From a virus, in the IMG/VR virus record IMGVR_UViG_3300034954_001540, positions 16,865 to 80,864 of that record: a stretch of 64,000 nt of DNA, one strand, 5' to 3'. Of the stretch, positions 1 through 64,000 are shown piece by piece (within the stretch, counting starts at the first letter, position 1; every line of letters begins with the position of its first letter). The position numbers and the translations under genes are program-made. The notes beneath the pieces were generated by a model. That model did no database searches, was not told where the DNA came from, and saw nothing but the letters and a program-made list of their open reading frames with translations.

Positions 1-1
1 T

Positions 2-3000
2 CCTGGATCTAACTTCATTCCTAACGACGTTGTTAGTGTCAACACTAATAATATCACTTTGGCAGAAGATGAGAAGTCTGTTGAGATCTCTGGTTTTGCA
101 TCTGTCAAGAAGATTCGTGTAACAGCACGTCTTGAGAAAGACATCATCATGACTGGTAGTGTTAGGACTGATAAGGTGTATTTCACATCTAATACTCCTC
201 ACTTCTATAAAGCAAACGATATTCTCTTTACCGAAGGATTCCAAGGTAATCAATTCAACGGATCTTTCTTCGTTGATGATGTTATCGGATCTAGAGAGTT
301 TACACTTGGCATTAGAGCAGCAGCAGTTTCTGATCCTGCCTTTGTCAATAATGGTATCCAGAATGTAAACGTCTATGCTAAGCATCCTACCCTTCTGTTT
401 ACCAGAAATCACCAGTATAACTTCGATGTTGGCGATCCTTCCAACTTCGGATACTACCTGTCCTTCTCTCAGGATAACCAGTATAAGTTGGAGTATTCCT
501 TCAATAATACTGTAAGAGATGGCACTCCTGGTATTGCAGGTGCTGGTGCAGGAAATCCATTCGTTAAATTCTTGGTGCTGGGCGATGTCACAAACATTTC
601 TTACTACTTCGATCCTTCTAGGACAGGAGCTAATTCTCCAGTCGGTGATAACTCGTATATTGACGTTATCACAACACCATATCAAGGTAGATTCAGAATC
701 AGCGAAATTGTAAGCGATACTGAATTCAAATTCCCACTTAATAGAGAGCCTGAGCGTAATAATGCTGAGATTGGGGCAAATGATCAAGGTCAGGAGTATT
801 CTTTCTACTCTACTACTTCTACAAGAGCAGTTGGACCTATCAACTCGATCAAACTGGTTTCTCCTGGTGGATTCTACAAAAAACTACCAATTATCTCCGA
901 TATTGCATCCTTCCGTCAAATTGAGAAGGTTGTTATCAATGACGGCGGCACAGAATACGCACCTGGCGTCTATTATGACGTTCCTGTTGCTGGAGACGGC
1001 GAAGGTGGTAAAGTTACCGTCACAGTTACTCCAGACGAGGAAACTGGGTCTGGAGCAATCAGTCTTGTCCAAGTTGCCGATCCAGGCAAAGGTTATACCG
1101 TTGCAAGCGTTGATATTGACGCTATTCCTGGCATTCTTGGTCCCACACTGTCTGGATCTGGTGGATCTGTCACAGTTGTGATTCCTAGCGAAGGTAGTGG
1201 TGCATCCGTCTTCTTGACTGGTAAAAATATCGGTAAGATCAAGAGACTTAAGAATAATGAGTTTGGTTTCGGTTATTCTCACGATTATACTCTGAAACCA
1301 GAAATTACCTTCCCTGTTAACCTCCAACTCTTCAATACTTCGATTCTTTCTGAAATTAAGATTATTGATCCAGGTGCTGGTTATACATCGACTCCTGCAG
1401 TTGTTATTGAAGGTGGTGGCGGTGAAGGTGCTGATGCAGTTGCCGTTATCAAGAATAATAGACTCAGTGAGATCATTATTAAGAATCCTGGTGCTGGATA
1501 CTCATCTGAGCCCACAGTTACGCTGAAGTCCGAGTTTAACTACGTTGTTAACCTTGACCTCAACTATCTGCAGTTTAACTTCCCTCACGGCATTACAACT
1601 GGTGCAGAAATCCAATTCCGTGCTGAAAATGTCGGTAGCACTGAAGGTATCCTGCCTAAACCCTCTAGCGCAGGTTTGACCTCTTTGGTTGAAGGTCAGA
1701 TCTACTATGCAATCGCTGGTCAACAAAATTCACTGGAATCCGACCAAATTCGCTTTGCACTGACTTTACAAGCAGCACAAGCAGGTGATTACATCACATT
1801 CCTGACTCAGGGTAGTGGTCGTCAAGTATTGCTCACCGAAGTCTTCGGTGGTCGTGCAGAAGCAGTTGTTGAGACATCTCGCTTCCTTGAAGGTGAAGAA
1901 GTCTACCAAGGTAGTGCAGTTGAGCTTGCAAGTGCAACTGGTAAGGTTTCTACCAATACTGGTTGGCAAATCGGTCCTAAGATCCTTAAAATCGTCGATT
2001 ACGACGGAGATTGGCAAGTTGGCGAAAAAGTCACTGGATCTATCTCTAAAGCGTCTGGTGTCATCGATAACTTGAGTATTGCTCGTGGTGTGCTGAATAT
2101 CGGCTCTCTGACAAGGACTCCTGGTAAGTTTATCGATAATGTCGGTAAACCTTCCGAAATTGTCCAAAAAATCCAAGATTCCTTCTTCTATCAAAACTTC
2201 TCTTACGTTATCAAGTCTGAGATCCCTATTACCGAATGGAAGACTCAAATCCTTGAAAACAACCACCCTGCTGGTTTCAACATGTTTGGTCAGTTGCAAC
2301 TGGTCGGCGGTAAGGATGTTTCGGGTAGAAAGGTCGGTACTGAGTTTACGAAGGAAGTTAACATCAATAACTACTCCAACGTTAACCAGATCACATCTTT
2401 CGGTGCAGCACAACCAATTTACACCGATTACAACAATACTGAAGTCCTCTTCCGTAAAAAGCGTCTGACTTCCTCTGAGGAAATCTTGACCTCTATCGTG
2501 AAGAAACTGGATGACATTGCTCCTCAGTTTAACGGTATTGACAAGTCCTTCCCAATTACAGTCGAAGGTGAGCAAGTTATCGTCCAGCAGAATCAGTTGA
2601 TGATTACCATCAACGGTGTGATTCAGGCACCTGGCGTTTCTTACTCTATTGTTGGTGGCAACATTGTATTCGCTGAGCCTCCCAAACCTGCATCTAGAGT
2701 TAACTACAGATCTATAGATATCACTCCTACACCAATTTACAGAATTGAGTTGTATTCTGGTCAGGCGGGTCCACCAAACTTCGGTATCTTCCCAACATTG
2801 GGTCAGCAAATCCAAGGTGCAGATAGCGACGTTGTTGCTACTGTTATTGACTCTGGCACAACCCATATTGACGTTATCAACTTGGTTGGTGGCACATTTA
2901 ACCTGAATGAAGAAATTACTCGTGGCACTCTCTTCTCAGCACTTGTCCAAAGTGTTACTCAGCTGAATAGCGATACCATCTTCCAGTTTGGTGAGTCTAT

Positions 3001-6000
3001 CACTAACCTTGAGGGTGATACTGCTATCATTGAAGAAACTAATATTGATGATGCTGGTAATGTCACTGACAGAATTGTGGTCAGTAAGACCTCAGGTACT
3101 GCACAGTTTGAAACTGGCATATTTGATCTGAGACTGAATGAGTATGTTTACTCAGCATCTTCTAAGATTGCAGGTCAGATTACATTCATCTCTCCTTATA
3201 TTGATCCCGCTACTAGCGACGCTGTTGACGAGTTGATCATCAACCCAGGCTCCACTTTCTACGGTCTGCTGTTTGAGCGTCTGGTTAGTATTACTAATCC
3301 TAATGTTATCCTTGATAACATTTCACAATCTTCTATCACACCTACTGAGCTCTACGATTCTGCCAGCAGAATCAATGCTGACTTCCTTGACTTTGAAGAA
3401 GTTAGAAATACTGAAGTCCAGTATACTCAGTTGTCAGGTGGTAACTTCCAAGAAGGCGACATTGTAATCAACAACAGAGCAAACTACGGCAACCCTGTTT
3501 CTGTATTCCATGGTGTTGCTGCAAACAGATTCAAGGATGCTTCGGCAATGATCCTTGGTAACAAGCAGCAAATCATCGATTTTGCTGAGGCAGAGATCGC
3601 TGTTAGACATCCTAGATTCTATTTCCCTGGCGATGTTATTACCAACTCTTGGAGCAGATATTCTGATGCATATCGTCTGATCCAAAGAAACAAGGAATAC
3701 ATTGCTAATAAGGCATACGATGAGATGATGACGCAATATACGTCACTCACCGTGCCTGATCCTTCTAAGTGTATCCGTGACCTTGAGTTGTATATCGATG
3801 CAATCTCTATCGATATCTTCCGTGGTGGTAACGTCTATACTCGTAAACTTTGCCAAAAGTATTTTGATACAAATGGCAACTTTGTGTATGTCAATAATGA
3901 GTCTGCTGAGACTCGTTATGGATTTGAGAAGGCAAAAGATTTGATGAAGTTGGCAATCACCAACAATCTGACTTCTAACTTCACAGCACCATCTGGTCAA
4001 CCCAATGGTGGCGTTACATTCATTCCTTGGAGTGAAATTGATCACGGTGGTTACGATGGTAACGGTATTACTGCTGACCCATCACCTAACGATCCTTACG
4101 GCACTAACGGTGCTAACCAGTCTAATAATGGCACTGATAACTGCACAGATGTGCAGGCAGCAATCACAACCCTCTATGAAGTTGTTGATGAAACTCTGCT
4201 GAATGGCACACTGGCTGACCTCCCTGATGAGTCTCTTGGCACATATTCTCCTGGTCAAATCAAGTGTCGTCGTGATATCGGTTTGATGATCGATGCTCTT
4301 GCAGAAGACGTTTCTCAGGGTGGTAACTACAACATCATTGAATTTACCAAGAAGTATTTCGATGCTGCTGGAGCACCTATTACTAACGGTTTGATCGGTG
4401 AATATGCAGAATCTTTGACTGCTATTGACAAGGCAATGCACTTGTCCTTCCAAGCAATCAACAACCTCCTTTATTATCAGGTCAATAGCAGAACCTCTGT
4501 TACTGGTTTCATGCTGAAAGATCCTACAACATATCAGGGTCCTTACAGTGGTGGTGAAGCAGACCTTGAAGAGTTTGATGTTTCTGCTGCAGTTTACACA
4601 CCTTCTAATGGTCAGTTGGTGTTGACTATCGGTAATCATACTCTGACTACATCCGATACTATTAAGGTTCGTCCACACTCTCTGAAGTTTACCTGTGATG
4701 CTGATGGCGATAGGACTTTCCACGATTATCCTCGTGCTGGAGATCCTGCATTCAATACTGCTGTCGCTATTACTGCCACAACTGGCACTACAATCACAGT
4801 AAACATTGGTGCATCTCCTCTGGTCCAATACACACCAACTGCTGCTACCTACAACCCAGCAACAGGTGATATGGAATTGACCATTGGGTCACACAGTCTT
4901 GAGATCAATGACTATGTGACGATTGCCAATGATTCGTTGACATTTACATGTGACATGGATAGTAATGGATCTAACCATACCTATCCTCGCTCTACTGACC
5001 CTGCTTCTGGTAAGCGTCTGTTTATCCATGCTGTAACTCCAACTACTATTACAGTTAACGTTGCTGCATCCCCTGCTGATCAGCAGTATGCTCACACCTT
5101 TGTTTCTGCCTCTGCTAATGCAGTTAGCAGTGGTGGTGGATATACTCACCAATTCATCAGCGCACTGCCTAATGCAGTCTTCACTGGCGGTGGCACAACT
5201 GCCAAATATTACGACCCGAATTACTACTCAGGCCGAAATGAGTCGATCCAGAATTGTGCCGATGTCCAAGCATATATCGCTACGCTCGTAGACATCTCTA
5301 CGACTGCGATTGCAGCACAAAACCTCAACAATATTAACGCTCTCGCAAGCATTACTGACGGCACCTTCGTTGCTGGTGAAAATATCCGCACCACGAAGAT
5401 TGCATATAAGGATAGTCAAGGTGGATTGTTTATTGTTGGAGATAACATCAGTGGTGTTACTAGCGGTGCAACATTTGAGGCAATCGGATCTAACTCTGGT
5501 CTGAAGTGGATCTTTGCTGATCAAGTTACTGGATCCTTCCAAGAGGGTGAATACATTACTAACTCCACACTCGCTAACCAAAATAACGTTACTCAGAGTG
5601 TTATTGAAAAATACTATAGATTGAGTGGTAGCAAGTCTGTTAGATTCCCATCTAACGGATATCTGGTTACTAGAGATAGTTACGACTTCTCCTTTGGTAA
5701 CACTGCAGACTTTACCATTCAGGGTTGGTTTAGAGCAGATAACCTGAGCACAACTCAGCACCTGTTTGACTTCCGTCGTCTTTCTGCTTCCTCTGGTTTG
5801 AGAATTACTCTCCAGACCTCTGGTGCAATCACAGTTTATAACGGCACATCTCAACTACTGACTGGCGGCACATTGCTCGCTAACAACTGGCATCACGTTG
5901 CAGTGGTTAGGACATCTAGCGTCCTTCAACTCTATGTTGATGGCACACAAGTTGGCGGCAACTATGCTGACACTAACGATTACGGTTACGCTGCAATCTA

Positions 6001-9000
6001 CATTGGTGCTGACTTCAACGGTGGTAACCAATTTACTGGTTACATGGATAACGTAGTTGTTAAGAATGGTCAGTCTGACTTCAACGCAACATTCGTGCCA
6101 CCCACGCAGATTGATTACTCTAACCAGTATGTCAAGTTTGGTCTTGACGGTGAGCAACCCTTCGTCATGGATAATCAGGAAACATATGCTACCTATACAG
6201 GTCAGCGTATTTCCTCTGCTGCAGTTAAGGAGCTCAACTACGATCTCAACTTTGCAATTATTGAAAACGTTGATCTTGGTAGATCTGCTCACAGAAATTG
6301 TGCTGATATTATTGACCTCAACGCAGCATGGATTGCTGAAGAGGCAGTCGGTAGAATGGAAGCAGCATTCCCTGATTTTGTCATTCCTGGCAACAACGTG
6401 GCCGAAGGCACATACCAAGGCACCAACAAGTGTATCAGGGATACTAAAGACTACATTATCGGCGCTCTTGTTAAGGACTTGAGAGACGGTGGTAACTACA
6501 ACTCTCTTTACACCGCTCGTACTTACCTTGAGGCATCAGGCAAACTGAAGCACGTTGGTAACGAGATTCTGCAAACTCTGTATGCATGGGATCAAGCATT
6601 CGTCCTTTCCAAGTATGTAATTACTACAACTGACACAAATCTAACTGGCACCTATACACAGAGACTGAGAATTCCTAACAACTTTGCATCTCCTGCATCT
6701 CAAGCCATTCAAGATGAGTTTGATCTGTTGGGTCGTGAAGTGCTGGAAGTCTTGGCACCTAATCCTGATATCTTCAGAGATACTGGCGTCCTTATCTGGA
6801 AAAACCGCAACTATATCGCAGAAGAAGTTGCTGGATATATTCTCGACAAGTATGAGATCAACCTTAATGGCACCGAGACTCAATTCCTCGTTATGCCTGG
6901 TTATGGTCAACCATACTGTGAGAGAGACGTTAAAGACTTCATTCTCCCTGCTGTAATTGCTGATCTTTGCACTGGTGGCACATATCAGACTGAAGCAGTT
7001 ATTGATCAGTATCTGGATTCTCAAAACAACATCTTGCATGTTGAGCATGAGTTGAATCCAATGTTGGACGCATTTGATCACGCTAAGATGCTTGCACAGA
7101 AAGCAGGAAACAACTTGCTTCTCTCACCTGGCGAGGTTTCTGCAGATCTAGGCGCTCCTGGCTGGGCACAAGATGATTATCACACTCCTCTGTATACTTC
7201 TCGTGGAGCATATAGAGATGATACCATCACAATCGATGACGAAGGTTATCCTCAAGATAACGTTTCTAACTGGAATCGTTTCAAGGATGCTACTAACGCC
7301 CTCAAGGCTAACATTGATCTGATTGCTCATGAGGCAGTTGAGACAATGAATGACATGTCTAAGTATGCACAATTCAAGATCAAGGGTGGTCCTGTAAACT
7401 GCACCGATGACGTTAAGGACATCCTTAACGCTATGGTCCATGACCTCAATTACAACTGTAATGAAAGAACTTGGGATGCTGCAAGTCTCTATGTTGAAAC
7501 AGAGAATAATTCTCTGAAGCACATTGAAGATGACTGGGAAGCAACTATTTCTGTCATGAAACTGGTCAGAGATATTGCTACCGTTACCATCAGAAATGGA
7601 TTCGGTAGAGATTATATTCCTGGCAATGATCCTAATAATGTCGATCCTTCTACTTACGAGGCAAACCCCAGAGAGCAAATCTTTGCTGATTGTGCTGATG
7701 CTATTGATTCAAATATTCGTTGGATTGCTGAGCAAGCAGTTAAGGCAGGCACCACACAGTATCCTTCATTGCAAATCAATGGTGGTGCTAGTGCAATGTG
7801 GTGGAAGGAATTCACTCCCACCAATGCAACTTATGTTGCTACCTCTGGTGTATTGACTCTTACAATTCCTGATCATGGACTCAACGTTGGTGAGCATATT
7901 AGTATTGCAGCAAATGGTCTTACATTTACCTGCAGTCAAGATAATTATGGATCTAACCATCCATATCCAAGAAATACTGACCCTGTTTATGAGAAGCGTA
8001 TCGTAATTACAAGTACAACTCAAGATACAATCTCAGTAGATGTTGGTGTGTCTCCTGCTGGTCAGCAATATACTCACCAGTTTGTATCTGCAGTCTCTGG
8101 CGCTATCCGTTATGGATGGAGCGATGGTGGAGAGCCCTTTACCCCAACTGCTATTACCTACACAGCAAGCACGGGTGATATGGTAATGACCATCCCCAAC
8201 CACTCTTTCAACGTTGGTAATAGACTGTCTATTTCTGAAGATTCTCTGACATTCACTTGCTCTCAGGATGCCTACGGTAGTGAGCATTCTTATCCACGCA
8301 AGAGCGATCCTGCATATGGCACAACTCGTGCTGTCACTGCAGTTGGCACATCTAGTCAGAATGTTACTGGTGCAACTTACGACCCAGTTTCAGGTCTGAT
8401 GACAATCACTACGAGTGGTAATCATGGATTGGTAACTGGAAACAGAATCAAACTTGCTACTGATTCTCTGACATTTACTTGCACAATGGATGGCAATGGT
8501 AGCAACCATGCATATCCTCGCTCTACTGACCCTGCTGCTAATAAGTGGTTGTTTGTCACTCGCGTTGATGATGATACATTCTCCTGCTATGTGGGTGTTG
8601 CTGCAAATTCAAATCAGTATGCACATACATTTGTGAGTGCTTCTGCTGGTGCAGTTATCAAGCAAGATGGTCAAGTTACAGTCAACGTTGGTGCATCTCC
8701 TGCTGGTCAACAGTATACTCACCAGTTTGTGAGTGCTAGACCAGATGCAATTATCTCCGCTGGAAGTATTGATTGTGTCCATGACGTAACTGATATTCTC
8801 AGAGCGTTGGTCTTTAACCTCAAGTATGGTGGTGACAACTGGATTAACTGGGTATCTGAATTCTATACAACATACTCTGGATCTCTTGCACACGTTACCT
8901 CACTGGCAACAGAAGTTAATTGGATTCTGGAAGAAACCAAGAGACTGGTTAAGCGTGCAATGCGTGGTCAGATCATCAATAACGTTGCAAATTATGGTGG

Positions 9001-12000
9001 ATCTCTTGAGACAAATGGTGGGCAGACATTTACAAATGCCACACCTAAACCCACCACGGTGCTTCGCAACTCTACACCTGATGGTGGTATTACTCTGGGT
9101 GGTGACTATAGCAACACCGTTACCCGCACATTTACTAACGGCACAAGCAACATTGCAAGTGGATCTGCTTCTGCAACTGGTATAACCAATGATGAAGATC
9201 TGGTTGGTAGTTGTGTGACGGTGCTTCCTGCTGGCACACCTTCTGATGGTTGCCTCTGGGAGCTTGGTGGTAATGGTGCTGGTTCTTGGCTCGGTATTAG
9301 AGACAGCGGCACATACCTCCGTCTCCGTGCTGGTAATGGTGCCAACTCTTATTCTGGTGGTGCATCTACCTCTACCGACGCAGGTCTTGCACTCCTTGAT
9401 GTCCAAGTCTCTAGTCTCTCAGCATACTTTGATGGTGGTCAGCATGAGATTACTTGGGAAATCAAGATTGGTGGCACAGTTGCCGCTGGAAACGGTCGTG
9501 TCAAACTCTGGATTGATGGTAATGAAATCGGTGATGCATCAACACCTGGATTGAATGTTGGTCTTTATGAAGCAGGTGGATTGTTGGCAGGTGGATCGCA
9601 GGGTGGTTTTGGTAGAGCATCTAGCGATAACAGCGTCCCACAAGGCGAACCTACTGCAGCATGGGCATACGCAACAGGTGACATGTCTTACTACAGATCA
9701 CGTCTGGTTGATCCTAACTACACAGGTCAGGAGTCTGATAGCGTTGCTACTGAGATTGATGATCTGATGGCACTGGTTACAGATGCAATCAGTAATCCTG
9801 GTAACGTTGCAAACCGTGTCAGCATCCTACCCTACATCTGGCCAATTAAGTATACGCCTGAAATTGCAGTTAGAGACACCACTTTGACATTCGACAGTGC
9901 TGCTGCTGAATGGAATCAAACTTGTGCTGAGGTTGCGTCTGGTATTGATACTTTGATGGATATCTATATCGATACGATTGAAAACGCAGCAAATAACAAT
10001 ACTAATCAGTTGAGCTCTATCTCTAGGACAACTAGAGCATCACAATACACAAATACTGTATATCAAGCAGGTACATGTGAAGGACCACAATCCGCCATTG
10101 ATACTCTGTTTGATCTCATGTCAGATACTCTTGGTGCTGGTTTCAATACCGACAAGGTTATTGCCAACATGATCCTCTTTAATAAGGATGCTATTGCACA
10201 GAGAGCATATGATGAGACTCTGGCATATTATGGCACCACTAATATGACAGTGGACTTTACTGCCAATATCGTCAAGGCAATCAGATATGACATGATCACC
10301 AGCGGTAACGCAGGTGGATTTAGACTGGTCCAAGATTGGTTTGATGGTGAGGGCAACTTTATCGCATTCCAAGATGTGTCTCGCACACATCTGATATATG
10401 CAACTACTCGCGTGCGTGAGTATGTCAAGTCTGTCTTGTATCAGTTGACTGAAGATCCTGGTTGGAATACTTACAACACCTATCAGTTGGGTCTGAATGG
10501 TCGTTTGGATTACAACCGTGAGGCATCTGAATTTATTATTGACTCTTCTATCAACCCTGTCGAGTATGCACTAGAAACATCTAAATTCCCAACAGAAGGT
10601 AGTGTTACTTGGGTGCCTAGCAGTGATGTAGAAAACATCAGCACAAAATATGAGTTGGGTTATGACTACAACACTGATCCTGCTCTGGTTACTCTTACTC
10701 CTATTGTCCCAGTTGGTTTCGACCGCGCTGAATATAGAGTTAGAATCAATCGCACCAACTCCTTCCGTCGTGGTGATATCCTCCAGTATATCCCAGCATC
10801 TGAGACTTCTGTCAAAGCATTCGCTGGTCAAACTTACTGGTATGTGATGACTGCTACTGCACAGTGGTTTGAAATTGGTGCCCATTACATGCACGATGGT
10901 AGATTCAGAAAACTTGAAGTTGATACCTCTAATAGTGGTCAACAAATTTTCTCTGTCGTCAGACGTAGTGGTATCTCTAGGAATGCTCCTAAGTATCCTG
11001 CAGATCCTTCACAGACACCTATTCAGGGTGGATTCAACCCCGCAGACGTTATCTACGGCACCACCTCCGAGTCCTCTTCTGAAATTGGTAGCGTTTCGCT
11101 CAACCAAGCAGAAATCAACAGACTCTATACTCGTTACGAGTTGGATAATGTCAGTCAGAATCTGGGTGTATATGAAAACTTCATTAACGGTGAGCAAGTC
11201 ACTGTCCAAGCAAATCCTGCCGTTTCAGGCACGATTCTCCAGACAGGTAAGACAAATCTCGATGGCGAAAACTTCGTTAATCTGATTACTGTCGCAGGCG
11301 TTATTAACGTGGGTGATGTCTTGGTTGGTGCTGATAGTGGCACGACTGCTGAGGTTGCATCCTTCGATTCTCGCATGTTGATCAACGTGGAGAGAGGATC
11401 ATTCGCACAAGGCGACTGGTTGTTTGATAAGGATTCTGCGACTGAAGCATACGCTAACACATACCTCAACAAGTCTGGATCTCTTACAGGTAATGACGGT
11501 GGTCGTATCACGATTGACGTTGAGACCATTGGCGATGCATGGGAAGCTGGTGATGTTATCTACGGTAGCGTCACTGATTACATCCTTGAAGTTAAGGGTC
11601 TCTCTGGCACACAGATTCAACTTAACCAGTATATCCACGGCACCAACGTTTACCAGTTGGAGCTTGGTCCTCCAATTATTGACACGGGTATCTCTGATAC
11701 ATTCCGTGTGGGTGATGAAGTTGTCCTCCTGCAGGGCACCACACGCAAAGATCCTGGATTCTCTGCAACTGTCACAGAATACATTAACGGACTTGATATC
11801 ACTGATAGCAACGATCCTAACTATCAGATTCACCGACTCTTTATCGGTAACTTGCGTGATATTGGCACTGGCGAACCTATCTCCGCTGTCACTCAACCTG
11901 CTAACAACATCGGTAAACTTGACCTTGGATCTAACTTCCCAAGCATTTATGCCAACGTTACATCCTACACCGACACTGGATATACATCCTACGGGCGCGT

Positions 12001-13444
12001 GGCAGCGATTGAGCAATCTGGTATTACTGCAACTATCTGGGTTGAAAATGCTCAGGGTGCATTTGTTGATAACATGTCTGTCATCTCTGACTATGGTTGG
12101 GGTGGTGCAGTTGCTAAGGCACGCACGCTTGAGGGTCGTGTTGATCGTTACTTCCGTGGTTTCGACGGTGATCAGACACAGTTTGATCTCACGATCAGTA
12201 ATGGTGAAGCATACTTCCCAGATCCTGCTGGTCACATGCTCATCTTCGTCAACGGTATCCTACAACCACCTGGCGGTAACAATTCCTACGTCGCATTCTC
12301 TGACAAGATTAACTTCTCCGAGGCACCTGAAATTGGATCCGAATTCGTTGGTTACTATGTTGGTAAACTCCGTCAGATGGATGACATCAGCTTCGAGTTT
12401 GACTCCTTGCGCTCGTCCTTCAACCTCAGACGTGAAGGTCTCTTCTACTCACTGACTCTGACTGAGGGTGTTTCTTCTAACGTGATCCGCCCAGAAAACA
12501 ACATCATTGTTTCACTCAACGGTATCATTCAGGAACCTGGCGTCGCATACGAGATCGTCGGATCTAGAATCATCTTCGCTGAAGTGCCTCGCGCAGGATC
12601 AACCTTCGTTGGATTCTCCTACATTGGATCTGACACAGACGTGATCGCTGCAACCGTTGTGCCTCCTGTGGAAGCAGGTGACAAACTTGAGATTGACGGT
12701 GAGGAATTTGCTCGTGACGTTGCTCTGATCGAATCTTCCAACTCCTTGATTACCTTTGAATACACAGGATCTGTTAAGGGTCGTAACGCTGCTGCACTGG
12801 CAACTATCCGCTCTGGTCAGTTAACAAGTGCGATTCTCACCAATCCTGGTGATGGTTACACCTCACGTCCTAACGTGGATGTGATCTCCTCCTCTGGTTT
12901 CGACGGTCGCATTAAGGCACTCATGGGTGTTACACGCATTGACGTGAAGACTCCTGGCACTTCTTATCTAAATCCAATCGTCCAGATCGACAACGTTGTC
13001 CCTGATGACTTTGTTAATCCTTCAGGCACGCCCGTGAATGGTGGTAGAGACATCTACGACGCCTCTGAATCTGGTGGTGAGGGTGGTGTCACTATCGATC
13101 CTGGCACGATTGCAATCACTCAGGATCCTGTCAACGTTACTGTTAACCAAGGTCAGACTGCATCCTTTACGGTTGCTGCTACTGTCACCAACGGTCAGCA
13201 ACTTAACTACCAGTGGCAGAAGAAGGAGTATGGCACAACTACTTGGAGCAATATCATTGGCGCTAACCAAGCAACCTACAATACCAGCAATGCCGCTCAG
13301 GCAGACGATGGTGATGAATACAGAGTTGCAATTACTGCTGCAGGTGCTACACCTGTCTACTCACTGTCTGCTATCCTCACGGTCCAGACTGGTGCTACGG
13401 TAATTTCTAACTTCAGTCCAGTACAAATCTTCGACGACATCTAA
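2..13444 (+). CDS. Giant virion/baseplate structural protein (cyanomyovirus gp7-like wedge/fibre protein), 5'-truncated by the window edge; contains helical C-x-R-D...GGN repeats, beta repeats, a LamG/ConA-like domain and a C-terminal Ig-like domain
   Basis: Frame is open from base 2, so the TTG at 59 is unlikely to be the real start. Repeated GxGY..P.V and NG..Q.PG..Y...I.F.E.P modules typical of cyanomyovirus baseplate proteins; LamG-like DFTIQGW...WHHVAVVR...LYVDG motif; lies upstream of gp8. Confidence 0.8.
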   Translation, partial: PGSNFIPNDVVSVNTNNITLAEDEKSVEISGFASVKKIRVTARLEKDIIMTGSVRTDKVYFTSNTPHFYKANDILFTEGFQGNQFNGSFFVDDVIGSREFTLGIRAAAVSDPAFVNNGIQNVNVYAKHPTLLFTRNHQYNFDVGDPSNFGYYLSFSQDNQYKLEYSFNNTVRDGTPGIAGAGAGNPFVKFLVLGDVTNISYYFDPSRTGANSPVGDNSYIDVITTPYQGRFRISEIVSDTEFKFPLNREPERNNAEIGANDQGQEYSFYSTTSTRAVGPINSIKLVSPGGFYKKLPIISDIASFRQIEKVVINDGGTEYAPGVYYDVPVAGDGEGGKVTVTVTPDEETGSGAISLVQVADPGKGYTVASVDIDAIPGILGPTLSGSGGSVTVVIPSEGSGASVFLTGKNIGKIKRLKNNEFGFGYSHDYTLKPEITFPVNLQLFNTSILSEIKIIDPGAGYTSTPAVVIEGGGGEGADAVAVIKNNRLSEIIIKNPGAGYSSEPTVTLKSEFNYVVNLDLNYLQFNFPHGITTGAEIQFRAENVGSTEGILPKPSSAGLTSLVEGQIYYAIAGQQNSLESDQIRFALTLQAAQAGDYITFLTQGSGRQVLLTEVFGGRAEAVVETSRFLEGEEVYQGSAVELASATGKVSTNTGWQIGPKILKIVDYDGDWQVGEKVTGSISKASGVIDNLSIARGVLNIGSLTRTPGKFIDNVGKPSEIVQKIQDSFFYQNFSYVIKSEIPITEWKTQILENNHPAGFNMFGQLQLVGGKDVSGRKVGTEFTKEVNINNYSNVNQITSFGAAQPIYTDYNNTEVLFRKKRLTSSEEILTSIVKKLDDIAPQFNGIDKSFPITVEGEQVIVQQNQLMITINGVIQAPGVSYSIVGGNIVFAEPPKPASRVNYRSIDITPTPIYRIELYSGQAGPPNFGIFPTLGQQIQGADSDVVATVIDSGTTHIDVINLVGGTFNLNEEITRGTLFSALVQSVTQLNSDTIFQFGESITNLEGDTAIIEETNIDDAGNVTDRIVVSKTSGTAQFETGIFDLRLNEYVYSASSKIAGQITFISPYIDPATSDAVDELIINPGSTFYGLLFERLVSITNPNVILDNISQSSITPTELYDSASRINADFLDFEEVRNTEVQYTQLSGGNFQEGDIVINNRANYGNPVSVFHGVAANRFKDASAMILGNKQQIIDFAEAEIAVRHPRFYFPGDVITNSWSRYSDAYRLIQRNKEYIANKAYDEMMTQYTSLTVPDPSKCIRDLELYIDAISIDIFRGGNVYTRKLCQKYFDTNGNFVYVNNESAETRYGFEKAKDLMKLAITNNLTSNFTAPSGQPNGGVTFIPWSEIDHGGYDGNGITADPSPNDPYGTNGANQSNNGTDNCTDVQAAITTLYEVVDETLLNGTLADLPDESLGTYSPGQIKCRRDIGLMIDALAEDVSQGGNYNIIEFTKKYFDAAGAPITNGLIGEYAESLTAIDKAMHLSFQAINNLLYYQVNSRTSVTGFMLKDPTTYQGPYSGGEADLEEFDVSAAVYTPSNGQLVLTIGNHTLTTSDTIKVRPHSLKFTCDADGDRTFHDYPRAGDPAFNTAVAITATTGTTITVNIGASPLVQYTPTAATYNPATGDMELTIGSHSLEINDYVTIANDSLTFTCDMDSNGSNHTYPRSTDPASGKRLFIHAVTPTTITVNVAASPADQQYAHTFVSASANAVSSGGGYTHQFISALPNAVFTGGGTTAKYYDPNYYSGRNESIQNCADVQAYIATLVDISTTAIAAQNLNNINALASITDGTFVAGENIRTTKIAYKDSQGGLFIVGDNISGVTSGATFEAIGSNSGLKWIFADQVTGSFQEGEYITNSTLANQNNVTQSVIEKYYRLSGSKSVRFPSNGYLVTRDSYDFSFGNTADFTIQGWFRADNLSTTQHLFDFRRLSASSGLRITLQTSGAITVYNGTSQLLTGGTLLANNWHHVAVVRTSSVLQLYVDGTQVGGNYADTNDYGYAAIYIGADFNGGNQFTGYMDNVVVKNGQSDFNATFVPPTQIDYSNQYVKFGLDGEQPFVMDNQETYATYTGQRISSAAVKELNYDLNFAIIENVDLGRSAHRNCADIIDLNAAWIAEEAVGRMEAAFPDFVIPGNNVAEGTYQGTNKCIRDTKDYIIGALVKDLRDGGNYNSLYTARTYLEASGKLKHVGNEILQTLYAWDQAFVLSKYVITTTDTNLTGTYTQRLRIPNNFASPASQAIQDEFDLLGREVLEVLAPNPDIFRDTGVLIWKNRNYIAEEVAGYILDKYEINLNGTETQFLVMPGYGQPYCERDVKDFILPAVIADLCTGGTYQTEAVIDQYLDSQNNILHVEHELNPMLDAFDHAKMLAQKAGNNLLLSPGEVSADLGAPGWAQDDYHTPLYTSRGAYRDDTITIDDEGYPQDNVSNWNRFKDATNALKANIDLIAHEAVETMNDMSKYAQFKIKGGPVNCTDDVKDILNAMVHDLNYNCNERTWDAASLYVETENNSLKHIEDDWEATISVMKLVRDIATVTIRNGFGRDYIPGNDPNNVDPSTYEANPREQIFADCADAIDSNIRWIAEQAVKAGTTQYPSLQINGGASAMWWKEFTPTNATYVATSGVLTLTIPDHGLNVGEHISIAANGLTFTCSQDNYGSNHPYPRNTDPVYEKRIVITSTTQDTISVDVGVSPAGQQYTHQFVSAVSGAIRYGWSDGGEPFTPTAITYTASTGDMVMTIPNHSFNVGNRLSISEDSLTFTCSQDAYGSEHSYPRKSDPAYGTTRAVTAVGTSSQNVTGATYDPVSGLMTITTSGNHGLVTGNRIKLATDSLTFTCTMDGNGSNHAYPRSTDPAANKWLFVTRVDDDTFSCYVGVAANSNQYAHTFVSASAGAVIKQDGQVTVNVGASPAGQQYTHQFVSARPDAIISAGSIDCVHDVTDILRALVFNLKYGGDNWINWVSEFYTTYSGSLAHVTSLATEVNWILEETKRLVKRAMRGQIINNVANYGGSLETNGGQTFTNATPKPTTVLRNSTPDGGITLGGDYSNTVTRTFTNGTSNIASGSASATGITNDEDLVGSCVTVLPAGTPSDGCLWELGGNGAGSWLGIRDSGTYLRLRAGNGANSYSGGASTSTDAGLALLDVQVSSLSAYFDGGQHEITWEIKIGGTVAAGNGRVKLWIDGNEIGDASTPGLNVGLYEAGGLLAGGSQGGFGRASSDNSVPQGEPTAAWAYATGDMSYYRSRLVDPNYTGQESDSVATEIDDLMALVTDAISNPGNVANRVSILPYIWPIKYTPEIAVRDTTLTFDSAAAEWNQTCAEVASGIDTLMDIYIDTIENAANNNTNQLSSISRTTRASQYTNTVYQAGTCEGPQSAIDTLFDLMSDTLGAGFNTDKVIANMILFNKDAIAQRAYDETLAYYGTTNMTVDFTANIVKAIRYDMITSGNAGGFRLVQDWFDGEGNFIAFQDVSRTHLIYATTRVREYVKSVLYQLTEDPGWNTYNTYQLGLNGRLDYNREASEFIIDSSINPVEYALETSKFPTEGSVTWVPSSDVENISTKYELGYDYNTDPALVTLTPIVPVGFDRAEYRVRINRTNSFRRGDILQYIPASETSVKAFAGQTYWYVMTATAQWFEIGAHYMHDGRFRKLEVDTSNSGQQIFSVVRRSGISRNAPKYPADPSQTPIQGGFNPADVIYGTTSESSSEIGSVSLNQAEINRLYTRYELDNVSQNLGVYENFINGEQVTVQANPAVSGTILQTGKTNLDGENFVNLITVAGVINVGDVLVGADSGTTAEVASFDSRMLINVERGSFAQGDWLFDKDSATEAYANTYLNKSGSLTGNDGGRITIDVETIGDAWEAGDVIYGSVTDYILEVKGLSGTQIQLNQYIHGTNVYQLELGPPIIDTGISDTFRVGDEVVLLQGTTRKDPGFSATVTEYINGLDITDSNDPNYQIHRLFIGNLRDIGTGEPISAVTQPANNIGKLDLGSNFPSIYANVTSYTDTGYTSYGRVAAIEQSGITATIWVENAQGAFVDNMSVISDYGWGGAVAKARTLEGRVDRYFRGFDGDQTQFDLTISNGEAYFPDPAGHMLIFVNGILQPPGGNNSYVAFSDKINFSEAPEIGSEFVGYYVGKLRQMDDISFEFDSLRSSFNLRREGLFYSLTLTEGVSSNVIRPENNIIVSLNGIIQEPGVAYEIVGSRIIFAEVPRAGSTFVGFSYIGSDTDVIAATVVPPVEAGDKLEIDGEEFARDVALIESSNSLITFEYTGSVKGRNAAALATIRSGQLTSAILTNPGDGYTSRPNVDVISSSGFDGRIKALMGVTRIDVKTPGTSYLNPIVQIDNVVPDDFVNPSGTPVNGGRDIYDASESGGEGGVTIDPGTIAITQDPVNVTVNQGQTASFTVAATVTNGQQLNYQWQKKEYGTTTWSNIIGANQATYNTSNAAQADDGDEYRVAITAAGATPVYSLSAILTVQTGATVISNFSPVQIFDDI

Positions 13445-13447
13445 ATA
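13441..13447 (+). promoter_or_regulatory. T4-like late promoter (CTAAATA) overlapping the upstream stop codon
   Basis: Matches the core of the gp55 consensus TATAAATA, 11 nt before the ATG at 13459. Confidence 0.65.
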
Positions 13448-13458
13448 AAAGTAAAACC

Positions 13459-15051
13459 ATGGGAGCAACGGCAAGTTTTAACGATGCCACTGACATTCTT
13501 ACGGTAGCGGCGGACGGTCTCCCCGCTCCTGTAAGTTTTGGCACGTTTCCTAATGAAAACAACCCTAACACGGTAGCAGAGCAGGACTTTGATCATGCTT
13601 TCACTTACCGTGGTGGATCCTTTGGTATTAGTCGTACTTTCGATTCTGCTACTTGGAATCAAGATGGATTCATTAGATCCATCACTATATCTTTGAATGA
13701 CAATTCTTTGTTTGGAGATGAGATTCAGGTAGGTGACAGACTAATGTTTACCTTTAGTGATGGCATTAAAAGAGTATTCCTTTATAAGGGCACTACTTTT
13801 ACATCTATTGAAGATGAATGTTGGTTGGCAACATCGGATAGACTTGACTTGATTATGAGAGACCAAGAGTCTCTTACAACAGGCACTTATGAGTACTATG
13901 ATCAACGGAATGGCAGAGGTGCAACTCCTCTGGGCACTATTGGCATTGCCGCTAACGGCGTTGCTTTGTTTAACCCTTCTGCGGGTAATGGTGGTAACCC
14001 GCCAGTAGGATTCAGTTGGAATGCCCACTACCCACAATCCCCCGTGGACTTTGGTGATGATGATTGTGGTGGGCATCCTGAGCAGAATGGACAGTATCAC
14101 TATCATGACACGCACTTTCTAGATTGTTGGCGTGCTGGATCAGCGATGGCAGGATACAATGATTATTATGGAAGCACACAATATAATGGTGACAACCTGA
14201 GACATCCTGACGGTCATTCTAAGATCGTTGGTATTGCGTTTGATGGATTCCCCATCTATGGACCTTATGCTTACGATTCACCTTGGGATAATCTGAGTGG
14301 TCCTAGAATTATGTCATCTTCCTATGCAACTAAATCAGTTGAGGCAGATGGGAGACCTGACTATGGTAATACTATCCAAAACCCTCCCGCAGGGGCACTG
14401 GTCGAAGACTGGGAGTATGTAGAGGCAACTGGTGACCTTGACTACCATAATGGTAGATTTTGTATCACACCAGAATTTCAGAATGGCACATATGCATATT
14501 TCTTATCTGTAGATCCAGAAGATCTTGATGCTCCTGAGTTTCCATACATGATTGGAAAGTCTACTAGAGAGACTATCAATACAAACTTTACATTACAACC
14601 ACCAACAACTCCTGGCGGTGGTGGCGGTGGTGGAGGGACACCACCTCCTGCTGCAACTCTGGTGTTTACACAACAACCTCAGAATGCAACAACAAATCCT
14701 GGCGAGACAGCAACGTTTACTGTGCAGGCAGAGATTACTCCAGAAAACGGACCTATTGCATATCAGTGGTATCGATCCACAGATGGTGGTTTCGCATTTG
14801 CTGCTATCACAGGCGCGACCACAAACTCTTACACTCTCAGCACCCTAGGATACATGACGGGATACAGATTCCGTTGCCGTATCATTGGACCTTTGGGAGT
14901 CCCAACCCAAGCGGAAAACTCACCTCTTGACTCCAATGCAGCAGTATTAACTGTCACTGGATCTGGTGGTGGTAGCGGATCTACCGCTAATAGATTCGAC
15001 AGCACGCAGAGCACACTGGACTCTACGGCGCAAACCTTCGATGGCACCTAA
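13459..15051 (+). CDS. YHYH-domain virion protein with C-terminal Ig-like domain
   Basis: GIAANGVALFNP, GGHPEQNGQYHYH, AFDGFPIYGP and DLDYHNGRF...YAYF motifs; Ig-like FTQQPQN...FTV...YQWY; C-terminal FDST-type repeat. Confidence 0.85.
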   Translation: MGATASFNDATDILTVAADGLPAPVSFGTFPNENNPNTVAEQDFDHAFTYRGGSFGISRTFDSATWNQDGFIRSITISLNDNSLFGDEIQVGDRLMFTFSDGIKRVFLYKGTTFTSIEDECWLATSDRLDLIMRDQESLTTGTYEYYDQRNGRGATPLGTIGIAANGVALFNPSAGNGGNPPVGFSWNAHYPQSPVDFGDDDCGGHPEQNGQYHYHDTHFLDCWRAGSAMAGYNDYYGSTQYNGDNLRHPDGHSKIVGIAFDGFPIYGPYAYDSPWDNLSGPRIMSSSYATKSVEADGRPDYGNTIQNPPAGALVEDWEYVEATGDLDYHNGRFCITPEFQNGTYAYFLSVDPEDLDAPEFPYMIGKSTRETINTNFTLQPPTTPGGGGGGGGTPPPAATLVFTQQPQNATTNPGETATFTVQAEITPENGPIAYQWYRSTDGGFAFAAITGATTNSYTLSTLGYMTGYRFRCRIIGPLGVPTQAENSPLDSNAAVLTVTGSGGGSGSTANRFDSTQSTLDSTAQTFDGT

Positions 15052-15054
15052 ATA
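15048..15054 (+). promoter_or_regulatory. T4-like late promoter (CTAAATA) overlapping the upstream stop codon
   Basis: Late core 22 nt before the ATG at 15077. Confidence 0.6.
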
Positions 15055-15076
15055 ACACTGTAGAAATCTACCAACC

Positions 15077-16561
15077 ATGGCAAAGCAGAATCTTAGTATT
15101 GGAGCGTCAGCAAACGACGGGACAGGTGATAGTCTCAGAGATGGTGCTATCAAGCTGAATAGCGTTATTGACGAGATCTATACCGCTCTTGGTAATGACA
15201 CCAACTTGTTGGTGAATGTCGGCACTCCTGCCTCAGGGCAAGTGTTGAAATGGAATGGATCTCAATTTGCTGAGGGACATTTTGATGCACTGAGTGCAGA
15301 CCTCAACGTCAAGACACATAAAATTGTGTCTGAAAGTAATGGAGATATTAACATCCAACCTGATGGTAGTGGTGATATTAAATTCTGGCGTGGTGGTGCT
15401 GGTAGCGCACTGGCATATGTTGACGGTGCTGATGGATACTTTAAGTGGTCTGCTCCATATGCAACCTTGGCAGATCTACCTGATGTAGCAACACACCATG
15501 GTATGTTTGCTCATGTCCACGCTGAGGGACATGGTTACATGGCACATGGATCTTGGATTCAGTTGATTGATTCCACATCATCCATTGGTGAGTTGACTGA
15601 CGTTGACATGACAGTCGGCGGTGGTCCTTCTGATGGTCAGGTCCTTAAATGGTCTGCTGCTAATAGCCACTGGTATCCAGACAATGATGAAACTGGATCT
15701 GGCGGTGGTGGTGGCACTACACAGAATTTATTTGAAGGTATCAATGCTGATTCGGGGTCTACTACTGCGAGTGCTCCTACTGATGTGCTTACTGTTGCTG
15801 GTGGCACTAACATCTCCACATCTATTGCTGGAGATACCCTAACAATCAACATGACGGGGACGTTGGGCGATGAAGATCAAAACCTCTTCTCTGTTATCGG
15901 CTCTGACTCAGGGTCGAAGACGGCTAATTCTACTACTACTGCTATTAACTTTATCGGTGGCACTGGGATCACCACTGCTATTTCTGGTGATAATCTGACG
16001 ATCACAAATAGCTCACCCAACGCGGACCAGTTTATTATTCAAGGTGTTAATGGTGACAGTGGATCTTATACCTCTGCTGATGTTGAAGGGGTAATCACGG
16101 TCGCTGGTGGTAATGGTATTACTACATCCGTTTCTGGTAGCACAGTTTCTATTGTTGCTGATCTGTATCTTACCAGTGGCACAACCCTGTCGGAAAATCA
16201 GAATTTCATTACTAATGCGTCTGGTGAGGTTGAAGCAGTTGCAACTCCTGCTGTTGGTTTTGAGATTTCTGGAAGCACAAGTACTGGTTATAACTTCAGC
16301 AATAATGGTTGGAATGGTAGTGGTAACCCAACAATCTATGTCTATCGTGGATTCACTTATAGGTTTAATAACACCACTGGATCTGGTCACCCATTTGCTC
16401 TGAGACAAACAAATGGTGGATCTGCTGTAACTGCTGGTGTGAGTGGATCTCAAACTGGTGTCCAATATTGGACCGTGCCCATGTCTCTTGCAGCGGGCAC
16501 AACATATGTCTATCAATGCACCATCCATGGTGGGATGGTCGGTAATCTCGTAGTTGTCTAA
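15077..16561 (+). CDS. Baseplate/fibre protein with gp9/gp10-like N-terminus and C-terminal cupredoxin-like domain
   Basis: N-terminal MAKQ.L.IG..ANDGTGDSLRDG..K.N motif as in T4 gp9/gp10 families; repeated LTVAGG.GITT spacers; C-terminal HPF...YQCTIHGGM. Confidence 0.7.
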   Translation: MAKQNLSIGASANDGTGDSLRDGAIKLNSVIDEIYTALGNDTNLLVNVGTPASGQVLKWNGSQFAEGHFDALSADLNVKTHKIVSESNGDINIQPDGSGDIKFWRGGAGSALAYVDGADGYFKWSAPYATLADLPDVATHHGMFAHVHAEGHGYMAHGSWIQLIDSTSSIGELTDVDMTVGGGPSDGQVLKWSAANSHWYPDNDETGSGGGGGTTQNLFEGINADSGSTTASAPTDVLTVAGGTNISTSIAGDTLTINMTGTLGDEDQNLFSVIGSDSGSKTANSTTTAINFIGGTGITTAISGDNLTITNSSPNADQFIIQGVNGDSGSYTSADVEGVITVAGGNGITTSVSGSTVSIVADLYLTSGTTLSENQNFITNASGEVEAVATPAVGFEISGSTSTGYNFSNNGWNGSGNPTIYVYRGFTYRFNNTTGSGHPFALRQTNGGSAVTAGVSGSQTGVQYWTVPMSLAAGTTYVYQCTIHGGMVGNLVVV

Positions 16562-18444
16562 TGCCAAGAACAGTTCCTGGATCTGGTGCCGCTATCTTCC
16601 CCGTATTCAATAGTATATTCGGGGTAAGAGAGGTTTACGTTACTGCTGGAGGTAGCGGGTATGACCCTGCTGATCCTCCTAGACTTCGTATTGAAAATTG
16701 TGGCACACCAATTAGGGATGCTGTGCTTAGACCAGTTATTGAAGGTGATGCTGGAGAGATCACTGCTGTTGAAGTGCTTGATCCAGGCGAGGGATATGAT
16801 CCCATGCGTTTGGAAATTGAAGATGATGGTGCAACTGTCCCTGCAGAAGGTAAGATTTTCCTGAAGCCAGACGGTGGTATTGACTTCATCCAGATGACTC
16901 AGTTTGGTGATGAATATTTTAATGCTACTGCACAAGTTAGAGGTGGTGGTGGATCTGGATCTGAATTGGTGCCTATCACAGGTCTGGTTACAGGTCTTGC
17001 TATTGAAGAGTTTGGTAGAAACTATACAGAAGAAGACGTTAATATCATCATCTCAGGTGGTGGTGGATCTGGTGCAACTGGTGTTGCTGGCGTCAACCCA
17101 TTCGGTAAAGTTACTGCAATCACACTTACCAATGCTGGTGAATTCTTTGAAGACCCACCTCTGATTCAAATTATTGGTGGTGGTGGATCTGGTGCTAGTG
17201 CTCAGGCATATATTGATCTTGGTGCTATCACAACCATTGACCTGCTAACAGGTGGTGATGGTTATGTTAACGCTCCTCAGGTTATCTTTACTAGAGATAC
17301 AAACCTGATTAAGACTGCACGAAACAGACAGTCTCTAAACTCTGTTGTTTACAATTTGTCAGGTATTCTTACCGACGTAACCACTGGTGCTCAGACAATC
17401 TATACTGAGTCAACTGCACCTTATCCAGGATCTGGTAAGGTTTTGCTAGGTAGAGAGATTGTCAGATATACAGGTAAAACTGCAAACTCTTTCACTGGAT
17501 GTGATAGAGGCACAAACTTCCGTTTTGATCAGAAGGTCATTCTCGACACATTGCAGAATGATCCTATCACCAATGAAACACTTTATTCTTTTCAGGTTAC
17601 TGACAAAGTAAGACGTGTAGTTGAATCTGCAACTAACAGAGTCGCTATCGTTTATGACTGGGATCCTGTTGAGAGAGCACTTTATCTGACCTTTGAGGTT
17701 GATGAATTGGCATTTATTGATGCTGGTAGATCAAACGAGAAGTCTAAAATTATTGCATTCTTTGCAGGTACATCTGCATCTTCAGGCACTGGTGTTGCAC
17801 CACATACTTTGGTTGAAGTAGAAGGTGAAGATATTGTTGCATTTACTAACCCTTTGTCAATCATTCAAAACAGAAAGTTTGAGGATGATGACGAAGAGTT
17901 TACAGATGCTAATGGTGTGCAACAGTTTGGAGATGGTATTCCCGATCTTCTCAATACTGGCACGGACTATGAAAACCAGATCAATCTAGATGGGGGCATC
18001 GCCTCGTCTAAATATGGTATTGAGGAAGAATTAGGTGGCACCAACACTACGCTCTTCCAAGTGGGTGATCAGATCTATGATGGTAGTCCTAACCAGTTGG
18101 TTGCTACTGTCCAATCTGCAGGTGCTCTGGGTGATGGAGATGCTCACATCTCTACTGCAACTATTACTATTGAATATATTACTGCATCTCTGTTTAATGT
18201 TCCTGGTGCTGGTGGCGAAGAGACAGTCACTGGTCAAACCTCGGGTATTGCAGCAACAACTACAAATAGAAGACTTGGACCTAAGGCAGGTCAATTCTAT
18301 CTAGACGTTAAGTCACTGGTTGCTAATGACCCAACTTATAAGTTTACTCCTGGTGAGCAACTTAACGGAAACTCCTCTGGCGCTCAAGCAAGAGTGCTTG
18401 CTGTCGAGTATAACAACTTCCTCAGAAATGAGGGCGAGTATTAA
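16561..18444 (+). CDS. Baseplate-associated structural protein (Gly-rich GGGGSGA repeats)
   Basis: Repeated GxGY...P.I.I.GGGGSGA modules; overlaps the upstream stop by 1 nt; precedes gp8. Confidence 0.65.
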   Translation: MPRTVPGSGAAIFPVFNSIFGVREVYVTAGGSGYDPADPPRLRIENCGTPIRDAVLRPVIEGDAGEITAVEVLDPGEGYDPMRLEIEDDGATVPAEGKIFLKPDGGIDFIQMTQFGDEYFNATAQVRGGGGSGSELVPITGLVTGLAIEEFGRNYTEEDVNIIISGGGGSGATGVAGVNPFGKVTAITLTNAGEFFEDPPLIQIIGGGGSGASAQAYIDLGAITTIDLLTGGDGYVNAPQVIFTRDTNLIKTARNRQSLNSVVYNLSGILTDVTTGAQTIYTESTAPYPGSGKVLLGREIVRYTGKTANSFTGCDRGTNFRFDQKVILDTLQNDPITNETLYSFQVTDKVRRVVESATNRVAIVYDWDPVERALYLTFEVDELAFIDAGRSNEKSKIIAFFAGTSASSGTGVAPHTLVEVEGEDIVAFTNPLSIIQNRKFEDDDEEFTDANGVQQFGDGIPDLLNTGTDYENQINLDGGIASSKYGIEEELGGTNTTLFQVGDQIYDGSPNQLVATVQSAGALGDGDAHISTATITIEYITASLFNVPGAGGEETVTGQTSGIAATTTNRRLGPKAGQFYLDVKSLVANDPTYKFTPGEQLNGNSSGAQARVLAVEYNNFLRNEGEY

Positions 18445-18447
18445 CCC

Positions 18448-18455
18448 CATAAATA
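18448..18455 (+). promoter_or_regulatory. T4-like late promoter (CATAAATA)
   Basis: Intergenic, upstream of g8. Confidence 0.7.
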
Positions 18456-18479
18456 AATCTATAGGATAATTGGTAACAA

Positions 18480-20015
18480 ATGGCGCTACTAACCGACCAA
18501 TTTAGAATTTTTACTGCCAGCCGACTTATTAAGTCCCTGCAAGGTCCTGACCCTGCTCAGTCTGATAACGATGCTGGAAGTAGTCGTGACCGTCTGTACG
18601 TTTTCATTGGTCGTCCCCAACCATGGGATAACGAGAATGCAGCGCCAGACCCCGTGGACTCTTTCCAAGAGTTTAGTGATGACTTCGCTGACATGATCTC
18701 CATGAAGCGTGTCCTCGCAAATGACACCATCCAAGTCATTCGTCGTACTGACTGGATTCCCCCAGAGCAAACCACTGGTGGTCTGGGTTATGTTTATGAT
18801 ATGTATCGCCATGATTACAGCGCAACCAAAACGGCATCGTCGGGTGCTACGAAACTTTACGACGCAGATTTCTACGTTGTTAACTCGTCCTATCAAGTTT
18901 ACAAGTGCATTTACAACGGGACATCTCCTTCTGATCCTAACGGTAAACCTTCTACTGTTGAGCCTACTGGCACCTCCACTAGCATTATCACAACTGCTGA
19001 TGGTTACCGTTGGAAGTATATGTATACGATCCCTGTTGGTCTAGTCCTTAAATTCTTCTCCAACGAATACATGCCAGTGCTGGAAGATACCGCTGTGGTG
19101 TCTGATGCAATCGGTGGTGAGATTGATACTGTTATTATTTCTTCTTCTGGTGCAGGATACAACAATGGCACTTATGAAAATGTCCCCATTAAAGGTGATG
19201 GCGTTGGCGGGCGTGTTTCGCTTGTTGTTGATGGTGGTCGCATTGTGTCTGCCACTGTTACGTCAGGTGGATCGGGATACACCTTCGGAAAAGTCATCAT
19301 CGATGAAGTCAACGGTATCGGTGCAGGTGCAGGATCAGGCGGCACCGTCGAAGTGATTATTCCTCCTACCACAGGTCATGGTGCAGAGCCAGCGACTGAG
19401 ATGGGTGGATATCGAGTAATGATCAACACGAAGTTTACCTACGCTGAAGGTAGCGGTGACTTCCCAACTGATAACGATTACCGTCGTATCGGTTTGGTGA
19501 TCAATCCTAACAAATACGGTACAACAGAATTGGCAGCAGATCTTACTCTGTCTGCTACAAAGTCAGTGATCTTTGCTCCTACCTTTACAGGTAACTTTGC
19601 TACTGACGAAATTATCACACAGTCCCGCACGATTGGTGGTCAGCAAGTGACTGCTCGTGGACGTGTTATCTCATGGAATAGCACTACTAAAGTGCTCAAG
19701 TATTACCAGAATAGAATCGATGGTGTCTTCCCAGAATTCACTGGTAGTCTGATTGAATTTGAGGGTGGTAACCCTGTCGTGGGTGCAACATCTGGTGCAT
19801 CTGCTGACCCTGATATCAACTTCCCCATTGTCTCAGGATCCTCTACTCGTGTTATTAACAACACTGAGTATGACTTGGGTATGTCCTTTACCAACGGTTA
19901 TGCAAAACCAGAGGTTGAGCCAAACTCGGGTCGGGTTATTTACATAGATAATAGAGGTGCGATTACTCGTGCTGGTGACCAAATTGAAGACATTAAGATC
20001 GTAGTAGAGTTCTAA
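18480..20015 (+). CDS. g8: Baseplate wedge subunit gp8
   Basis: YVFIGRPQPW, VYKCIYNG...PT...DGYRWKYMY and C-terminal IYIDNR..ITR..DQ.E.IKIV.EF motifs of gp8. Confidence 0.9.
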   Translation: MALLTDQFRIFTASRLIKSLQGPDPAQSDNDAGSSRDRLYVFIGRPQPWDNENAAPDPVDSFQEFSDDFADMISMKRVLANDTIQVIRRTDWIPPEQTTGGLGYVYDMYRHDYSATKTASSGATKLYDADFYVVNSSYQVYKCIYNGTSPSDPNGKPSTVEPTGTSTSIITTADGYRWKYMYTIPVGLVLKFFSNEYMPVLEDTAVVSDAIGGEIDTVIISSSGAGYNNGTYENVPIKGDGVGGRVSLVVDGGRIVSATVTSGGSGYTFGKVIIDEVNGIGAGAGSGGTVEVIIPPTTGHGAEPATEMGGYRVMINTKFTYAEGSGDFPTDNDYRRIGLVINPNKYGTTELAADLTLSATKSVIFAPTFTGNFATDEIITQSRTIGGQQVTARGRVISWNSTTKVLKYYQNRIDGVFPEFTGSLIEFEGGNPVVGATSGASADPDINFPIVSGSSTRVINNTEYDLGMSFTNGYAKPEVEPNSGRVIYIDNRGAITRAGDQIEDIKIVVEF

Positions 20016-20018
20016 CCG

Positions 20019-23000
20019 ATGCCCCAGAATACCAATCTAAATATTGCTCCTTATTTTGACGACTTCGATAAGGACAAGAATTTCTACCGAGTGCTATTCC
20101 GTCCTGGTTATCCTATTCAGGCGCGTGAATTAACTACTCTACAATCTATTCTACAGAATCAGATTGAATCCATTGGTCAGCACTTCTTCAAAGAAGGTGC
20201 CATGGTTATTCCTGGTCAGGTTGGTTATGACCTGAATGTGCAGGCAATTATTCTGCAACAATCTTTCTTGGGTGTCGATGTTGAAACCTACAGGACTCAA
20301 CTTCACGGTCAGATCGTTGAGGGCATCACGACTGGTGTGAAGGCGAAAGTCTTGTACTCTATCTCTGCTGCAGAATCTGAGAGAGGTTACGTCACCCTAT
20401 ACGTTAAGTATATCGAGTCTGGCGATACAGTTTCTGATACTACTATCAAAGGTTTCCAACCTAACGAGCAGTTGCTTGCTGAAAACGAAATCACTTTCGG
20501 CACTACACTGATTGAAATCGGATCTCCCTTTGCACAACTTCTTCCTGTTGATTCTACTGCAGTTGCATCTGCAGCATACATCAATAATGGTGTGTACTTT
20601 ATTAGAGGTCACTTTGTTGATGTCCAATCAGCAAACCTGATCCTTGAGCAATATAGCAATAATCCTTCTTATAGAATTGGTCTTGAGGTTAGTGAATCTA
20701 TCGTCACTCCAGAAGACGATCCATCACTGAATGACAACGCTGCAGGCACTTCAAACTACTCAGCACCTGGCGGTCACAGATTTAAGATTAAGACCTCTCT
20801 AGTCAAGAAAGCAATCAATGATTCAACTGACAAAAACTTCGTTGAATTGCTACGAATCAACAATAGTAAGGTTGAGCAGTTTGTTGATTCTACTGCATAC
20901 TCTGAGCTTGAGAAGTCTCTTGCACGTCGGACCTACGAAGAGTCTGGTGACTATGTTATCGACACTTTCAGTATTAAGGCAAGAGAGTGTCTGGATGATG
21001 GTTTTAACAACGGCGTCTACACTCCTACTCAGACGACTCAGCAAAACAATACTCCTACAGATGATCTCCTAACATATGAGATCTCACCAGGTAGAGCATA
21101 CGTTAAAGGTTACAGGACTGAATTCCTTACACCTCAATATGTTGATGCTGCTAAACCTAGAGATTTTGCTTGTGTAGAAAACGGCATTATTCACTTTAGA
21201 CTTGGTAACTTTGTTAAGGTATACGATCAGTATGGTTGGCCTAACCTGACTGGTGAGGGTGTGTCTGATGCATATCAAGTTATTGAATTGTATGATGACT
21301 GGAATACTGGTGTATCTAACTCTGTAGTTGGTAACCAAATCGGTCGTGCTCGTGTTGTCCAGATTCAGATCGATCAAGTAAACCAGTATGACATGTGGTT
21401 CTTTGACCCACAGATGTTTACTGCTATCAACTTTGCAGCTGGTAATAACTCTGTTTCTATTGGTGATGTGCTTAGAGGTCGCACCTCTGGTGCTCGTGGT
21501 TTCGTTGCTGACAATGGTAGCGGCACCCACTGTAAACTGGAGCAGGTCTCTGGTGTCTTCCTGAATAACGAAGTTATTGAAAGAGACGGTCGTGTGATCG
21601 GCACCTTGGAAGCAGCACATACCTATAACTTGTCTGATGTCCGTCGTTGTCTTGGTAGAAACTCTAGCAACGTTGTGACATTTGCAGCAAACTGGTTGCT
21701 CAACGATAACGCTTCTATTGAATCTTCTACTGTTACTCTTAGCGGTAGTGGCACTCTTGCTACAGGTTTCAGGACCAAGTTTGCACAGGATCTACGTCCT
21801 GGCGATGTTGTTACTACAACTGCATCTGGTCTGAATGGTAGCAATACTGTAAGAATTAAGAGAGTTGACCCAACTCTGATTGCTACTAACACTGGTAACA
21901 TTGCTACTGGTGGCACACCAATCTTTGACTACCTCAACCAAACTGCTATTGTTGATGCTTCTCTGAAGAAGGGCACTGGTAACGCAGACGGTGAATACGC
22001 TGAGATGGTTAGGATGCGTCCTTTCATCTTCCAGAAAGATTATCAGAATGGTGAGTTGTCGATTGACACACCTCGCACATCGATGAAGTCGATCTCTGAT
22101 GAATCATTCTTTGTCTATAGGACATTTGCTAACAAGACTGTTGTGTCTGGTGGTGTTACTGTGTCTCTGCCTGAATCAGAGCAGTTTGCATCTCTTGACA
22201 ACGAAAACTATGTCTTGACGATTGTTGCTGAGTCTGGATCTTCTTATAGTGTTGGTGACAACCTTGACATTGATAACCTCAATGACCTTGGATCTCTTAC
22301 TGTTACCTTCGGTGCTGATGCACAGTCTATTACCATCTCTGGTTTGACTAACGTCAACACTGTTAAGTTGACCGCTCTGATCTCTAAGAATATCGTCACC
22401 AGAAAGATTAAGACTGCCGCTAAGATGCGTGCATTGAAGGTGACCCGCACAAGAATTAACAATGACCAAACCAAGTATGGTCTGGCATATGGTAACCTCT
22501 ACGGCACCCGTATTGAAGACGAAGAGATTTCATTCGCACTGAATGATGTTTATAAGATTCATGCTGTATATGAATCAGAAGATGACAACGATGCCGAATC
22601 ACCTTATATGGTGTTGTCGGAATCTACCTTCTTCGATAATGGATCAGTTGTTGTTGGTAAGACATCGGGTGCTCGTGGTCGAGTCATTCAGTTTGTTAAC
22701 GCAACACTGAGACTATATTTTGTTGCCTTGAATGAGATTCCATTCATTCCTGGTGAGACCATCGATGGTGTTGATGATGATGGCAATCCTCTGCAGGCAA
22801 TCGTTGATGACTCTGAAGGATCTGTTTCTAAAGGATCTAAAGTTATCACAACTCAATTTGAGTTGGAGTCTGGTCAGAAGGCACACTTCTATGATGTTTG
22901 TAAACTGACTCGTCTTCCTGGTTTCTCTCCCCCAATCCGTAAGATGCTGGTAGTCTTTGACTACTTCTTGCATGAGTCTTCAGGTGACTATTTCTCCTCC

Positions 23001-26000
23001 CAGTCTTATACTGGTATCCTTTATAAGGAGATTCCAAAATATAAACTGGATGGATCGATTAACTACCTCCGTGACCAGATTGACTTCCGTCCTGGCATCG
23101 GTGAATTGGCATCTGGATCAGGTACGATTACTGCACCTTTCTTTGTGAATTGTGCTTCGCTTGATTTTGGATCTAGACAGTTTGATACCTCTGGTGGTGT
23201 TGGTGGATCTACTATCTTCGATATTCCTAAGGTTAACACAGAATTTAGATGTGACTACTGTTTCTATCTTCCTAGAGCAGACAAGTTGTATCTGACACAC
23301 GACAATCAACTGAAGATTGTGAAGGGTGTGTCCTCCGAGGATCTTCCTCATCCTGATAAGATTGACAATGCGATGCTTCTCGCAACGATTGAGATGCGTC
23401 CTTATGTCTATGACGTTGAGCGTGATGTCCTGATCTATCCTGAGATCATCCGTCGCTATACCATGAAGGACATTGGCGATCTGGAGACTAGACTCTCTCA
23501 CGTTGAATACTATACTTCACTTTCTCTGCTGGAAGTACAAGCAGACAATACTAAGACATACGATGACAACGGTTTCGACCGTCTGAAGAATGGTTATGTT
23601 GTGGATGACTTCACCGACCACACTGTTGGTGACGTGCTCAACATTGACTATAAGTGCTCTATGGACTTCAAAGAGGGTCACCTCCGTCCTTCGCACTACA
23701 CTACTAACGTGCCTCTGCAGATCAACATGGCTGCATCCAGCAACGTCGTTAAGACTGCTGGAAACATGGTGATGCTTCCTTATGAAGATCTTGCAGTTAT
23801 CACACAACCTTATGCATCTAGGACTGAGAATGTTAACCCATTCAACGTCTTTACCTTCATCGGTCGTATCGACCTAACACCTGCATCTGACGACTGGATT
23901 GATATTGAGCGTCTTCCTGCTCGTGTTGAAAACGTTGAAGGTGACTTCTCTGCTGTTGCTAGAGACCTTCAGATTGACCAGAATGGTTTTGCTCCTATCC
24001 AATGGGGTGGTTGGCAAACTAACTGGACTGGTGAATCACTGCAGTCTACTTCTAGATTCTCTAACAGATCTGGTAGTTTCTCTGCTGGTGGTCGTAGACT
24101 CGGTAGATTGGGTCATGGTCAGGGTCGTCAGCCTCTCTTCTTGCATGAGAGACGCACCTATCGTGTTGTTAACAACCAAGCACGTCAAGGCGTGAGAACT
24201 CGCGTTACGCCCAAGATTGATAGAAAGTCTTTGGGTGATAGCATCCTGTCACAAACAGCAATCCCTTGGATTAGATCCAGAAATATCGGTTTCAACATTG
24301 ACCGTCTTAAGCCTCGCACAAGAATGTATTTCTTCTTCGATGGCGTTAACGTGACTGGTTATGTGACACCTAAAGTTATTGAGCTTACTAAGTCTTCTAC
24401 TTCTGATCCTAACTCCAACGAGACACCTTTCGTTGTTGGTGAGACCGTAGTGGGTCAGACCTCTGGCGCAAGACTTAAGGTTGCCGCTGCCAACGATGGT
24501 TATAAGACTGACCCTTATGGTGTTGGCGATGGTGCTCTTGCAGAATCTTATGCATCGCAGACTAGCTTCCTTAACATTGACATCACTGCAATGGCAGAGA
24601 CAGTCAACCCTAACTTCTACGGTAACGTTAACGTGGGTGAAGTCCTTCTTGGACTGACCTCTGGTGCTCGTGCTGTTGTTAGAGATCGTCGTCTGCTGTC
24701 TGATAACATTGGTAACCTGCAGGGCACTCTATTCATTCCTTCTCCTAAGAATGATTCTAACCCACGTTGGGCAACTGGCACAAGGACAGTTAGAGTTACG
24801 ACTTCTGATGTGAATGATCGTACACCTGGCAACGTGGACTCCTCTGCTGATGCTACTTACTCGGCAAGCGGCACATTGCAGACAGTTAGAGAAAATATCC
24901 TTGCTGTCCGTAACGCTGAAATCGTCCGTGACACGGTTAACGATGAGAGGACTGTTATTACAACTAGGACTGAGCAACGTCAGATTGGTTGGTATGACCC
25001 TCTTGCACAATCCTTCATTGTTGACGAAGAAGGTGGTAGTTATCTGACTGGTGTTGATGTCTTCTTCAGGACTAAGGATGCCAACATTCCTATCTCTATT
25101 CAGATCAGGACCATGGAGAATGGTTATCCTACTAAGGATATTCTTCCTTTCTCTGATACTACTATCGATCCTGACACTGTTGAGTTGTCGGAAAACGCAA
25201 GTATTCCTACTAGATTTACATTCAGATCTCCTGTTTATATTAAGTCAAACATTGAATATTGTTTCGTCCTTCTGTCTGACTCCAACGAATATAACGTTTG
25301 GATCTCCAGAATGGGTGACATCGATGTATCTGGCACAAGGACTATCTCTGAGCAACCATATGCTGGTGTGCTCTTCAAGTCACAAAACGCATCTACATGG
25401 ACTGCTGACCAGTATGAAGATTTGAAGTTTACCATGTATCGTGCTGAGTTTACTCAGAATCTGGGCACCGCGCTGTTTAACAACGCTGAGCTTGGTAAGG
25501 GTAACGGTGGTATTCACAGACTGATTGAGAATCCAATCCAGACTCTGAAACCTAAGCAAACTCTCACACTCCCTGTTGGTGGTAACTATACATTCACAGT
25601 TGGTGCAAGAATCGTCCAGACACCTTCTGGTGCAGAAGGCACGATTACTGAATTCGATGCTGTGTCTGATCCTGAGACTATCACCATTACTGATATTGAA
25701 GGTATCTGGTCATCTGGTTTCTTGGATGCTAACAATAATCCTTTCCAAGGTATCGCCTCATCTCAATCTGTCGCCACGATTGTATTGTCTGCAATCTTCA
25801 ACGGCACCTTTGAGATTGGTGATGTGGTCAGTGGATCTACATCTTCTGCAACTGGTGTTGTCACAGCATATGACGTTGGCACTCAGACTCTGACACTTAA
25901 CTACATTACTAGAGCATTCGATGTTTCGGATACTCTGTCTGAGCCAGGCGGCACATCTGCAACGATTACCAGCATTAACTATAGCGGTGACTCCTACGAC

Positions 26001-27326
26001 GCATATCCTACTGCTGCTCCTTCTTATCCTAATGATGACAAGGAAGTGTTGGTTTATCACAGAAACCACGGTATGCACCAACGTAGTAACAACGTTGAGG
26101 TTGAGGGCATTATCTCTGAAGTGCCTCCTACCACACTAACAACTACTTTGACTGCTGGCGCTACTTCGATTCAGGTCAACGATGCATCTCAATTCCACAC
26201 CATTATTGGTGGTGCTCCTATCGGTAACCTCAATCAGGGTTATCTGATGATCGATGATGAGATCATTCAATACTCTGCAATCTCTGCTAACGGGCAGGTG
26301 ATCACAGTTGCTACCTCTGGTAGAGGTAATAACGGCACTGCTGATGTTGAGCACGCCTCTGGCGCAGTTGTGAAGTGTTACAACCTTGATGGTATTCCTC
26401 TAACAGAAATCAATAAGGTCCACACTAGCATCTCCTGCCCATGGTTGGATACCTACATGCTGCACATTGATCATGTTGCAACTAATGGTATTCGTGGCGG
26501 CGGCACAGATGTGTATGCTTCTCAGAATGTCCAGTTTGAAACCATCACACCTACTGTGTCTACGATGGTCTTACCTGACACTCAGATTAGTGCTCGCTTG
26601 AATACTACCACTGCTACATCTGTCGGAGACGGATCTACTGTGGTTGATCAAAACTCTTTCATCAACAACGGCACTTATGTGGACATTGTGTTGAATGAGC
26701 AAAACCAGTTTACTGCTCCTCAGATGGTTGCATCTAAGATCAACGAGCAAAACAAACTGGATGGTAACAAGTCTCTTACCATGTCGATCATGCTTGAGAC
26801 TGACAGGACAAACCTTTCTCCTGCTATTGACCTTGACCGTGTGTCACTGATTACAACATCTAACCGCGTGAATATGTGGCCAGGTGGACAATCAACTTAT
26901 GGTCAGCAATCTCAGATTGATAGAGATCAAGATGTTTCTACTCTTGCTATCGGTGATCAAAATGATGCTGTCTATATTACACGTCTCGCCCGCTTGGGTA
27001 GAGAAGCACGCTCACTGAAGATTGACTTCCAAGTCACCCGTCACCCTGCTACCGAGCTTCGTATTTACTACAAGGCATTCAAGGTTGGCGACGCGACCGA
27101 TCCTAATACTATTGGTTGGACACAAATGGGTCTACCCACTTCTAACCAAAACTTGGGTGAAGCATATGACACGACTCCTACAGAAGAGTATCTCTGGAAG
27201 GATTATACATATGAAGCAAGGGGACTTAACTTCAACGCCTTCCAAGTGAAGATCGTGATGAGATCTAAGAATCAGGCTCGAGTACCACTTATAGCTGACT
27301 TAAGGTCTATTGCTCTTGCAACCTAA
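20019..27326 (+). CDS. Large VrlC-like virion structural protein
   Basis: N-terminal MPQNTNLN..PYFDDFD..KNFYRVLFRPG..IQARELT.LQS; WYDPLAQSF and LFKSQN.STW motifs typical of cyanomyovirus VrlC-like proteins. Confidence 0.85.
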   Translation: MPQNTNLNIAPYFDDFDKDKNFYRVLFRPGYPIQARELTTLQSILQNQIESIGQHFFKEGAMVIPGQVGYDLNVQAIILQQSFLGVDVETYRTQLHGQIVEGITTGVKAKVLYSISAAESERGYVTLYVKYIESGDTVSDTTIKGFQPNEQLLAENEITFGTTLIEIGSPFAQLLPVDSTAVASAAYINNGVYFIRGHFVDVQSANLILEQYSNNPSYRIGLEVSESIVTPEDDPSLNDNAAGTSNYSAPGGHRFKIKTSLVKKAINDSTDKNFVELLRINNSKVEQFVDSTAYSELEKSLARRTYEESGDYVIDTFSIKARECLDDGFNNGVYTPTQTTQQNNTPTDDLLTYEISPGRAYVKGYRTEFLTPQYVDAAKPRDFACVENGIIHFRLGNFVKVYDQYGWPNLTGEGVSDAYQVIELYDDWNTGVSNSVVGNQIGRARVVQIQIDQVNQYDMWFFDPQMFTAINFAAGNNSVSIGDVLRGRTSGARGFVADNGSGTHCKLEQVSGVFLNNEVIERDGRVIGTLEAAHTYNLSDVRRCLGRNSSNVVTFAANWLLNDNASIESSTVTLSGSGTLATGFRTKFAQDLRPGDVVTTTASGLNGSNTVRIKRVDPTLIATNTGNIATGGTPIFDYLNQTAIVDASLKKGTGNADGEYAEMVRMRPFIFQKDYQNGELSIDTPRTSMKSISDESFFVYRTFANKTVVSGGVTVSLPESEQFASLDNENYVLTIVAESGSSYSVGDNLDIDNLNDLGSLTVTFGADAQSITISGLTNVNTVKLTALISKNIVTRKIKTAAKMRALKVTRTRINNDQTKYGLAYGNLYGTRIEDEEISFALNDVYKIHAVYESEDDNDAESPYMVLSESTFFDNGSVVVGKTSGARGRVIQFVNATLRLYFVALNEIPFIPGETIDGVDDDGNPLQAIVDDSEGSVSKGSKVITTQFELESGQKAHFYDVCKLTRLPGFSPPIRKMLVVFDYFLHESSGDYFSSQSYTGILYKEIPKYKLDGSINYLRDQIDFRPGIGELASGSGTITAPFFVNCASLDFGSRQFDTSGGVGGSTIFDIPKVNTEFRCDYCFYLPRADKLYLTHDNQLKIVKGVSSEDLPHPDKIDNAMLLATIEMRPYVYDVERDVLIYPEIIRRYTMKDIGDLETRLSHVEYYTSLSLLEVQADNTKTYDDNGFDRLKNGYVVDDFTDHTVGDVLNIDYKCSMDFKEGHLRPSHYTTNVPLQINMAASSNVVKTAGNMVMLPYEDLAVITQPYASRTENVNPFNVFTFIGRIDLTPASDDWIDIERLPARVENVEGDFSAVARDLQIDQNGFAPIQWGGWQTNWTGESLQSTSRFSNRSGSFSAGGRRLGRLGHGQGRQPLFLHERRTYRVVNNQARQGVRTRVTPKIDRKSLGDSILSQTAIPWIRSRNIGFNIDRLKPRTRMYFFFDGVNVTGYVTPKVIELTKSSTSDPNSNETPFVVGETVVGQTSGARLKVAAANDGYKTDPYGVGDGALAESYASQTSFLNIDITAMAETVNPNFYGNVNVGEVLLGLTSGARAVVRDRRLLSDNIGNLQGTLFIPSPKNDSNPRWATGTRTVRVTTSDVNDRTPGNVDSSADATYSASGTLQTVRENILAVRNAEIVRDTVNDERTVITTRTEQRQIGWYDPLAQSFIVDEEGGSYLTGVDVFFRTKDANIPISIQIRTMENGYPTKDILPFSDTTIDPDTVELSENASIPTRFTFRSPVYIKSNIEYCFVLLSDSNEYNVWISRMGDIDVSGTRTISEQPYAGVLFKSQNASTWTADQYEDLKFTMYRAEFTQNLGTALFNNAELGKGNGGIHRLIENPIQTLKPKQTLTLPVGGNYTFTVGARIVQTPSGAEGTITEFDAVSDPETITITDIEGIWSSGFLDANNNPFQGIASSQSVATIVLSAIFNGTFEIGDVVSGSTSSATGVVTAYDVGTQTLTLNYITRAFDVSDTLSEPGGTSATITSINYSGDSYDAYPTAAPSYPNDDKEVLVYHRNHGMHQRSNNVEVEGIISEVPPTTLTTTLTAGATSIQVNDASQFHTIIGGAPIGNLNQGYLMIDDEIIQYSAISANGQVITVATSGRGNNGTADVEHASGAVVKCYNLDGIPLTEINKVHTSISCPWLDTYMLHIDHVATNGIRGGGTDVYASQNVQFETITPTVSTMVLPDTQISARLNTTTATSVGDGSTVVDQNSFINNGTYVDIVLNEQNQFTAPQMVASKINEQNKLDGNKSLTMSIMLETDRTNLSPAIDLDRVSLITTSNRVNMWPGGQSTYGQQSQIDRDQDVSTLAIGDQNDAVYITRLARLGREARSLKIDFQVTRHPATELRIYYKAFKVGDATDPNTIGWTQMGLPTSNQNLGEAYDTTPTEEYLWKDYTYEARGLNFNAFQVKIVMRSKNQARVPLIADLRSIALAT

Positions 27327-27365
27327 CACGGTTGATTATAATAATTATTCTTTGATATGTCAAGC
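27319..27365 (-). promoter_or_regulatory. Minus-strand consensus sigma70 promoter (TTGACA-N17-TATAAT) with a CAACC-N6-GGTTG inverted repeat at the start site
   Basis: + strand TGTCAA at 27358-27363 and ATTATA at 27335-27340, 17 nt apart; inverted repeat at 27319-27334; similar element at 62848-62895. Confidence 0.7.
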
Positions 27366-27626
27366 GAAGATTACATCAAACCCTTCAAAGAAGACCTAAT
27401 CCCTGTCGAGGGCAGGGAAGGTTGGTTTCGAGATCCTGACAGTAATGCAATCGTAAATTGCAATCAGTCGGAGTATGACAATTATATGGCAGCATATAAG
27501 CGTCGCGAAGCTAAAGAAAAGAAGATGACCACTTTACAAGATGAGGTATCTGAGTTAAAATCAGATATAGGTGAAATCAAAAACTTACTTAAATCATTAC
27601 TACACGGAGACAACAATGCCAGCTGA
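27357..27626 (+). CDS. Small conserved T4-like hypothetical protein (C-terminal coiled coil)
   Basis: VEG...RDP.SNAIVN motif plus coiled-coil tail, commonly found next to VrlC-like genes. Confidence 0.75.
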   Translation: MSSEDYIKPFKEDLIPVEGREGWFRDPDSNAIVNCNQSEYDNYMAAYKRREAKEKKMTTLQDEVSELKSDIGEIKNLLKSLLHGDNNAS

Positions 27627-27861
27627 TGTGACTGAAACTGCATCTCAAGAAGAGCTTCTTGAGCAATTCAAAACTCGTTATCAGAATCTCTTGAAAGAGA
27701 ATCGCGAGTTGTCAGAAAAAATTAAGAGTAACGAGGCAACTGCTCTTAAACTTCTCGGTGCTATTGAGACTCTGGAATATCTCAATCCACCTGCTGCCGA
27801 AGAAGAAATCGAGCCTCGACCAGATGGGACTATCGATCCCGACGATCTGGATAAGACTTGA
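27616..27861 (+). CDS. Small acidic coiled-coil hypothetical protein
   Basis: GGAG RBS before the ATG at 27616; ends just before a terminator. Confidence 0.7.
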   Translation: MPADVTETASQEELLEQFKTRYQNLLKENRELSEKIKSNEATALKLLGAIETLEYLNPPAAEEEIEPRPDGTIDPDDLDKT

Positions 27862-27889
27862 CCCCTTGCCCCCGTTAAGGGGGTTTTTT
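27861..27889 (+). terminator. Rho-independent terminator
   Basis: CCCCC-GTTAA-GGGGG stem-loop followed by T6. Confidence 0.75.
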
Positions 27890-27894
27890 CGTGA

Positions 27895-27902
27895 CATAAA
27901 TA
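27895..27902 (+). promoter_or_regulatory. T4-like late promoter (CATAAATA)
   Basis: Directly after the terminator, upstream of the tail fibre gene. Confidence 0.7.
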
Positions 27903-27943
27903 AGTCAGACAGACTAACTGTTGTGCTAGGATCCTTTTAAGCA

Positions 27944-30900
27944 ATGGCAAATAGAATTCAATTAAGACGTGACGGTGCTCAGCAGTGGGCAAACGTCAAC
28001 CCTATTCTCGCTCAAGGTGAGTTAGGTATCGAAATTGATACTTCGCGTATCAAGATCGGTGATGGCGTCACCGCATGGAACTCTCTGAAGTATGAGAGAC
28101 CGATCGAGACCGAATCAAACACCGCTAACACGTTGGTGAAACGTGATGCTGACGGTAACTTTGAGGCGGGTGCGATTACTGCTTCGTTGGTGGGTAACGC
28201 TGCCACGGCAACACGACTGGCAAACGCAAGACAGATCGCTCTGGGTGGCGACATGTCTGGTGCAGGTACTTTTGATGGATCCTCTAACCTCACCATTACT
28301 GCCGAATTGAATTATGTGGTGGCACTTCCCCACTACGATGAGAATGACCTAGCAGCAACAGGACAGTATACCCGTATCACAGTTGACTCTCGTGGTCGTA
28401 TTGTGGATGCTGATAACCCAACATCACTGGGTGCATTCGGTATTACTGACGCACAACCTTTGGATACTGATCTAACCTCACTTGCTAACATGGCAGGTTT
28501 TGGTCTTATCTCTAGACAGTCTGAAGGCACACTGGTCAACCGCAGTATTACTGGTGGTAGTGGTCGTATCATTGTACAGAATGGTAACGCTCAGTCTTCC
28601 AACCCATTTATTGACTTAGCAGATACCACAGTTGTGGTGGGTAAGTATAATACCCTCAACTCAATGGATCCTCTGGTCAATCCTTTGATCAGTGCTACAA
28701 CTGGTGAGCAGACTGTTAACACTGTCAACATTCAAGTTGACAGATATGGTCGTTTAGTTTATGCTAATACTTCCCCTATCGCTACAGCAACGGAGGGCGC
28801 GAAGTCTGGCACATCTTTCACCACTTACGATAACGCTACTGTCTATCCTAGATTTTCAAAGGTTATTGCTTCTAACGGTCGCTGCTACCAAGCGGCTATT
28901 AGGGATATCCCTGCAGGACTCGGAGAGCCATCACATAACATCCAAAATGGTGATGCAGACGATCAAGGTGGATGGAGAGATCTGGGTACTGATGGCATCG
29001 AGCAAAAAGGTCTGGCGAGTTTCGACCAAGAAGACTTCGATGTAGATGCTAACGGTCATGTAACAATCGCTGCAAACGCTATTGAGAATTCTCAACTACA
29101 ATCGTTGGGTCGTCTCATGTTTACTGACCAAAATGCTACGGAGACTTTTGAGCTTGACCCCGAAAGGACAACTGATAATGCTTATCATGGCATTACCAAG
29201 CTTAATCACATTAACATTAACAACAGAACTGGCGGTAGCGTATTCCGTATCGTTGGTTACGATACTTCTGAATATCCTTTCCAACCTGGCATTCTGGATC
29301 AGGGCAATTCCTATCCTGCTGTTAATGCTGACGACGCTAACGGTAACGGTAGTGCCACCAGTGGATCATCTCTCACTGGCGCTGTTGACATTAACCTCGA
29401 CACTACCATCGCTGGTAACATTACTCTTGATGTTACAAAAGCCGACCAGTTTATTAAGCGAACGTCGGGTAATCTAGAGATTGCTCTAGAAGTTAATGAA
29501 GCGAATAATCGCTCTATGGACATCAACGTCACCAATGCTGGTGGTGGAGATGCGACTTTCAACCTGACTGCTGATCAGGACATCACAATCAACGTGACTG
29601 ATGTTGACCACAGAGTCAACATTGAGGACTTCCATATTCAGGATAACGTCCTCTCAACTACAAACTCCACGATGATCCTTGATCCCAATGATGACGATGA
29701 TGCCACTGGCGTCGTCAGAGTCCGTGGTGATCTTACTGTTGATGGCACAACCACAACAGTTAACTCAACTGTGGTGACTATCCAAGACCCCATCATGACG
29801 CTGGGTGGTGAGGATACTCTTACAACAGATGACAATAAGGACCGTGGTATCGAATTTAGATACTATGATAGCCAAGAGAGATTTGGTTTCTATGGGTGGG
29901 ACGAAGATTACGCGGACGCTAACATATGGTCTGGCACTGGCGGGTATCGCTTCCTCTACAACGCGACTAACTCAAGCGAAGTTTATTCTGGCACTGACGC
30001 TCCTATCATTGCTGGTAACCTCCGACTAACTACAAATACTTCTTCTACTTGGAAGACACCTACAACTGGCACCTTGGTGGTGACTGGTGGCACAGGTATC
30101 TCTGAGAATCTTAACGTCGGTGGCACGACTCACCTGAATGGTAACGTTGAGATTGATGGCACAGTTGACATCGATGCCAACTTCGCTGTTAGAAACAATA
30201 CTACTGACAAGTTTACTATCGAGAGTGCAACTGGTAACACAGTTATCGAAGGCACACTAGATATCCAACTTGAAACAGAGATTACAGATAACCTGATTAT
30301 CTCTGCAGATAATAAAGAATTCATTATCCGCACTGCTGGTAATGTCAATAAGTTTACTGTTGATACTGATAACGGTAACACTGAAATTCAGGGCACAGTC
30401 CACGTCATCAATGCCGTTGACTTCGATTCAACTCTTAACGTTGATGACGATGTTACATTCAACGCCAACTTTGATCTGGATGGCACTGCGCTCTTCCATA
30501 ACGATATTACTCTTGATACCACTGGTAAGTATTTCACTATTACCAATGGCAGTAGTCAAACATTCCGAGTCCTAAGCACTAATGGAAACACTGACATCGA
30601 AGGTAGTCTTAATGTTGGTGGTGTCAACACTTTTGAGCGCACTAACAATATCACTGTTGCTACGACTGACTCAGACATCACTCTGAGCAGCGGCGGCAAT
30701 GCCACCTTTGCTGGTGGTGTCAACATGGATAAGGATCTCCGTGTTGGTGGTGACATCTATCTGGCAGACCGTCTGGTCGTCAAAGATGCTGGCACAGCAC
30801 GCACACGTCCTTCTCTGCTCAACAACGTTGATGTCTTGTATCGCACCTATATGGGTGGTGGCACAGCACACAACGCATCCTTTGCAGATGATGCTGATGC

Positions 30901-33900
30901 TCAGTTGAGAGTTGCTGGTGGTGTTGGTATTGTCCAAGACCTGCATGTTGGCGATGACTTCTACATTGGCAAGGTCAACACTAACGACAACGTTGAATTC
31001 TCTGTCCTTGGCGAATCTGGTTTCACAACCATCGGTCGTGTGGGTCAGGGTAACGCTACTGATGGTGCTATCGTTGTCCACGGTTACGCTACATTCAACG
31101 AGAGATTTACAATCAATGGTCCTCTGACCACGATTGGTGATTCTGCTACTGATGTGTTGACAGTCAACGCTGTCTCTACATTCACCGATAACGTTACTAT
31201 CAATGGTGACTTCGACATCGATGGCAATGCCATTATCGAAGGTAACTTGACAGTTAACGGAGTTACGACTACAGTAAATAGCACAGTAATGACGCTGGAT
31301 GATCCTGTCATTACTTTAGGTGGGGACACTGCTCCTACCCAGTCGGATGCTAAAGATCGTGGTATCGAATTCCGATACTACGATTCGACTGCCCGTGTTG
31401 GTTTCTTCGGTTGGGATAACTCCGCTTCGCGTTACGCTCTTTACCATAATGCAACCAACTCTAGTGAAGCATTCAGCGGCACAAGATCGGGTCTTGACGC
31501 TGGCTCACTTAAATTATTTGATACAACAAATGCAACCAACTCTTCTTCTGGTACTCTCATCGTTGGCGGTGGCGCTGGTATCGGTCTTGATCTTTATGTT
31601 GGGGACGATCTTATCGTTACCGACAATGGCTCCTTCGGGGGTAACGTTGGGATCACTGGCACATTGGATGTTGCCGATGACTTCGCAGTTGCCTCTACAT
31701 TTACTGTAGATGCACAGACTGGTAATACATTTGCTAATGGCACATTTACTGTCAACGGCAACTCTATAATTGGTAACCAGTCCTCTGACTCCCACACAGT
31801 AAACGGCACAGTCCAGTTTAACGAAGCAGTTACTGGTGCTGCAAGATTCAACATTCGCGATCTTAAGATCGGCACAGATGCTGCTAACGAGATTGGCACT
31901 ACTTCTGGTAACCTGATTCTCGATTCTGCTGGTGGCACTGTCAACATCACAGATAATGCTGACGTAGACGGTAACCTCAATGTTGATGGCAATACACAGA
32001 TTGATGGCACGCTCACGGTCGATGGCAACGCAACTATCGGTAATGCTGCTGGGGATGCTCACAGCGTCACGGGTACTGTCCAATTCAACCAAGCGATTAC
32101 TTCCACCGACATCACGGCGGATAACATCAAGATCGGCGTTGATGGTGCGACCGAAATCTCCACCACAGCGGGAGATCTAATTCTCGATTCTGCTGAAGGT
32201 AAAGTCCACATCACAGATAATGCTGAGATTGATGGAGCACTTACAGTTGATGGAAACACTCAACTTGGTGACTCTTCTGGCGACACTCTGACAGTTAACG
32301 CTACATCTACATTTAATGCTGCAATCACCTCCACAGACATCACTGCTGACTCTGTAAGAATTGGTGTTGCTGCTTCTAACGAGATTGATACCTCCGCTGG
32401 TAACCTTGTCCTTGACTCTGCTGGTGGCACAGTCAACATTACTGACGATGCTACAGTCAGCGGCACTCTGGTAGTTAGCAATCAGGCAACTATCAATGAT
32501 ACTCTGCTTGTAGATGCTACCAATGAAAACTTTGTCATCAGATCTTCTCTGGTTGATAGATTCACTGTTGATACTGACAATGGTAACACCTTCATTGCTG
32601 GCACAACTCAGATCGAAGGTCTGACAACCATCAATGATAATCTTGACCTCAACGGTAACATCGATGTATCTGGCACGTCTCAGTTTGGTGGTCGTGCAGA
32701 ATTCAACGGCATCGTTGATATTGATAATAATTTTGCAGTCCGCTCTGGCACTACTGATAAGTTTACTATTGAGAATGCCTCTGGTAATTTCTCCACTGCT
32801 GGTAACGGTAGTATCACAGGCACTCTGGCAGTTACAAACACTGCTGCCTTTGCTGAGAAGGTCACACTCAGTGCTAATGAAACCGCTAACCGTCTAACTG
32901 CTAACGCAGCATTGATGGTCCCCAACGGTGGTATCGCAGTTTATGAAGATTCTTACTTCGGTGAGGATGTATTCATCGGACCTGACCAGAATGAAACCAT
33001 CACCCTCTTCGGTGCTACAGGTAATATCACTGCAGATGGCACAATCACCTCTGCCACAATGGTTGCTACTACAGCAAACATTGCTACCGTCAACACGACT
33101 TCTAACGTCAACGTTGGTGGATCGATTCTTGTTAACACTAACAAGTTTATTGTCCAAGGATCTACAGGTAACGTTACTGTTGCTGGCACCCTAGATGTTG
33201 CAGGCAGGACTATCATCGATGATACCCTGAATGTTACTCAGAATGTTGACTTCGATGCTGACTTGAATGTTGATGGTAATCAGCAACTGGACGGCACACT
33301 GACTGTTGACAGCACCTCACTGTTTAAGGACAGCATGGTCCTCCGTGGTGCTACTAAGACACTCAAGTTGCAGAATGGTAGCGGCACTGACAAGATCACC
33401 CTGCACTCCACATCTGGTAATGCAGAGATCACAGGCACCTCTACTCTGGGCACTCTGGCAGTCACCAACAACACCACTATCGGTGGCACACTAGGCGTTA
33501 CAGGACAGATCACTGGTGATATTACTGGTGACCTGACAGGTACTGCAGACAAGGCAAATCTGGTTGATGTTACTGAAACTGGATCTTCTAACCTTACTTA
33601 CTATCCTGTCTTTGTTTCTGCTAACACAGGTCACACTGAAATCAGGACTGACTCTCAGCAACTCCAGTACAATCCATACGAAAACAGACTTACTGTTACT
33701 AACTTCAGATCAACCACTGACTTTGAAGTCCAAGGTAACTTGAATGTTACTGGTGCTTTGACATTCATGCAGTCACAGGTTGGTAGTATTGCTAACCATG
33801 ATACTGACGCTCTGTCAGAAGGCACTACTAATCTCTACTTCACTAACGAGAGAGTTGATGATCGTGTTGCTGCACTAATCGATGGCGGCACAGGTATTTC

Positions 33901-34948
33901 GGCAACGTATAATGATGCTGGTAACCTTCTGTCTCTTGCTGTTGACTTCGGTGAGATCAACACTGACAATCTGACTGAGGGCAGCACCAATAGATTCCAT
34001 ACTCAAGCGAGGGTCAGAAATGCGTTTACTTATGGCACTGGTATACAGCACGACGGCAGTGGCGGTCTTTCAGTTACTCAGTCGGATATCAATACTGATA
34101 ACGTCACAGAAGGATCAACCAACATCTTCTTTACTAACGCCCGCACTCGTGGTGCATTGTCTGTTAGTGGCGACCTCGGTTACAATGCTTCTACTGGTGT
34201 CTTCTCCTTCACCGAGCGCACTGATGCTGAGGTAAATGGACTTGCTGATGCTCGTATTGCACTGAATGTTGGCACAAACCTTGACCTGAGCAATCAGGAT
34301 ACTGGTGACCTTGCAGAGGGCACAAACCTCTACTACACCAACGCTCGTGCTGATGCTCGCATTGCACTTCAAGTTGGTGCAAACCTTGATATTAGCAACC
34401 AGTCCACAAGCGACCTGTCTGAGGGCACTAACCTCTACTTTACTAACGCTCGTGCTGATGCTAGAGCAGATGCAAGAATTGCTGCTTCAGATACGAATAA
34501 TCTTAGTGAAGGATCTAATAACCTTTACTACACCGATGCTCGTGCTGACGCTCGTATTGCTAATGCTGCAGGTAACTATGCAACTGCTGCACAAGGCACG
34601 CTGGCAGATTCCGCTACACAACCAGGAGATCTGGCAACTGTAGCAACCAGCGGATCTTACAATGATCTGTCTAACTTGCCTACGCTCTTCTCTGGAGCAT
34701 ATGCTGACCTGACTGGTAAACCTACATTATTCTCTGGTGCTTATGCTGACCTGACTGGCAAACCTACATTGGGCACTGCCGCTGCTACTGACAGCACTGC
34801 ATATGCAACTGCTGCACAAGGCACACAGGCAAACACCAATGATACTGACATTGATGATCTCTACACCGCTCTCAATGCGATCGGTAATGATGCTTCTATC
34901 ACCAATATGACTCAACTCAAGGCTGCTCTTGCCGCTCTCACTCGCTGA
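27944..34948 (+). CDS. Long tail fibre protein with Mtd-like N-terminal domain
   Basis: RIQLRR....W...NPILAQGE.G.E.DT.RIKIGDG...W..L.Y N-terminal motif; many beta-spiral-like G.L.V.G repeats; C-terminal EG.TNLYFT.AR repeats. Confidence 0.85.
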   Translation: MANRIQLRRDGAQQWANVNPILAQGELGIEIDTSRIKIGDGVTAWNSLKYERPIETESNTANTLVKRDADGNFEAGAITASLVGNAATATRLANARQIALGGDMSGAGTFDGSSNLTITAELNYVVALPHYDENDLAATGQYTRITVDSRGRIVDADNPTSLGAFGITDAQPLDTDLTSLANMAGFGLISRQSEGTLVNRSITGGSGRIIVQNGNAQSSNPFIDLADTTVVVGKYNTLNSMDPLVNPLISATTGEQTVNTVNIQVDRYGRLVYANTSPIATATEGAKSGTSFTTYDNATVYPRFSKVIASNGRCYQAAIRDIPAGLGEPSHNIQNGDADDQGGWRDLGTDGIEQKGLASFDQEDFDVDANGHVTIAANAIENSQLQSLGRLMFTDQNATETFELDPERTTDNAYHGITKLNHININNRTGGSVFRIVGYDTSEYPFQPGILDQGNSYPAVNADDANGNGSATSGSSLTGAVDINLDTTIAGNITLDVTKADQFIKRTSGNLEIALEVNEANNRSMDINVTNAGGGDATFNLTADQDITINVTDVDHRVNIEDFHIQDNVLSTTNSTMILDPNDDDDATGVVRVRGDLTVDGTTTTVNSTVVTIQDPIMTLGGEDTLTTDDNKDRGIEFRYYDSQERFGFYGWDEDYADANIWSGTGGYRFLYNATNSSEVYSGTDAPIIAGNLRLTTNTSSTWKTPTTGTLVVTGGTGISENLNVGGTTHLNGNVEIDGTVDIDANFAVRNNTTDKFTIESATGNTVIEGTLDIQLETEITDNLIISADNKEFIIRTAGNVNKFTVDTDNGNTEIQGTVHVINAVDFDSTLNVDDDVTFNANFDLDGTALFHNDITLDTTGKYFTITNGSSQTFRVLSTNGNTDIEGSLNVGGVNTFERTNNITVATTDSDITLSSGGNATFAGGVNMDKDLRVGGDIYLADRLVVKDAGTARTRPSLLNNVDVLYRTYMGGGTAHNASFADDADAQLRVAGGVGIVQDLHVGDDFYIGKVNTNDNVEFSVLGESGFTTIGRVGQGNATDGAIVVHGYATFNERFTINGPLTTIGDSATDVLTVNAVSTFTDNVTINGDFDIDGNAIIEGNLTVNGVTTTVNSTVMTLDDPVITLGGDTAPTQSDAKDRGIEFRYYDSTARVGFFGWDNSASRYALYHNATNSSEAFSGTRSGLDAGSLKLFDTTNATNSSSGTLIVGGGAGIGLDLYVGDDLIVTDNGSFGGNVGITGTLDVADDFAVASTFTVDAQTGNTFANGTFTVNGNSIIGNQSSDSHTVNGTVQFNEAVTGAARFNIRDLKIGTDAANEIGTTSGNLILDSAGGTVNITDNADVDGNLNVDGNTQIDGTLTVDGNATIGNAAGDAHSVTGTVQFNQAITSTDITADNIKIGVDGATEISTTAGDLILDSAEGKVHITDNAEIDGALTVDGNTQLGDSSGDTLTVNATSTFNAAITSTDITADSVRIGVAASNEIDTSAGNLVLDSAGGTVNITDDATVSGTLVVSNQATINDTLLVDATNENFVIRSSLVDRFTVDTDNGNTFIAGTTQIEGLTTINDNLDLNGNIDVSGTSQFGGRAEFNGIVDIDNNFAVRSGTTDKFTIENASGNFSTAGNGSITGTLAVTNTAAFAEKVTLSANETANRLTANAALMVPNGGIAVYEDSYFGEDVFIGPDQNETITLFGATGNITADGTITSATMVATTANIATVNTTSNVNVGGSILVNTNKFIVQGSTGNVTVAGTLDVAGRTIIDDTLNVTQNVDFDADLNVDGNQQLDGTLTVDSTSLFKDSMVLRGATKTLKLQNGSGTDKITLHSTSGNAEITGTSTLGTLAVTNNTTIGGTLGVTGQITGDITGDLTGTADKANLVDVTETGSSNLTYYPVFVSANTGHTEIRTDSQQLQYNPYENRLTVTNFRSTTDFEVQGNLNVTGALTFMQSQVGSIANHDTDALSEGTTNLYFTNERVDDRVAALIDGGTGISATYNDAGNLLSLAVDFGEINTDNLTEGSTNRFHTQARVRNAFTYGTGIQHDGSGGLSVTQSDINTDNVTEGSTNIFFTNARTRGALSVSGDLGYNASTGVFSFTERTDAEVNGLADARIALNVGTNLDLSNQDTGDLAEGTNLYYTNARADARIALQVGANLDISNQSTSDLSEGTNLYFTNARADARADARIAASDTNNLSEGSNNLYYTDARADARIANAAGNYATAAQGTLADSATQPGDLATVATSGSYNDLSNLPTLFSGAYADLTGKPTLFSGAYADLTGKPTLGTAAATDSTAYATAAQGTQANTNDTDIDDLYTALNAIGNDASITNMTQLKAALAALTR
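34685..34768 (+). repeat. 42-bp imperfect tandem repeat (LFSGAYADLTGKPT x2) near the fibre C-terminus
   Basis: Two adjacent copies differ only at synonymous positions. Confidence 0.85.
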
Positions 34949-34954
34949 TAACTA

Positions 34955-35758
34955 ATGGCTAAACCTACTTCTAAAGCAGAATTAAAGGAGTACTGCCTCC
35001 GTAGACTGGGTAAACCAGTCTTGGAGATCAATGTCTCCGATGATCAGATCGATGATGCTATCGATTATACCCTGCAGAAATTCCAACAGTTTCACTACGA
35101 TGGATGTGAAAAGGTTTATCTGAAGCATCAACTTACTCAGGATGATATTGACAGAGCAAAGCTCGTCACTAACACAACTGGTGATGGTGCTAACGCATCT
35201 ATTTGGTCGGAGTATCGCAGCTACATTGAGATTCCTGAGCACATTCTTTCTGTTGAAGGTCTCTTCGGTTTTACCGACAAGGGCACCAGAAACATGTTTG
35301 ATATTCGTTATCAGATGAGACTGAATGATTTGTATGACTTTACGTCTACACAGTTTTATCATTACTATATGATCCAGCAACATCTGGAAACGATTGACTT
35401 CTTGCTGGAAGGTATGAAACCAGTTAGATATAGTGCTGTCCAAGACAGACTTTATATTGACTTTGACTGGAAGGCAGATGCTCTGGTTGATCAGTATATT
35501 GTTATCAAAGCATATCGTGCTCTGGACCCTGACACATGGACAGAGATTTACGACCAGATGTGGGTCAAAGATTATGCCTCTGCTAAAATTAAAAAGCAAT
35601 GGGGCACAAACCTCACCAAGTTTACTGGAGTCCAAATGCCAGGTGGCGTGACTCTGAATGGTGAGATGATTTATAACGATGCTGTAGATGAGCTCAAGAA
35701 TCTAGAAGAGCAACTACGCACCGAATGGGAATTACCACCACTAGACATGATCGGCTGA
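34955..35758 (+). CDS. g13: Neck protein gp13
   Basis: LKEYCLRRLGKPVLEINV...Q; QWG.NL.KF.G.QMPGGV.LNG motifs. Confidence 0.93.
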   Translation: MAKPTSKAELKEYCLRRLGKPVLEINVSDDQIDDAIDYTLQKFQQFHYDGCEKVYLKHQLTQDDIDRAKLVTNTTGDGANASIWSEYRSYIEIPEHILSVEGLFGFTDKGTRNMFDIRYQMRLNDLYDFTSTQFYHYYMIQQHLETIDFLLEGMKPVRYSAVQDRLYIDFDWKADALVDQYIVIKAYRALDPDTWTEIYDQMWVKDYASAKIKKQWGTNLTKFTGVQMPGGVTLNGEMIYNDAVDELKNLEEQLRTEWELPPLDMIG

Positions 35759-35759
35759 T

Positions 35760-36641
35760 ATGGCAACTAACTCCTACTTTACACAAGGCACAACTGGGGA
35801 GCAGGATCTCACAGAGAATCTTGTCATCGAGCAGATCAAGATGTTCGGTAAAGATGTGTACTATATCCCGAGGACGTTGGTCAATGAGGATACTGTTTTT
35901 GGAGAGGATAATCTATCAGCATTCAATGGCGCTCATCTTATTGAGGCGTACATCGAAGACGCGAATGGCTTCCGTGGTGATGGAGACATGTTTAGTAAAT
36001 TCGGAGTCAGAATCTCCGACCAAGTAACGTTTATTATTTCACGGAAAAGGTTTACTGAAGAAGTAGACGACAACGCACAACTTATAGTAGAAGGACGACC
36101 AAATGAAGGTGACCTCGTATATTTCCCCCTTGCTAACAAAACTTTTGAAATCCAATTCGTTGAGCACGAAGTACCCTTCTATCAGCTCGGAAAGATTCAT
36201 GTCTGGGGTTTACGTTGTGAGCTCTTTGAGTACTCTGACGAAGACTTCAATACAGGAGTCGCAGAGGTCGATGCTATCGAGCTCAACTTTGCCAACGCTA
36301 TCACCGTCACCCTCGCTTCGGGTGGGTCAGGAGACTTTACCGTTGGTGAGACTGTTACGGGCGGTACCACCAACACTACTGCTGATGTGAAGTCTTGGGA
36401 TTCTGCAACTGGTAGACTCGTTGTTATCAACAGGTCTGGCAGATTTACTATCCCTGAGACTATTACTGGCAATACCTCCAGTGCATCTTGGACGAGTGCA
36501 AATTACAACACCCTAAATAATGTGAATACTTCTGACACAATCGATACCAACTGGACCATCGAAACACAGGCAGATGGAATCATCGACTTCACTGAGGGTA
36601 ATCCCTTTGGTGAGTTTGGTAACTCTGGAGGCACTCTGTAA
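35760..36641 (+). CDS. g14: Neck protein gp14
   Basis: I.MFG.DVYYIPR, SKFG, RP.EGDL.YFP, E..PFYQLG and C-terminal NPFG motifs. Confidence 0.93.
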   Translation: MATNSYFTQGTTGEQDLTENLVIEQIKMFGKDVYYIPRTLVNEDTVFGEDNLSAFNGAHLIEAYIEDANGFRGDGDMFSKFGVRISDQVTFIISRKRFTEEVDDNAQLIVEGRPNEGDLVYFPLANKTFEIQFVEHEVPFYQLGKIHVWGLRCELFEYSDEDFNTGVAEVDAIELNFANAITVTLASGGSGDFTVGETVTGGTTNTTADVKSWDSATGRLVVINRSGRFTIPETITGNTSSASWTSANYNTLNNVNTSDTIDTNWTIETQADGIIDFTEGNPFGEFGNSGGTL

Positions 36642-37438
36642 TGCTAGGCACTTACACATATCACGAAATTATTAGAAAGACAGTTGTCGGATTCGGCACA
36701 CTGTTTAATAACATCGAGCTTCGTCGCACAAAGGGATCGAAGACTGAAGTTATGAAGGTGCCTCTGGCATACGGTCCCAAGCAGAAATTCTTGGCACGTC
36801 TCCGCCAAGTCGGTGATCTGACTACACAAGATCAGGCACAGATCACACTTCCTAGAATCTCCTTTGAGATTCAGGGTATCTCGTATGATCCTACTAGGAA
36901 GTTGTCTCCCATCTCTGCTATCAGAAACACTAAGTCTGATGGTAACGAGGCAAAGTCTTTCATGCCTGTGCCATATAACGTGAATTTTGAATTGGCAATT
37001 CTGGCAAAGAATCAGGATGACTCTCTACAAATTCTGGAGCAGATTCTTCCTTATTTCCAACCCAGTTTTAATCTCACCATGAATCTGATTCCAGATCTGG
37101 GTGAGAAGAGAGACTACCCAGTGACCCTTACGTCAGTGGATTACAGTGATGAATATGAGGGTGACTATGACACACGTCGCACACTTGTATATACGCTGCA
37201 ATTCGTTGCTAAGACCTACCTGTACGGTCCTGTAAACGACGCAACAGGCGAAGTCATCAAGAAAGTCCAAGTGGACTATTCAACCGAGGTAGATCGCACA
37301 GCACCTCGCGAAGTGCGCTACACGGTCCAACCAGATCCTCTTACTGCGGATCCTACAGACGATTTCGGATTCAACGAGTTTACATCAGTCTTCGTTGATT
37401 CTAAAGATTATAACCCAGTCACAGGACAAGATGAATAA
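36641..37438 (+). CDS. g15: Tail sheath stabiliser/terminator gp15
   Basis: FGTLFNNI, KVPLAYGPKQKFL, LPRISFE and QILEQILPYFQP motifs. Confidence 0.93.
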   Translation: MLGTYTYHEIIRKTVVGFGTLFNNIELRRTKGSKTEVMKVPLAYGPKQKFLARLRQVGDLTTQDQAQITLPRISFEIQGISYDPTRKLSPISAIRNTKSDGNEAKSFMPVPYNVNFELAILAKNQDDSLQILEQILPYFQPSFNLTMNLIPDLGEKRDYPVTLTSVDYSDEYEGDYDTRRTLVYTLQFVAKTYLYGPVNDATGEVIKKVQVDYSTEVDRTAPREVRYTVQPDPLTADPTDDFGFNEFTSVFVDSKDYNPVTGQDE

Positions 37439-37847
37439 TTTTGAAGGTATCGAAGACGCTCTTGATGTTGCTAGTGATATCGTCCCAGCATCAAAACCTG
37501 CACCTCCAGTGCCAGTAGAAGAGTTTGCTTCCACAAAGGAGCAACTCAAGAAAGATTATGAATACACAAGAGGCAACCTATACTCTCTCATTGAGAAAGG
37601 ACAGGAAGCAGTTGACGGTATCCTTGATCTTGCTCAACAGTCTGATCAACCAAGAGCATTTGAAGTTGCTGGTCAGTTGATCAAACACGTTGGTGATGTA
37701 GCAGACAAACTCGTAGATCTTCAAAAGAAAGTTAACGAGATTGAAAATCCCAAAAAGTCCAAAGAAGTTAATACCACAAACAATACTATGTTTGTAGGTA
37801 GCACAGCAGATCTCGCTAAGTTTCTAAAACAACAACGCGATAAATAG
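37431..37847 (+). CDS. g16: Terminase small subunit gp16
   Basis: DYEYTR.NLY..IEKG, PRAFEV.GQL and FVGSTADL motifs; ATG at 37431 preferred. Confidence 0.92.
   Translation: MNNFEGIEDALDVASDIVPASKPAPPVPVEEFASTKEQLKKDYEYTRGNLYSLIEKGQEAVDGILDLAQQSDQPRAFEVAGQLIKHVGDVADKLVDLQKKVNEIENPKKSKEVNTTNNTMFVGSTADLAKFLKQQRDK
37840..37846 (+). promoter_or_regulatory. T4-like late promoter (ATAAATA) at the start of the g16-g17 island
   Basis: Late core overlapping the end of g16; AGGAG RBS downstream. Confidence 0.6.
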
Positions 37848-37871
37848 TAATCGTAGGAGTACGTATTAACA

Positions 37872-38405
37872 ATGTCAGTATTAAATGTCCTTGACACCCA
37901 AACTATTTCAGGAAGTGGCACTGGCTACGTCGTAGTGAAATCGGGTGTTGTCCGCTGCTATGCAGCATCCGCGTCTTCGATTCAATTTGACGCTGGTCCT
38001 GCGATCACTTTGGCAGCAGGTGAAGCATTGCTCCTCTCCGTGGGTAAAGCAAAGAATGCATCTATCAGTGCAGGCACAAACGCTGCTACTAGCGTGTTGA
38101 CCGTATTGGGTGGTGGCACCCCCGCACACAGGTTTGTCGTTGGCGATTATATTCAGACCGCTGCAAATGGAGACACCGCTTTTACGAGTGATTTTGTTTC
38201 TGCAGCATCTGCTGGTAAGAAGGTAACTGCTGTTTCCGATACCACTATCACCACCGATATTGATGCGTCTGGTGCAGGAGGTAACTATGCATTATCTGAA
38301 GCCGATGTCATTGCTGGGACCGTCCCAGTATTGCAGCGAGCAGTCAAACTCACCGCTGGATCTGCCGACGTTGTTGTCGAGCAAGTCCAAGTCGTCGGAG
38401 GATGA
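37872..38405 (+). CDS. Hypothetical protein (beta-rich, possibly virion-associated)
   Basis: AGGAG RBS, upstream late promoter, Ala/Thr/Ser-rich composition. Confidence 0.75.
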   Translation: MSVLNVLDTQTISGSGTGYVVVKSGVVRCYAASASSIQFDAGPAITLAAGEALLLSVGKAKNASISAGTNAATSVLTVLGGGTPAHRFVVGDYIQTAANGDTAFTSDFVSAASAGKKVTAVSDTTITTDIDASGAGGNYALSEADVIAGTVPVLQRAVKLTAGSADVVVEQVQVVGG

Positions 38406-38408
38406 CGA

Positions 38409-40703
38409 ATGCCAGCAGTCTCAAGAGCCCAACAAAGATTCTTCGGGATGGTTAGAGCGGCTCAAAAGGGGGATCTCAAATCGCCGTCGCCACAGGTTCA
38501 AAGAACTGCTGCCAGCATAAAGAAAAAGGATGCTAAGGATTTTGCATCCACCAAACATAAAGGTTTACCAGAGAAAAAAATGAAATCTTTTTCCGAAATG
38601 CAACACATCCCTGAAGAGGGATATGATCACTGGCGTGATAAGCAACTTGAGAAGTATGGCTCAGGTTATAGATCTGCAGGTAGTCGCCGCAGTGTTGCAA
38701 GGTCTGGTGGGACGCAACCAAAACCCATGCCTAAGAAGAAAGAGGGTGGTGACTCTGCTCTTGACTATGTGAAGAAGTCCATCGAAGCAAAGTATGGCAA
38801 GGGTGCCATCATGGATACTTCTAAGAAAAAGAATGAAGAGGTTGTAACTGAGAAGAAGAAAGGTCTCTGGGACAACATTCACGCTAAGAGAAAGCGTGGT
38901 GAGAAACCTGCTAAGCCTGGTGATAAAGATTATCCTAAGACTCTCAACGTCGAAGGTTATGATAAACCAGACGAGAAGTTGAAGACTGATCGGGATATGT
39001 TTAACATCCCTAAGGAAAAGCAGAATGCTGCAAAGGAGCGTCTTCTCGCTAAAGCAAAAGCAAAGCGTGCAAAACTGAAAGAAGATGTTTGGGATCAGGT
39101 TGACATCTTTGCAGAGATGAATGACTGGGAGATCTCACTCCTTAATGATACTATTATCGAAGATATCATTACTGATGTCTTCATCGAAGAATTACAAGAA
39201 GGTAGAGATATTGATAGCGTCACAGATATGCTCTGTGAGTCTGTTGATTACTCTCTTAATCTCTTGACAGAAGTATCAGATAAGTATTATGATAGTGCTG
39301 TTGCTTCTTCTAAAGCAGCAAGCAGGACTCCTGAAGTAAAGGCTGCTAACCGCAGACAAAAACTTGAAAAGGTTAAGAGTGCTGCTAAGAAGGTTGGATC
39401 TGCACTGAAGTCTGGTCTTAAGACTGGCGCTAAACTTGCACGCAAAGGTGCTGTTAAGGGTGCTGAAGTTGCTGGTAAGGCAGCAGGTCACGCGAAAAAT
39501 CTCGCGAAAGACATGGGTAGTGCCGCTAAGAAAGGTTACCAGTCCACTCAAAAGGACTCATCTTCTAGCGACTCTGATTCCTCCTCTTCTTCTTCCTCAT
39601 CTTCATCCTCCTCTTCTTCTAGCGAGTCCAAGCCTAAGAAGCCTGGTCTGCTCAGCAGAATTGGTAGCAAACTGAAGCGTGGTATCAAGAAGGCAGTTGG
39701 TGCTGGTGCAAGAGCTCTCTCCCGTGGCGCACGCAATGTTGCACGCCGTCTGGGTGAAGAGACTCTCCTAGAGAAAGGAATGTCCGAGAAGGATATGGAT
39801 TCTGCTCTTAAGGGTCACAAGTACAGTAAGAAGCAACTCATGGACATGAGTAAGAAGTCTACTAAAGAAGGTAGACACGGTGAAGCACAGTCCATGTATA
39901 AGGCTGCCCGTGCCATGAAGGAAGACACCATCAATGAGCGTGGTGATTTCTGGCATCCTGATCCTGAGAAGGATCGTAAACTGGGTGGTCCTGGCGCTAA
40001 CCAGCGTGCTCGTGAAGATCGTGCTGCTGCATCTAAACCTGCTGCTAAGAAGGAAGATCCTAAGAAACTGCGTAAGGGTGAGTCCTACATGGACTATGCC
40101 AAGCGTCAGCCAGGTTACAAAGCACCCGCTAAGAAAGAAGGTTTGCGTGACAAGATCAAGCGTAAGCTTGGTTTGAAGAGAGAGGAAGTCGAAGTCCTTT
40201 CTTTCAATGCATATCTCTCAGAGGGTAACCGCACTGGTCGTATGATGCAGAAGTCCAAGACTCAGGTCACTGGACACATCTCTGCTGACAGGGGGTCCGA
40301 CGAAAAAAAGAATCGTGAGGGTCGTAAGTCTCTAGAGAAGGATCTCAAGAAGCATGGCATCGGTCACAAGAAAGGTGTCGGTGAGTATAAGTATGACAGT
40401 GGAGAAACTGGCCGAGAAGTTTCCTATCAGACTTCAAAACCTGATAAGATGTCAAAACGCCGTTTCGGAAAGGTCATGCGTCGCATGGGACGCAAGCACG
40501 GGCAAGAATCCGTGATCACTAAAGACAAAGACAAACCTGCAAAATTGCATTATACTGAGAAAGGTAGTAAAGCAAAATCCGATAGTATCGGAAAGACTAA
40601 GGCAGGTAAGCATCCCGAAGGTTATGGTGAAACTTCTGGCACCAAAGTCAGAGGTGGTAAGCTTCCCAAGAAAACTAACAAATCATCTTATCATTATGGC
40701 TGA
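38409..40703 (+). CDS. Large Lys-rich modular protein; putative internal-head polyprotein
   Basis: Basic modules separated by hydrophobic-x-E linkers; capsid-targeting-like MKSFSEM and LSFNAYLSE; poly-Ser tract. Confidence 0.8.
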   Translation: MPAVSRAQQRFFGMVRAAQKGDLKSPSPQVQRTAASIKKKDAKDFASTKHKGLPEKKMKSFSEMQHIPEEGYDHWRDKQLEKYGSGYRSAGSRRSVARSGGTQPKPMPKKKEGGDSALDYVKKSIEAKYGKGAIMDTSKKKNEEVVTEKKKGLWDNIHAKRKRGEKPAKPGDKDYPKTLNVEGYDKPDEKLKTDRDMFNIPKEKQNAAKERLLAKAKAKRAKLKEDVWDQVDIFAEMNDWEISLLNDTIIEDIITDVFIEELQEGRDIDSVTDMLCESVDYSLNLLTEVSDKYYDSAVASSKAASRTPEVKAANRRQKLEKVKSAAKKVGSALKSGLKTGAKLARKGAVKGAEVAGKAAGHAKNLAKDMGSAAKKGYQSTQKDSSSSDSDSSSSSSSSSSSSSSSESKPKKPGLLSRIGSKLKRGIKKAVGAGARALSRGARNVARRLGEETLLEKGMSEKDMDSALKGHKYSKKQLMDMSKKSTKEGRHGEAQSMYKAARAMKEDTINERGDFWHPDPEKDRKLGGPGANQRAREDRAAASKPAAKKEDPKKLRKGESYMDYAKRQPGYKAPAKKEGLRDKIKRKLGLKREEVEVLSFNAYLSEGNRTGRMMQKSKTQVTGHISADRGSDEKKNREGRKSLEKDLKKHGIGHKKGVGEYKYDSGETGREVSYQTSKPDKMSKRRFGKVMRRMGRKHGQESVITKDKDKPAKLHYTEKGSKAKSDSIGKTKAGKHPEGYGETSGTKVRGGKLPKKTNKSSYHYG

Positions 40704-40824
40704 AGAAAAACGCAAGTGTAAGTATTGTGGCATCACTGCCCCTCTTGGGCATCACCGTCCTACCACATGGATGGAGAAGCACGAGTTGAATTGTGCCAGA
40801 AACCCTAAGAATAAAGAAGAATGA
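40696..40824 (+). CDS. Small C2HC zinc-finger-like protein (42 aa)
   Basis: CKYC...H...C pattern; overlaps both neighbouring genes. Confidence 0.6.
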   Translation: MAEEKRKCKYCGITAPLGHHRPTTWMEKHELNCARNPKNKEE

Positions 40825-41294
40825 AATCCTTTTCCCAATTCGTAGCAGAGCAAGACAACGTAGATGAAGCCGTTGGTCTAGCAATCGCGAGAGCGATTGA
40901 TAAGACTAATCCCCCATTGGGTAGACCTTCTAGACGTAGAGATCTTTCTCATGCTCTGAAGATGAGGGAGGTGCTTAAAGGTGCCAAGAAGAGGAAGGAT
41001 GATAAGAAAAAATCTCCTGTTAATTTCATGCAGGATAAGAAAGAAACAAATGAAGACTGGCAGAAAAAGTCAGGCAAAAACCCTGAAGGCGGATTAAATG
41101 AAAAAGGTAGAAAGTCGTATGAGCGTGAAAACCCAGGAAGCGATCTTAAGGCACCTTCAAAAAAAGTTGGGAACCCTCGTAGAGCGAGCTTTTGTGCGCG
41201 AATGAAAGGGATGAAGAGGAAACTCACATCTAAGAAGACAGCGAGCGATCCTGATAGTAGAATTAACAAATCACTTAGAGCTTGGAATTGTTGA
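40821..41294 (+). CDS. Basic protein with T4-like capsid-targeting N-terminus (putative internal head protein)
   Basis: Starts MKSFSQFVAE; conserved phage C-terminal motif GKNPEGGLN.KGR...RRASFCARM...W.C. Confidence 0.75.
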   Translation: MKSFSQFVAEQDNVDEAVGLAIARAIDKTNPPLGRPSRRRDLSHALKMREVLKGAKKRKDDKKKSPVNFMQDKKETNEDWQKKSGKNPEGGLNEKGRKSYERENPGSDLKAPSKKVGNPRRASFCARMKGMKRKLTSKKTASDPDSRINKSLRAWNC

Positions 41295-41305
41295 GGTATT
41301 AGATT

Positions 41306-41602
41306 ATGTCAAACGATAAGGAGTTCTCTGACTTTAAGTTGGAGAGGAAGGAGTGTGAGAAGTGTGGTGCAACTTGGATTAACGGACAACATGTCTGGAG
41401 GGGCACAGGTGCTCAGACAAAGGACAGTGAGTTAGATCTTGCTGGTCTAGTCTGCAATAAACTTGGCAATCATCAGTGCATCAATCCTAAGAAAGGAGAG
41501 GATGGTGGACAGACTTGGGAGTATCGTGCTGGATATATTGATGGTCTGATTAGAGGTAAAACAGACACTATGAAAGAGTTAGGAAAGCTTGACAATTCAT
41601 AG
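41306..41602 (+). CDS. Conserved Cys-containing hypothetical protein
   Basis: CEKC...LAGLVCN...CINP motif; GAGG RBS. Confidence 0.75.
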   Translation: MSNDKEFSDFKLERKECEKCGATWINGQHVWRGTGAQTKDSELDLAGLVCNKLGNHQCINPKKGEDGGQTWEYRAGYIDGLIRGKTDTMKELGKLDNS

Positions 41603-41649
41603 TATTACTACCTAAAAACGTAGCTATATAAGGCAGTTAGTAACAAGGT

Positions 41650-41973
41650 ATGAAGTTTCTAATTGCTTTTTTCGCTTCAATTTTTCTCGCTGCTCCAGCG
41701 TTTGCCGTCGATGTCCAAATGGGATACGACGGTAATCTTGTATTTGAGCCTGCCGAGGTTACAATCTCCGCTGGAGAATCAGTCCATTTCGTCAACAACA
41801 TGTTGCCACCTCACAACGTTATTGTAGAGGATCATCCTGAATTGGGTCATGAAGCCCTTGCAATGATGCCTGGTGAGGAGTTTGATGTTGCATTTCCTGA
41901 AGCAGGGGTGTATACTTATTGGTGCGGTCCCCATAAAGGGGCTGGTATGATAGGCACTGTAACCGTTGAATAA
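41650..41973 (+). CDS. petE: Plastocyanin
   Basis: Signal peptide (AFA site), PHNV and YWCGPHKGAGM type-1 copper ligands. Confidence 0.95.
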   Translation: MKFLIAFFASIFLAAPAFAVDVQMGYDGNLVFEPAEVTISAGESVHFVNNMLPPHNVIVEDHPELGHEALAMMPGEEFDVAFPEAGVYTYWCGPHKGAGMIGTVTVE

Positions 41974-42629
41974 TGAAAATCTTTTTAGATACTGCTGATG
42001 TCTCTGAAATTAAAAAGGCATACAGCACAGGTTTGATTGATGGAGTAACAACAAACCCGACACTGATTTTGAGATCGGGGGATACACTTTATAATGTAGC
42101 ATCAAGACTACTTAAAGAATGTCCAGACTTTATCAGCGTCTCCACGGAGGTGGTTGCAGAGACAGCTGACGAAATGATTGAGCAAGCAAAAACTTATTTT
42201 CCACTAGGTGATGCAGTTACAATCAAAGTCCCTTGCACTGTTGAGGGACTGAAAGCATGTAAGATCCTTTCGGATCAAGGCGTCAAGGTCAATGTAACTC
42301 TCATCTTCTCAGTGGCACAAGCATTGTTGGCAGCAAAGGCAGGGGCAGCATATGTCTCTCCCTTTGTTGGTCGCTGCAATGACAACTCATTTAGTGGAGT
42401 TGAGTTGGTCCGTGCAATCGCTAATGCATTTAGTGTGCAGATGATGACCACTGAAATCCTCGCAGCATCACTGCGAGATGTCCATCACGTTTCTCGCTGC
42501 TACACATATGGTGCGAGTGTTGTGACTATGCCACCTAAGGTATTCTGGAAAATGTATGATCATGTGTTGACTAGAGAGGGACTTGATCTTTTCCAAAAAG
42601 ATTGGGAATCTGCTAATGCAAACACTTAA
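41973..42629 (+). CDS. talC: Transaldolase (TalC/FSA family)
   Basis: FLDTAD, GVTTNPTL, IKVP catalytic Lys, NVTLIFS and YVSPFVGR motifs. Confidence 0.95.
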   Translation: MKIFLDTADVSEIKKAYSTGLIDGVTTNPTLILRSGDTLYNVASRLLKECPDFISVSTEVVAETADEMIEQAKTYFPLGDAVTIKVPCTVEGLKACKILSDQGVKVNVTLIFSVAQALLAAKAGAAYVSPFVGRCNDNSFSGVELVRAIANAFSVQMMTTEILAASLRDVHHVSRCYTYGASVVTMPPKVFWKMYDHVLTREGLDLFQKDWESANANT

Positions 42630-43119
42630 TAAATTCGCAATCGCGATAAGTATCGGTATCCTTGACTTCCTTTATGAAGGTAGGGATTACCAACGTTTCT
42701 GGGTGCTTGAGGAAATTGCTCGCGCACCCTATTTTGCTTTCCTAAGTGTGTTACATCTTCGTGAAAGCATGGGACTTCGTGGTCCTGACCATCTATATTT
42801 GATGAAGCAGCACTTCGAGCAGAGCGTCAATGAAACTGAGCATCTGGAGTATATGGAAAGTCGGCACGGTAATCGTTATTGGATCGATCGCTTTGTTGCC
42901 CGACACCTCGTACTCCTATATTATTGGATCAACGTGGCTTATTACTGGTTGGCTCCTCGCGCTGCATACCATCTGTCATATGAAATAGAAATCCATGCGG
43001 CAACTACATACGGTAAGTATATTGCAAAGAATGGGAAGGATGAAAAGATCCTTGAGATCTTAAATGATGAATTGCACCACTCAACAGAATTGAAAGAAGC
43101 TATGGAGATGATTAAATGA
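42616..43119 (+). CDS. ptox: Plastoquinol terminal oxidase
   Basis: RFWVLEEIARAPYF, NETEHL, E.HA..TY and DE..H di-iron motifs; 167 aa from the ATG at 42616. Confidence 0.93.
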   Translation: MQTLNKFAIAISIGILDFLYEGRDYQRFWVLEEIARAPYFAFLSVLHLRESMGLRGPDHLYLMKQHFEQSVNETEHLEYMESRHGNRYWIDRFVARHLVLLYYWINVAYYWLAPRAAYHLSYEIEIHAATTYGKYIAKNGKDEKILEILNDELHHSTELKEAMEMIK

Positions 43120-44174
43120 AAGTAGGACTTATCGGTCTCGGACGTATGGGCGAGGGTATGTCTCGCCGTATGATGGCAGCAGGTCATGAAGTCTGGGGAT
43201 ATCGTCGCAACCTAAAGAAAGCAGAAGAGGCATACGAAAAAGGGTATGTCAGTGGCATCGCTTATGGACTGCAGCAACTGTCTGAAGTAGTGCATAGAGG
43301 GACTTCCATTTATGGAGAGAAGTCTGGAGAAACTGTCTATAAACCAGCAGTTTTTATGATGGTTATTCCAGCAGAATTAGTCGAGGACACACTCAATGAG
43401 TTACTACAGTTTTGTAACGAGGGAGATATTATTGTTGATCATGGCAATAGTAATTTTAAGGATAGCAGGAGGAGGGCAGAGAAACTTGCTAAACTGGGTA
43501 TCCAATACATTGACTGTGGCACTAGCGGTGGTGTTTACGGTTTGGAGCGTGGATACTGTCTTATGGTTGGTGGTACAGATACTGCAGTATCCGTCTGCTC
43601 TCCACTCTTTAATGCACTCGCACCAGGAATTGCTGCTGCCCCACGCACCCGCGATGGCGACTTCGTTAGGCAGTCTGAGTTAGGATGGTTGAGATGTGGT
43701 GGTCCTGGTGCAGGACACTTCACTAAGATGGTCCACAATGGTGTTGAATATGGCATTATGCAAGCATATGCAGAGGGTTTTAATATCCTTAAAGAGGCTA
43801 ATGCAGGAAGAGCTTATGTTGCTGAGGGTGATGCCGAGGTGGCTCCCATGGAATGCCCCGAGGATTATTGCTACGACATTGATGTACCTGAGGTTGCTGA
43901 GCTATGGCGTCGCGGTAGCGTGGTTGGGTCTTGGTTACTTGATCTTAGTGCGGATGTATTATACGGCAATGGTGAGCTTGATAAGTTTGACGGCGGTGTC
44001 TCCGATAGTGGGGAAGGTCGTTGGACTGTGCATACCGCTGTGGACCTTGGCGTACCCGCCCCTGTATTATCTGCAGCGTTATATGAAAGATTCACTTCCC
44101 GTGGTCTAGGGAAGTATGCAAATAAAATCCTTAACGGGATGCGTTACATGTTTGGAGGACACAACGTACGATGA
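43116..44174 (+). CDS. gnd: 6-phosphogluconate dehydrogenase (short type)
   Basis: GLGRMG, DCGTSGGVYG, GHFTKMVHNGVEY and DSGEGRW motifs. Confidence 0.95.
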   Translation: MKVGLIGLGRMGEGMSRRMMAAGHEVWGYRRNLKKAEEAYEKGYVSGIAYGLQQLSEVVHRGTSIYGEKSGETVYKPAVFMMVIPAELVEDTLNELLQFCNEGDIIVDHGNSNFKDSRRRAEKLAKLGIQYIDCGTSGGVYGLERGYCLMVGGTDTAVSVCSPLFNALAPGIAAAPRTRDGDFVRQSELGWLRCGGPGAGHFTKMVHNGVEYGIMQAYAEGFNILKEANAGRAYVAEGDAEVAPMECPEDYCYDIDVPEVAELWRRGSVVGSWLLDLSADVLYGNGELDKFDGGVSDSGEGRWTVHTAVDLGVPAPVLSAALYERFTSRGLGKYANKILNGMRYMFGGHNVR

Positions 44175-44398
44175 AACAAACTGAGTCAAATACTCAACTT
44201 CTAGAGAGGTTTGAAAAAAGAATCAAACAACTCTCAGAAGAGCAAGGCAAACTTGATGTTGCCTACCAACGGTGGTTGGAATTGGATGTGATGCTGAATC
44301 GTCTGGAAGGATCGAAGCAAGCGATTGAATATCTGGAGTATGGTAGACTCCCTAATGATGGTCAGCACACTGGCATGGAGGATCATGCACCTAGGTGA
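44171..44398 (+). CDS. Small coiled-coil hypothetical protein
   Basis: ATGA overlap with gnd; resembles the 27616 ORF (RLEGSKQAIEYLE vs KLLGAIETLEYLN). Confidence 0.65.
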   Translation: MKQTESNTQLLERFEKRIKQLSEEQGKLDVAYQRWLELDVMLNRLEGSKQAIEYLEYGRLPNDGQHTGMEDHAPR

Positions 44399-44516
44399 CT
44401 TCTTACTTTGGATCTCAATACCCTTTGTATGTGCCACCATCACATTTGGAAGACTTAAAGGTGAAAATGACTATTACGAAACTGACAAATATGACGGAAA
44501 CGGCACCGCTCACTAG
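44385..44516 (+). CDS. ndhP: NdhP-like NDH-1 subunit (43 aa, single TM helix)
   Basis: MHLGDFLLWISIPFVCATITFGRLKGENDYYETDKYDGNGTAH; the C-terminus matches cyanobacterial NdhP (FG...FYDTD.Y.GNGSAH, from recall); GGAGG RBS. Confidence 0.75.
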   Translation: MHLGDFLLWISIPFVCATITFGRLKGENDYYETDKYDGNGTAH

Positions 44517-45831
44517 GGGCATTGTTATCTTCGGAGCAACGGGAGACCTATGCAAGAAGAAACTAATCCCCGCACTATACAAACTCTGGCAGAAGGAATT
44601 GCTGCCAGAGAATTTTCTTATCACTGGAAGTGCTAGGAGAGAGCCTACTACACAGATGTGGAAGGAATCTCTTGGTGACTATCCAGATGATTTTTTACAG
44701 AATTTAGACTACCAATGTGCTGATCTGGAGAATGTAGAGTCTCTTAGGAATCTCCCAGCATACATTGATGACATGACATATTTCCTCTCAGTCCCACCTG
44801 AGAGATATGCTGCAGCAATTCAAAATCTAAAGGAGGCAGGTTGCCTTGAAGACCCAGAAAGATCCCGTGTGGTTGTGGAGAAACCCTTTGGGCACGATTA
44901 TAAATCTGCTCATCATCTACAGTCAGTGGTGGAGCGACATCTACGCGAAAAACAAATTTATCGCATTGACCATTATCTCGGTAAAGATACTGTTAATAAC
45001 ATTATCACCACTCGCTTTGGTAATATTCTACTGGAGCCGCTATGGAATAGGGACTATGTAGAAGAGATTCAGATCTTTGCATCCGAGACAATCGGATGTG
45101 AGGGTAGATCACAATACTATGAAACCGCAGGTGCAGTAAGGGACATGCTGCAAAACCATATCCTGCAAGTGTTGGCACTCATTGCCATGGAGCCACCTGT
45201 CAAAATGAATGCTAGGGAACTCAGACGTGAGAAGACAAAACTATTGTCCGCAACTAGACTTTCCACAGATGTTATCTTAGGTCAATATGAATCCTATAAA
45301 TCTGAAGACGGTGTTGATCCTAGGAGTCACACTCCTACCTATTTTGCTGGCACTCTATTCATCGATAACTGGCGTTGGTCGGGAGTACCTTTTCGTGTCA
45401 TGACAGGTAAGCAACTACCCTATGCATGTGTTGAGGTAGTTGTTAAACTCAAGACACCCACTATTCAACTGTACGAGGGGGAGCATGGAGATCGCATTGT
45501 CATTAGGCTTCAGCCTAATCCTCATCTGGATATTCGCATGGATATGAAAACGCCAGGTTTGACAAACTTAGTTGAGCACGCTACACTTACCTATGATTAC
45601 CCTCAAGAGAGGGCGATTGATGGTTATGAAAAACTGCTCTACGACGCTATCGAAGGAGATCAAAGTCACTTTATCCATGCTGATGAGGTCATGGAGTCAT
45701 GGCGCATCGTTGATGATCTTCTTTGCACTGGTGATTCTTGTCCTATTCGTACAACCCCTTATCTATATAAAGGAGGATGGGGTCCACAATACAAAGTAGA
45801 TTTCATTACCAACTGGGATTATCCACAATGA
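44491..45831 (+). CDS. zwf: Glucose-6-phosphate dehydrogenase
   Basis: IFGATGDL, VEKPFG, YRIDHYLGK and RDMLQNH motifs; ATG at 44491 preferred. Confidence 0.95.
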   Translation: MTETAPLTRGIVIFGATGDLCKKKLIPALYKLWQKELLPENFLITGSARREPTTQMWKESLGDYPDDFLQNLDYQCADLENVESLRNLPAYIDDMTYFLSVPPERYAAAIQNLKEAGCLEDPERSRVVVEKPFGHDYKSAHHLQSVVERHLREKQIYRIDHYLGKDTVNNIITTRFGNILLEPLWNRDYVEEIQIFASETIGCEGRSQYYETAGAVRDMLQNHILQVLALIAMEPPVKMNARELRREKTKLLSATRLSTDVILGQYESYKSEDGVDPRSHTPTYFAGTLFIDNWRWSGVPFRVMTGKQLPYACVEVVVKLKTPTIQLYEGEHGDRIVIRLQPNPHLDIRMDMKTPGLTNLVEHATLTYDYPQERAIDGYEKLLYDAIEGDQSHFIHADEVMESWRIVDDLLCTGDSCPIRTTPYLYKGGWGPQYKVDFITNWDYPQ

Positions 45832-46028
45832 GAAACGAAATTCTTACTGCTCTCAGGACAGACGCTGAGGGCAACATTCAAAAAGCAAGACTCAACATTG
45901 AGATCTATCTAAAAAATCCTGTAGGTATCGGTGAGCATCCCGATGTCCTCGGTGCTATTCAAGAGCAACTGGATATCATTGCCCACGAGCAAGAGCGCAT
46001 TGATATGCTGCAGAAATACTTCTCATGA
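45828..46028 (+). CDS. Conserved phage hypothetical protein
   Basis: YL.NPVGIGEH.D motif; ATGA overlap with zwf. Confidence 0.75.
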   Translation: MRNEILTALRTDAEGNIQKARLNIEIYLKNPVGIGEHPDVLGAIQEQLDIIAHEQERIDMLQKYFS

Positions 46029-46195
46029 ATTTCTTCCATGCTGCAGGACACTTCTCTGCTTGGGTCCTAAATACTTGGTGGACTATGGCAATTCTAGGAT
46101 GGTCATTGGTCTTCGTGCCTATCATAGGTATGCATCTTGTCCACAAGTATGGGTGGGAGCATTGGCAACCCTTCACTAAAAAGCATGGAAAATGA
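46025..46195 (+). CDS. Small membrane protein (56 aa, not in the ORF track)
   Basis: MNFFHAAGHF...LVFVPIIGMHLVHKYGWEHWQPF; ATGA overlap; one hydrophobic helix. Confidence 0.65.
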   Translation: MNFFHAAGHFSAWVLNTWWTMAILGWSLVFVPIIGMHLVHKYGWEHWQPFTKKHGK

Positions 46196-46394
46196 AGAGA
46201 GTAGTTTCGGCTACGAGTGGACTATACAGGACATATATCTCCTGTACCACTGTGTATGCGAAACGATTAGGATGTGGCCAGGGGCACCTGCTCGACCAGC
46301 AGAAGAGCAGGAGCATCTGAGAATATTGAGAGACGAGCTATATAAGGGAGTATTAGACTACAAATTTCACCACATGGATGTTGATGAAAAATGA
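46185..46394 (+). CDS. Hypothetical protein
   Basis: WPG.P..P..EQE.L motif; tiles with its neighbours. Confidence 0.65.
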   Translation: MENEESSFGYEWTIQDIYLLYHCVCETIRMWPGAPARPAEEQEHLRILRDELYKGVLDYKFHHMDVDEK

Positions 46395-46597
46395 GTGCAA
46401 AACTTCTCCTATGTCTAGCACCTCTTGGTATAATTTTTATTATGATGAAACTTGCTGTTTGGTTGAGTGCCGTTAATGAGGAATCTAATTATGTCATTAG
46501 AGAACCTTTACGAAAGCGAGGACCCTTCGTGGCAAATCCATATGAGGATGTTGACCAAGAGGAAGAGGAATATGGAGATCGCACAGACTATAGATAA
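46391..46597 (+). CDS. Small membrane protein
   Basis: N-terminal TM helix, acidic tail; ATGA overlap. Confidence 0.65.
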   Translation: MSAKLLLCLAPLGIIFIMMKLAVWLSAVNEESNYVIREPLRKRGPFVANPYEDVDQEEEEYGDRTDYR

Positions 46598-46718
46598 GGC
46601 ACTCAAGGAGTGGTATGGTGAAAGGGGACTTGATGTGCCCGAGTGGAAGCAATGTAGAAATCCACAATGGTGGACTGACTACCTAAAAGAATTAGGAATA
46701 GATCCCCAAAATCCGTGA
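46572..46718 (+). CDS. Small Trp-rich hypothetical protein
   Basis: GAGG RBS; tiles with its neighbours. Confidence 0.55.
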   Translation: MEIAQTIDKALKEWYGERGLDVPEWKQCRNPQWWTDYLKELGIDPQNP

Positions 46719-46921
46719 ATTTATTTTTACGTCCATTAGAAGATTACAATGACCCCACTTGGAGCATAATTATCATGCTGATAATGCTCCTTGCTGGGGT
46801 ATTATATGTTGTTGTCTATATACTAGGTATAGATGAGCGAGAATCACATGGGAGCCATGACACCCCCGAGCAGGAAGAGCTGCTACACATTCCGAGTGAC
46901 GGAGATCAATCGTGTTCTTGA
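46715..46921 (+). CDS. Small membrane protein
   Basis: GTGA overlap; strong TM helix. Confidence 0.55.
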   Translation: MNLFLRPLEDYNDPTWSIIIMLIMLLAGVLYVVVYILGIDERESHGSHDTPEQEELLHIPSDGDQSCS

Positions 46922-47306
46922 CGGCGATACTATTGATGTCACCATTGATCTTGGGTTTGACTTATACAAGAAAGAAAGAGTTAGAGTTGCAGGCGTTGAT
47001 ACGCCAGAAAAAAGGACAAGGGATCTCGAAGAAAAGGAGTTAGGCATTGACGCAACCAACTGGCTCAAAGAAAAACTGGAAGGTGCCATTTCTGGTGACG
47101 ATGACCTTGTTATTAGGACTGAACTTGTTGGCGGGGTTGGCAAATATGGGCGTCTTCTTGGCTGGTTATACATTGGGGATGCAGAGTTGTCCCTTAATGA
47201 AGCAATGATTGAAGAGGGATATGCTTGGGCATATGATGGAGGCACCAAACAAAAAGACTTTGAAGAATTGAGAGAGATCAGGAGGGCGCACGGAACGCTG
47301 GTGTGA
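46848..47306 (+). CDS. Thermonuclease (SNase-like) family endonuclease
   Basis: VLDGDTID, RVAGVDTPE and KYGRLLG motifs. Confidence 0.85.
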   Translation: MGAMTPPSRKSCYTFRVTEINRVLDGDTIDVTIDLGFDLYKKERVRVAGVDTPEKRTRDLEEKELGIDATNWLKEKLEGAISGDDDLVIRTELVGGVGKYGRLLGWLYIGDAELSLNEAMIEEGYAWAYDGGTKQKDFEELREIRRAHGTLV

Positions 47307-47914
47307 TGGATATAATTAAGTATGATCAGGTGATGGTGATTGATGACCTCTTCACATCAGAAGAGGTAGAGATGATGGATACATATTTCACTTACTTTGA
47401 CGGGTGGCAACTTATCTTTGATGACAGTCCCGACGACAACCTTTCAACCTTCTCTTTGGGAAGAGCAATCGACCACCCCAACTATGGGGAGTTTGATTAT
47501 TTCTGTAAAAACCATGCATTTCAACGCGCTGGGATTCCCATTCCTGCATTTCATAGAGTCGTTTATAATGCTTTCCGTTTTGGTGATAGTCCTTCTATCC
47601 ACTGTGACGGAGAATCTTTAGACGCAATTAGTTTCCTTGTTTACTGTAACAAGGAGTGGAAACCTGAGTGGGGCGGTGAGACCGTCTTCATGAATGGTGA
47701 CCGAATCACAGATACAGTCATTCCAAAACCAGGAAGGGTTGTAGTATTTCCAGGACTTGTCCCACATGGAGGCAAAGCACCAACAAAACATTGTCCTGTC
47801 GCTGCTAGGTATAGTGCAGTCTTTCAATACTGTCCTGGTCAGGAAGATGTTGTAGAAGCACACGCAGCGGTGCAAGAAAAAAACAGGAGACCATTCCCGT
47901 ATGAGCCAAAATGA
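47306..47914 (+). CDS. 2OG-Fe(II) oxygenase
   Basis: HCD, W..EWGGET.F, PKPGRVVVF...PH and RYS motifs. Confidence 0.88.
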   Translation: MDIIKYDQVMVIDDLFTSEEVEMMDTYFTYFDGWQLIFDDSPDDNLSTFSLGRAIDHPNYGEFDYFCKNHAFQRAGIPIPAFHRVVYNAFRFGDSPSIHCDGESLDAISFLVYCNKEWKPEWGGETVFMNGDRITDTVIPKPGRVVVFPGLVPHGGKAPTKHCPVAARYSAVFQYCPGQEDVVEAHAAVQEKNRRPFPYEPK

Positions 47915-49568
47915 TATCTATCTAGGTAATCCTAACCTAAAGAGAGCTAACGTTTCACAGAATTTCACCGATCAGCAGGTGGAGGAGTTTGTCAAGTGCT
48001 CACAGGATCCTGTCTACTTTATTAAAAACTACATCCAGATTATCTCGCTGGACCGTGGTCTGATTCCGTTTGAGTTGTATGACTTCCAATCGGACATGGT
48101 GAATAAGTTTCATGCAAATAGATTCAACATTGCAAAACTTCCTCGTCAGTCTGGAAAGTCAACAGTTGTTACAGCATACTTGCTTTGGTATTGTCTATTC
48201 AACGATAATGTAAACATTGCCATCCTTGCTAACAAGGCAGCGACGGCACGAGAGATGCTACAACGTCTGCAACTATCATATGAAAACCTCCCCAACTGGC
48301 TCCAGCAAGGAGTCGTCAACTGGAACCGAGGCAGTTTGGAATTGGAGAATGGAAGCAAAATCATGGCTGCTTCTACTTCGGCTTCTGCTGTGCGGGGTAT
48401 GTCTTTTAATATCATATTCTTGGATGAATTTGCATTCATCCCAACGCATATTGCTGACGAGTTCTTTAGCTCTGTTTATCCTACTATTTCTTCTGGTAAA
48501 TCAACCAAGGTGATTATCATCTCCACGCCCAAGGGGATGAATATGTTTTACAAACTCTGGCATGATGCAGAGAAGGGCAAGAATGAATACGTTACTACAG
48601 AAGTCCACTGGTCAGAGGTGCCAGGTAGAGACGCGGACTGGAAAGAGCAGACGATTCGTAATACATCTGAAGAGCAGTTTAATCAGGAATTTGAATGCGA
48701 ATTCCTAGGATCGGTTAACACTCTCATTACATCATCTAAACTAAAAACTTTGGTATACGATGATCCTTTGAAGTCCAATCAAGGACTAGATGTGTATGAA
48801 GAGCCGAAACCCGATCATACTTATGTATGTACAGTTGACGTTGCTCGTGGTATTACTAAAGACTACTCAGCATTTTGTATTATTGACACCACAGAGATTC
48901 CGTATAAGTTGGTAGCGAAGTATAGAAACAATAAAATTAAACCACTACTATTCCCAAACATCATTCATCAGGTATGCTCAAGTTATAATCATGCATTCAC
49001 TCTGATTGAAGTCAATGATATTGGTGGACAGGTAGCAGACATCATGCAGTTTGATCTGGAGTATGACAACCTGCTGATGTGCTCCATGCGTGGACGTGCT
49101 GGTCAGGTTGTGGGTCAGGGATTCTCTGGATCTAAGGTGCAACTAGGTGTCAAGATGTCCACCACAGTCAAGAAGACTGGGTGTGCAAACATGAAACAGT
49201 TGATTGAAGATGACAAACTTATCTTTAATGACTATGATATCATTGCAGAGTTGACCACATTCATTCAGAAGGGTCAGGCATGGGAAGCAGAAGAGGGATG
49301 TAATGATGACCTCTCTATGTGTCTGGTAATCTTCTCATGGTTGGCAACAACAGATTACTTCAGAGAGTTACATGACAATGATGTCAGGACTAGAATGTAT
49401 CTGGAGCAGAAAGAAGCAATCGAAGCAGACATGGCACCCTTTGGATTCATGGATGATGGTCTCGGTGAAGAGACATTTACAGATCCACAGGGACAGACAT
49501 GGCATAATGCAGAAAGAGAATCAATCGCTGACTATGGTGATATGTCATATATGTGGGACTATCGATGA
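47901..49568 (+). CDS. g17: Terminase large subunit gp17
   Basis: YLGNPNLK, PRQSGKST Walker A, FLDEFAF Walker B and DDL nuclease motif. Confidence 0.96.
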   Translation: MSQNDIYLGNPNLKRANVSQNFTDQQVEEFVKCSQDPVYFIKNYIQIISLDRGLIPFELYDFQSDMVNKFHANRFNIAKLPRQSGKSTVVTAYLLWYCLFNDNVNIAILANKAATAREMLQRLQLSYENLPNWLQQGVVNWNRGSLELENGSKIMAASTSASAVRGMSFNIIFLDEFAFIPTHIADEFFSSVYPTISSGKSTKVIIISTPKGMNMFYKLWHDAEKGKNEYVTTEVHWSEVPGRDADWKEQTIRNTSEEQFNQEFECEFLGSVNTLITSSKLKTLVYDDPLKSNQGLDVYEEPKPDHTYVCTVDVARGITKDYSAFCIIDTTEIPYKLVAKYRNNKIKPLLFPNIIHQVCSSYNHAFTLIEVNDIGGQVADIMQFDLEYDNLLMCSMRGRAGQVVGQGFSGSKVQLGVKMSTTVKKTGCANMKQLIEDDKLIFNDYDIIAELTTFIQKGQAWEAEEGCNDDLSMCLVIFSWLATTDYFRELHDNDVRTRMYLEQKEAIEADMAPFGFMDDGLGEETFTDPQGQTWHNAERESIADYGDMSYMWDYR

Positions 49569-49699
49569 AAGAAAGAGAGCCTTGGGAGTCACCCCTAGAT
49601 GACGAGGAATGGGCACCAGTCCAAGAACCTGGTGATATTGATTTTGAAAAAGAAGAAGTGATGAAACTGAAGTTTAGTGATTATAAAGGAAACCCATGA
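49565..49699 (+). CDS. Small acidic hypothetical protein (44 aa, not in the ORF track)
   Basis: MKEREPWESPLDDEEW...; ATGA overlaps at both ends fill the gap exactly. Confidence 0.55.
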   Translation: MKEREPWESPLDDEEWAPVQEPGDIDFEKEEVMKLKFSDYKGNP

Positions 49700-49923
49700 A
49701 TCTCGAAGAAGATTTTGAGCTAGAAGAGTTTCTATTTGTAGATAGGCAGTGCCGTAAGTGTCTTCGCACTCTCACCTTGGTTGATCATTTTTACAAGACA
49801 AGACCTGATAGAGGTAAGAATATGTCAGCCTATTCTTATATCTGCAAGCAATGCACAGTGAAACGCAATGCTGCTTATAGAAAGAAGAAGCGGCAATGGA
49901 TTACAGATTATCCTGACTGGTGA
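49696..49923 (+). CDS. Small CxxC-CxxC zinc-binding protein
   Basis: CRKC...FY...YSYICKQC...YPDW. Confidence 0.75.
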   Translation: MNLEEDFELEEFLFVDRQCRKCLRTLTLVDHFYKTRPDRGKNMSAYSYICKQCTVKRNAAYRKKKRQWITDYPDW

Positions 49924-49959
49924 TTACGTCTTGTTTACCCTCTGAAAATACTCCTTATT

Positions 49960-49966
49960 CTAAATA
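49960..49966 (+). promoter_or_regulatory. T4-like late promoter (CTAAATA)
   Basis: Upstream of g18 and its AGGAG RBS. Confidence 0.7.
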
Positions 49967-50005
49967 GTTTCAGCATCCGACTAGGAATCTAATCAGGAGA
50001 ATCAA

Positions 50006-52777
50006 ATGGCATCAACACAACTTTCACCAGGGGTTGTTGTACTTGAAAGAGACCTAACCGCCGTAGCAAACGCAACAGTTGATAATGTTGCTGCTATCGT
50101 CGGTAGTTTTGAAAAAGGTCCTGTTGAGGCTCTCACCACAGTTACGAGCGAGCGTGAGCTCCTCGCTATCTTCGGCAGACCCAACGAGTATAACTACGAG
50201 TACTGGTTTACCGCAGCACAATTTTTGCTGTATGGCGGCACCTTGAAGGTGGTCCGCGCAATGAATTCATCGCTTAAGAATGCGATTGACACAGCACAAT
50301 TCATTGTTACTACTTTTACTAGCACTGACACCACACTGTCAGTAGGGTCAGCAACTGATATCGACGTTAACGATCTGCTCCTCGTGGACGCAGAATTGTT
50401 GGTCGTCCAAGCAGTTTCTGGTAACGACGTTACTGTCCTCCGTGGTCAACTTGCAACATCTGCTGCATCTCACGCTGCTGCTGCACCTATCACTCTTATC
50501 GAGCCTGCAGGCACCAGCTCTACAATCAACGAAGGATCTACCTTCACTGATTCAGATACAACTTTGACCGTGACCTCTGCTACCACTCTTGCTGGTGGCA
50601 CCAACTCTTACATTAGAGTTGACGACGAGATCATGCAGATCACTGGTGTTTCTGGTAATAACCTTAACGTGAGTCGTGGTCTTCTCGGCACAACTGCTTC
50701 GGCACACACCGATGGATCTACTGTTACTCTCCAGACTGTTACTGCTCAGAAAACTGAGATCAACGAAACAACAGCAACTGGTGTTAGTGCTCCTCTCATC
50801 AAGAATGATGACGAGTATGAAACAAACGTTGAGACTGCTGCAAACAACTGGAAGTGGGCTGCTAAGTCTGCTGGTGAGTTTGGTAACTCCATCCGCGTGG
50901 TGATGACCGACGCTGGTGCTGATCAGGTCTTGTCTCTGGCACAACCTACTAGCACTGAGTGGCAATTCACTGCTGGTGCTGAGGTTGCATACTCTGCTGC
51001 TAACATCTACGGTAAGGTTTACTCCTACGACACAATCGTCACTCTGACTGACGACAGCACATTGGTTGGATCCTTTGAGAAGGACAACTACATTACTGCT
51101 GTTAGTGGTGGTGTTACTGGTCGCGTTGTTGCTTGGGATCCTGAGACTCGTTTCCTAGAAATCGCTATCGATTCTTCCTCTGCTGACGTGTTGGAAATTG
51201 GTGATACCATTTCTGAGTTGGCAAACAATAGCAACACTCCTGGTAGTGCAACTGGTGACGCTGGTACTGTTGAGGCAATCCGCAGAGAGTTGAGAGTTTC
51301 TCTCAATCCTGGCTCTCCTACATTCCAAGCAAACCAGAATGTCGCTGACGCAAACGCAACTACTGTGTTGATCGCAGCAGTTGAGAATGACTACGACACC
51401 CGTCTTTATGGTGTGAATCAGCGTTGGGCATCTATTGCTCCCCGTCCTACTACATCCGCATGGGTGGAAGACAGAGGCGGTTATAACGACCTGATGCACA
51501 TCTTGGTCCTTGATGGTGACGGCAAACTGACTGGCACACCTGGCGCTCTCCTTGAGAAGCACCTCAACGTGTCTAAGGCATCTGATGCTAAGTCTCCTCA
51601 GGGTGACAACATCTATTACAAGAACCAGATCAAAACATATTCCCAGTATCTGTATTGGGGATCCCACGAGACTAACAACATCTATGATCGTGACAGCAAC
51701 GCCTCTGGCGGTTTCGGTCTGAGTGGTGTTAACAGAGAGTTTGACTTGATTAAGTCTGACAACTCCCTTAACAACCTTGATGATCCTACTGGTCTCAACC
51801 CCCTCGCTGTGCCTCTGGTTGGCACAAAGGGTCGCGCAACTCTGCGCTTCGCTCTCCAAGGTGGCGTTGATGGTTACACCGTCTCACGTCCTAACATCCT
51901 TGGTGCATACAGCCTCTTCAATGATGCTGAGACGGTCCAACTGGATTACATCCTGATGGGTCCTTCGATGAGTACCTTGAATGATACTATCGCTAAGGCG
52001 CAACATATCATTGGTATTGCAGATTCTCGTAAGGATTGTATCGCTTTCATCTCGCCTTACCGCGCTGATGTTGTCGGTCAACCTGCTGTTTCGACCATCG
52101 TCTCCCGCACTGTTGAATACTTCGATCAACTCGGATCTTCTTCTTATACTGTCTTCGATAACAACTACAAGTATATCTACGACAAGTATAACGACGTTTA
52201 TCGTTACATCCCTTGTAACGCTGACTTGGCAGGTCTGGTCCTGAGCACAACATTGAATCAAGAGCCTTGGTTCTCTCCCGCAGGTTTCAACCGTGGTAGC
52301 CTCAGAAATGCTATTAAACTGGCATACTCACCTCTGAAGGATCACAGAGATCTGCTCTACGCAGCAAGAGTTAACCCCATCGTTGCATTCCCTGGTCAGG
52401 GTATGATTCTCTTCGGAGACAAGACTGCATTGGGTTACCAATCTGCATTCGACAGAATCAACGTCCGCAGACTCTTCCTCGTTATCGAAGAAGCAATCTC
52501 TGACGCTGCTAAGACTCAACTCTTCGAGTTGAATGACGAGTTTACTCGCCAACAATTCAAGAATATCGTTGAGCCTTACTTGAGATCTGTCCAATCACGT
52601 CGTGGTATTGTTGACTTCTTGGTTGTCTGTGATGGCACCAACAACCCTGCAGACGCAATCGACCGTGGTGAATTCTACGCTGAGATCTTTGTGAAACCCA
52701 CAAGATCCATCAACTTCATCACCTTGACCTTCACGGCAACAAGGACTGGCGCTAGCTTCACCGAGCTCGTTTCCTGA
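50006..52777 (+). CDS. g18: Tail sheath protein gp18 (with insertion domains)
   Basis: SPGV.V.E.DL, PWFSPAG..RG, FDRINVRRLF and KP.RSINFI.L.F.ATRTG motifs. Confidence 0.96.
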   Translation: MASTQLSPGVVVLERDLTAVANATVDNVAAIVGSFEKGPVEALTTVTSERELLAIFGRPNEYNYEYWFTAAQFLLYGGTLKVVRAMNSSLKNAIDTAQFIVTTFTSTDTTLSVGSATDIDVNDLLLVDAELLVVQAVSGNDVTVLRGQLATSAASHAAAAPITLIEPAGTSSTINEGSTFTDSDTTLTVTSATTLAGGTNSYIRVDDEIMQITGVSGNNLNVSRGLLGTTASAHTDGSTVTLQTVTAQKTEINETTATGVSAPLIKNDDEYETNVETAANNWKWAAKSAGEFGNSIRVVMTDAGADQVLSLAQPTSTEWQFTAGAEVAYSAANIYGKVYSYDTIVTLTDDSTLVGSFEKDNYITAVSGGVTGRVVAWDPETRFLEIAIDSSSADVLEIGDTISELANNSNTPGSATGDAGTVEAIRRELRVSLNPGSPTFQANQNVADANATTVLIAAVENDYDTRLYGVNQRWASIAPRPTTSAWVEDRGGYNDLMHILVLDGDGKLTGTPGALLEKHLNVSKASDAKSPQGDNIYYKNQIKTYSQYLYWGSHETNNIYDRDSNASGGFGLSGVNREFDLIKSDNSLNNLDDPTGLNPLAVPLVGTKGRATLRFALQGGVDGYTVSRPNILGAYSLFNDAETVQLDYILMGPSMSTLNDTIAKAQHIIGIADSRKDCIAFISPYRADVVGQPAVSTIVSRTVEYFDQLGSSSYTVFDNNYKYIYDKYNDVYRYIPCNADLAGLVLSTTLNQEPWFSPAGFNRGSLRNAIKLAYSPLKDHRDLLYAARVNPIVAFPGQGMILFGDKTALGYQSAFDRINVRRLFLVIEEAISDAAKTQLFELNDEFTRQQFKNIVEPYLRSVQSRRGIVDFLVVCDGTNNPADAIDRGEFYAEIFVKPTRSINFITLTFTATRTGASFTELVS

Positions 52778-52823
52778 TAACTTCATCCATCTAACCTCAT
52801 AAACATCGGAGTACTTCACCAAA

Positions 52824-53501
52824 ATGGCTGACAAATACCCAGGGCAGACAGAAGGCAAGATGGTCAATGCACCTATTCTTGACTTCAGAAACAGAATCGG
52901 GGATCTCGCCCGCCCCAACCTTTTCCAAGTGGAAATCGGTTTCCCATCTATCGTTGATGAAGGCACCCCCGCATCGGGTGCCACACCTGGATCTCAAGAG
53001 AAGCGTCAGCAGGAATCTGCTGGTGCTTCCCAAGCAGGATCATCCGCATCTTCTGGATCTCTCGCTACTTTCCTTGTGAAGGCAGCAAACATTCCCGCTT
53101 CTACAGTGGGTGTGATCGAGGTCCCTTACAGAGGTAGGACTCTTAAGATCGCTGGTGACAGAACCTTTGAGCCTTGGACAGTTACTGTCCTTAACGACAA
53201 AGGATTCGCACTGCGCTCTAAGTTTGAAGAGTGGTCCACTAAGATCCAAAACCTTCAGCAAAACTTGCAAACCCCTCGCACCATTGGCGAATATCAGTCT
53301 AGCGCACTTGTGCGTCAGTATGATAGACAAGGCGGAGTGGTCAGATCGTATCAGTTTGTTGGCATTTGGCCTTCAAACATCAGTGCAATCGACCTTGCTT
53401 GGGATAGCAACGATACTCCTGAAGAGTACACTGTTGAATTCCAGGTTCAGTACTGGACATACGCTAACGATAACAACGCAGGTAACTCTGTAGACGGTTA
53501 A
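52824..53501 (+). CDS. g19: Tail tube protein gp19
   Basis: ARPNLF.V, YRGR.LKIAGDRTF.PW.VT and IDL.WD...EE..V motifs. Confidence 0.95.
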   Translation: MADKYPGQTEGKMVNAPILDFRNRIGDLARPNLFQVEIGFPSIVDEGTPASGATPGSQEKRQQESAGASQAGSSASSGSLATFLVKAANIPASTVGVIEVPYRGRTLKIAGDRTFEPWTVTVLNDKGFALRSKFEEWSTKIQNLQQNLQTPRTIGEYQSSALVRQYDRQGGVVRSYQFVGIWPSNISAIDLAWDSNDTPEEYTVEFQVQYWTYANDNNAGNSVDG

Positions 53502-53511
53502 ATTTAAGGCG

Positions 53512-53519
53512 TATAAATA
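53512..53519 (+). promoter_or_regulatory. T4 late promoter (TATAAATA)
   Basis: Perfect consensus upstream of g20. Confidence 0.8.
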
Positions 53520-53544
53520 ATTGATAATGTATAGGGACAGTTGA

Positions 53545-55179
53545 ATGTCACAACTATTTGGTTATTCCCTAGATCGAAAGAAAGGGAAGGGCTCTGAAAA
53601 GGGTCCTTCTTTCGTGCATAAAGATTCGGATGATGCCGCGCAACCCATTGTTGCTGGTGGTTATTTCGGACAGTATGTTGATCTGGGGGACGCAGCAAAC
53701 AAAGCTAGCGATGTAGATCTTATCGGTAGATACCGTGAGATGTCACTGCATCCTGAGGCAGATGCTGCCATCAATGATATCGTGAATGAGGCAATCGCTG
53801 GAGATCTTGACGATCACCCTGTTGATATTGAGCTTTCTAATCTAAAAGTGTCTGACTCTGTTAAGACACGCATCCGCGAGGAGTTTGAGAATGTTCTCAG
53901 TCTCCTCGATTTTGATAGAAAGGCGTATGATATCTTCCGCAGATGGTATATCGACGGTCGCCTCTTCTACCACAAAATGATTAACCCTGATAATCCTAAG
54001 GAAGGGATTACAGAGTTGAGGTATATTGATCCTCGTAAAATCAAGAAAGTTATTGAATACGATAAACCCAAGGATCGGGTATCACCTGCAGATCCTCAGG
54101 TAAACGTATTGATTCCTAAGGCAGTTGAGTATTATATTTACTCCCCTAAGGGACTCAGAGGTTACGAAAATAACGGTATCAAAATTGCACCTGATGCAAT
54201 CTGTTTTGCACACTCAGGTCAACTTGATATGCAGCGCAACTATGTGCTGTCACACCTCCACAAAGCAATTAAGGCACTCAATCAGCTGAGAATGATTGAG
54301 GATTCCTTGGTTATCTACAGATTATCCCGCGCACCTGAGCGTAGAATTTTCTACATTGACGTGGGTAATCTACCCAAACAAAAGGCTGAGCAATACCTCC
54401 GTGAGGTGATGTCTCGCTATAGAAACAAACTTGTATACAATGCAGACACAGGGGAAATCCGAGACGACAAAAAATTCATGTCGATGCTCGAAGACTTCTG
54501 GCTCCCAAGAAGGGAAGGCGGAAGAGGCACTGAGATCACTACGCTCCCAGGTGGACAAAATCTTGGAGAGCTTGAGGACGTAAAGTATTTCCAGAAGAAA
54601 CTTTACAGATCACTCAACGTGCCAGAGTCACGTTTGGAATCTGACTCTTCCTTTAACGTTGGTAGATCCGCAGAGATCACCCGCGATGAAGTTAAATTCC
54701 AAAAATTCGTCGTTAGACTCCGCAAGAAGTTTGCAGATCTCTTCAATGATCTGCTTAAGACTCAACTTATTCTGAAGGGTGTCTTCACTCATGAGGAATG
54801 GGAAGATGCTAAAGAGCACATCCAGTATGACTTCATTGCTGACAACTACTTCTCCGAGCTGAAAGAGCAGGAGATCATGAATGCACGCATGGCACTGCTG
54901 CAGCAGATGGATCCTTTTGTGGGTCGTTACTTCTCGCTGGAGTATATGCGTCGTCAGATCTTGAAGCAACCCGATGCCCTGTTTAAGGAAGTCGATAAGC
55001 AGATGGAGAAAGAGATCGCGGAAGGAAAAGTCATGGATCCTATGGCAATGCCAGCCATGGAGCACGAGCAAATGGCAATGCAACTCCAACCTGAGCCAGT
55101 TGATCCTCAGCAGCAAGCGATGGATCAATACGCGGAGCAGGGCATCGATCCTGCGGATCGTAAAAAAGGAGATTTCTAA
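53545..55179 (+). CDS. g20: Portal protein gp20
   Basis: IYRLSRAPERRIFYIDVGNLP and EDFWLPRREGGRGTEI motifs. Confidence 0.97.
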   Translation: MSQLFGYSLDRKKGKGSEKGPSFVHKDSDDAAQPIVAGGYFGQYVDLGDAANKASDVDLIGRYREMSLHPEADAAINDIVNEAIAGDLDDHPVDIELSNLKVSDSVKTRIREEFENVLSLLDFDRKAYDIFRRWYIDGRLFYHKMINPDNPKEGITELRYIDPRKIKKVIEYDKPKDRVSPADPQVNVLIPKAVEYYIYSPKGLRGYENNGIKIAPDAICFAHSGQLDMQRNYVLSHLHKAIKALNQLRMIEDSLVIYRLSRAPERRIFYIDVGNLPKQKAEQYLREVMSRYRNKLVYNADTGEIRDDKKFMSMLEDFWLPRREGGRGTEITTLPGGQNLGELEDVKYFQKKLYRSLNVPESRLESDSSFNVGRSAEITRDEVKFQKFVVRLRKKFADLFNDLLKTQLILKGVFTHEEWEDAKEHIQYDFIADNYFSELKEQEIMNARMALLQQMDPFVGRYFSLEYMRRQILKQPDALFKEVDKQMEKEIAEGKVMDPMAMPAMEHEQMAMQLQPEPVDPQQQAMDQYAEQGIDPADRKKGDF

Positions 55180-55202
55180 ATAGTATTATTGAATTCTAAA
55201 TA
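55176..55202 (+). promoter_or_regulatory. Tandem late promoters (CTAAATA x2, 20 bp apart)
   Basis: 55176-55182 (overlapping the g20 stop) and 55196-55202. Confidence 0.6.
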
Positions 55203-55205
55203 ATC

Positions 55206-55454
55206 ATGCCTACACAATCTGCGCTTGAGATAGTCAACGCATTGTTTGCAGGTCAAAAAGACCTTTCAGATTATGTGGACGCCGCTATGAAAACCGTAGC
55301 AGTGGATCAAATTGACGCAAAGAAACAAGAAATCGGATCCTCCATGTTTAAGGAGCCCGAGGAAACACCTGAAGTCGAAGCATCTGCAGAGACTGAAGTA
55401 ACTGATACACCACCAGAGGAAACTACAGATGAAACTGATCAGGGAGGAGATTGA
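55206..55454 (+). CDS. Small acidic prohead core protein (gp67/68-like position)
   Basis: Acidic protein between g20 and g21. Confidence 0.65.
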   Translation: MPTQSALEIVNALFAGQKDLSDYVDAAMKTVAVDQIDAKKQEIGSSMFKEPEETPEVEASAETEVTDTPPEETTDETDQGGD

Positions 55455-56076
55455 ATCCGCTAAGGTAACAATCACTGAAGGTAAGGATGGCAAAAAGCGC
55501 CACTTTATCGAAGGTGTTTTCCTGCAGGGTGAAATCAAGAATAGAAATGGACGCATGTATCGCGCAGAAACTCTTCAGCGCGAAGTTGCTAAATACAACG
55601 AGCAATACATTTCCAAAGGTCGCGCACTAGGTGAGTTGGGTCATCCTGATGGTCCTACTATTAACCTAGATAGAGTGTCCCACCTGATTACTTCTCTGCA
55701 AAGAGAGGGTAATAACTTCGTAGGTAAGGCAAGACTTCTCGATACCCCCATGGGTAACATCGCTAAGTCCCTTCTCGATGAAGGTGTGAAACTAGGTGTA
55801 TCTTCCAGAGGTCTCGGATCTATCAAGGAAGAAGGTGGTATTAAAGTTGTCGCTGATGACTTTATGCTCGCAACTGCTGCGGATATCGTAGCAGATCCTT
55901 CCGCCCCTGACGCTTTTGTCAATGGCATTATGGAAGGAAAAGAGTGGGTTCTTGCTGGAGGCGCAATCCAAGAGCAAAGAATTGATCAAATCAAGCAAAG
56001 AATTGATAAGGCACACCGCTCTCAGTTGGATGAGATGAAACTTTCCGCGTTTCACTCCTTCATCAAAAATCTTTAA
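55429..56076 (+). CDS. g21: Prohead protease gp21
   Basis: KNRNGR.Y, GELGHP, GVSSRG.GS and D.V.DPSAP motifs. Confidence 0.96.
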   Translation: MKLIREEIESAKVTITEGKDGKKRHFIEGVFLQGEIKNRNGRMYRAETLQREVAKYNEQYISKGRALGELGHPDGPTINLDRVSHLITSLQREGNNFVGKARLLDTPMGNIAKSLLDEGVKLGVSSRGLGSIKEEGGIKVVADDFMLATAADIVADPSAPDAFVNGIMEGKEWVLAGGAIQEQRIDQIKQRIDKAHRSQLDEMKLSAFHSFIKNL

Positions 56077-56078
56077 TC

Positions 56079-56086
56079 TATAAATA
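56079..56086 (+). promoter_or_regulatory. T4 late promoter (TATAAATA)
   Basis: Perfect consensus upstream of g22. Confidence 0.8.
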
Positions 56087-56125
56087 ACTATAGCAAATAT
56101 CGCACGTTTGTACCCAGGAGACAAA

Positions 56126-57172
56126 ATGTCACAAGAGATTGAAACAACTCTGGATGAATCGAGTGTAACCGCTGGCGCAAAACCTGCTGACCCAATGCCC
56201 AAACTGGGCGCTGACGGTAGTAGTCTCGCTGGTGTGCAAGACCTCGGTGGTCCAACACCCCAAAACAGCAAACCCACTGATGACAGCAATAAGTATAAGA
56301 CTATTGCTGGTGGTAATGCCCCCGCTCCAACAACTAAGCCCTCTGATGCCTCTGGCGCTAAAGCAGAATTTGCTGCTAAGGGTGATGTGAAAGCTGGTCA
56401 CGAGCCTGAAGGCGACGTGATTGCTGAAGAGCCCGCTGAAGAAGCACAGGAGACAGTGATCGAAGTTGATCTGTCTGCCGACGTTGCTGCTCTCACAGAA
56501 GGTGAAGAACTGTCTGAGGAATTCAAAGAGAAAGCTAAGACTATCTTTGAAGCAGCGGTCGTTTCCAGAATCAACGAAGAGCTGGAGCGTATGCACGAGG
56601 ACTACGCTAAAGTCCTTGAAGAAGAAATTGAGACTGTTAAGTCCGACCTCGCAGAAAAAGTCGATGAGTATCTGACTTATGCGGTTGGTCAATGGATGTC
56701 CAAGAATGAGCTCGCCATTGAGAACGGTATTAAGACCGAGATGGCTGAGAACATGTTGACTGGTCTCAAGCAAGTTTTCGTGGAGAACTATATTGATCTC
56801 CCCGAAGAGAAAGTTGATGTCGTTGAAGAAATTCAGGCACAACTTGATACCATGGAAGCAAAACTCAACGAGTCTATTGAAGAAAATGTCGAGCTCTCTA
56901 AGAGTGTTGGCGTCTATATCAAGAATGGGATTGTGACAGAGATCGCTGAGGGACTTTCGCTCTCGCAACGCGAGAAGCTTGTCTCCCTAGCGGAAGCTGT
57001 TGAGTTTGAAAATGAAGAGTCTTTCCGTGCGAAGGTCTCTACCCTCCGTGAATCGTATTTCTCTACAAAACCTGAAGCGACTACGGTCACTGAGGATGTT
57101 GAAGTCGAGAACGCACCTACTGGCGACGCAATGGCAGCATATGCCCAAGCGATCTCCCGTTGGAGCAAATAA
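56126..57172 (+). CDS. g22: Prohead core scaffold gp22
   Basis: EEFK.KA.TIFEAAV and YL.Y....W...N motifs; AGGAG RBS before the ATG at 56126. Confidence 0.93.
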   Translation: MSQEIETTLDESSVTAGAKPADPMPKLGADGSSLAGVQDLGGPTPQNSKPTDDSNKYKTIAGGNAPAPTTKPSDASGAKAEFAAKGDVKAGHEPEGDVIAEEPAEEAQETVIEVDLSADVAALTEGEELSEEFKEKAKTIFEAAVVSRINEELERMHEDYAKVLEEEIETVKSDLAEKVDEYLTYAVGQWMSKNELAIENGIKTEMAENMLTGLKQVFVENYIDLPEEKVDVVEEIQAQLDTMEAKLNESIEENVELSKSVGVYIKNGIVTEIAEGLSLSQREKLVSLAEAVEFENEESFRAKVSTLRESYFSTKPEATTVTEDVEVENAPTGDAMAAYAQAISRWSK

Positions 57173-57205
57173 TTTTCCTTTCACTTTCAAATAAAGAGTA
57201 CTAAA

Positions 57206-58567
57206 ATGTTTAACGCTGAAGCACTCCAAGAGAAGTGGAACCCCATTCTTGAGCACAATGAGCTCGATCCTATTAAGGATACCTACAGAAAGGCGGTTAC
57301 CTCTGTCCTCCTGGAAAACCAAGAAAAATTCCTCAAGGAAGAGCGCGGTCTGGTAACAGAAGCTGCTCCTACTAACTCCTTGGGAGGAACAGGATACTCT
57401 GGTAGCAGCACTGCTACAGGTCCTGTTGCAGGTTTCGACCCTGTGCTGATCTCTCTGATCAGACGCTCCATGCCTAAGCTTATTGCTTATGACATCTGCG
57501 GTGTGCAGCCTATGACTGGTCCTACTGGACTGATCTTCGCAATGCGCTCCACTAAGGGCACTAACAGAGACATCGCTAACAGCGGCGTTGAGACCTTCTT
57601 CAACGAAGTTGACACTGAGCATTCTTCTGAGAATAGCTCCAACGGTCTTGCCTCTAACACTCAGACTGGTAGCAATCCTGGTCTGCTTGCTGACGCTGCT
57701 GGTAACTACACCATCGGTGGTCAAGGTATGACTACTGCTCAGGCAGAAGCCTTGGGCGATGGCGCTACTAACCACTTCAACGAGATGGGATTCTCGATTG
57801 AAAAGGTTACAGTTACTGCGAAGTCAAGAGCCCTCAAAGCTGAATACAGCTTGGAGCTTGCTCAAGACCTGAAGGCAGTGCATGGTTTGGACGCTGAGTC
57901 TGAGCTTGCAAACATCCTCAGCACTGAAGTGCTGGCTGAAATCAACCGTGAGGTTGTCAGAACTGTTTACAAGATCGCTAGACCTGGTGCACAAAACAAC
58001 ACTGCAACTGCAGGCGTGTTTGACCTCGACGTTGACTCCAACGGTCGCTGGTCGGTTGAGAAATTCAAAGGTCTTCTCTTCCAAATCGAAAGAGACATGA
58101 ATGCTATCGGGCATGAAACTCGTCGCGGGAAGGGCAACATCCTCATCTGCTCTGCTGATGTGGCATCTGCTCTGTCCATGGCTGGTGTGCTTGATTACAC
58201 TCCTGCTCTGTCTGGTAACAGCAACTTGCTGCCCGACGACAACAGCAGCACTCTTGCTGGTACACTTAACGGTCGTATTAAGGTCTACGTCGATCCTTAC
58301 TCTGCCAACGTTTCCGATGCTCACTTCTATGTGGCTGGTTACAAAGGTAGCAGTGCTTATGACGCAGGTCTCTTCTACTGCCCTTATGTGCCTCTCCAGA
58401 TGGTTCGTGCTGTGGGTCCTGACACCTTCCAACCTAAAATTGGATTCAAGACTCGTTACGGAATGGTCGCTAACCCATTCGCTGAGGGTCTTACACAAGG
58501 TCAAGGCGCACTTACAGCTAACGCTAACCGTTACTACAGACGTGTTAAGGTTACTAACCTTATGTGA
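57206..58567 (+). CDS. g23: Major capsid protein gp23
   Basis: GVQPMTGPTGLIFAMR, ELAQDLKAVHGLDAE and FQPKIGFKTRYG motifs. Confidence 0.98.
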   Translation: MFNAEALQEKWNPILEHNELDPIKDTYRKAVTSVLLENQEKFLKEERGLVTEAAPTNSLGGTGYSGSSTATGPVAGFDPVLISLIRRSMPKLIAYDICGVQPMTGPTGLIFAMRSTKGTNRDIANSGVETFFNEVDTEHSSENSSNGLASNTQTGSNPGLLADAAGNYTIGGQGMTTAQAEALGDGATNHFNEMGFSIEKVTVTAKSRALKAEYSLELAQDLKAVHGLDAESELANILSTEVLAEINREVVRTVYKIARPGAQNNTATAGVFDLDVDSNGRWSVEKFKGLLFQIERDMNAIGHETRRGKGNILICSADVASALSMAGVLDYTPALSGNSNLLPDDNSSTLAGTLNGRIKVYVDPYSANVSDAHFYVAGYKGSSAYDAGLFYCPYVPLQMVRAVGPDTFQPKIGFKTRYGMVANPFAEGLTQGQGALTANANRYYRRVKVTNLM

Positions 58568-58589
58568 TCTATATTTCACATACTTTTTG

Positions 58590-58615
58590 GAGGGGCTTGA
58601 CGCCCCTCTTTTTTT
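58590..58615 (+). terminator. g23 rho-independent terminator
   Basis: GAGGGGC-TTGAC-GCCCCTC stem-loop followed by T7. Confidence 0.85.
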
Positions 58616-58625
58616 ATGCCATAAT
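58597..58625 (+). promoter_or_regulatory. sigma70-like promoter (TTGACG-N17-CATAAT, extended TG)
   Basis: -35 lies in the terminator loop; -10 at 58620-58625. Confidence 0.65.
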
Positions 58626-58652
58626 ATATTTGTTGAGTTGATCGCTCAACAC

Positions 58653-58827
58653 GGGAGTGACCGAATAACCCTGTTGGAATTTGGCGGGGTAAGGTAAATG
58701 ATTAGAGGTGGTGCTCGCTGCTAGGTCCGTCCTAGAGAACCCCAACCAAGGGAATCATTGTTGTTATGCCCAAAATTTCGCACTAGCGATTCCCATAACA
58801 TGAGGGTAAAATGTAATCCCTCCTCCC
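58653..58827 (+). ncRNA. Structured ncRNA resembling the manA RNA motif
   Basis: GGGAG/CTCCC closing stem; internal stems AATGATT/AATCATT, CTAGG/CCTAG, TGTTATG/CATAACA, TCGC/GCGA, GAGGG/CCCTC. GGGAGTGAC.GAATAA and GGTGGTGC blocks match my recollection of manA. Confidence 0.65.
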
Positions 58828-58854
58828 ACACCCACCCCTTGGGTGTATTTTTTT
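58828..58854 (+). terminator. Rho-independent terminator ending the ncRNA
   Basis: ACACCCA-CCCCT-TGGGTGT stem-loop followed by A-T7. Confidence 0.75.
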
Positions 58855-58890
58855 GTCTATGTGTAAAGGCTTTGTAAAAAAGCAACAAAT

Positions 58891-58931
58891 GTATATTACG
58901 ATACCAAAACAATTATAAGTAGTAATAGAAT
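58891..58931 (+). promoter_or_regulatory. Putative NtcA-type promoter (GTA-N8-TAC-N21-TAGAAT)
   Basis: GTATATTACGATAC at 58891-58904; TAN3T box at 58926-58931. Confidence 0.45.
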
Positions 58932-58998
58932 TATGAGAGGTGGAGACATGAAATGAAAGTTTTTTCATACATCATGGAGTCACATATGGAGGTCAGTT

Positions 58999-59172
58999 AT
59001 GCACAACATAACTTCGCGAAATCAACTCGACGAGTGGCGTCATTTTGAAGATACGATCGATGAGATGGACATCGAGAATCAGAAACTTAATGACTACTAC
59101 GAATGTTTAATTGATTGCGATATCCAACACAATACCAGCTGCAAGAGATATTGCAGGAGGATTCTTATGTGA
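58999..59172 (+). CDS. Small twin-Cx3C protein (57 aa, not in the ORF track)
   Basis: GGAGGT RBS; MHNITSRNQL...DYYECLIDCDIQHNTSCKRYCRRILM; followed by its own terminator. Confidence 0.75.
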   Translation: MHNITSRNQLDEWRHFEDTIDEMDIENQKLNDYYECLIDCDIQHNTSCKRYCRRILM

Positions 59173-59197
59173 GAAACCCCTAACACTACTCGTTTCT

Positions 59198-59222
59198 AGC
59201 GACCCTCAGGGGTCGCTTTTTT
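59198..59222 (+). terminator. Rho-independent terminator
   Basis: AGCGACCC-TCAG-GGGTCGCT stem-loop followed by a T-run. Confidence 0.85.
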
Positions 59223-59254
59223 GTTAAATAATTACTATACTTACTGGTAATACT

Positions 59255-59419
59255 ATGGGTCGTAGCATTATGCGAAAGGTTGATCTGGAGGCTAGGGTTT
59301 ACAAATTGAAGACAGAGCTGTATAATGGGACCTACTGGGATAAGAATGGGGACTGGCACGACGGTGCCCATCACACTCTCAACAAAATCCTCGACATCCT
59401 ACAAGAGTATGCTCAATGA
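59255..59419 (+). CDS. Small hypothetical protein (54 aa, not in the ORF track)
   Basis: Late-like TTAAATA at 59224; W.DGAH..LN.ILD.L.EY motif; ATGA overlap downstream. Confidence 0.65.
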   Translation: MGRSIMRKVDLEARVYKLKTELYNGTYWDKNGDWHDGAHHTLNKILDILQEYAQ

Positions 59420-59598
59420 GTATTAAAGATTTAGACTTCATCGACAATTTCTTCATGGACGAAGAGGACCTCAAACAACTCTCACAGAAAGCAAAGGAAA
59501 TGAAAAACCGAATACTTATGGAAGAGCCTTGTCCAATCTATGAAGGCGACGCAGAAGACTGGGAAGACTTCTGGTATAACGAGGACACAGATGACTAA
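59416..59598 (+). CDS. Small acidic hypothetical protein
   Basis: Tiles with its neighbours. Confidence 0.6.
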   Translation: MSIKDLDFIDNFFMDEEDLKQLSQKAKEMKNRILMEEPCPIYEGDAEDWEDFWYNEDTDD

Positions 59599-59788
59599 TG
59601 GTACTCCTATTACTAAAGAAGAAGTCAAGGAGATGATTGATGATGCCATACGACAGCATAATCGTAACGCTTCAATTATCAGTTTTTGTGTTGGTTGGGT
59701 TGTTCTTGCACTTTTTGCTGAGGGTCTGCTTCGACTTATTGGAGTAATACCGCCCCTGCTGCCATGGCTACAAATCACATTGAAGTAA
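59591..59788 (+). CDS. Small membrane protein
   Basis: GAGG RBS; TM helix. Confidence 0.65.
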   Translation: MTNGTPITKEEVKEMIDDAIRQHNRNASIISFCVGWVVLALFAEGLLRLIGVIPPLLPWLQITLK

Positions 59789-59961
59789 TAGGTGTAATAC
59801 TTCTATTTCTATTCTCCATTTCTATGTTTGTGCAGGGTTACCTGATCTTACATGGGAAGGGAGGATATTCTAATGTACATAAAGATAAGTGGACTGCTAT
59901 AAATACCAGAAGAAGACTAGAGAAACTCCTTAAGGACAAGACACATGGCGACATGGAATAA
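59764..59961 (+). CDS. Small membrane protein
   Basis: N-terminal TM helix, basic tail. Confidence 0.55.
   Translation: MATNHIEVIGVILLFLFSISMFVQGYLILHGKGGYSNVHKDKWTAINTRRRLEKLLKDKTHGDME
59898..59905 (+). promoter_or_regulatory. T4 late promoter (TATAAATA)
   Basis: Perfect consensus upstream of g3. Confidence 0.7.
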
Positions 59962-60499
59962 GCAAATTGAAAACAGGAATTTCCTGTCACCTATTGGGTT
60001 TAGGTTTACGCTTGCCAAGTATCCTAAGGTTGCATACTTCGCTCAGTCTGCCAATATCCCACAGATTACACTGGGTATCCAGCAGCAACCCACACCATTC
60101 AGAGCACTGCCTTTGGAAGGTTTCATGACGTATGAGCCCCTCACCCTACAATTCCTAGTAGATGAGGACATGACCAACTATATGATCATGCATAACTGGA
60201 TCCGCGCACTCGGCACACCTGATGACACTGTAGAGAGACGTGACTTCAGGAGTCGCATGGTTGCACTGTTTGGTAACGATGATCTATATGCTGACGGCAC
60301 ACTGTCTGTGCTCAATAGTAATTTCAAAATGAATTTCAACGTCCAGTTTGAGGACCTGATTCCTACTGGGTTGAATGCACTAGAGTTTAATGCTACAATA
60401 GATGGCACAGAGTATGCCATGGCACAGGTAACATTCAATTACCTACGCTATGAGATACAGGATACCGTCAATTACTCGCGTGATAAGCGACTTACTTAA
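59945..60499 (+). CDS. g3: Tail completion/tube terminator protein gp3
   Basis: NFLSP.GF.F, F.VDEDM.NY..I.NW and A.VTF.Y motifs; position before uvsY. Confidence 0.85.
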   Translation: MATWNKQIENRNFLSPIGFRFTLAKYPKVAYFAQSANIPQITLGIQQQPTPFRALPLEGFMTYEPLTLQFLVDEDMTNYMIMHNWIRALGTPDDTVERRDFRSRMVALFGNDDLYADGTLSVLNSNFKMNFNVQFEDLIPTGLNALEFNATIDGTEYAMAQVTFNYLRYEIQDTVNYSRDKRLT

Positions 60500-60942
60500 T
60501 GAATCTAGAAAAAATTGAGGAGATGTGGAAGAAGGACGCTGAAGCATTCTTTGACCACCGAGAGTTGCCTGAGCTGCTCGCTAACGACAGTATGGAAACT
60601 CCTCGACTCCATGCAAAATACCTGCAGTTTTATAATCAATTCAAACTGATGCTATCAGAAGCAGAGGTGAAGCGCAAGGTGATGCTTCGCGAGAAGTTTG
60701 AATACTATTCTGGCAAGGCATCTGCCTCTGTATACAAAGAGAAACCCTTTGCACTCAAGGTGCTCAAGGGAGATCTCCCTATGTACATTGACAGTGACCC
60801 AGATCTGACCAGAGCACAACAGAAAATCGACTACCTAGAAACTTGTATAAATTCTATTGATAGGATTCTAAAACAGATCGACAGTCGTGGATTTGCCATC
60901 AAGAATACTATCGAGATTGTGAAGTATTATGGTATCAGATGA
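60499..60942 (+). CDS. uvsY: Recombination mediator UvsY
   Basis: P.LH.KYL, EYYSGKA and R.F.IKN.I motifs. Confidence 0.9.
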   Translation: MNLEKIEEMWKKDAEAFFDHRELPELLANDSMETPRLHAKYLQFYNQFKLMLSEAEVKRKVMLREKFEYYSGKASASVYKEKPFALKVLKGDLPMYIDSDPDLTRAQQKIDYLETCINSIDRILKQIDSRGFAIKNTIEIVKYYGIR

Positions 60943-62399
60943 TAACTATCGAAAAGAAAAACGAAGTTTTTCTGAAGGTTGAAGGTGAGCAACATATCCA
61001 TAAAGAATTAAGCGAGCACTTCCAGTTTGAAGTGCCTGGCGCTAAATTCATGCCGCAATTTAAGAGGAGAGTATGGGACGGTAAGATCAGATTGTATTCT
61101 CCTGGCACAGGAGAGATCTATGTCGGACTATATGATTACCTAACACAGTATCTTGACCAGAAAGGATACGAGTATACTATCAAAGATAGTCAATACTTTG
61201 GTCTACCCAATGACGAGGAGGAATATGTCTCACCTGAAAGCGTTGCGTCTTTTGTTAGATCTCTGGGACTCCCATTTAAGATTCGAGACTACCAACTCAA
61301 AGCACTTTTCACGGCAATTAAGCAGCGTCGCAAGTTACTACTATCCCCGACGGGATCGGGAAAATCCCTAATCATCTATGGTCTGGTCCGCTGGCATCTC
61401 AAGGCGGATAGAGAGATCCTAATCATTGTACCTACAGTCTCTCTGGTCTCGCAGTTGACGCAAGACTTCAAAGACTATGGTTGGAAGGCAGATGCTTATG
61501 TCCATCAGATCATGGGTGGGCAAGAGAGATATGTAGAAGCGCCTGTTGTTATCTCTACATGGCAGAGCATCTACAAAGAGCCCAAGAAATTCTTTGAAAG
61601 GTTTGATGTAATCATCGGTGACGAAGCACACCTCTACAAGGCAAAGTCACTGACAGGTATTCTTAATAAGTGCCACGACGCAAAGTATAGAGTCGGGCTG
61701 ACAGGCACGTTGGATGGGATGTACAGTCATCAGCTTGTGCTGGAAGGTTTATTTGGACGTTGCGACAAGGTGACGACCACTGTTGACCTGATGAAGAAGG
61801 GTCAACTGACACCTCTGAAGGTGCGTGTGCTTCTGATGCAGCATGGTCATGTGCCATTCGATACTTATCAACAAGAGATGGAGTATATAGTATCACATCC
61901 TACAAGAAATAATTTTATTTGTAACTTAGCAGAAGATCTAGACGGTAATACACTCATCCTATTCAACTATATCGAGAAGCATGGTGACCCTTTATGGGAG
62001 ATGCTAAATAATAAGGTGAGTAAAGATCGAAAGATCTTTTTTATTCATGGCGGTGTCGATGCTGTTGAAAGAGAAGAGGCTCGCAAGATATGTGAGCAGG
62101 AAAAGAATGCGATTATCCTCGCATCCTATGGCACATTCTCTACAGGCATCAACATTCGTAACCTACATAATGTAATCTTTGCAAGTCCATCTAAATCAAG
62201 AGTAAGAAACCTCCAGTCCATTGGACGTGTCTTGCGTAAAGGAGACAATAAAGCCCAAGCAGTGTTGTATGACATTGCCGATGATTGCTCCCGAGGTAGC
62301 AGACACAACTACACTCTCCGTCACCTCATAGAACGATTGAAGATCTATGATGAAGAGAAATTTGATTATGAAGTAACTAAGGTAAACCTACGAAAATGA
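60939..62399 (+). CDS. uvsW: RNA-DNA/DNA helicase UvsW
   Basis: WDGKIRL, SPTGSGKS, DEAH and QSIGRVLR SF2 motifs. Confidence 0.95.
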   Translation: MITIEKKNEVFLKVEGEQHIHKELSEHFQFEVPGAKFMPQFKRRVWDGKIRLYSPGTGEIYVGLYDYLTQYLDQKGYEYTIKDSQYFGLPNDEEEYVSPESVASFVRSLGLPFKIRDYQLKALFTAIKQRRKLLLSPTGSGKSLIIYGLVRWHLKADREILIIVPTVSLVSQLTQDFKDYGWKADAYVHQIMGGQERYVEAPVVISTWQSIYKEPKKFFERFDVIIGDEAHLYKAKSLTGILNKCHDAKYRVGLTGTLDGMYSHQLVLEGLFGRCDKVTTTVDLMKKGQLTPLKVRVLLMQHGHVPFDTYQQEMEYIVSHPTRNNFICNLAEDLDGNTLILFNYIEKHGDPLWEMLNNKVSKDRKIFFIHGGVDAVEREEARKICEQEKNAIILASYGTFSTGINIRNLHNVIFASPSKSRVRNLQSIGRVLRKGDNKAQAVLYDIADDCSRGSRHNYTLRHLIERLKIYDEEKFDYEVTKVNLRK

Positions 62400-62839
62400 T
62401 TAACTACATCCGTCACGACAACGAATTCTACGGCATTGTTAAGTTGGTGTCTGGTGAAGAAGTAATGGGATCAATGATCGCCACGAATGAAGACAACTGC
62501 ACAATGGTATATGTGTCTGACCCTCTCACTCCTACCCTAACTCCTATCGAAAAAGATGGTGAGATGGGTATTGCTGCGGGATTTACTAAATGGATGATGT
62601 GGTCAGATGAAGAGTTTTATATAATCCAAGAACCTGACATCGTAACGATTGCTCCAATGTCTACAGAAGCAATCATGATGTATAAGATGTGGTGGAGAAA
62701 AGCAGGTAACGGTGGGGAGGATAAGGATCCTGGTGTGCCCATGAATGAAAACATGGGTCTTGTGGGAAAGGTGTCAGAGATGAGAAAGAAACTAGAGGCT
62801 CAGTGGAAGAAACCACCTAAAGAAAAAGACTCTAAGTAG
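62396..62839 (+). CDS. Conserved hypothetical protein (possible Sm-like fold)
   Basis: KLVSGEE motif; usual position between uvsW and g55. Confidence 0.75.
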   Translation: MINYIRHDNEFYGIVKLVSGEEVMGSMIATNEDNCTMVYVSDPLTPTLTPIEKDGEMGIAAGFTKWMMWSDEEFYIIQEPDIVTIAPMSTEAIMMYKMWWRKAGNGGEDKDPGVPMNENMGLVGKVSEMRKKLEAQWKKPPKEKDSK

Positions 62840-62847
62840 TTCCTTTC

Positions 62848-62895
62848 CAACCCTTACATGGTTGAGTATAATTATTATTCTTAACTGTGTCAAGC
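62848..62895 (-). promoter_or_regulatory. Minus-strand sigma70 promoter (TTGACA-N17-TATACT) with a CAACC-N7-GGTTG inverted repeat
   Basis: + strand TGTCAA at 62888-62893 and AGTATA at 62865-62870; similar to 27319-27365. Confidence 0.65.
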
Positions 62896-62924
62896 TTGAC
62901 CTTTCAAGCATTATCTTTTATAAT
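62896..62924 (+). promoter_or_regulatory. sigma70 promoter for g55 (TTGACC-N17-TATAAT)
   Basis: -35 at 62896-62901, -10 at 62919-62924. Confidence 0.8.
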
Positions 62925-62947
62925 GATTAAGTGAGAAAAAATTAAAT

Positions 62948-63424
62948 ATGACTGTAATGCCTCCTAAGAAAAAACAACATTACGTTGATAACAAAAAGTT
63001 TCTTAGCGAGATCGTTAAGTATCGAGAAGCAGTTGAGACTGCCAAGCTACAAGATAGACCTAAACCTAGGATCACTCACTACCTAGGGGATTGCTTCTTG
63101 AAGATTGCCACCCACCTGTCATATAGACCTAACTTTATTAACTACATGTATAAGGAGGACATGATCTCCGATGGTGTAGAGAATTGTGTCCAATACATCG
63201 ACAACTTCGATCCTGCCAAGAGTAAAAACCCATTTGCATATTTCACACAGATCGTGTATTATGCGTTTCTGCGACGAATCGCCAAAGAAAAGCGTCAGAT
63301 GGACATCCGCGACAAACTCATCGAGAAGAATGGTTACGATCAAGTCTTCCACTCAGATGAGAATGATAACCATGCGGACATGAATTCTATCAAGAGTCGT
63401 ATCGAAACCAATATGCGTAACTAA
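62948..63424 (+). CDS. g55: Late-transcription sigma factor gp55
   Basis: HYVDNK.F, NF.NY...EDMI.DG.ENC and NPFAYFTQI...AF.RRI.KEK motifs. Confidence 0.95.
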   Translation: MTVMPPKKKQHYVDNKKFLSEIVKYREAVETAKLQDRPKPRITHYLGDCFLKIATHLSYRPNFINYMYKEDMISDGVENCVQYIDNFDPAKSKNPFAYFTQIVYYAFLRRIAKEKRQMDIRDKLIEKNGYDQVFHSDENDNHADMNSIKSRIETNMRN

Positions 63425-63717
63425 TGACCACTGAGACGAAAAGAGCAACCCTTGCAACGTCGCTGGGATCTAATCCCACGATTGAGAAGCACATCCCCGA
63501 GGATGTCGAATGGATTGATGATGCCTTCTACATCAAGAAGACCCGCTTTGGTCTCTACACCAGTGTAGTTAGGGATCCCCTTGGTGCCAACTTCCTTACA
63601 GGGGGCACTTATGAAGGTGTCCTTAAGATGACGAGATGGCATCTCAAGTGCTTGCAAGAAGGCACCATGCACCTGTATACTAGACACGTTAACACTACCA
63701 AAGGAGTTAAACTGTAA
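63424..63717 (+). CDS. Hypothetical protein
   Basis: TAATG coupling with g55; WIDD.FY...TRFG motif. Confidence 0.7.
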   Translation: MTTETKRATLATSLGSNPTIEKHIPEDVEWIDDAFYIKKTRFGLYTSVVRDPLGANFLTGGTYEGVLKMTRWHLKCLQEGTMHLYTRHVNTTKGVKL

Positions 63718-63860
63718 TGACACGAGACGGAAATCAAGAGTTGCACGATGCCCAAGAGCGTGACAACCCCTGCTCCGATAGTAATGACCGTGGTTATTGG
63801 CGTCGCCGCCTCCGTGATCTAGAGAATGGTAAAAGGAATGAAGATTCTACTGATAACTGA
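63717..63860 (+). CDS. Small hypothetical protein (47 aa, not in the ORF track)
   Basis: AGGAG RBS, TAATG coupling. Confidence 0.5.
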   Translation: MTRDGNQELHDAQERDNPCSDSNDRGYWRRRLRDLENGKRNEDSTDN

Positions 63861-64000
63861 TCAACACTTTGGCGTTAGAAATGACAATAATTTCTACACC
63901 AAGTTGTATCAAAAATTTTATAATGATATAGTCATCCCTTACATCGATCGAGAAGGTATTACTCAGGTCATTGCGCTTGGTGATACCTTTGATCGTCGTA
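63838..64000 (+). CDS. g47: Recombination endonuclease subunit gp47 (Mre11/SbcD-like), 3'-truncated
   Basis: MKILLITDQHFG...LGDTFDRR phosphoesterase motifs; follows g55. Confidence 0.9.
   Translation, partial: MKILLITDQHFGVRNDNNFYTKLYQKFYNDIVIPYIDREGITQVIALGDTFDRR

Follow-up and report, generated by a model that had tools for sequence, protein, structure and literature searches.

A conserved, predicted antisense promoter module beside gp55 of T4-like cyanophages, with an additional copy in the baseplate block

Why should a stretch of phage DNA whose genes all run in one direction carry its only perfect sigma70 consensus match pointing the other way? We addressed this question in a 64-kb stretch of a marine T4-like cyanomyovirus (the window, whose coordinates are used throughout), in which all genes lie on the + strand. 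An earlier note on this DNA had pointed to a perfect minus-strand TTGACA-N17-TATAAT near the VrlC-like gene, with the palindrome CAACC-TAACAC-GGTTG spanning the predicted +1, and both observations held. At this site (site 1), the -35 hexamer TTGACA (27358–27363) and the -10 hexamer TATAAT (27335–27340) lie 17 nt apart on the minus strand and match the consensus at 12/12 positions, the sole such match on either strand of the window; 5 of 100 dinucleotide shuffles also contained a 12/12 match. The inverted repeat, referred to below as the start-site box, occupies 27319–27334 of the same minus-strand element with a gap of 6 nt, and we placed the predicted start inside the repeat at G 27327, which lies 8 nt from the -10; the note had given 27328. 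The stop codon (27324–27326) of the DUF4815 (VrlC-like) structural gene (20019–27326, + strand, 2435 aa) falls in the loop of this repeat, and the -35 overlaps codons 1–3 of the gene immediately to the right, which encodes an 89-aa virion structural protein (27357–27626, + strand, ATG at 27357, PHROG 473). The first target of the predicted antisense transcript would be the 3' end of the DUF4815 gene.

The second element that the note had listed, at 62848–62895, proved to be a true second copy. On the minus strand of this site (site 2), TTGACA (62888–62893) and TATACT (62865–62870) are again 17 nt apart, matching the consensus at 11/12 positions, and are followed by the box CAACC-CTTACAT-GGTTG (62848–62864, gap of 7 nt), with the predicted start at G 62857. 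By manual count, 30 of 36 nt are identical between the two sites (27330–27365 versus 62860–62895), as the note had reported. They are the two best minus-strand sigma70 matches of the window, both point against all of its genes, and their common 23-nt core, expected 0.01 times, was observed twice and has only these two occurrences in the whole 80.9-kb contig. To the right of site 2 lies gp55, the gene of the late transcription sigma factor (62948–63424, + strand), and the antisense promoter is directed into a 147-aa Sm_like-domain gene (62396–62839, + strand, T4-GC139, labelled 'methylamine utilization' in GenBank), the first target of its predicted transcript, and then into uvsW. It abuts, in divergent orientation, the promoter from which gp55 is read in sense (TTGACC-N17-TATAAT, 62896–62924, + strand), and the two -35 hexamers form a near-palindrome.

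No credible minus-strand ORF or minigene was found downstream of either site, in agreement with the note, and an ATG-TAA within the site-2 box would fall at or before the predicted start site. Neither site has a minus-strand terminator, RNAalifold gave 0 pairs for 17 aligned predicted antisense transcripts, and no Rfam family matched site 1 or site 2. The sole Rfam match in the window was a manA RNA at 58631–58832. Beyond the box, both sites run into ordinary coding DNA, in which no conserved feature was seen. Given that no conserved ORF, terminator or RNA fold lies past the box, the firing of the promoter would itself most likely be the selected function, and we see roughly an even chance that the element is a real host-RNA-polymerase promoter that acts by firing antisense and not through a structured RNA.

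A transcript without a coding product could also serve replication. At the T4 origins oriF (uvsY) and oriG (gene 34), a promoter is followed by an unwinding element, its transcript serves as primer, and UvsW shuts the origin off (Kreuzer and Brister 2010, PMC3016281). By analogy, the annealed antisense transcript (R-loop) would prime the leading strand, and the R-loop would afterwards be cleared by UvsW, whose gene is a neighbour. The cyanophage sites resemble these origins in a non-coding use of the promoter transcript (here only proposed), in their strong promoter without a gene at one to three copies per genome, and in their setting near recombination genes and the tail-fibre region, with one copy beside uvsY-uvsW and the other in the tail-fibre/baseplate block; in addition, the predicted RNA is purine-rich over its first 20–30 nt. 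However, neither site has an A+T-rich unwinding element, the sequence 50–200 nt downstream being 56–62% A+T in a window with a mean of 55% (sd 5) and a 95th percentile of 64%, and the ordinary coding DNA found there does not suggest an origin. Many relatives lack the module, and at other loci this cassette serves as the promoter of ordinary genes (see below). Cyanomyoviruses also lack motA/asiA. We consider an origin at these sites quite improbable.

Conservation was assessed in 56 distinct regions upstream of gp55, which were gathered by gp55 protein similarity and not by motif, and in orthologues of site 1; in both samples, a module was called when the box was present and the promoter scored at least 9/12. 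Only these two count as lightly biased samples, as the IMG/VR family set had been pre-filtered on TA...T. The cross-phage motif check that the note had proposed found conservation in both samples, with the module present in 32 of the 56 gp55-upstream regions and site 1 represented by 17 distinct orthologues. All 32 module-bearing regions have TTGACA, a 17-nt spacer and TAnA(A/C)T (as TATACT, TACACT, TATAAT or TACAAT), the minus-strand -10 being invariant at T1, A2, A4 and T6 and variable at position 3, and yet they contain 22 different spacer sequences. An invariant -35, spacing and -10 around a varying spacer argue for selection on the minus strand; judged by this pattern, it is the selected strand of the element, and the minus-strand promoter probably works. 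The other 24 regions had no module, so some lineages can do without it.

When the DNA upstream of gp55 was inspected directly, none of the cultured phages examined lacked the module; Syn9, S-PM2, P-SSM4, P-SSM7, Syn19, ACG-2014a and S-SZBM1 carry it, and its orientation is antisense in all seven, which belong to several genera. In Syn9 (NC_008296.2), the minus-strand -10 reads TAGAAT (123705–123710), which places the predicted start 7 nt further on, near 123698. A BLAST search of cultured phages with the 56-nt element returned S-SZBM1 only, the query being too short and AT-rich for this method.

A + strand TATAAT overlaps site 1 at 27337–27342, as had been noted earlier, and another lies at site 2 (62867–62872). 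The element might accordingly act on the + strand, as a TATAAT-only promoter for the 89-aa gene and gp55 or as a protein-binding site through which the + strand genes that follow are regulated, with an incidental resemblance to a promoter on the minus strand. In marine picocyanobacteria, promoters are frequently without a distinct -35, and both copies in this clade combine TATAAT with weak -35-like hexamers (TTGCAA and TTTCCA); moreover, the element invariably occupies an intergenic gap directly ahead of a + strand gene. However, the + strand TATAAT is kept in just 23 of the 32 gp55-side modules and missing in 9, and in the wider family it is mostly replaced by ATTGTA, AGTGTA or ATTCTA, whereas on the minus strand TTGACA, TAnA(A/C)T and their spacing of exactly 17 nt do not vary. 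In addition, gp55 has a separate + strand promoter (10–12/12) in all 56 distinct upstream regions, and a + strand start at site 1 would leave a leader of only ~7 nt. These observations make an exclusively + strand element very improbable, and some bidirectional or + strand activity may accompany the minus-strand promoter in this clade, where both copies read TATAAT on the + strand.

The same strand preference emerged at site 1. Among its 17 distinct orthologues, pairwise identity is 100% in the -35 (17/17 identical), 90% in the -10 and 92% in the box, and lower in the spacer (64%) and in the ungapped coding flanks (36–45%). At the same place, the -10 reads TATAAT, TATACT, TAAACT or TACAAT, and in one orthologue (L189) the + strand hexamer has become ATTGTA, so that TATAAT is absent on that strand while the minus-strand TACAAT is kept. 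The copy has stayed almost unchanged even where its neighbouring genes share only ~55% amino-acid identity. From its distribution, site 1 is a clade-specific extra copy, and the gp55-side copy, being widespread, is probably the older one. The note had proposed an antisense promoter for host RNA polymerase aimed at late structural genes; conservation favours a genuine sigma70-type promoter, but not a specific device against those genes, since the widespread copy upstream of gp55 points into the Sm-like gene and uvsW.

The same promoter and start-site box also face genes, in the sense orientation, at two other conserved places: between CP12 and cpeT (Syn19, 17321) and in the block of small ORFs before gp25 (P-SSM7, 46140; P-SSM4, 51148; Syn19, 50809). 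Because the cassette drives genes in sense at these places, TTGACA-to-AACC can be taken as its working direction. The complete Syn19 genome contains exactly three box copies, each with an 11–12/12 promoter, and the contig studied here contains two; copy number is two or three per genome, with one strict copy in S-SZBM1. On these copy numbers (one strict in S-SZBM1, three in Syn19 and two in our contig), we rejected the idea that the element represents a general early-promoter class of cyanophages.

The sense copies resemble ordinary promoter-plus-leader units, which raises the alternative that the cassette is mobile or duplicated and has the expression of cpeT, small early ORFs and similar genes as its purpose, its antisense copies being functionless, tolerated recombination products. 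Precedents are the promoter-early stem-loop (PeSL) cassettes of the T4-type phages RB49/phi1 (Arbiol et al. 2010, PMC2839356; Comeau et al. 2014, PMC4122927), which are documented recombination substrates and whose density is reportedly low in cyanophage S-PM2. As in PeSLs, the module is an intergenic strong sigma70-like promoter with a short inverted repeat (located between the -10 and the start in one PeSL subclass), and it is repeated within the genome in similar copies that were plausibly spread by recombination. Duplication or gene conversion would be expected to leave an AT-rich site-1 spacer that resembles the spacer beside gp55 in that genome, as is the case here, and both the clade-specific addition of site 1 and the module-free gp55-upstream regions fit this alternative. 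PeSLs differ from the module, however, in number (~50 versus 2–3 per genome), in setting (hyperplastic regions before ORFans, facing genes, whereas both copies in the window face backwards) and in their stable, G/C-rich, transcription-terminating stems, compared with a cyanophage box stem of 3–5 bp without a U-tract. Furthermore, the contexts of the cyanophage module are conserved across genera, and its best-conserved copy is the backward one without a gene. A neutral promoter would have decayed, so retention of the antisense copies counts against neutrality: seven or more cultured phages from different genera retain the gp55-side copy, in which the -35, spacing and -10 are unchanged while the spacer has turned over, and site 1 has outlasted the divergence of its neighbours. 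We consider functionless antisense copies unlikely.

The start-site box directly follows the promoter, and its family consensus is AACC-nTGT-n(2-4)-GGTT(C/G)A. Every copy has the AAC(C)/(G)GTT arms, with 3–5 bp per arm and a variable gap of 6–9 nt, and the fifth pair differs among groups (C..G here, A..T in P-SSM4, an inner G..C in another group). The stem, in which the predicted start lies, has a predicted stability of -3.9 to -5.4 kcal/mol and no U-tract, and conservation runs asymmetrically past the inverted repeat, to GGTTCAGAAA. The operator-like palindrome of the earlier note thus stands as a conserved start-site box; a dimeric repressor site is possible but is not indicated, given the short arms, the variable gap and the conservation beyond the repeat. 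Inspection of the element by eye gave no convincing match to NtcA sites (GTA-N8-TAC), HLR1/RpaB direct repeats or a LexA-type box.

Antisense transcription by host polymerase has precedents in phages, including lambda OOP and the T4 'anti-late' RNA. CfrI is a cis-antisense RNA of cyanophage S-PM2 (Millard et al. 2010, as summarised in PMC2984593), and antisense starts have been mapped in phage AR9 (PMC5312081). The module shares with these RNAs a noncoding-strand transcription across a gene end by host RNA polymerase, presumed to be regulatory and in our case predicted; in contrast, CfrI, the AR9 RNAs and the like are defined and experimentally seen, whereas the RNA of the module is predicted from sequence, and the conserved part is the promoter and the first 15–20 transcribed bases, with no bounding terminator or structure. 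Host-type sigma70-like promoters have been predicted or mapped in T4-like cyanophages (Mann 2005; Weigele 2007; Doron 2016; summarised in PMC2984593); they have the same recognition elements as the module but are described as serving genes. Word searches of the literature, for which the Doron 2016 map of Syn9 start sites was beyond reach, found no description of the start-site box or of the backward orphan orientation beside gp55. T4-like cyanophages have neither MotA/AsiA nor T4's Alt/Mod enzymes, and cyanomyoviruses are thought to use the unmodified host polymerase for pre-late genes (PMC2984593).

Taken together, sites 1 and 2 are best explained as two instances of a small promoter cassette that recurs in T4-like cyanophages and is composed of a near-consensus host sigma70/SigA-type promoter, CTTGACA-N17-TAnA(A/C)T, and the start-site box. 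Unmodified host RNA polymerase would start at the G of TGT, 7–8 nt after the -10. Site 2 would fire away from gp55, into the Sm-like gene and uvsW, and site 1 into the giant baseplate gene (DUF4815) from its 3' end. The consequence may be head-on transcriptional interference or insulation from + strand read-through, with plain antisense pairing as a by-product or an added effect; whether the role is indeed interference, insulation or antisense control we regard as evenly balanced. At gp55, competition for the shared -35 region might be added; at site 1, where no sigma70 promoter on the + strand is paired with the element, competition between promoters cannot be the role. Activity would be expected to rise and fall with the supply of host sigma-RNA polymerase and to precede the late gp55 programme. 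Parts of this phage occur in 24 public runs labelled as RNA, all as unstranded Logan contigs; within 25800–28800, contigs of three RNA runs bridge site 1 and one contig ends at 27342, and these unstranded contigs are silent on strand, start and level.

A tentative extension, which we consider possible but doubtful, is that the orphan cassette is a timing device that holds back gp55 and, in this clade, the baseplate block. Host sigma-RNA polymerase firing head-on from a -35 that is shared with or abuts the gp55 promoter would block read-through and occupy the shared promoter region, and the late sigma factor gene would be held back until a phage or host factor bound AACC-nTGT-GGTT at all copies and released the block. 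If this were true, a small regulon defined by the box would couple cpeT and early ORFs, in sense, with antisense control of the late switch.

If the module is only a tolerated duplicate promoter, it is an ordinary annotation detail. Otherwise, the cassette, which is short, present at two to three copies per genome and found in phages that can now be engineered, would offer a concrete candidate for part of the late-transcription switch in phages as distant as Syn9, S-PM2, P-SSM4 and P-SSM7.

The window derives from a T4-like cyanomyovirus, and the 80.9-kb IMG/VR contig that contains it has an estimated completeness of 45%; the nearest cultured relatives are Synechococcus and Prochlorococcus myoviruses (about 65-75% nucleotide identity), and the + strand carries all long ORFs of the window. 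The perfect minus-strand consensus promoter described in the earlier note was confirmed at 27319-27363 (site 1), where TTGACA (27363..27358) is separated by a 17-nt spacer from TATAAT (27340..27335). When both strands were scanned, this was the sole 12/12 consensus match in the window, in which only five sites matched at 11/12; a 12/12 match arose by chance in 5 of 100 dinucleotide shuffles. The similar element that the note had placed 35 kb away was also recovered, at 62848-62895 on the minus strand (site 2), with TTGACA, a 17-nt spacer and TATACT. Directly after the -10 lies an inverted repeat, CAACC-N6-GGTTG (27319-27334) at site 1 and CAACC-N7-GGTTG (62848-62864) at site 2. By manual count, 30 of 36 positions are identical between the sites, and the 23-nt core common to both was found twice, where 0.01 occurrences would be expected, with no third in the whole contig.

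The 30-nt gap that holds site 1 separates a DUF4815 (VrlC-like) structural gene (20019-27326, +; 2435 aa) from a gene for a virion protein of 89 aa (27357-27626, +; PHROG 473). The latter is followed by a second small ORF and, at 27862-27901 (+), by a strong intrinsic terminator (GC stem and T-run) that leads directly into CATAAATA, a box resembling T4/cyanophage late promoters and situated 43 nt upstream of a 2334-aa Mtd_N tail-fibre-like gene, indicating that the transcription unit ends with the pair of small ORFs next to site 1. Site 2 occupies the 108-nt gap between a 147-aa Sm_like-domain gene (62396-62839, +) and the late sigma factor gene gp55 (62948-63424, +), with uvsW one gene further left. 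The Sm-like gene, which PHROG 471 and GenBank relatives label 'methylamine utilization', is the first that the predicted site-2 antisense transcript would cross; because its product matches Pfam Sm_like (PF16243, E 1.3e-23), it may encode an Sm/Hfq-like RNA-binding protein. Neither site is followed by a credible minus-strand ORF, as the earlier note had stated for site 1. A full-length manA RNA (Rfam RF01745, 121 bits) occupies the gap behind the major-capsid region, at 58631-58832 (+), and several short minus-strand ORF calls made there (58721-59778) are probably spurious.

Since ATTATAAT is its own reverse complement, the two strands are indistinguishable from a single sequence, and relatives were needed. 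Eighty loci retrieved by gp55 protein similarity alone yielded 56 distinct upstream regions, 32 of which contain the module, that is, the promoter followed by the start-site box. All 32 carry a minus-strand TTGACA with a spacer of exactly 17 nt, despite 22 different spacer sequences and -10 variants TATACT, TACACT, TATAAT and TACAAT; only 23 of them also have a + strand TATAAT. The module is absent from the other 24 regions (IMG/VR loci L071-L073 and L088-L120), in which the Sm-like gene extends to the gp55 promoter; this suggests a lineage-specific loss or an alternative arrangement. Among 38 loci retrieved with the 89-aa protein, the site-1 module was found in the 21 closest (to about 55% protein identity) and was absent from the 17 more distant. 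In the 17 distinct site-1 copies, drawn from these loci and four more from a motif scan, the -35 was identical throughout (mean pairwise identity 100%), followed by the box (92%), the -10 (90%) and the spacer (64%); 60 nt of ungapped coding flank gave 36-45%, flank values that are lowered by indels. The site-1 orthologue L189 has ATTGTA, the minus-strand TACAAT, and no + strand TATAAT. The IMG/VR motif scan revealed a wider family with the + strand consensus (G/C)AACC-yCyACAwr-GGTT-ATTGTA-N17-TGTCAAG, which on the minus strand again reads TTGACA-N17-TACAAT; this set was pre-filtered on TA...T and was therefore left out of the invariance claim.

Among cultured phages, the module occurs in the interval from the Sm-like gene to gp55 in S-PM2, P-SSM4, Syn19, ACG-2014a, S-SZBM1, P-SSM7 and Syn9, which span several genera, and it is backward (antisense to the + strand genes) in all of them. 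In Syn9, for which a start-site map has been published, TTGACA-N17-TAGAAT followed by AACAC-TGT-CAG-GGTTG lies upstream of gp55 (locus L278 23690-23734, equivalent to NC_008296.2 123689-123733), with a predicted minus-strand start near record position 123698. The gp55, site-1 and cultured-phage sets thus support part of the earlier note's interpretation, namely the strand and the promoter nature, whereas the target, timing and operator that it proposed are putative. The pattern, judged from sequence comparison, is the footprint of a sigma70-type minus-strand promoter and not of a + strand element. A function on the + strand fails this comparative strand test and is the least probable of the alternatives considered.

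When complete genomes were searched for the box together with the -10, two or three copies were found in each, indicating that the element is a promoter class rather than a one-off. A relaxed scan of the whole Syn19 genome found exactly three box copies, each with an 11-12/12 promoter: one backward upstream of gp55, and two facing genes, between CP12 and cpeT and in the small-ORF block before gp25 (T4-GC 383/640/389), a position common to Syn19, P-SSM4 and P-SSM7. Behind one sense copy, in locus L166, lies an ORF (11034-11468, +) that, read from its sequence, presumably resembles a GIY-YIG homing endonuclease. Aligned in the promoter direction, the copies read TTGACA-N17-TAnA(A/C)T-(0-1 nt)-AACC-n-TGT-n(2-4)-GGTT(C/G)A(G/A)AA, and through the conserved TGT a G falls at the usual start distance, 7-8 nt past the -10 (27327 at site 1 and 62857 at site 2). 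Because this predicted start is inside the inverted repeat, the repeat would be unable to fold in the transcript, and its folding energy as free RNA is only -3.9 to -5.4 kcal/mol. The repeat may be an operator, as the earlier note proposed: its arms are present in every copy, with the fifth pair formed differently across lineages. The arms are, however, only 3-5 bp long, the distance between them ranges from 6 to 9 nt, and the conserved sequence runs asymmetrically past the repeat.

The nearest described objects are the PeSL (promoter-early stem-loop) cassettes of RB49 and phi1, in which a strong sigma70 promoter is combined with a stem-loop, placed in one subclass between the -10 and the start (PMC2839356, PMC4122927). 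Unlike these, the cyanophage cassette has neither a terminating stem nor a high copy number, and it also failed the tests of hyperplastic-region location and sense orientation; it was therefore not classed as a PeSL. According to reviews (PMC2984593), the pre-late genes of cyanomyoviruses are served by host-like promoters, and S-PM2 has one known antisense RNA, CfrI. The backward gp55 promoter and the start-site box are unmentioned in the literature examined, which did not include the Syn9 start-site map of Doron et al. 2016, and may have been described before.

No minus-strand terminator was found after site 1 or site 2, and no Rfam family matched at either. When 17 diverse antisense transcripts were aligned over 170 nt, the consensus RNA structure contained 0 pairs and GGTT was the only invariant sequence; A+T downstream of the promoter was 56-62%, compared with a mean of 55% (sd 5) over the window. 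With nothing recognisable downstream, selection maintains the promoter and the first 15-20 bases of its predicted transcript, not the RNA body. An R-loop replication origin of the T4 type is improbable: the cassette shares with the T4 origins an orphan promoter, a low copy number and the uvsW neighbourhood, but it fails the unwinding-element test and also drives ordinary genes. Somewhat less improbable, though still unlikely, is that the backward copies are tolerated duplicates of a gene-driving cassette: this would account for the clade-specific site 1 and for the spacer similarity between copies of one genome, but it does not explain why the backward gp55 copy is so deeply conserved. The element in the window is a conserved cassette with a host-type promoter, present here as an orphan copy that faces backward.

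At gp55, a separate + strand consensus promoter (10-12/12) is present in all 56 upstream regions, and its -35 stands in three registers relative to the backward -35. It abuts the latter as a near-palindrome, TGTCAAGCTTGAC(A/C), in the first register, which includes the window; overlaps it in the second, where TTGTCA is the + strand -35; and lies 11 nt to its left in the third. Two polymerases would share the same 15-20 bp back to back, so competition at the shared -35 region is plausible. A terminator-like hairpin, GCTTGACCTTTCAAGC with a T-rich run (62894-62909, +), overlaps the gp55 promoter -35 and could attenuate read-through where the two promoters abut. Upstream of gp55 in four IMG/VR loci (L146, L237, L172 and L158), a GGGG/CCCC hairpin holds the TGTCAAG of the backward -35 in its loop and leads into a T-rich stretch on the + strand; the window lacks this PeSL-like terminator arrangement. 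Site 1 has no + strand promoter partner, and any effect of the cassette there would have to stem from antisense transcription itself.

Host sigma-RNA polymerase very probably starts on the minus strand at both sites. Interference would be the most economical role for the cassette, and we give it an even chance. Polymerases firing head-on would obstruct or reduce + strand read-through, which at site 2 would come from the uvsY-uvsW-Sm-like unit and enter gp55 and at site 1 would cross the DUF4815 gene. At gp55 the effect would be reinforced by competition for the shared -35 region, and antisense pairing might contribute further. The timing would track host sigma availability and end once the late programme takes over. 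The finding is of moderate interest, because the element is located at the gene for the late switch and could be tested at little cost.

Follow-up and report, generated by a model that had tools for sequence, protein, structure and literature searches.

The internal head proteins of phage T4 (IPI, IPII, IPIII, and Alt) begin with a ten-residue leader, M-K-(T/S)-(Y/F)-x-x-F-(I/V/L/M)-x-E, and continue into basic cargo. The T4 capsid-targeting sequence (CTS) is MKTYQEFIAE, and gp21 cuts these proteins once (PMC8442874). Residues 4 and 7 of the CTS act in targeting and residues 8 and 10 in processing, and gp21 cuts after L/I-x-E (PMC9026906). Since T4 internal proteins are cut once despite containing other such triplets, the L/I-x-E motif is insufficient for cleavage. 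A 764-aa ORF in the stretch of DNA analysed here (64,000 nt, positions 16,865 to 80,864 of IMG/VR virus record IMGVR_UViG_3300034954_001540; hereafter the window) resembles the T4 internal proteins in leader-like sequences joined to basic cargo, in a gp21-type protease with an L/I/V-x-E rule, in its predicted late expression, and in diverse, shuffled cargo, which in the case of T4 IPI* serves anti-restriction. In contrast to the T4 proteins, it strings together several cargo modules, places leaders inside the chain, offers numerous candidate cut sites, has DUF3008 at its N-terminus, includes an S-adenosylmethionine (SAM) lyase in its cargo, and lies between g16 and g17.

The T3 gene 0.3 product (SAMase) and Svi3-3 are similar to the C-terminal module of this ORF in Pfam family, fold, GxY, ExS, and QES motifs, and presumed role against SAM-dependent defence. 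T3 SAMase is the earliest protein to be synthesized upon infection (PMC8406200), whereas the window lyase is predicted to be late, has a pI of 10.2, bears a capsid-targeting-type leader, and lies behind ca. 600 residues of other modules. S-CREM2 gp6 is a SAM-lyase homologue with a CTS-like N-terminus from another T4-like cyanophage, but its lyase is N-terminal in a 414-aa protein encoded at another locus; the S-CREM2 paper (Front Microbiol 2023) mentions neither targeting leaders nor processing by a prohead protease, nor does it describe a modular polyprotein (PMC10665884). Our literature searches found no link between SAMase and internal proteins or the capsid-targeting sequence.

T4 gp22, gp67, and gp68 and the inner-body/ejection proteins of phiKZ, 201phi2-1, and SPN3US are also comparable, as precursors cut after Glu at several short motifs. 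These cuts are made by a gp21-related protease, and some fragments remain with the DNA (PMC9026906). In contrast to these scaffold or inner-body proteins, which are unrelated in sequence, the pieces of the window ORF look like self-contained cargo modules, which are found as genes of their own as well. The likeness to P1 Dar (defence against restriction) is functional only: the Dar proteins are reported to be anti-restriction proteins that travel inside the head and enter the host along with the DNA, but P1 is an unrelated phage with another incorporation pathway. On balance, we lean slightly towards reading the window ORF as a cargo polyprotein that a T4-like cyanomyovirus makes late and carries inside its head.

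The mosaic gene and its modules

The locus comprises the following features:
37839..37846, plus strand: GATAAATA, resembling a late-promoter motif; the DUF7243 gene follows after 25 nt
37872..38405, plus strand: DUF7243 gene (T4-GC403; PF23891, 180 bits), conserved upstream neighbour of the 764-aa ORF
38409..40703, plus strand: Lys/Arg-rich mosaic ORF, 764 aa, 84.6 kDa, pI 9.9
38409..38579, plus strand: Module 1 (M1), aa 1–57, DUF3008 (PF11450), by profile match
38580..38618, plus strand: Leader 1, MKSFSEMQHIPEE, aa 58–70, degenerate, capsid-targeting-like, start codon kept in frame
38619..39083, plus strand: M2 (aa 71–148), M3 (aa 149–182), and M4 (aa 183–225), basic
39084..39773, plus strand: M5, acidic helical block (aa 226–288, pI 4.1), and M6 (aa 289–455)
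39774..40196, plus strand: M7 (aa 456–510) and M8 (aa 511–596), preceded by TLLE/K and TINE/R
40197..40223, plus strand: Leader 2, LSFNAYLSE, aa 597–605, ending in L-x-E right before the SAM lyase fold
40224..40700, plus strand: M9, SAM lyase domain, aa 606–764 (G658-x-Y660, E670-x-S672, Q699-E700-S701)
40821..41294, plus strand: neighbour gene, 157 aa, N-terminus MKSFSQFVAE, C-terminal DUF6321

The reading frame on which the original prediction was built is real (764 aa). Its start is preceded by GGAGG and lies 4 nt past the DUF7243 stop, and the ORF occupies the same syntenic slot as S-SM1 T4-GC119 and Syn9 gp114. An upstream late promoter had also been predicted: strict TATAAATA was absent directly upstream of the ORF, and the part that stands is the GATAAATA ahead of the gene on its 5' side (37872). 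Across the window, every NATAAATA motif (6/6) was located 21–41 nt upstream of long plus-strand ORFs, gp20 and gp22 included, which suggests that the GATAAATA at 37839 is probably functional; judged by its sequence, it would probably drive DUF7243 and the 764-aa ORF. In S-SM1, S-RIM2, Syn9, and three further relatives (L029/L030/L067), the syntenic polyprotein carries the DUF6321 module of the downstream neighbour as a C-terminal fusion.

The whole protein has a pI of 9.9; leaving aside its two leaders and the acidic M5, all modules have a pI of 9.5–10.8. The N-terminal 57 residues, which had been likened to DUF3008 from recall, gave an above-cut-off Pfam match (aa 3–57, 28.9 bits vs cut-off 24) that covered the full profile (positions 1–57 of 57). 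A whole-protein Pfam scan missed DUF3008 and found the SAM lyase only at the borderline; therefore, module-by-module scanning was needed. The DUF3008 module is missing in five orthologues (L012, L013, L016, L023, and L025), which begin at M58. M2, M3, and M4 are separated by VVTE/K, LNVE/G, and KLKE/D, and M3 (KKGLWDNIHAKRKRGE) is repeated in some relatives. M6 is basic and Ala/Lys-rich with poly-Ser, and M5-M6 is paralogous to T4-GC190, a virion protein of cyanophages (Syn9 gp185, annotated as 'cytidylyltransferase'). A match to phrog_764 'cytidyltransferase' was rejected as evidence of an enzyme, as it covers the acidic/basic/poly-Ser block common to Syn9 gp185. M7 was found in only 4/13 aligned sequences, the window included. 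M8 contains an invariant RGDFWHPDP...GGPGANQRAREDR and is also present in S-SM1 and S-RIM2; an ESM Atlas look-up of this module returned scores of ≤0.82 and no lead. The full-length AF2 model (13 close homologues) had a pLDDT of 44 and did not recover even the SAM-lyase fold, so it is uninformative on order or disorder.

The largest module by predicted fold is M9 (159 aa), which belongs to the SAM lyase family by sequence profile and model; its catalysis is predicted. The original prediction, which spoke of DNA-condensing or injected effector peptides, did not name this enzyme. The isolated module (aa 600–764) matched Pfam PF23780 with 32.3 bits (cut-off 28), as did 35/35 aligned relatives (best E = 3e-22). 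Its AF2 model (pLDDT 85.4, pTM 0.81) retrieved T3 SAM lyase (8bb1_E and 7ock chains) and Svi3-3 (6zm9 and 6znb) at Foldseek ranks 1–7, with the best TM scores (0.62/0.69) for T3 SAM lyase 8bb1_E. A single-sequence phmmer search of the PDB with M9 gave chance matches only, and the family profile was required to reach T3 SAMase (E = 1e-6) and Svi3-3 (E = 5e-3). The GxY, ExS, and QES of the M9 family align with G56/Y58, E69/S71, and Q104/E105/S106 of Svi3-3, and no column of the family alignment is invariant other than those of G658, E670, and Q699 (module positions G59, E71, and Q100). The strictly conserved SAM-binding residues of Svi3-3 are Gly56, Glu69, and Gln104, plus Tyr58 and Glu105 (PMC7877911).

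The expected shuffling of modules between phages was borne out by 86 syntenic genes after gp16/DUF7243, which encode proteins of 171–980 aa and combine common modules, including those of the window ORF. The smallest syntenic form (171 aa) consists of a leader and the SAM lyase.

Leaders, linkers, and the prohead protease

T4-like capsid-targeting leaders, as had been proposed, were found in the ORF, in the next gene, and in stand-alone relatives. The internal MKSFSEM begins at the in-frame ATG at 38580 (aa 58) and opens Leader 1, which is off consensus at positions 7, 8, and 10; M58, K59, E69, and E70 are invariant. The LSFNAYLSE segment is likewise present (aa 597–605, nt 40197–40223), and in sequence this Leader 2 resembles the T4-type leader for capsid targeting and cleavage, here in an internal position. 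Its modelled part, NAYLSE (aa 600–605; AF2 model residues 1–6), is predicted to be unstructured (pLDDT <50). Stand-alone relatives of the C-terminal module begin with MKTYQEFMQE/SSLSR (L121–L129) or MLSFKEFIAE/GG (L069 and L072). An M[KL][ST]F N-terminus occurs in 28/86 syntenic genes, and the strict leader motif was found 15 times in 21 representative proteins vs 0.7 ± 0.8 in shuffles. Directly before the SAM-lyase fold, Glu is present in 27/33 diverse family members, with L, I, M, or V at P3 in 29/33. To our knowledge, the function of the T4 CTS has been demonstrated only at the N-terminus. The leader motifs of the 764-aa ORF are internal, with DUF3008 at its N-terminus, and the motif is N-terminal in the neighbour (MKSFSQFVAE) and in the stand-alone relatives.

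Two further features of the window bear on processing:
55429..56076, plus strand: gp21-type prohead protease (Peptidase_S77, 115 bits vs cut-off 27)
57353..57361, plus strand: gp23 codons V50-T51-E52, predicted maturation site

The Peptidase_S77 gene product is presumed to be the processing enzyme of the 764-aa polyprotein. The gp23 maturation site read earlier as LVTE/A holds in alignment: V50-T51-E52/A53 corresponds to L63-T64-E65/A66 of T4 gp23, in which L63-T64-E65 ends the 65-residue propeptide (PMC9026906). Literature searches found no description of cyanophage gp23 maturation. An 82-aa ORF near the protease gene (55206–55454) was rejected as a T4 gp67 counterpart, having no similarity (E = 92).

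All eight predicted linkers are present in the translation: IPEE/G (aa 67–70), VVTE/K (145–148), LNVE/G (179–182), KLKE/D (222–225), LLTE/V (285–288), TLLE/K (452–455), TINE/R (507–510), and YLSE/G (602–605). Their description as ending in hydrophobic-x-E fails for LNVE, which has Asn at P3. The ORF contains 16 [LIVM]-x-E triplets vs 8.3 ± 2.6 in composition shuffles (P ~0.005). In relatives of 70–97% identity, E182, E510, and E605 are invariant, while the adjoining linker residues vary.

The original prediction also placed homology breakpoints at the linkers, and the outcome here is mixed. Among 13 aligned sequences, clean whole-module indels start and stop at Glu-ending linkers. Both indel borders lay within 2 residues of Glu in 21/88 events vs 6.4 ± 2.5, which is above chance, but the events are non-independent and the alignments noisy, and LNVE does not fit L/I-x-E. 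All-vs-all global alignments gave 10/747 both-border matches vs 3.2 expected and 277 single borders vs 196 ± 13, weak support only, as these borders are swamped by spurious gaps in low-complexity Lys-rich sequence. BLASTP without composition correction blurred the module limits.

Judged by these motifs, cleavage at the leaders is plausible and cuts at the other acidic linkers are possible. The protein could also be packaged as one large basic internal protein cut at most once, with the acidic linkers as gene-fusion spacers. This is unlikely: a conserved [LIM]-x-E/G/S stands directly before the SAM-lyase fold even where the fold is internal, and the Glu residues E182, E510, and E605 are retained among variable neighbours. 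The single cut in T4 internal proteins (PMC8442874) would suit it, but multiple cuts are known from T4 gp22, gp67, and gp68 and from phiKZ-type head proteins; it also draws on the misfit of LNVE, the noise of the boundary statistics, and S-CREM2 gp6 (414 aa, 26% coverage), for which fragments are not reported.

Virion proteomes of relatives

DUF7243 (T4-GC403) is an abundant virion protein in S-SM1 (60 peptide counts), and SSM1_115 (T4-GC119), from the same locus as the 764-aa ORF, gave 13 counts in S-SM1 virions. T4-GC190, the M5-M6 paralogue, is also reported in virions. S-CREM2 gp6, annotated as 'SAM hydrolase', was detected in the virion proteome with 19 peptides (414 aa, 26% coverage; PMC10665884), and its N-terminus reads MKDFDSFLEE...SLEE/SSLSR, with SSLSR following E20. 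Similar leaders are present in the nearby S-CREM2 virion proteins gp12–gp15, and gp7, gp8, and gp11 are without leaders and outside the virion proteome. The S-CREM2 authors suggested that gp6 is capsid-borne and protects incoming DNA, and they also noted that abundant soluble proteins may co-purify with virions (PMC10665884).

Among cultured relatives for which a virion proteome exists, S-SZBM1 is the closest; the cultured relatives S-WAM1, P-TIM40, and P-SSM4 also have the form with the SAM lyase. S-SZBM1_194 (707 aa, ending in a SAM lyase) was absent among the 30 proteins detected in S-SZBM1 virions, and Syn9 gp114 was undetected in the Syn9 virion proteome. The 764-aa protein has 33 predicted tryptic peptides of 7–30 aa; thus, provided that the homologues resemble it, a bias of trypsin would not by itself account for the misses. 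The expectation that homologues occur in purified virions therefore holds for S-SM1 T4-GC119 and S-CREM2 gp6 and fails for S-SZBM1_194 and Syn9 gp114.

These misses would fit a protein outside the virion: a SAM lyase made late, acting in the cytoplasm, and joined to low-complexity modules that bind nucleic acid, its leader-like motifs being relics of fused genes or part of the N-terminal helix of the enzyme. The DUF3008 module in place of a leader at the ORF N-terminus, the co-purification caution of the S-CREM2 authors, and the early, soluble nature of the known T3-type SAM lyases (PMC8406200) agree with this. We nevertheless consider it quite improbable, as the gene follows a late-promoter motif and is co-oriented with the structural genes on either side, the leader almost matches the T4 CTS, and the modelled leader residues are predicted to be unstructured and outside the fold. 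In addition, virions contain both T4-GC190 and the protein syntenic in S-SM1, as well as 5/5 leader-bearing S-CREM2 proteins.

It is very unlikely that the protein serves as an accessory of the prohead core or scaffold in place of T4 gp67/gp68, being loaded into the core, degraded by gp21, and largely lost before the DNA is packaged, so that mature virions retain little of it. No sequence similarity to gp67/gp68 and no core-protein match in PHROGs were found, an intact SAM-binding site ill suits a disposable scaffold, and the gene is highly variable and often just leader plus SAM lyase, unlike an essential core protein. On the other side, M5-M6 (acidic helical with a basic tail) has the character of the gp68 sequences in the Sullivan 2010 supplement, cyanomyoviruses reportedly lack gp67 and gp68 (PMC2984593), and such expulsion would account for the non-detection in S-SZBM1 and Syn9.

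Proposed route into the host and its meaning

We return to the reading of the ORF as a head-internal cargo polyprotein. The modular anatomy, leaders, SAM-lyase identity, protease gene, and late-promoter context are observed in the window, and packaging of the 764-aa protein is likely. From the combination of basic modules, capsid-address-like and cleavage-like signals, and a SAM lyase, we infer that the protein is probably loaded into the head, cut, and injected against host restriction. The late promoter would co-transcribe the ORF with the virion protein DUF7243, and the T4-type leaders would bring the product into the assembling prohead core. There, the gp21-type protease would cut after the Glu of [L/I/V]-x-E, likeliest after the leaders (E69/E70 and E605). 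The basic pieces so freed would stay with the DNA and be ejected alongside it into the host. The SAM lyase (aa 606–764) delivered in this way would destroy SAM at DNA entry, and its loss may blunt SAM-dependent defences, e.g., type I/III restriction and BREX.

A broader reading, which we put forward tentatively and rate a little short of an even chance, is that the T4 leader is an ancient, portable address label, to which cyanomyoviruses have added poly-cargo ORFs that are split by the prohead protease and shuffled at the label and linkers. The label would then be common to T4-like phages of enterobacteria, cyanobacteria, and marine heterotrophs, and the cargo set would be changeable, with the SAM lyase, DUF6321, kinases, and the Cas9-like nuclease of S-CREM2 among its members; we hold both of these parts just as tentatively.

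A sequence rule for capsid cargo in cyanomyoviruses is not addressed in the literature searched. If the proposal is true, the leader together with L/I/V-x-E would constitute such a rule, predicting the capsid cargo of cyanophages and accounting for the SAM hydrolase and kinases in their virion proteomes. The destruction of SAM at DNA entry would be achieved by a pre-made enzyme, as opposed to the post-infection synthesis in T3, and would be active in the most abundant marine phototroph-phage systems. It would also carry the T4 internal-protein system far past the enterobacterial phages.

Gene order and late context of the 764-aa ORF

The window is taken from an IMG/VR contig of 80.9 kb belonging to a T4-like cyanomyovirus, and the gene order around the 764-aa ORF was established as follows.

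Gene order in the window
35760, gp14
36641, gp15
37395, gp16
37839-37846, +, GATAAATA motif, 25 nt ahead of the DUF7243 gene
37872-38405, +, DUF7243 gene (T4-GC403), directly upstream of the 764-aa ORF
38409-40703, +, 764-aa ORF, starting 4 nt past the DUF7243 stop, with GGAGG in front
40697-40824, +, 42-aa Cys/His ORF
40821-41294, +, 157-aa DUF6321 gene, unfused here and carrying its own leader
downstream of the DUF6321 gene, petE, talC, and PTOX, with gp17 to gp23 further on
55429-56076, gp21-type Peptidase_S77 gene

The features predicted within the 764-aa ORF were all present: eight linkers (IPEE, VVTE, LNVE, KLKE, LLTE, TLLE, TINE, and YLSE), an in-frame ATG at 38580, and LSFNAYLSE (aa 597-605). 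The 42-aa ORF (MAEEKRKCKYCG...HH...C) may encode a small zinc-binding protein. It overlaps the 764-aa stop on one side (ATGG) and the DUF6321 start on the other (ATGA); ORFs of 42-45 aa occur at the equivalent position in S-WAM1 and S-SZBM1.

A late promoter had been predicted upstream of the 764-aa ORF. No TATAAATA was found adjoining this ORF, but GATAAATA precedes the DUF7243 gene. The window contains six NATAAATA motifs on the + strand (18448, 27895, 37839, 53512, 56079, and 59898), followed by ORFs of 511, 2334, 177, 544, 354, and 184 aa, respectively. Although this total is not above the chance count, all six have a long + strand ORF, gp20 and gp22 among them, starting 21-41 nt downstream, which argues that they are real late promoters. 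Given this placement and the position of GATAAATA, one late transcript likely spans DUF7243 and the 764-aa ORF.

A mosaic family with a predicted SAM lyase at its C-terminus

A tblastn search of cultured phages with the 764-aa ORF returned 368 records, every one from a cyanophage or an uncultured marine virus. Query coverage stays under 80% in all of them, and the matched segments differ from record to record. S-WAM1, P-TIM40, P-SSM4, S-RIM2, S-SM1, Syn9, and S-SZBM1 encode a Lys-rich protein of 222-769 aa with overlapping module sets, and in these seven phages the gene lies after gp16 and a small-protein gene (DUF7243 in most). A DUF7243 search yielded 80 IMG/VR loci and 5 cultured-phage loci, giving 86 with the window. 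Across these loci, the gene downstream of DUF7243 encodes 171 to 980 aa and starts with M[KL][ST]F... in 28, with DUF3008 in 19, and with a basic coiled stretch ahead of an internal leader in 20. The C-terminus of the 65 complete genes is a SAM-lyase module of the window type in 54 and DUF6321 in 8, and the two never occur together. When 13 relatives (70-97% identity) were aligned, modules were present or absent as wholes; the linker residues E69, E70, E182, E510, and E605 were invariant, and E148 and E225 nearly so. This pattern and the differing tblastn segments bear out the predicted shuffling of modules between phages. Module borders fell beside Glu in 21 of 88 events versus 6.4 ± 2.5, in an automated count whose events are not independent; an earlier all-against-all border attempt was very noisy.

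The predicted N-terminal resemblance to DUF3008 was confirmed by a profile match at aa 3-57. An acidic helical block and, after it, an Ala/Lys-rich basic stretch with poly-Ser make up residues 226-455, which are paralogous to Syn9 gp185/T4-GC190, a 'cytidylyltransferase' found repeatedly in cyanophage virions. Syn9 gp185 (L133, 889-2478), a core virion protein of cyanophages, has the same acidic-helical, Ala-Lys-rich, poly-Ser, and KKPGLL...RLGE block; judged by sequence, the enzyme name looks unrelated to this part of T4-GC190. No named family was found for modules M2-M4, M7, and M8, the last of which carries an invariant RGDFWHPDP...GGPGANQRAREDR.

Pfam S-AdoMet_lyase scored 32.3 bits on the isolated C-terminal module (cut-off, 28) and matched 35 of 35 aligned relatives. 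Searching 1.84 billion representative proteins with this module gave 117 matches, and when 34 of them were aligned with the module, only its columns G59, E71, and Q100 were invariant. In active SAM lyases, only Gly56, Glu69, and Gln104 are strictly conserved, and Tyr58 and Glu105 line the site (Guo et al. 2021, PMC7877911). The family profile matched T3 SAM lyase at E = 1e-6 and Svi3-3 at E = 5e-3, its GxY, ExS, and QES aligning with G56-V-Y58, E69-N-S71, and Q104-E105-S106 of Svi3-3. The corresponding site of the ORF is G658-E-Y660, E670-V-S672, and Q699-E700-S701, in which G658/Y660, E670/S672, and Q699/E700/S701 are all invariant in close relatives. For an AF2 model of the module (pLDDT 85, pTM 0.81), the top Foldseek matches were T3 SAM lyase and Svi3-3. 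Profile and predicted structure identify the C-terminal module as a SAM lyase, the only recognisable effector of the 764-aa ORF.

Candidate capsid-targeting leaders and cut sites

The T4 capsid-targeting sequence (CTS), MKTYQEFIAE, is taken off by a single gp21 cut (PMC8442874); its positions 4 and 7 serve targeting and positions 8 and 10 processing, and gp21 cleaves after L/I-x-E (PMC9026906). Similar leaders were found in the family.

CTS-like leaders (slash, putative cut)
MLSFKEFIAE, then the C-terminal module: L069 and L072, the smallest syntenic genes
MKTYQEFMQE/SSLSR: L121-L129, stand-alone relatives at other sites of marine myovirus contigs; 8/10 residues shared with T4
MKTYQEFMLE...LDE/GG: L088 and L117-L120, stand-alone relatives
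MKSFSQFVAE: window gene at 40821
LSFNAYLSE/GNRTGR: 764-aa ORF, ahead of the C-terminal module
MKSFSEMQHIPEE: 764-aa ORF, aa 58-70, a weaker leader; relatives have MKSFSQIAALSEE and MKSFTDFFNEE

One stand-alone copy (L099) lies in a structural-gene block upstream of gp13-gp16. Among 33 diverse members of the C-terminal-domain family, Glu stands just before the fold in 27, L, I, M, or V at P3 in 29, and G, S, or A at P1' in 23. In the AF2 model, N-terminal pLDDT fell below 50 only in the included leader residues. The strict leader motif occurred 15 times in 21 representative proteins versus 0.7 ± 0.8 in shuffles and, among window ORFs of at least 60 aa, only at 40200 and 40821. The Met-leader DNA at 38580-38597 and 40821-40838 (+) is identical at 16/18 positions (ATGAAATCTTTTTCCGAA versus ATGAAATCCTTTTCCCAA), and cassettes could be exchanged by recombination at this sequence. 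Alishewanella phage Slickus01 (L137, OQ508957), a myovirus infecting a heterotrophic marine bacterium, carries at 2462-3067 the gene for a 201-aa protein of the SAM-lyase family that starts MNFVQLLESEINALSE/SSLSR; therefore, the combination of leader and SAM lyase is not limited to cyanophages.

As expected in the original prediction, V50-T51-E52/A53 of the window gp23 aligns with L63-T64-E65/A66 of T4 gp23, whose 65-residue propeptide ends at L63-T64-E65 (PMC9026906). This alignment suggests that Val is tolerated at P3. Six of the eight predicted cut sites fit [L/I/V]-x-E as placed; at IPEE the rule shifts the cut one residue towards the N-terminus, to after E69, and LNVE falls outside it, with Asn at P3. 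[LIVM]xE occurs 16 times in the ORF versus 8.3 ± 2.6 expected.

Between gp20 and gp21, an 82-aa ORF (55206-55454, +) with an acidic C-terminal tail occupies exactly the position of T4 gene 67, which encodes an 80-aa precursor of internal peptides. ORFs of S-SM1 (T4-GC407) and Syn9 (gp130) lie at the equivalent position. No similarity between the 82-aa ORF and T4 gp67 was found (E = 92); reviews describe gp67/gp68 as absent from cyanomyoviruses.

Homologues in virions and the proposed role

Experiments by others support the presence of homologues in virions. SSM1_115 (T4-GC119) of S-SM1, from the same locus, was detected with 13 counts, and the upstream T4-GC403 (DUF7243) with 60. Among the rows considered from the S-SM1 virion table, the peptide count of T4-GC403 ranks third after gp23 and gp19; the 87-aa protein of S-SZBM1 at DUF7243's position has the third highest emPAI. 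DUF7243 is probably a major constituent of the head or neck that has yet to be described.

In S-CREM2, the 'SAM hydrolase' gp6 gave 19 unique peptides in virions and was proposed to ride in the capsid and shield incoming DNA (PMC10665884). Its N-terminus is MKDFDSFLEE...SLEE/SSLSR. At this locus (L136, OR473000, 838-10332), the virion-detected gp6 and gp12-gp15 all have T4-CTS-like N-termini: ...RFASFMAE in gp12 (Cas9-like nuclease), MKDLHSFLTE in gp13, KRFDAFLTE in gp14 (APH-like kinase), and MNFSEFNE in gp15. The neighbours gp7, gp8 (Dam), and gp11 (restriction endonuclease) have no leader and are absent from the proteome. The proteome paper mentions neither targeting leaders nor protease processing (PMC10665884).

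The predicted packaging has homologues in S-SM1 and S-CREM2 virions on its side, but the 30 proteins detected in virions of S-SZBM1 do not include S-SZBM1_194 (707 aa, SAM-lyase end), and gp114 went undetected in the Syn9 virion proteome. Since the 764-aa protein has 33 predicted tryptic peptides of 7-30 aa, trypsin bias is insufficient to excuse these misses. We consider it quite likely that some part of the 764-aa protein enters virions and somewhat less so, though still favoured, that it is cleaved at the leaders; that all linkers are cut to give many basic peptides, as originally predicted, is doubtful.

The internal proteins of T4 and their CTS are long established, and a SAM hydrolase associated with virions of a cyanophage has already been published. 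In the searchable literature, we found no mention of three points: that leaders of cyanophages and marine phages are nearly identical to the T4 CTS, that these leaders are linked to virion-detected enzymes, and that several cargo modules and internal leaders are concatenated in one ORF. The best reading of the sequence is that the 764-aa ORF encodes a late, head-targeted cargo polyprotein, which the prohead protease would process and from which cargo, including a SAM lyase, would be packaged and injected.

Follow-up and report, generated by a model that had tools for sequence, protein, structure and literature searches.

The window, as we call the whole 64-kb stretch of DNA that was analyzed, forms the final 64 kb of an 80.9-kb IMG/VR contig and comes from an uncultured cyanomyovirus whose nearest cultured relatives share only ~70-74% identity with it in the region described here. 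The first-pass annotation had placed a g3-like gene, uvsY, uvsW and the gene for the late sigma factor gp55 in that order, and all four were found as it described. We add to this order a 147-aa Sm-like domain gene, which separates uvsW from the promoter element that is the subject of this analysis. The genes around the element are as follows:

59945-60499: g3-like gene
60499-60942: uvsY
60939-62399: uvsW
62396-62839, plus strand: Sm-like domain gene, 147 aa (PF16243, E 1e-23; phrog_471)
62948-63424, plus strand: g55, late sigma factor (phrog_234, E 1e-68; weak match to Sigma70_r2)

To judge from its domain, the product of the Sm-like gene may be an RNA-binding protein; in public records of RefSeq phages the gene is named 'methylamine utilization'. 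On the 3' side of g55 lies a 97-aa gene (63424-63717, plus strand; DUF7468, PF24272, E 1e-25; phrog_744), which many relatives also keep between g55 and g47.

Between the Sm-like gene and g55, two predicted promoters diverge from one another, and a second site in the window resembles the backward member of the pair. The features are:

62893..62888, minus strand: -35 hexamer of the antisense promoter, TTGACA
62870..62865, minus strand: -10 hexamer of the antisense promoter, TATACT, at a 17-nt spacer from the -35
62849..62863, minus strand: start-site box of 15 bp, AACCATGTAAGGGTT, forming the central part of the 62848-62864 repeat and extending from about -6 to +9 relative to the predicted antisense start
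62849..62893, minus strand: box promoter copy 2 in full, TTGACA-N17-TATACT-C-AACCATGTAAGGGTT, facing the Sm-like gene and uvsW in antisense
62889..62900, no strand assigned: palindrome GTCAAGCTTGAC, two abutting -35 regions
62896-62901, plus strand: -35 hexamer of the g55 promoter, TTGACC
62919-62924, plus strand: -10 hexamer of the g55 promoter, TATAAT, at a 17-nt spacer from the -35
62896..62924, plus strand: g55 promoter, with a predicted start at ~62931 and a conserved GTGAG ribosome-binding site before the ATG at 62948
27320..27363, minus strand: box promoter copy 1, TTGACA-N17-TATAAT-C-AACCGTGTTAGGTT, antisense to a giant ORF

Re-reading of the sequence confirmed that the two promoters stand back to back, with TTGACA-N17-TATACT on the minus strand (62893..62865), TTGACC-N17-TATAAT on the plus strand (62896..62924) and 2 bp between them. 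The palindrome that had been described is also present, GTCAAGCTTGAC at 62889-62900, and is made by the two -35 hexamers with GC between them. The repeat CAACC-CTTACAT-GGTTG had been said to cover the antisense +1, and its span, 62848-62864, does contain the predicted minus-strand start (62857-62859). Each promoter agrees with the consensus at 11/12 positions, and in both the hexamers lie 16-18 bp apart, as in promoters of the host primary sigma factor (sigma-70/SigA).

Sites with at least 11/12 matches number five in the whole 64-kb window, against a shuffle mean of 1.3. On the minus strand only two sites in the 64 kb reach this level, and they are the two box copies (62893..62865 and 27363..27335). 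The composite pattern of promoter plus box occurs twice in the window and had no matches in 100 shuffles. Because it is conserved across hundreds of related contigs, the layout is not a product of chance. Several other candidates in the sequence were rejected. A plus-strand reading, TTTCCA-N17-TATAAT (62844-62872), is not conserved: GTGTAC stands in its place in the relatives that we call class B, and the spacing in copy 1 is wrong. A near-match at 13560-13576 has three mismatches and lies in coding DNA, and we regard it as chance. A terminator-like hairpin, GCTTGACCTTTCAAGC (62894-62909, plus strand; 6-bp stem, GCTTGA-CCTT-TCAAGC), occurs in the closest relatives only and is probably not functional; the -35 box of the g55 promoter sits in its stem and loop.

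To assess conservation upstream of g55, we used 80 IMG/VR loci fetched via gp55, which gave 56 distinct upstream regions. A plus-strand TTGACn-N16-18-TAnnnT is present in 56/56 of them. A minus-strand TTGACA-N16-18-TAnnnT is found in 32/56, with AAC-N8-10-GTT directly after it in 32/32, and all 32 of these backward promoters have the 15-bp box (AACnnTGTnnnGGTT) 0-1 nt after the -10. Conservation upstream of g55 in other cyanomyoviruses, which had been named as a check, therefore holds in full for the plus-strand promoter and in part for the backward one, which is absent from 24/56 regions. In those 24 the Sm-like ORF extends to the g55 promoter, and P-TIM40 is of the same kind. Given these absences, the backward promoter is not a universal part of the early-to-late switch, and in some lineages it is, on this comparison, dispensable. 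Among named phages, a backward copy adjoins g55 in Syn9, S-H35, P-SSM2 and P-SSM4, and one with a 16-nt variant of the box does so in S-PM2, S-RSM4 and S-SZBM1; the carriers of the g55-side backward copy span several Kyanoviridae genera. P-HM2 has a backward TTGACA-N17-TACACT without a recognizable box.

The hexamers are kept among relatives while the spacer drifts, the pattern expected of a promoter. The -10 of the antisense promoter varies (TACAAT, TATACT, TATAAT, TAGAAT, TACACT) with T1, A2 and T6 kept throughout. In class B relatives, AGTGTA replaces AGTATA, a substitution that keeps the minus-strand TACACT and destroys the alternative plus-strand TATAAT, from which it follows that selection acts on the minus-strand reading. 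In 166 distinct instances, conservation extends from the C that precedes the -35 as far as ~+12, and most spacer columns together with everything beyond ~+12 carry 0-0.5 bit. At positions that had been left unconstrained, information is high: 1.8 bits at position 4 of the -10, and 1.6-1.9 bits at the inner box positions TGT. Since information is low downstream of ~+12, the thing conserved is the promoter with its start-site box and not the RNA predicted from it.

The backward promoter is one member of a wider family. A pattern representing it, TTGACA-N17-TAnnnT-(0-1)-AAC[AC]-N6-7-GGTT, matched >118 loci in IMG/VR. Among the 80 of these that were listed, 43 are flanked by g55 (divergent) on one side and by the Sm-like gene and uvsW (antisense) on the other, at least six related contigs carry the element at the junction of the giant ORF and an 89-aa ORF, and the remaining loci lie elsewhere. 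So as to avoid circularity, we also scanned with the commonest 15-mer of the box alone, which gave 67 distinct instances. A perfect TTGACA at 17 nt (at 18 in two cases) and a TAnnnT 0-1 nt before the box accompany 54/67; the other 13/67 are chance matches in unrelated coding DNA. In cyanophages the box is never found without a promoter and always lies 0-1 nt after the -10. Complete or near-complete cyanomyovirus genomes have 0-3 copies of promoter plus box, many of them 1-3.

No promoter-plus-box was found in 185,579 prokaryote genomes, except on two contigs of metagenome-assembled genomes that are fragments of cyanophages. One contig, NHGE01000026.1 ('Euryarchaeota archaeon TMED129'), encodes uvsW, the Sm-like gene and a gp55 94% identical to that of the window; the other, CAZJXE010000348.1 ('Weeksellaceae'), encodes the same three genes with a gp55 62% identical to the window's. 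By this gene content, both are cyanomyovirus fragments binned into unrelated genomes. In this form, then, promoter plus box is by its distribution a phage motif and not a host one. A host box accompanied by no consensus promoter could exist, as the scan pattern covered promoter plus box.

Elsewhere in cyanophage genomes the box promoter stands in the sense orientation. Copies directly precede a CP12 homologue (PF02672) at five loci and a CpeT/CpcT homologue at six, the latter assignment being made on a 70-aa fragment with PF06206 just under the cut-off. Sense copies also precede a family of 65-70 aa proteins like gp88 of Syn9 and a family of ~195 aa; Syn9 itself has a sense-oriented box promoter at NC_008296.2:52741-52797. 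The first-pass annotation had spoken of an antisense element, and as the name of a dedicated element this has to be given up: the same box promoter precedes the sense genes cp12 and cpeT, and so it represents a promoter class. As far as genomic context goes, the box promoter is a portable promoter class for a few accessory genes, and the cp12, cpeT, gp88-like and ~195-aa contexts suggest a small class of co-regulated promoters. The g55-side copy is the one box promoter without a gene behind it.

We then considered the geometry of the divergent pairs in a set of 192 distinct box promoters, 133 of which have an opposite-strand host-type promoter within 80 bp. In 95/133 pairs, the -35 hexamers are no more than 2 bp apart, coincident or interdigitated. 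The gaps between the -35 hexamers are distributed as follows:

Gap -16: 36/133, interdigitated as TTGACA-N4-TGTCAA; Syn9, P-SSM4
Gap -7: 26/133, the same TTGACAA read both ways; S-H35
Gap +2: 31/133, the window's palindrome GTCAAGCTTGAC
Gap +3 to +8: 24/133
Gap -15 or +1: one pair each
Larger gaps: the remaining 14/133

The palindrome to which a role had been attached is therefore present, but it is one of three lineage-specific layouts and so is not in itself the conserved feature. By layout, the two start sites are ~56, 65 or 74 bp apart, with ~74 bp in the window. Judged across these pairs, what is conserved is tight coupling, with core promoters that touch or overlap. Where the -35 hexamers coincide or interdigitate, two polymerases cannot bind at once. 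Mutually exclusive occupancy, which had been proposed for the window, thus finds indirect, comparative support in the coincident and interdigitated layouts and in the tight coupling of 95/133 pairs, but the window's own layout does not strictly exclude the binding of both. Interference between the two promoters in this +2 layout is likely, not certain.

The backward promoter lies opposite annotated genes, the Sm-like gene and uvsW, and has no ORF of its own, as expected of a cis-antisense promoter; its predicted transcript would meet the Sm-like gene first. The antisense pressure on the g3-uvsY-uvsW block that had been proposed is a hypothesis. Downstream on the minus strand there is no conserved ORF: ORFs of at least 35 aa within 90 nt occur only in near relatives and mirror the Sm-like gene, and a small minus-strand protein was rejected on these grounds. 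A scan of the same strand downstream found no conserved antisense terminator or RNA feature. One candidate that recurs in relatives, a minus-strand hairpin with a T run in uvsW (62096-62126, ~720 nt downstream), turned out to be a product of the codons for A-I-I-x-A-S; its synonymous sites form Watson-Crick pairs in 48/105 cases versus ~36 expected, and the covariation is not convincing. By position, 7-8 nt after the -10, the predicted minus-strand start is the G of TGT. With a start at TGT, half of the box is untranscribed, and the repeat cannot fold in the antisense RNA.

Part of the locus is contained in RNA libraries, in ten runs from several studies, of which four were compared as unstranded contigs. 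Contig starts at 62931 and 62937, from two studies, fall near the predicted g55 start, and one contig ends at 62873, all three positions being possible assembly breaks where strains vary. The intergenic region is spanned in full by two contigs, perhaps through read-through or because DNA was carried over. The starts at 62931 and 62937 are a weak hint in support of the g55 promoter and say nothing on the backward one. The literature searched makes no mention of an antisense promoter at g55; outside that search lies the Syn9 study of Doron et al. 2016, which reportedly mapped the transcription start sites of that phage.

We consider it fairly probable, at roughly 60%, that the two sequences are real, divergent host primary-sigma promoters, that the backward one is a member of the box class, and that at g55 it acts in a competing, regulatory or insulating way. 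The plus-strand promoter would be the conserved promoter of g55, of host primary-sigma (sigma-70/SigA) type. The backward promoter would belong to a class defined by a perfect TTGACA, a 17-nt spacer, TAnnnT and, 0-1 nt further on, the near-palindromic 15-bp box (AACnnTGTnnnGGTT) over the start. With no gene to serve, it would give a transcript that is antisense to the 3' end of the Sm-like gene and continues in the direction of uvsW. Wherever a lineage has a g55-side backward promoter, the -35 regions of the predicted pair abut, are shared or interdigitate, and the two promoters most likely compete for RNA polymerase. In this way the backward promoter would control the amount, and possibly the timing, of host polymerase activity at g55 and at the operon upstream. 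The firing of both promoters, their competition and an effect on g55 timing are points we infer from sequence comparison. The backward copy could also be strong and yet matter little for regulation, as the same class drives cp12 and cpeT. On balance, the element looks like a real control element and promoter competition is plausible; its roles as an operator, as a timing switch and in the early-to-late transition are offered as hypotheses.

The box itself can be read in two ways. It is a near-palindrome centered at ~+2 of the antisense promoter, and in 174 distinct instances its positions 5 and 11 covary (T-A in 14/14, G-C in 11/11), which fits an imperfect dyad operator; a promoter-intrinsic start-site region fits this covariation less well. 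As an operator, the box would let a dimeric phage or host protein switch the 1-3 box promoters of a genome, and with the backward promoter shut, the g55 promoter would be freed, along the lines that the first-pass annotation had proposed. So few copies per genome are what a specific regulon would have, and the motif's confinement to phages, with nothing in the 185,579 prokaryote genomes beyond the two misbinned phage contigs, points the same way. However, the perfect palindrome AACCC...GGGTT occurs in only 1/174 instances, and the commonest classes, AACAC...GGGTT and AACCA...GGGTT, keep a mismatch. The constant register next to the -10 and the absence of promoter-free boxes in cyanophages would equally be expected of a promoter-intrinsic sequence, and no candidate binding protein was identified. 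We regard an operator as rather doubtful, and an operator that joins the g55-side backward promoter and the cp12 and cpeT promoters in an early-to-late regulon as unlikely. Comparison with the published consensi of NtcA, HLR1 and the Pho box showed no fit, Rfam gave no matches around five copies of the element, and the MarR-type factor of P-SSP7 comes from a T7-like phage and is irrelevant to the box. A start-stop mini-ORF in the box (ATG-TAA or GTG-TAG) was likewise dismissed, as it is not kept in TGTCAG variants.

The rigid 0-1 nt register, and the fact that the box is never without a promoter, suggest that the box may instead be part of the promoter itself. It would then combine a conserved discriminator with an initial transcribed sequence and act on the stability of the open complex, on promoter escape or on the stability of the 5' end, and the backward copy would be a very strong constitutive host-type promoter; the half of the box that is transcribed, GUAAGGG, resembles a ribosome-binding sequence. 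The whole 45-bp unit recurs before unrelated genes (cp12, cpeT, the gp88-like and ~195-aa families), and in about ten sense copies an ATG follows the predicted start by 12-20 nt, where AAGGG could serve as a ribosome-binding site, but in most sense copies the ATG is 29-70 nt away. Conserved initial transcribed ('downstream') regions are known from strong phage early promoters such as T5 N25, and there, as here, a conserved sequence at ~-6 to +12 is attached to a consensus promoter. The T5 regions, by contrast, are not palindromic and have no covariation described, and the box sits on few promoters of a cyanophage genome. Reading the box as a promoter part leaves unexplained both the palindromic covariation of positions 5 and 11 and why only 1-3 of the many host-type promoters per genome carry it; we hold it to be a possible, tentative explanation. 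Two further explanations concern other parts of the arrangement, and both are very improbable. In one, the backward promoter would prime replication through an R-loop that supplies a leading-strand primer and is later unwound by UvsW. The T4 origins oriF(uvsY) and oriG(34) are promoter-driven, and their transcript need not encode anything; a conserved geneless promoter adjoining uvsW and uvsY resembles them in its position. Yet the predicted transcript is rich in pyrimidines over its first 100 nt (purine fraction 0.40), unlike the purine-rich transcript of a T4 R-loop origin, and the DNA downstream, with an AT content of 0.58 against 0.55 for the window, is coding and has no conserved AT-rich unwinding element. 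Moreover, the same promoter class serves ordinary genes, directly before the start codons of cp12 and cpeT, and the second copy lies inside a late structural block. In the other, the repeat would end the uvsW/Sm-like mRNA on the plus strand, as a terminator or a 3'-end hairpin, and its neighborhood would match a minus-strand promoter only incidentally. The hairpin does lie 9 nt after the stop codon, and the RNA-library contig that ends at 62873 does so 9 nt past the stem, but contig ends in a strain mixture are unreliable. The hairpin is weak (5-bp stem, -4.8 kcal/mol, z -1.3) and lacks a U tract, the consensus scan did not list the site as a terminator, and in the commonest variants of the box the pairing is poorer still. 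Upstream of the sense copies there is no gene to terminate, and a perfect -35 and a -10 at fixed spacing in 54/54 cannot be incidental.

The preferred reading, two divergent promoters that compete, has a parallel in the PR and PRM promoters of phage lambda, which stand back to back with starts ~82 bp apart and whose bound polymerases interfere. In both systems host-sigma promoters diverge from abutting -35s, palindromes lie in the shared region and occupancy is mutually affected, an effect that is predicted here. In lambda, operators bound by the repressors CI and Cro lie between and over the promoters, whereas the cyanophage pair has no known binding protein and its near-palindromic box covers one start site rather than lying between the promoters. 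The spacing of the starts also differs, being ~56 to 74 bp among the cyanophage lineages. A second parallel is found in PAK_P3 and PAK_P4, where early antisense RNAs over structural genes have been proposed as timers (PMC5563952). There too, a lytic phage directs promoters against its own genes, with the proposed effect of damping them at the wrong time. Those RNAs were detected experimentally, whereas the cyanophage antisense RNA is predicted only, and they show neither a coupling to the promoter of a sigma factor gene nor a shared start-site box.

T4-like cyanophages are among the most abundant marine viruses. The genes alt/mod, motA and asiA are absent from cyanomyoviruses, and the published view is that these phages rely on host polymerase in unmodified form, which would act at sigma-70-like promoters, their late promoters being NATAAATA; one antisense RNA, CfrI, is known from S-PM2 (PMC2984593). 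In phages without MotA and AsiA, the backward promoter would offer a concrete, mutable target in the timing of the hand-over from host sigma to gp55-dependent late transcription, and Syn9, S-PM2, P-SSM2 and P-SSM4 are laboratory models that carry the element. Should the backward promoter only compete, or insulate g55 from read-through, it would be a case of ordinary promoter interference. A binding protein for the box, if one exists, would point to a new regulatory circuit. An operator regulon, if true, would provide a missing switch in phages without MotA and AsiA, and would link the freeing of gp55 synthesis to the switching off of genes for the early metabolic take-over.

The other copy in the window, copy 1, occupies a 30-bp gap between the stop of the giant, 2435-aa ORF (27326) and the ATG of the 89-aa ORF (27357), where it faces a late structural gene within the late structural block. 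The description of 62849..62893 as a second copy of this element is correct; the two align over ~50 bp including part of the spacer. Over the compared stretches (27308-27370 and 62836-62900), the window copies share the spacer sequence AAGAATAAT.ATTATA, and the two Syn9 copies do not share theirs. The shared spacer suggests a recent conversion or duplication between the copies in the lineage of the window.

A repeated promoter cassette of this sort recalls the PeSLs (promoter-early stem-loops) of T4-type phages, in which a stable G/C-rich terminator lies beside a promoter, and which are numerous in hyperplastic regions, before accessory genes (PMC2839356, PMC4122927). Both are repeated short cassettes that combine a near-perfect TTGACA-N17-TATAAT with an adjacent inverted repeat and stand before accessory genes, and the shared spacer of the window copies suggests recombination or conversion. 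The repetition of a near-consensus early promoter is also common to both, the window having two copies of the box promoter and other genomes 1-3 each. Two hallmarks of PeSLs are missing, however. The box does not form a stable G/C-rich terminating stem-loop, its stem being weak and overlapping the start instead of preceding the promoter, and rather than many copies flanking ORFans in hyperplastic regions, the best-conserved box copy points backward in the core uvsW-g55 region. Another repeated unit, which looks closer to PeSLs than the box promoter does, was seen in Syn9 (L092:2933-2985, plus strand) and S-H35 (L093, minus strand, 2408), where a G/C-rich hairpin (GGGGGCAGTTAATTGGCCCCC) comes directly after TTGACA-N17-TATACT; the two phages have this unit in common, ~700 bp downstream of the sense box promoter.
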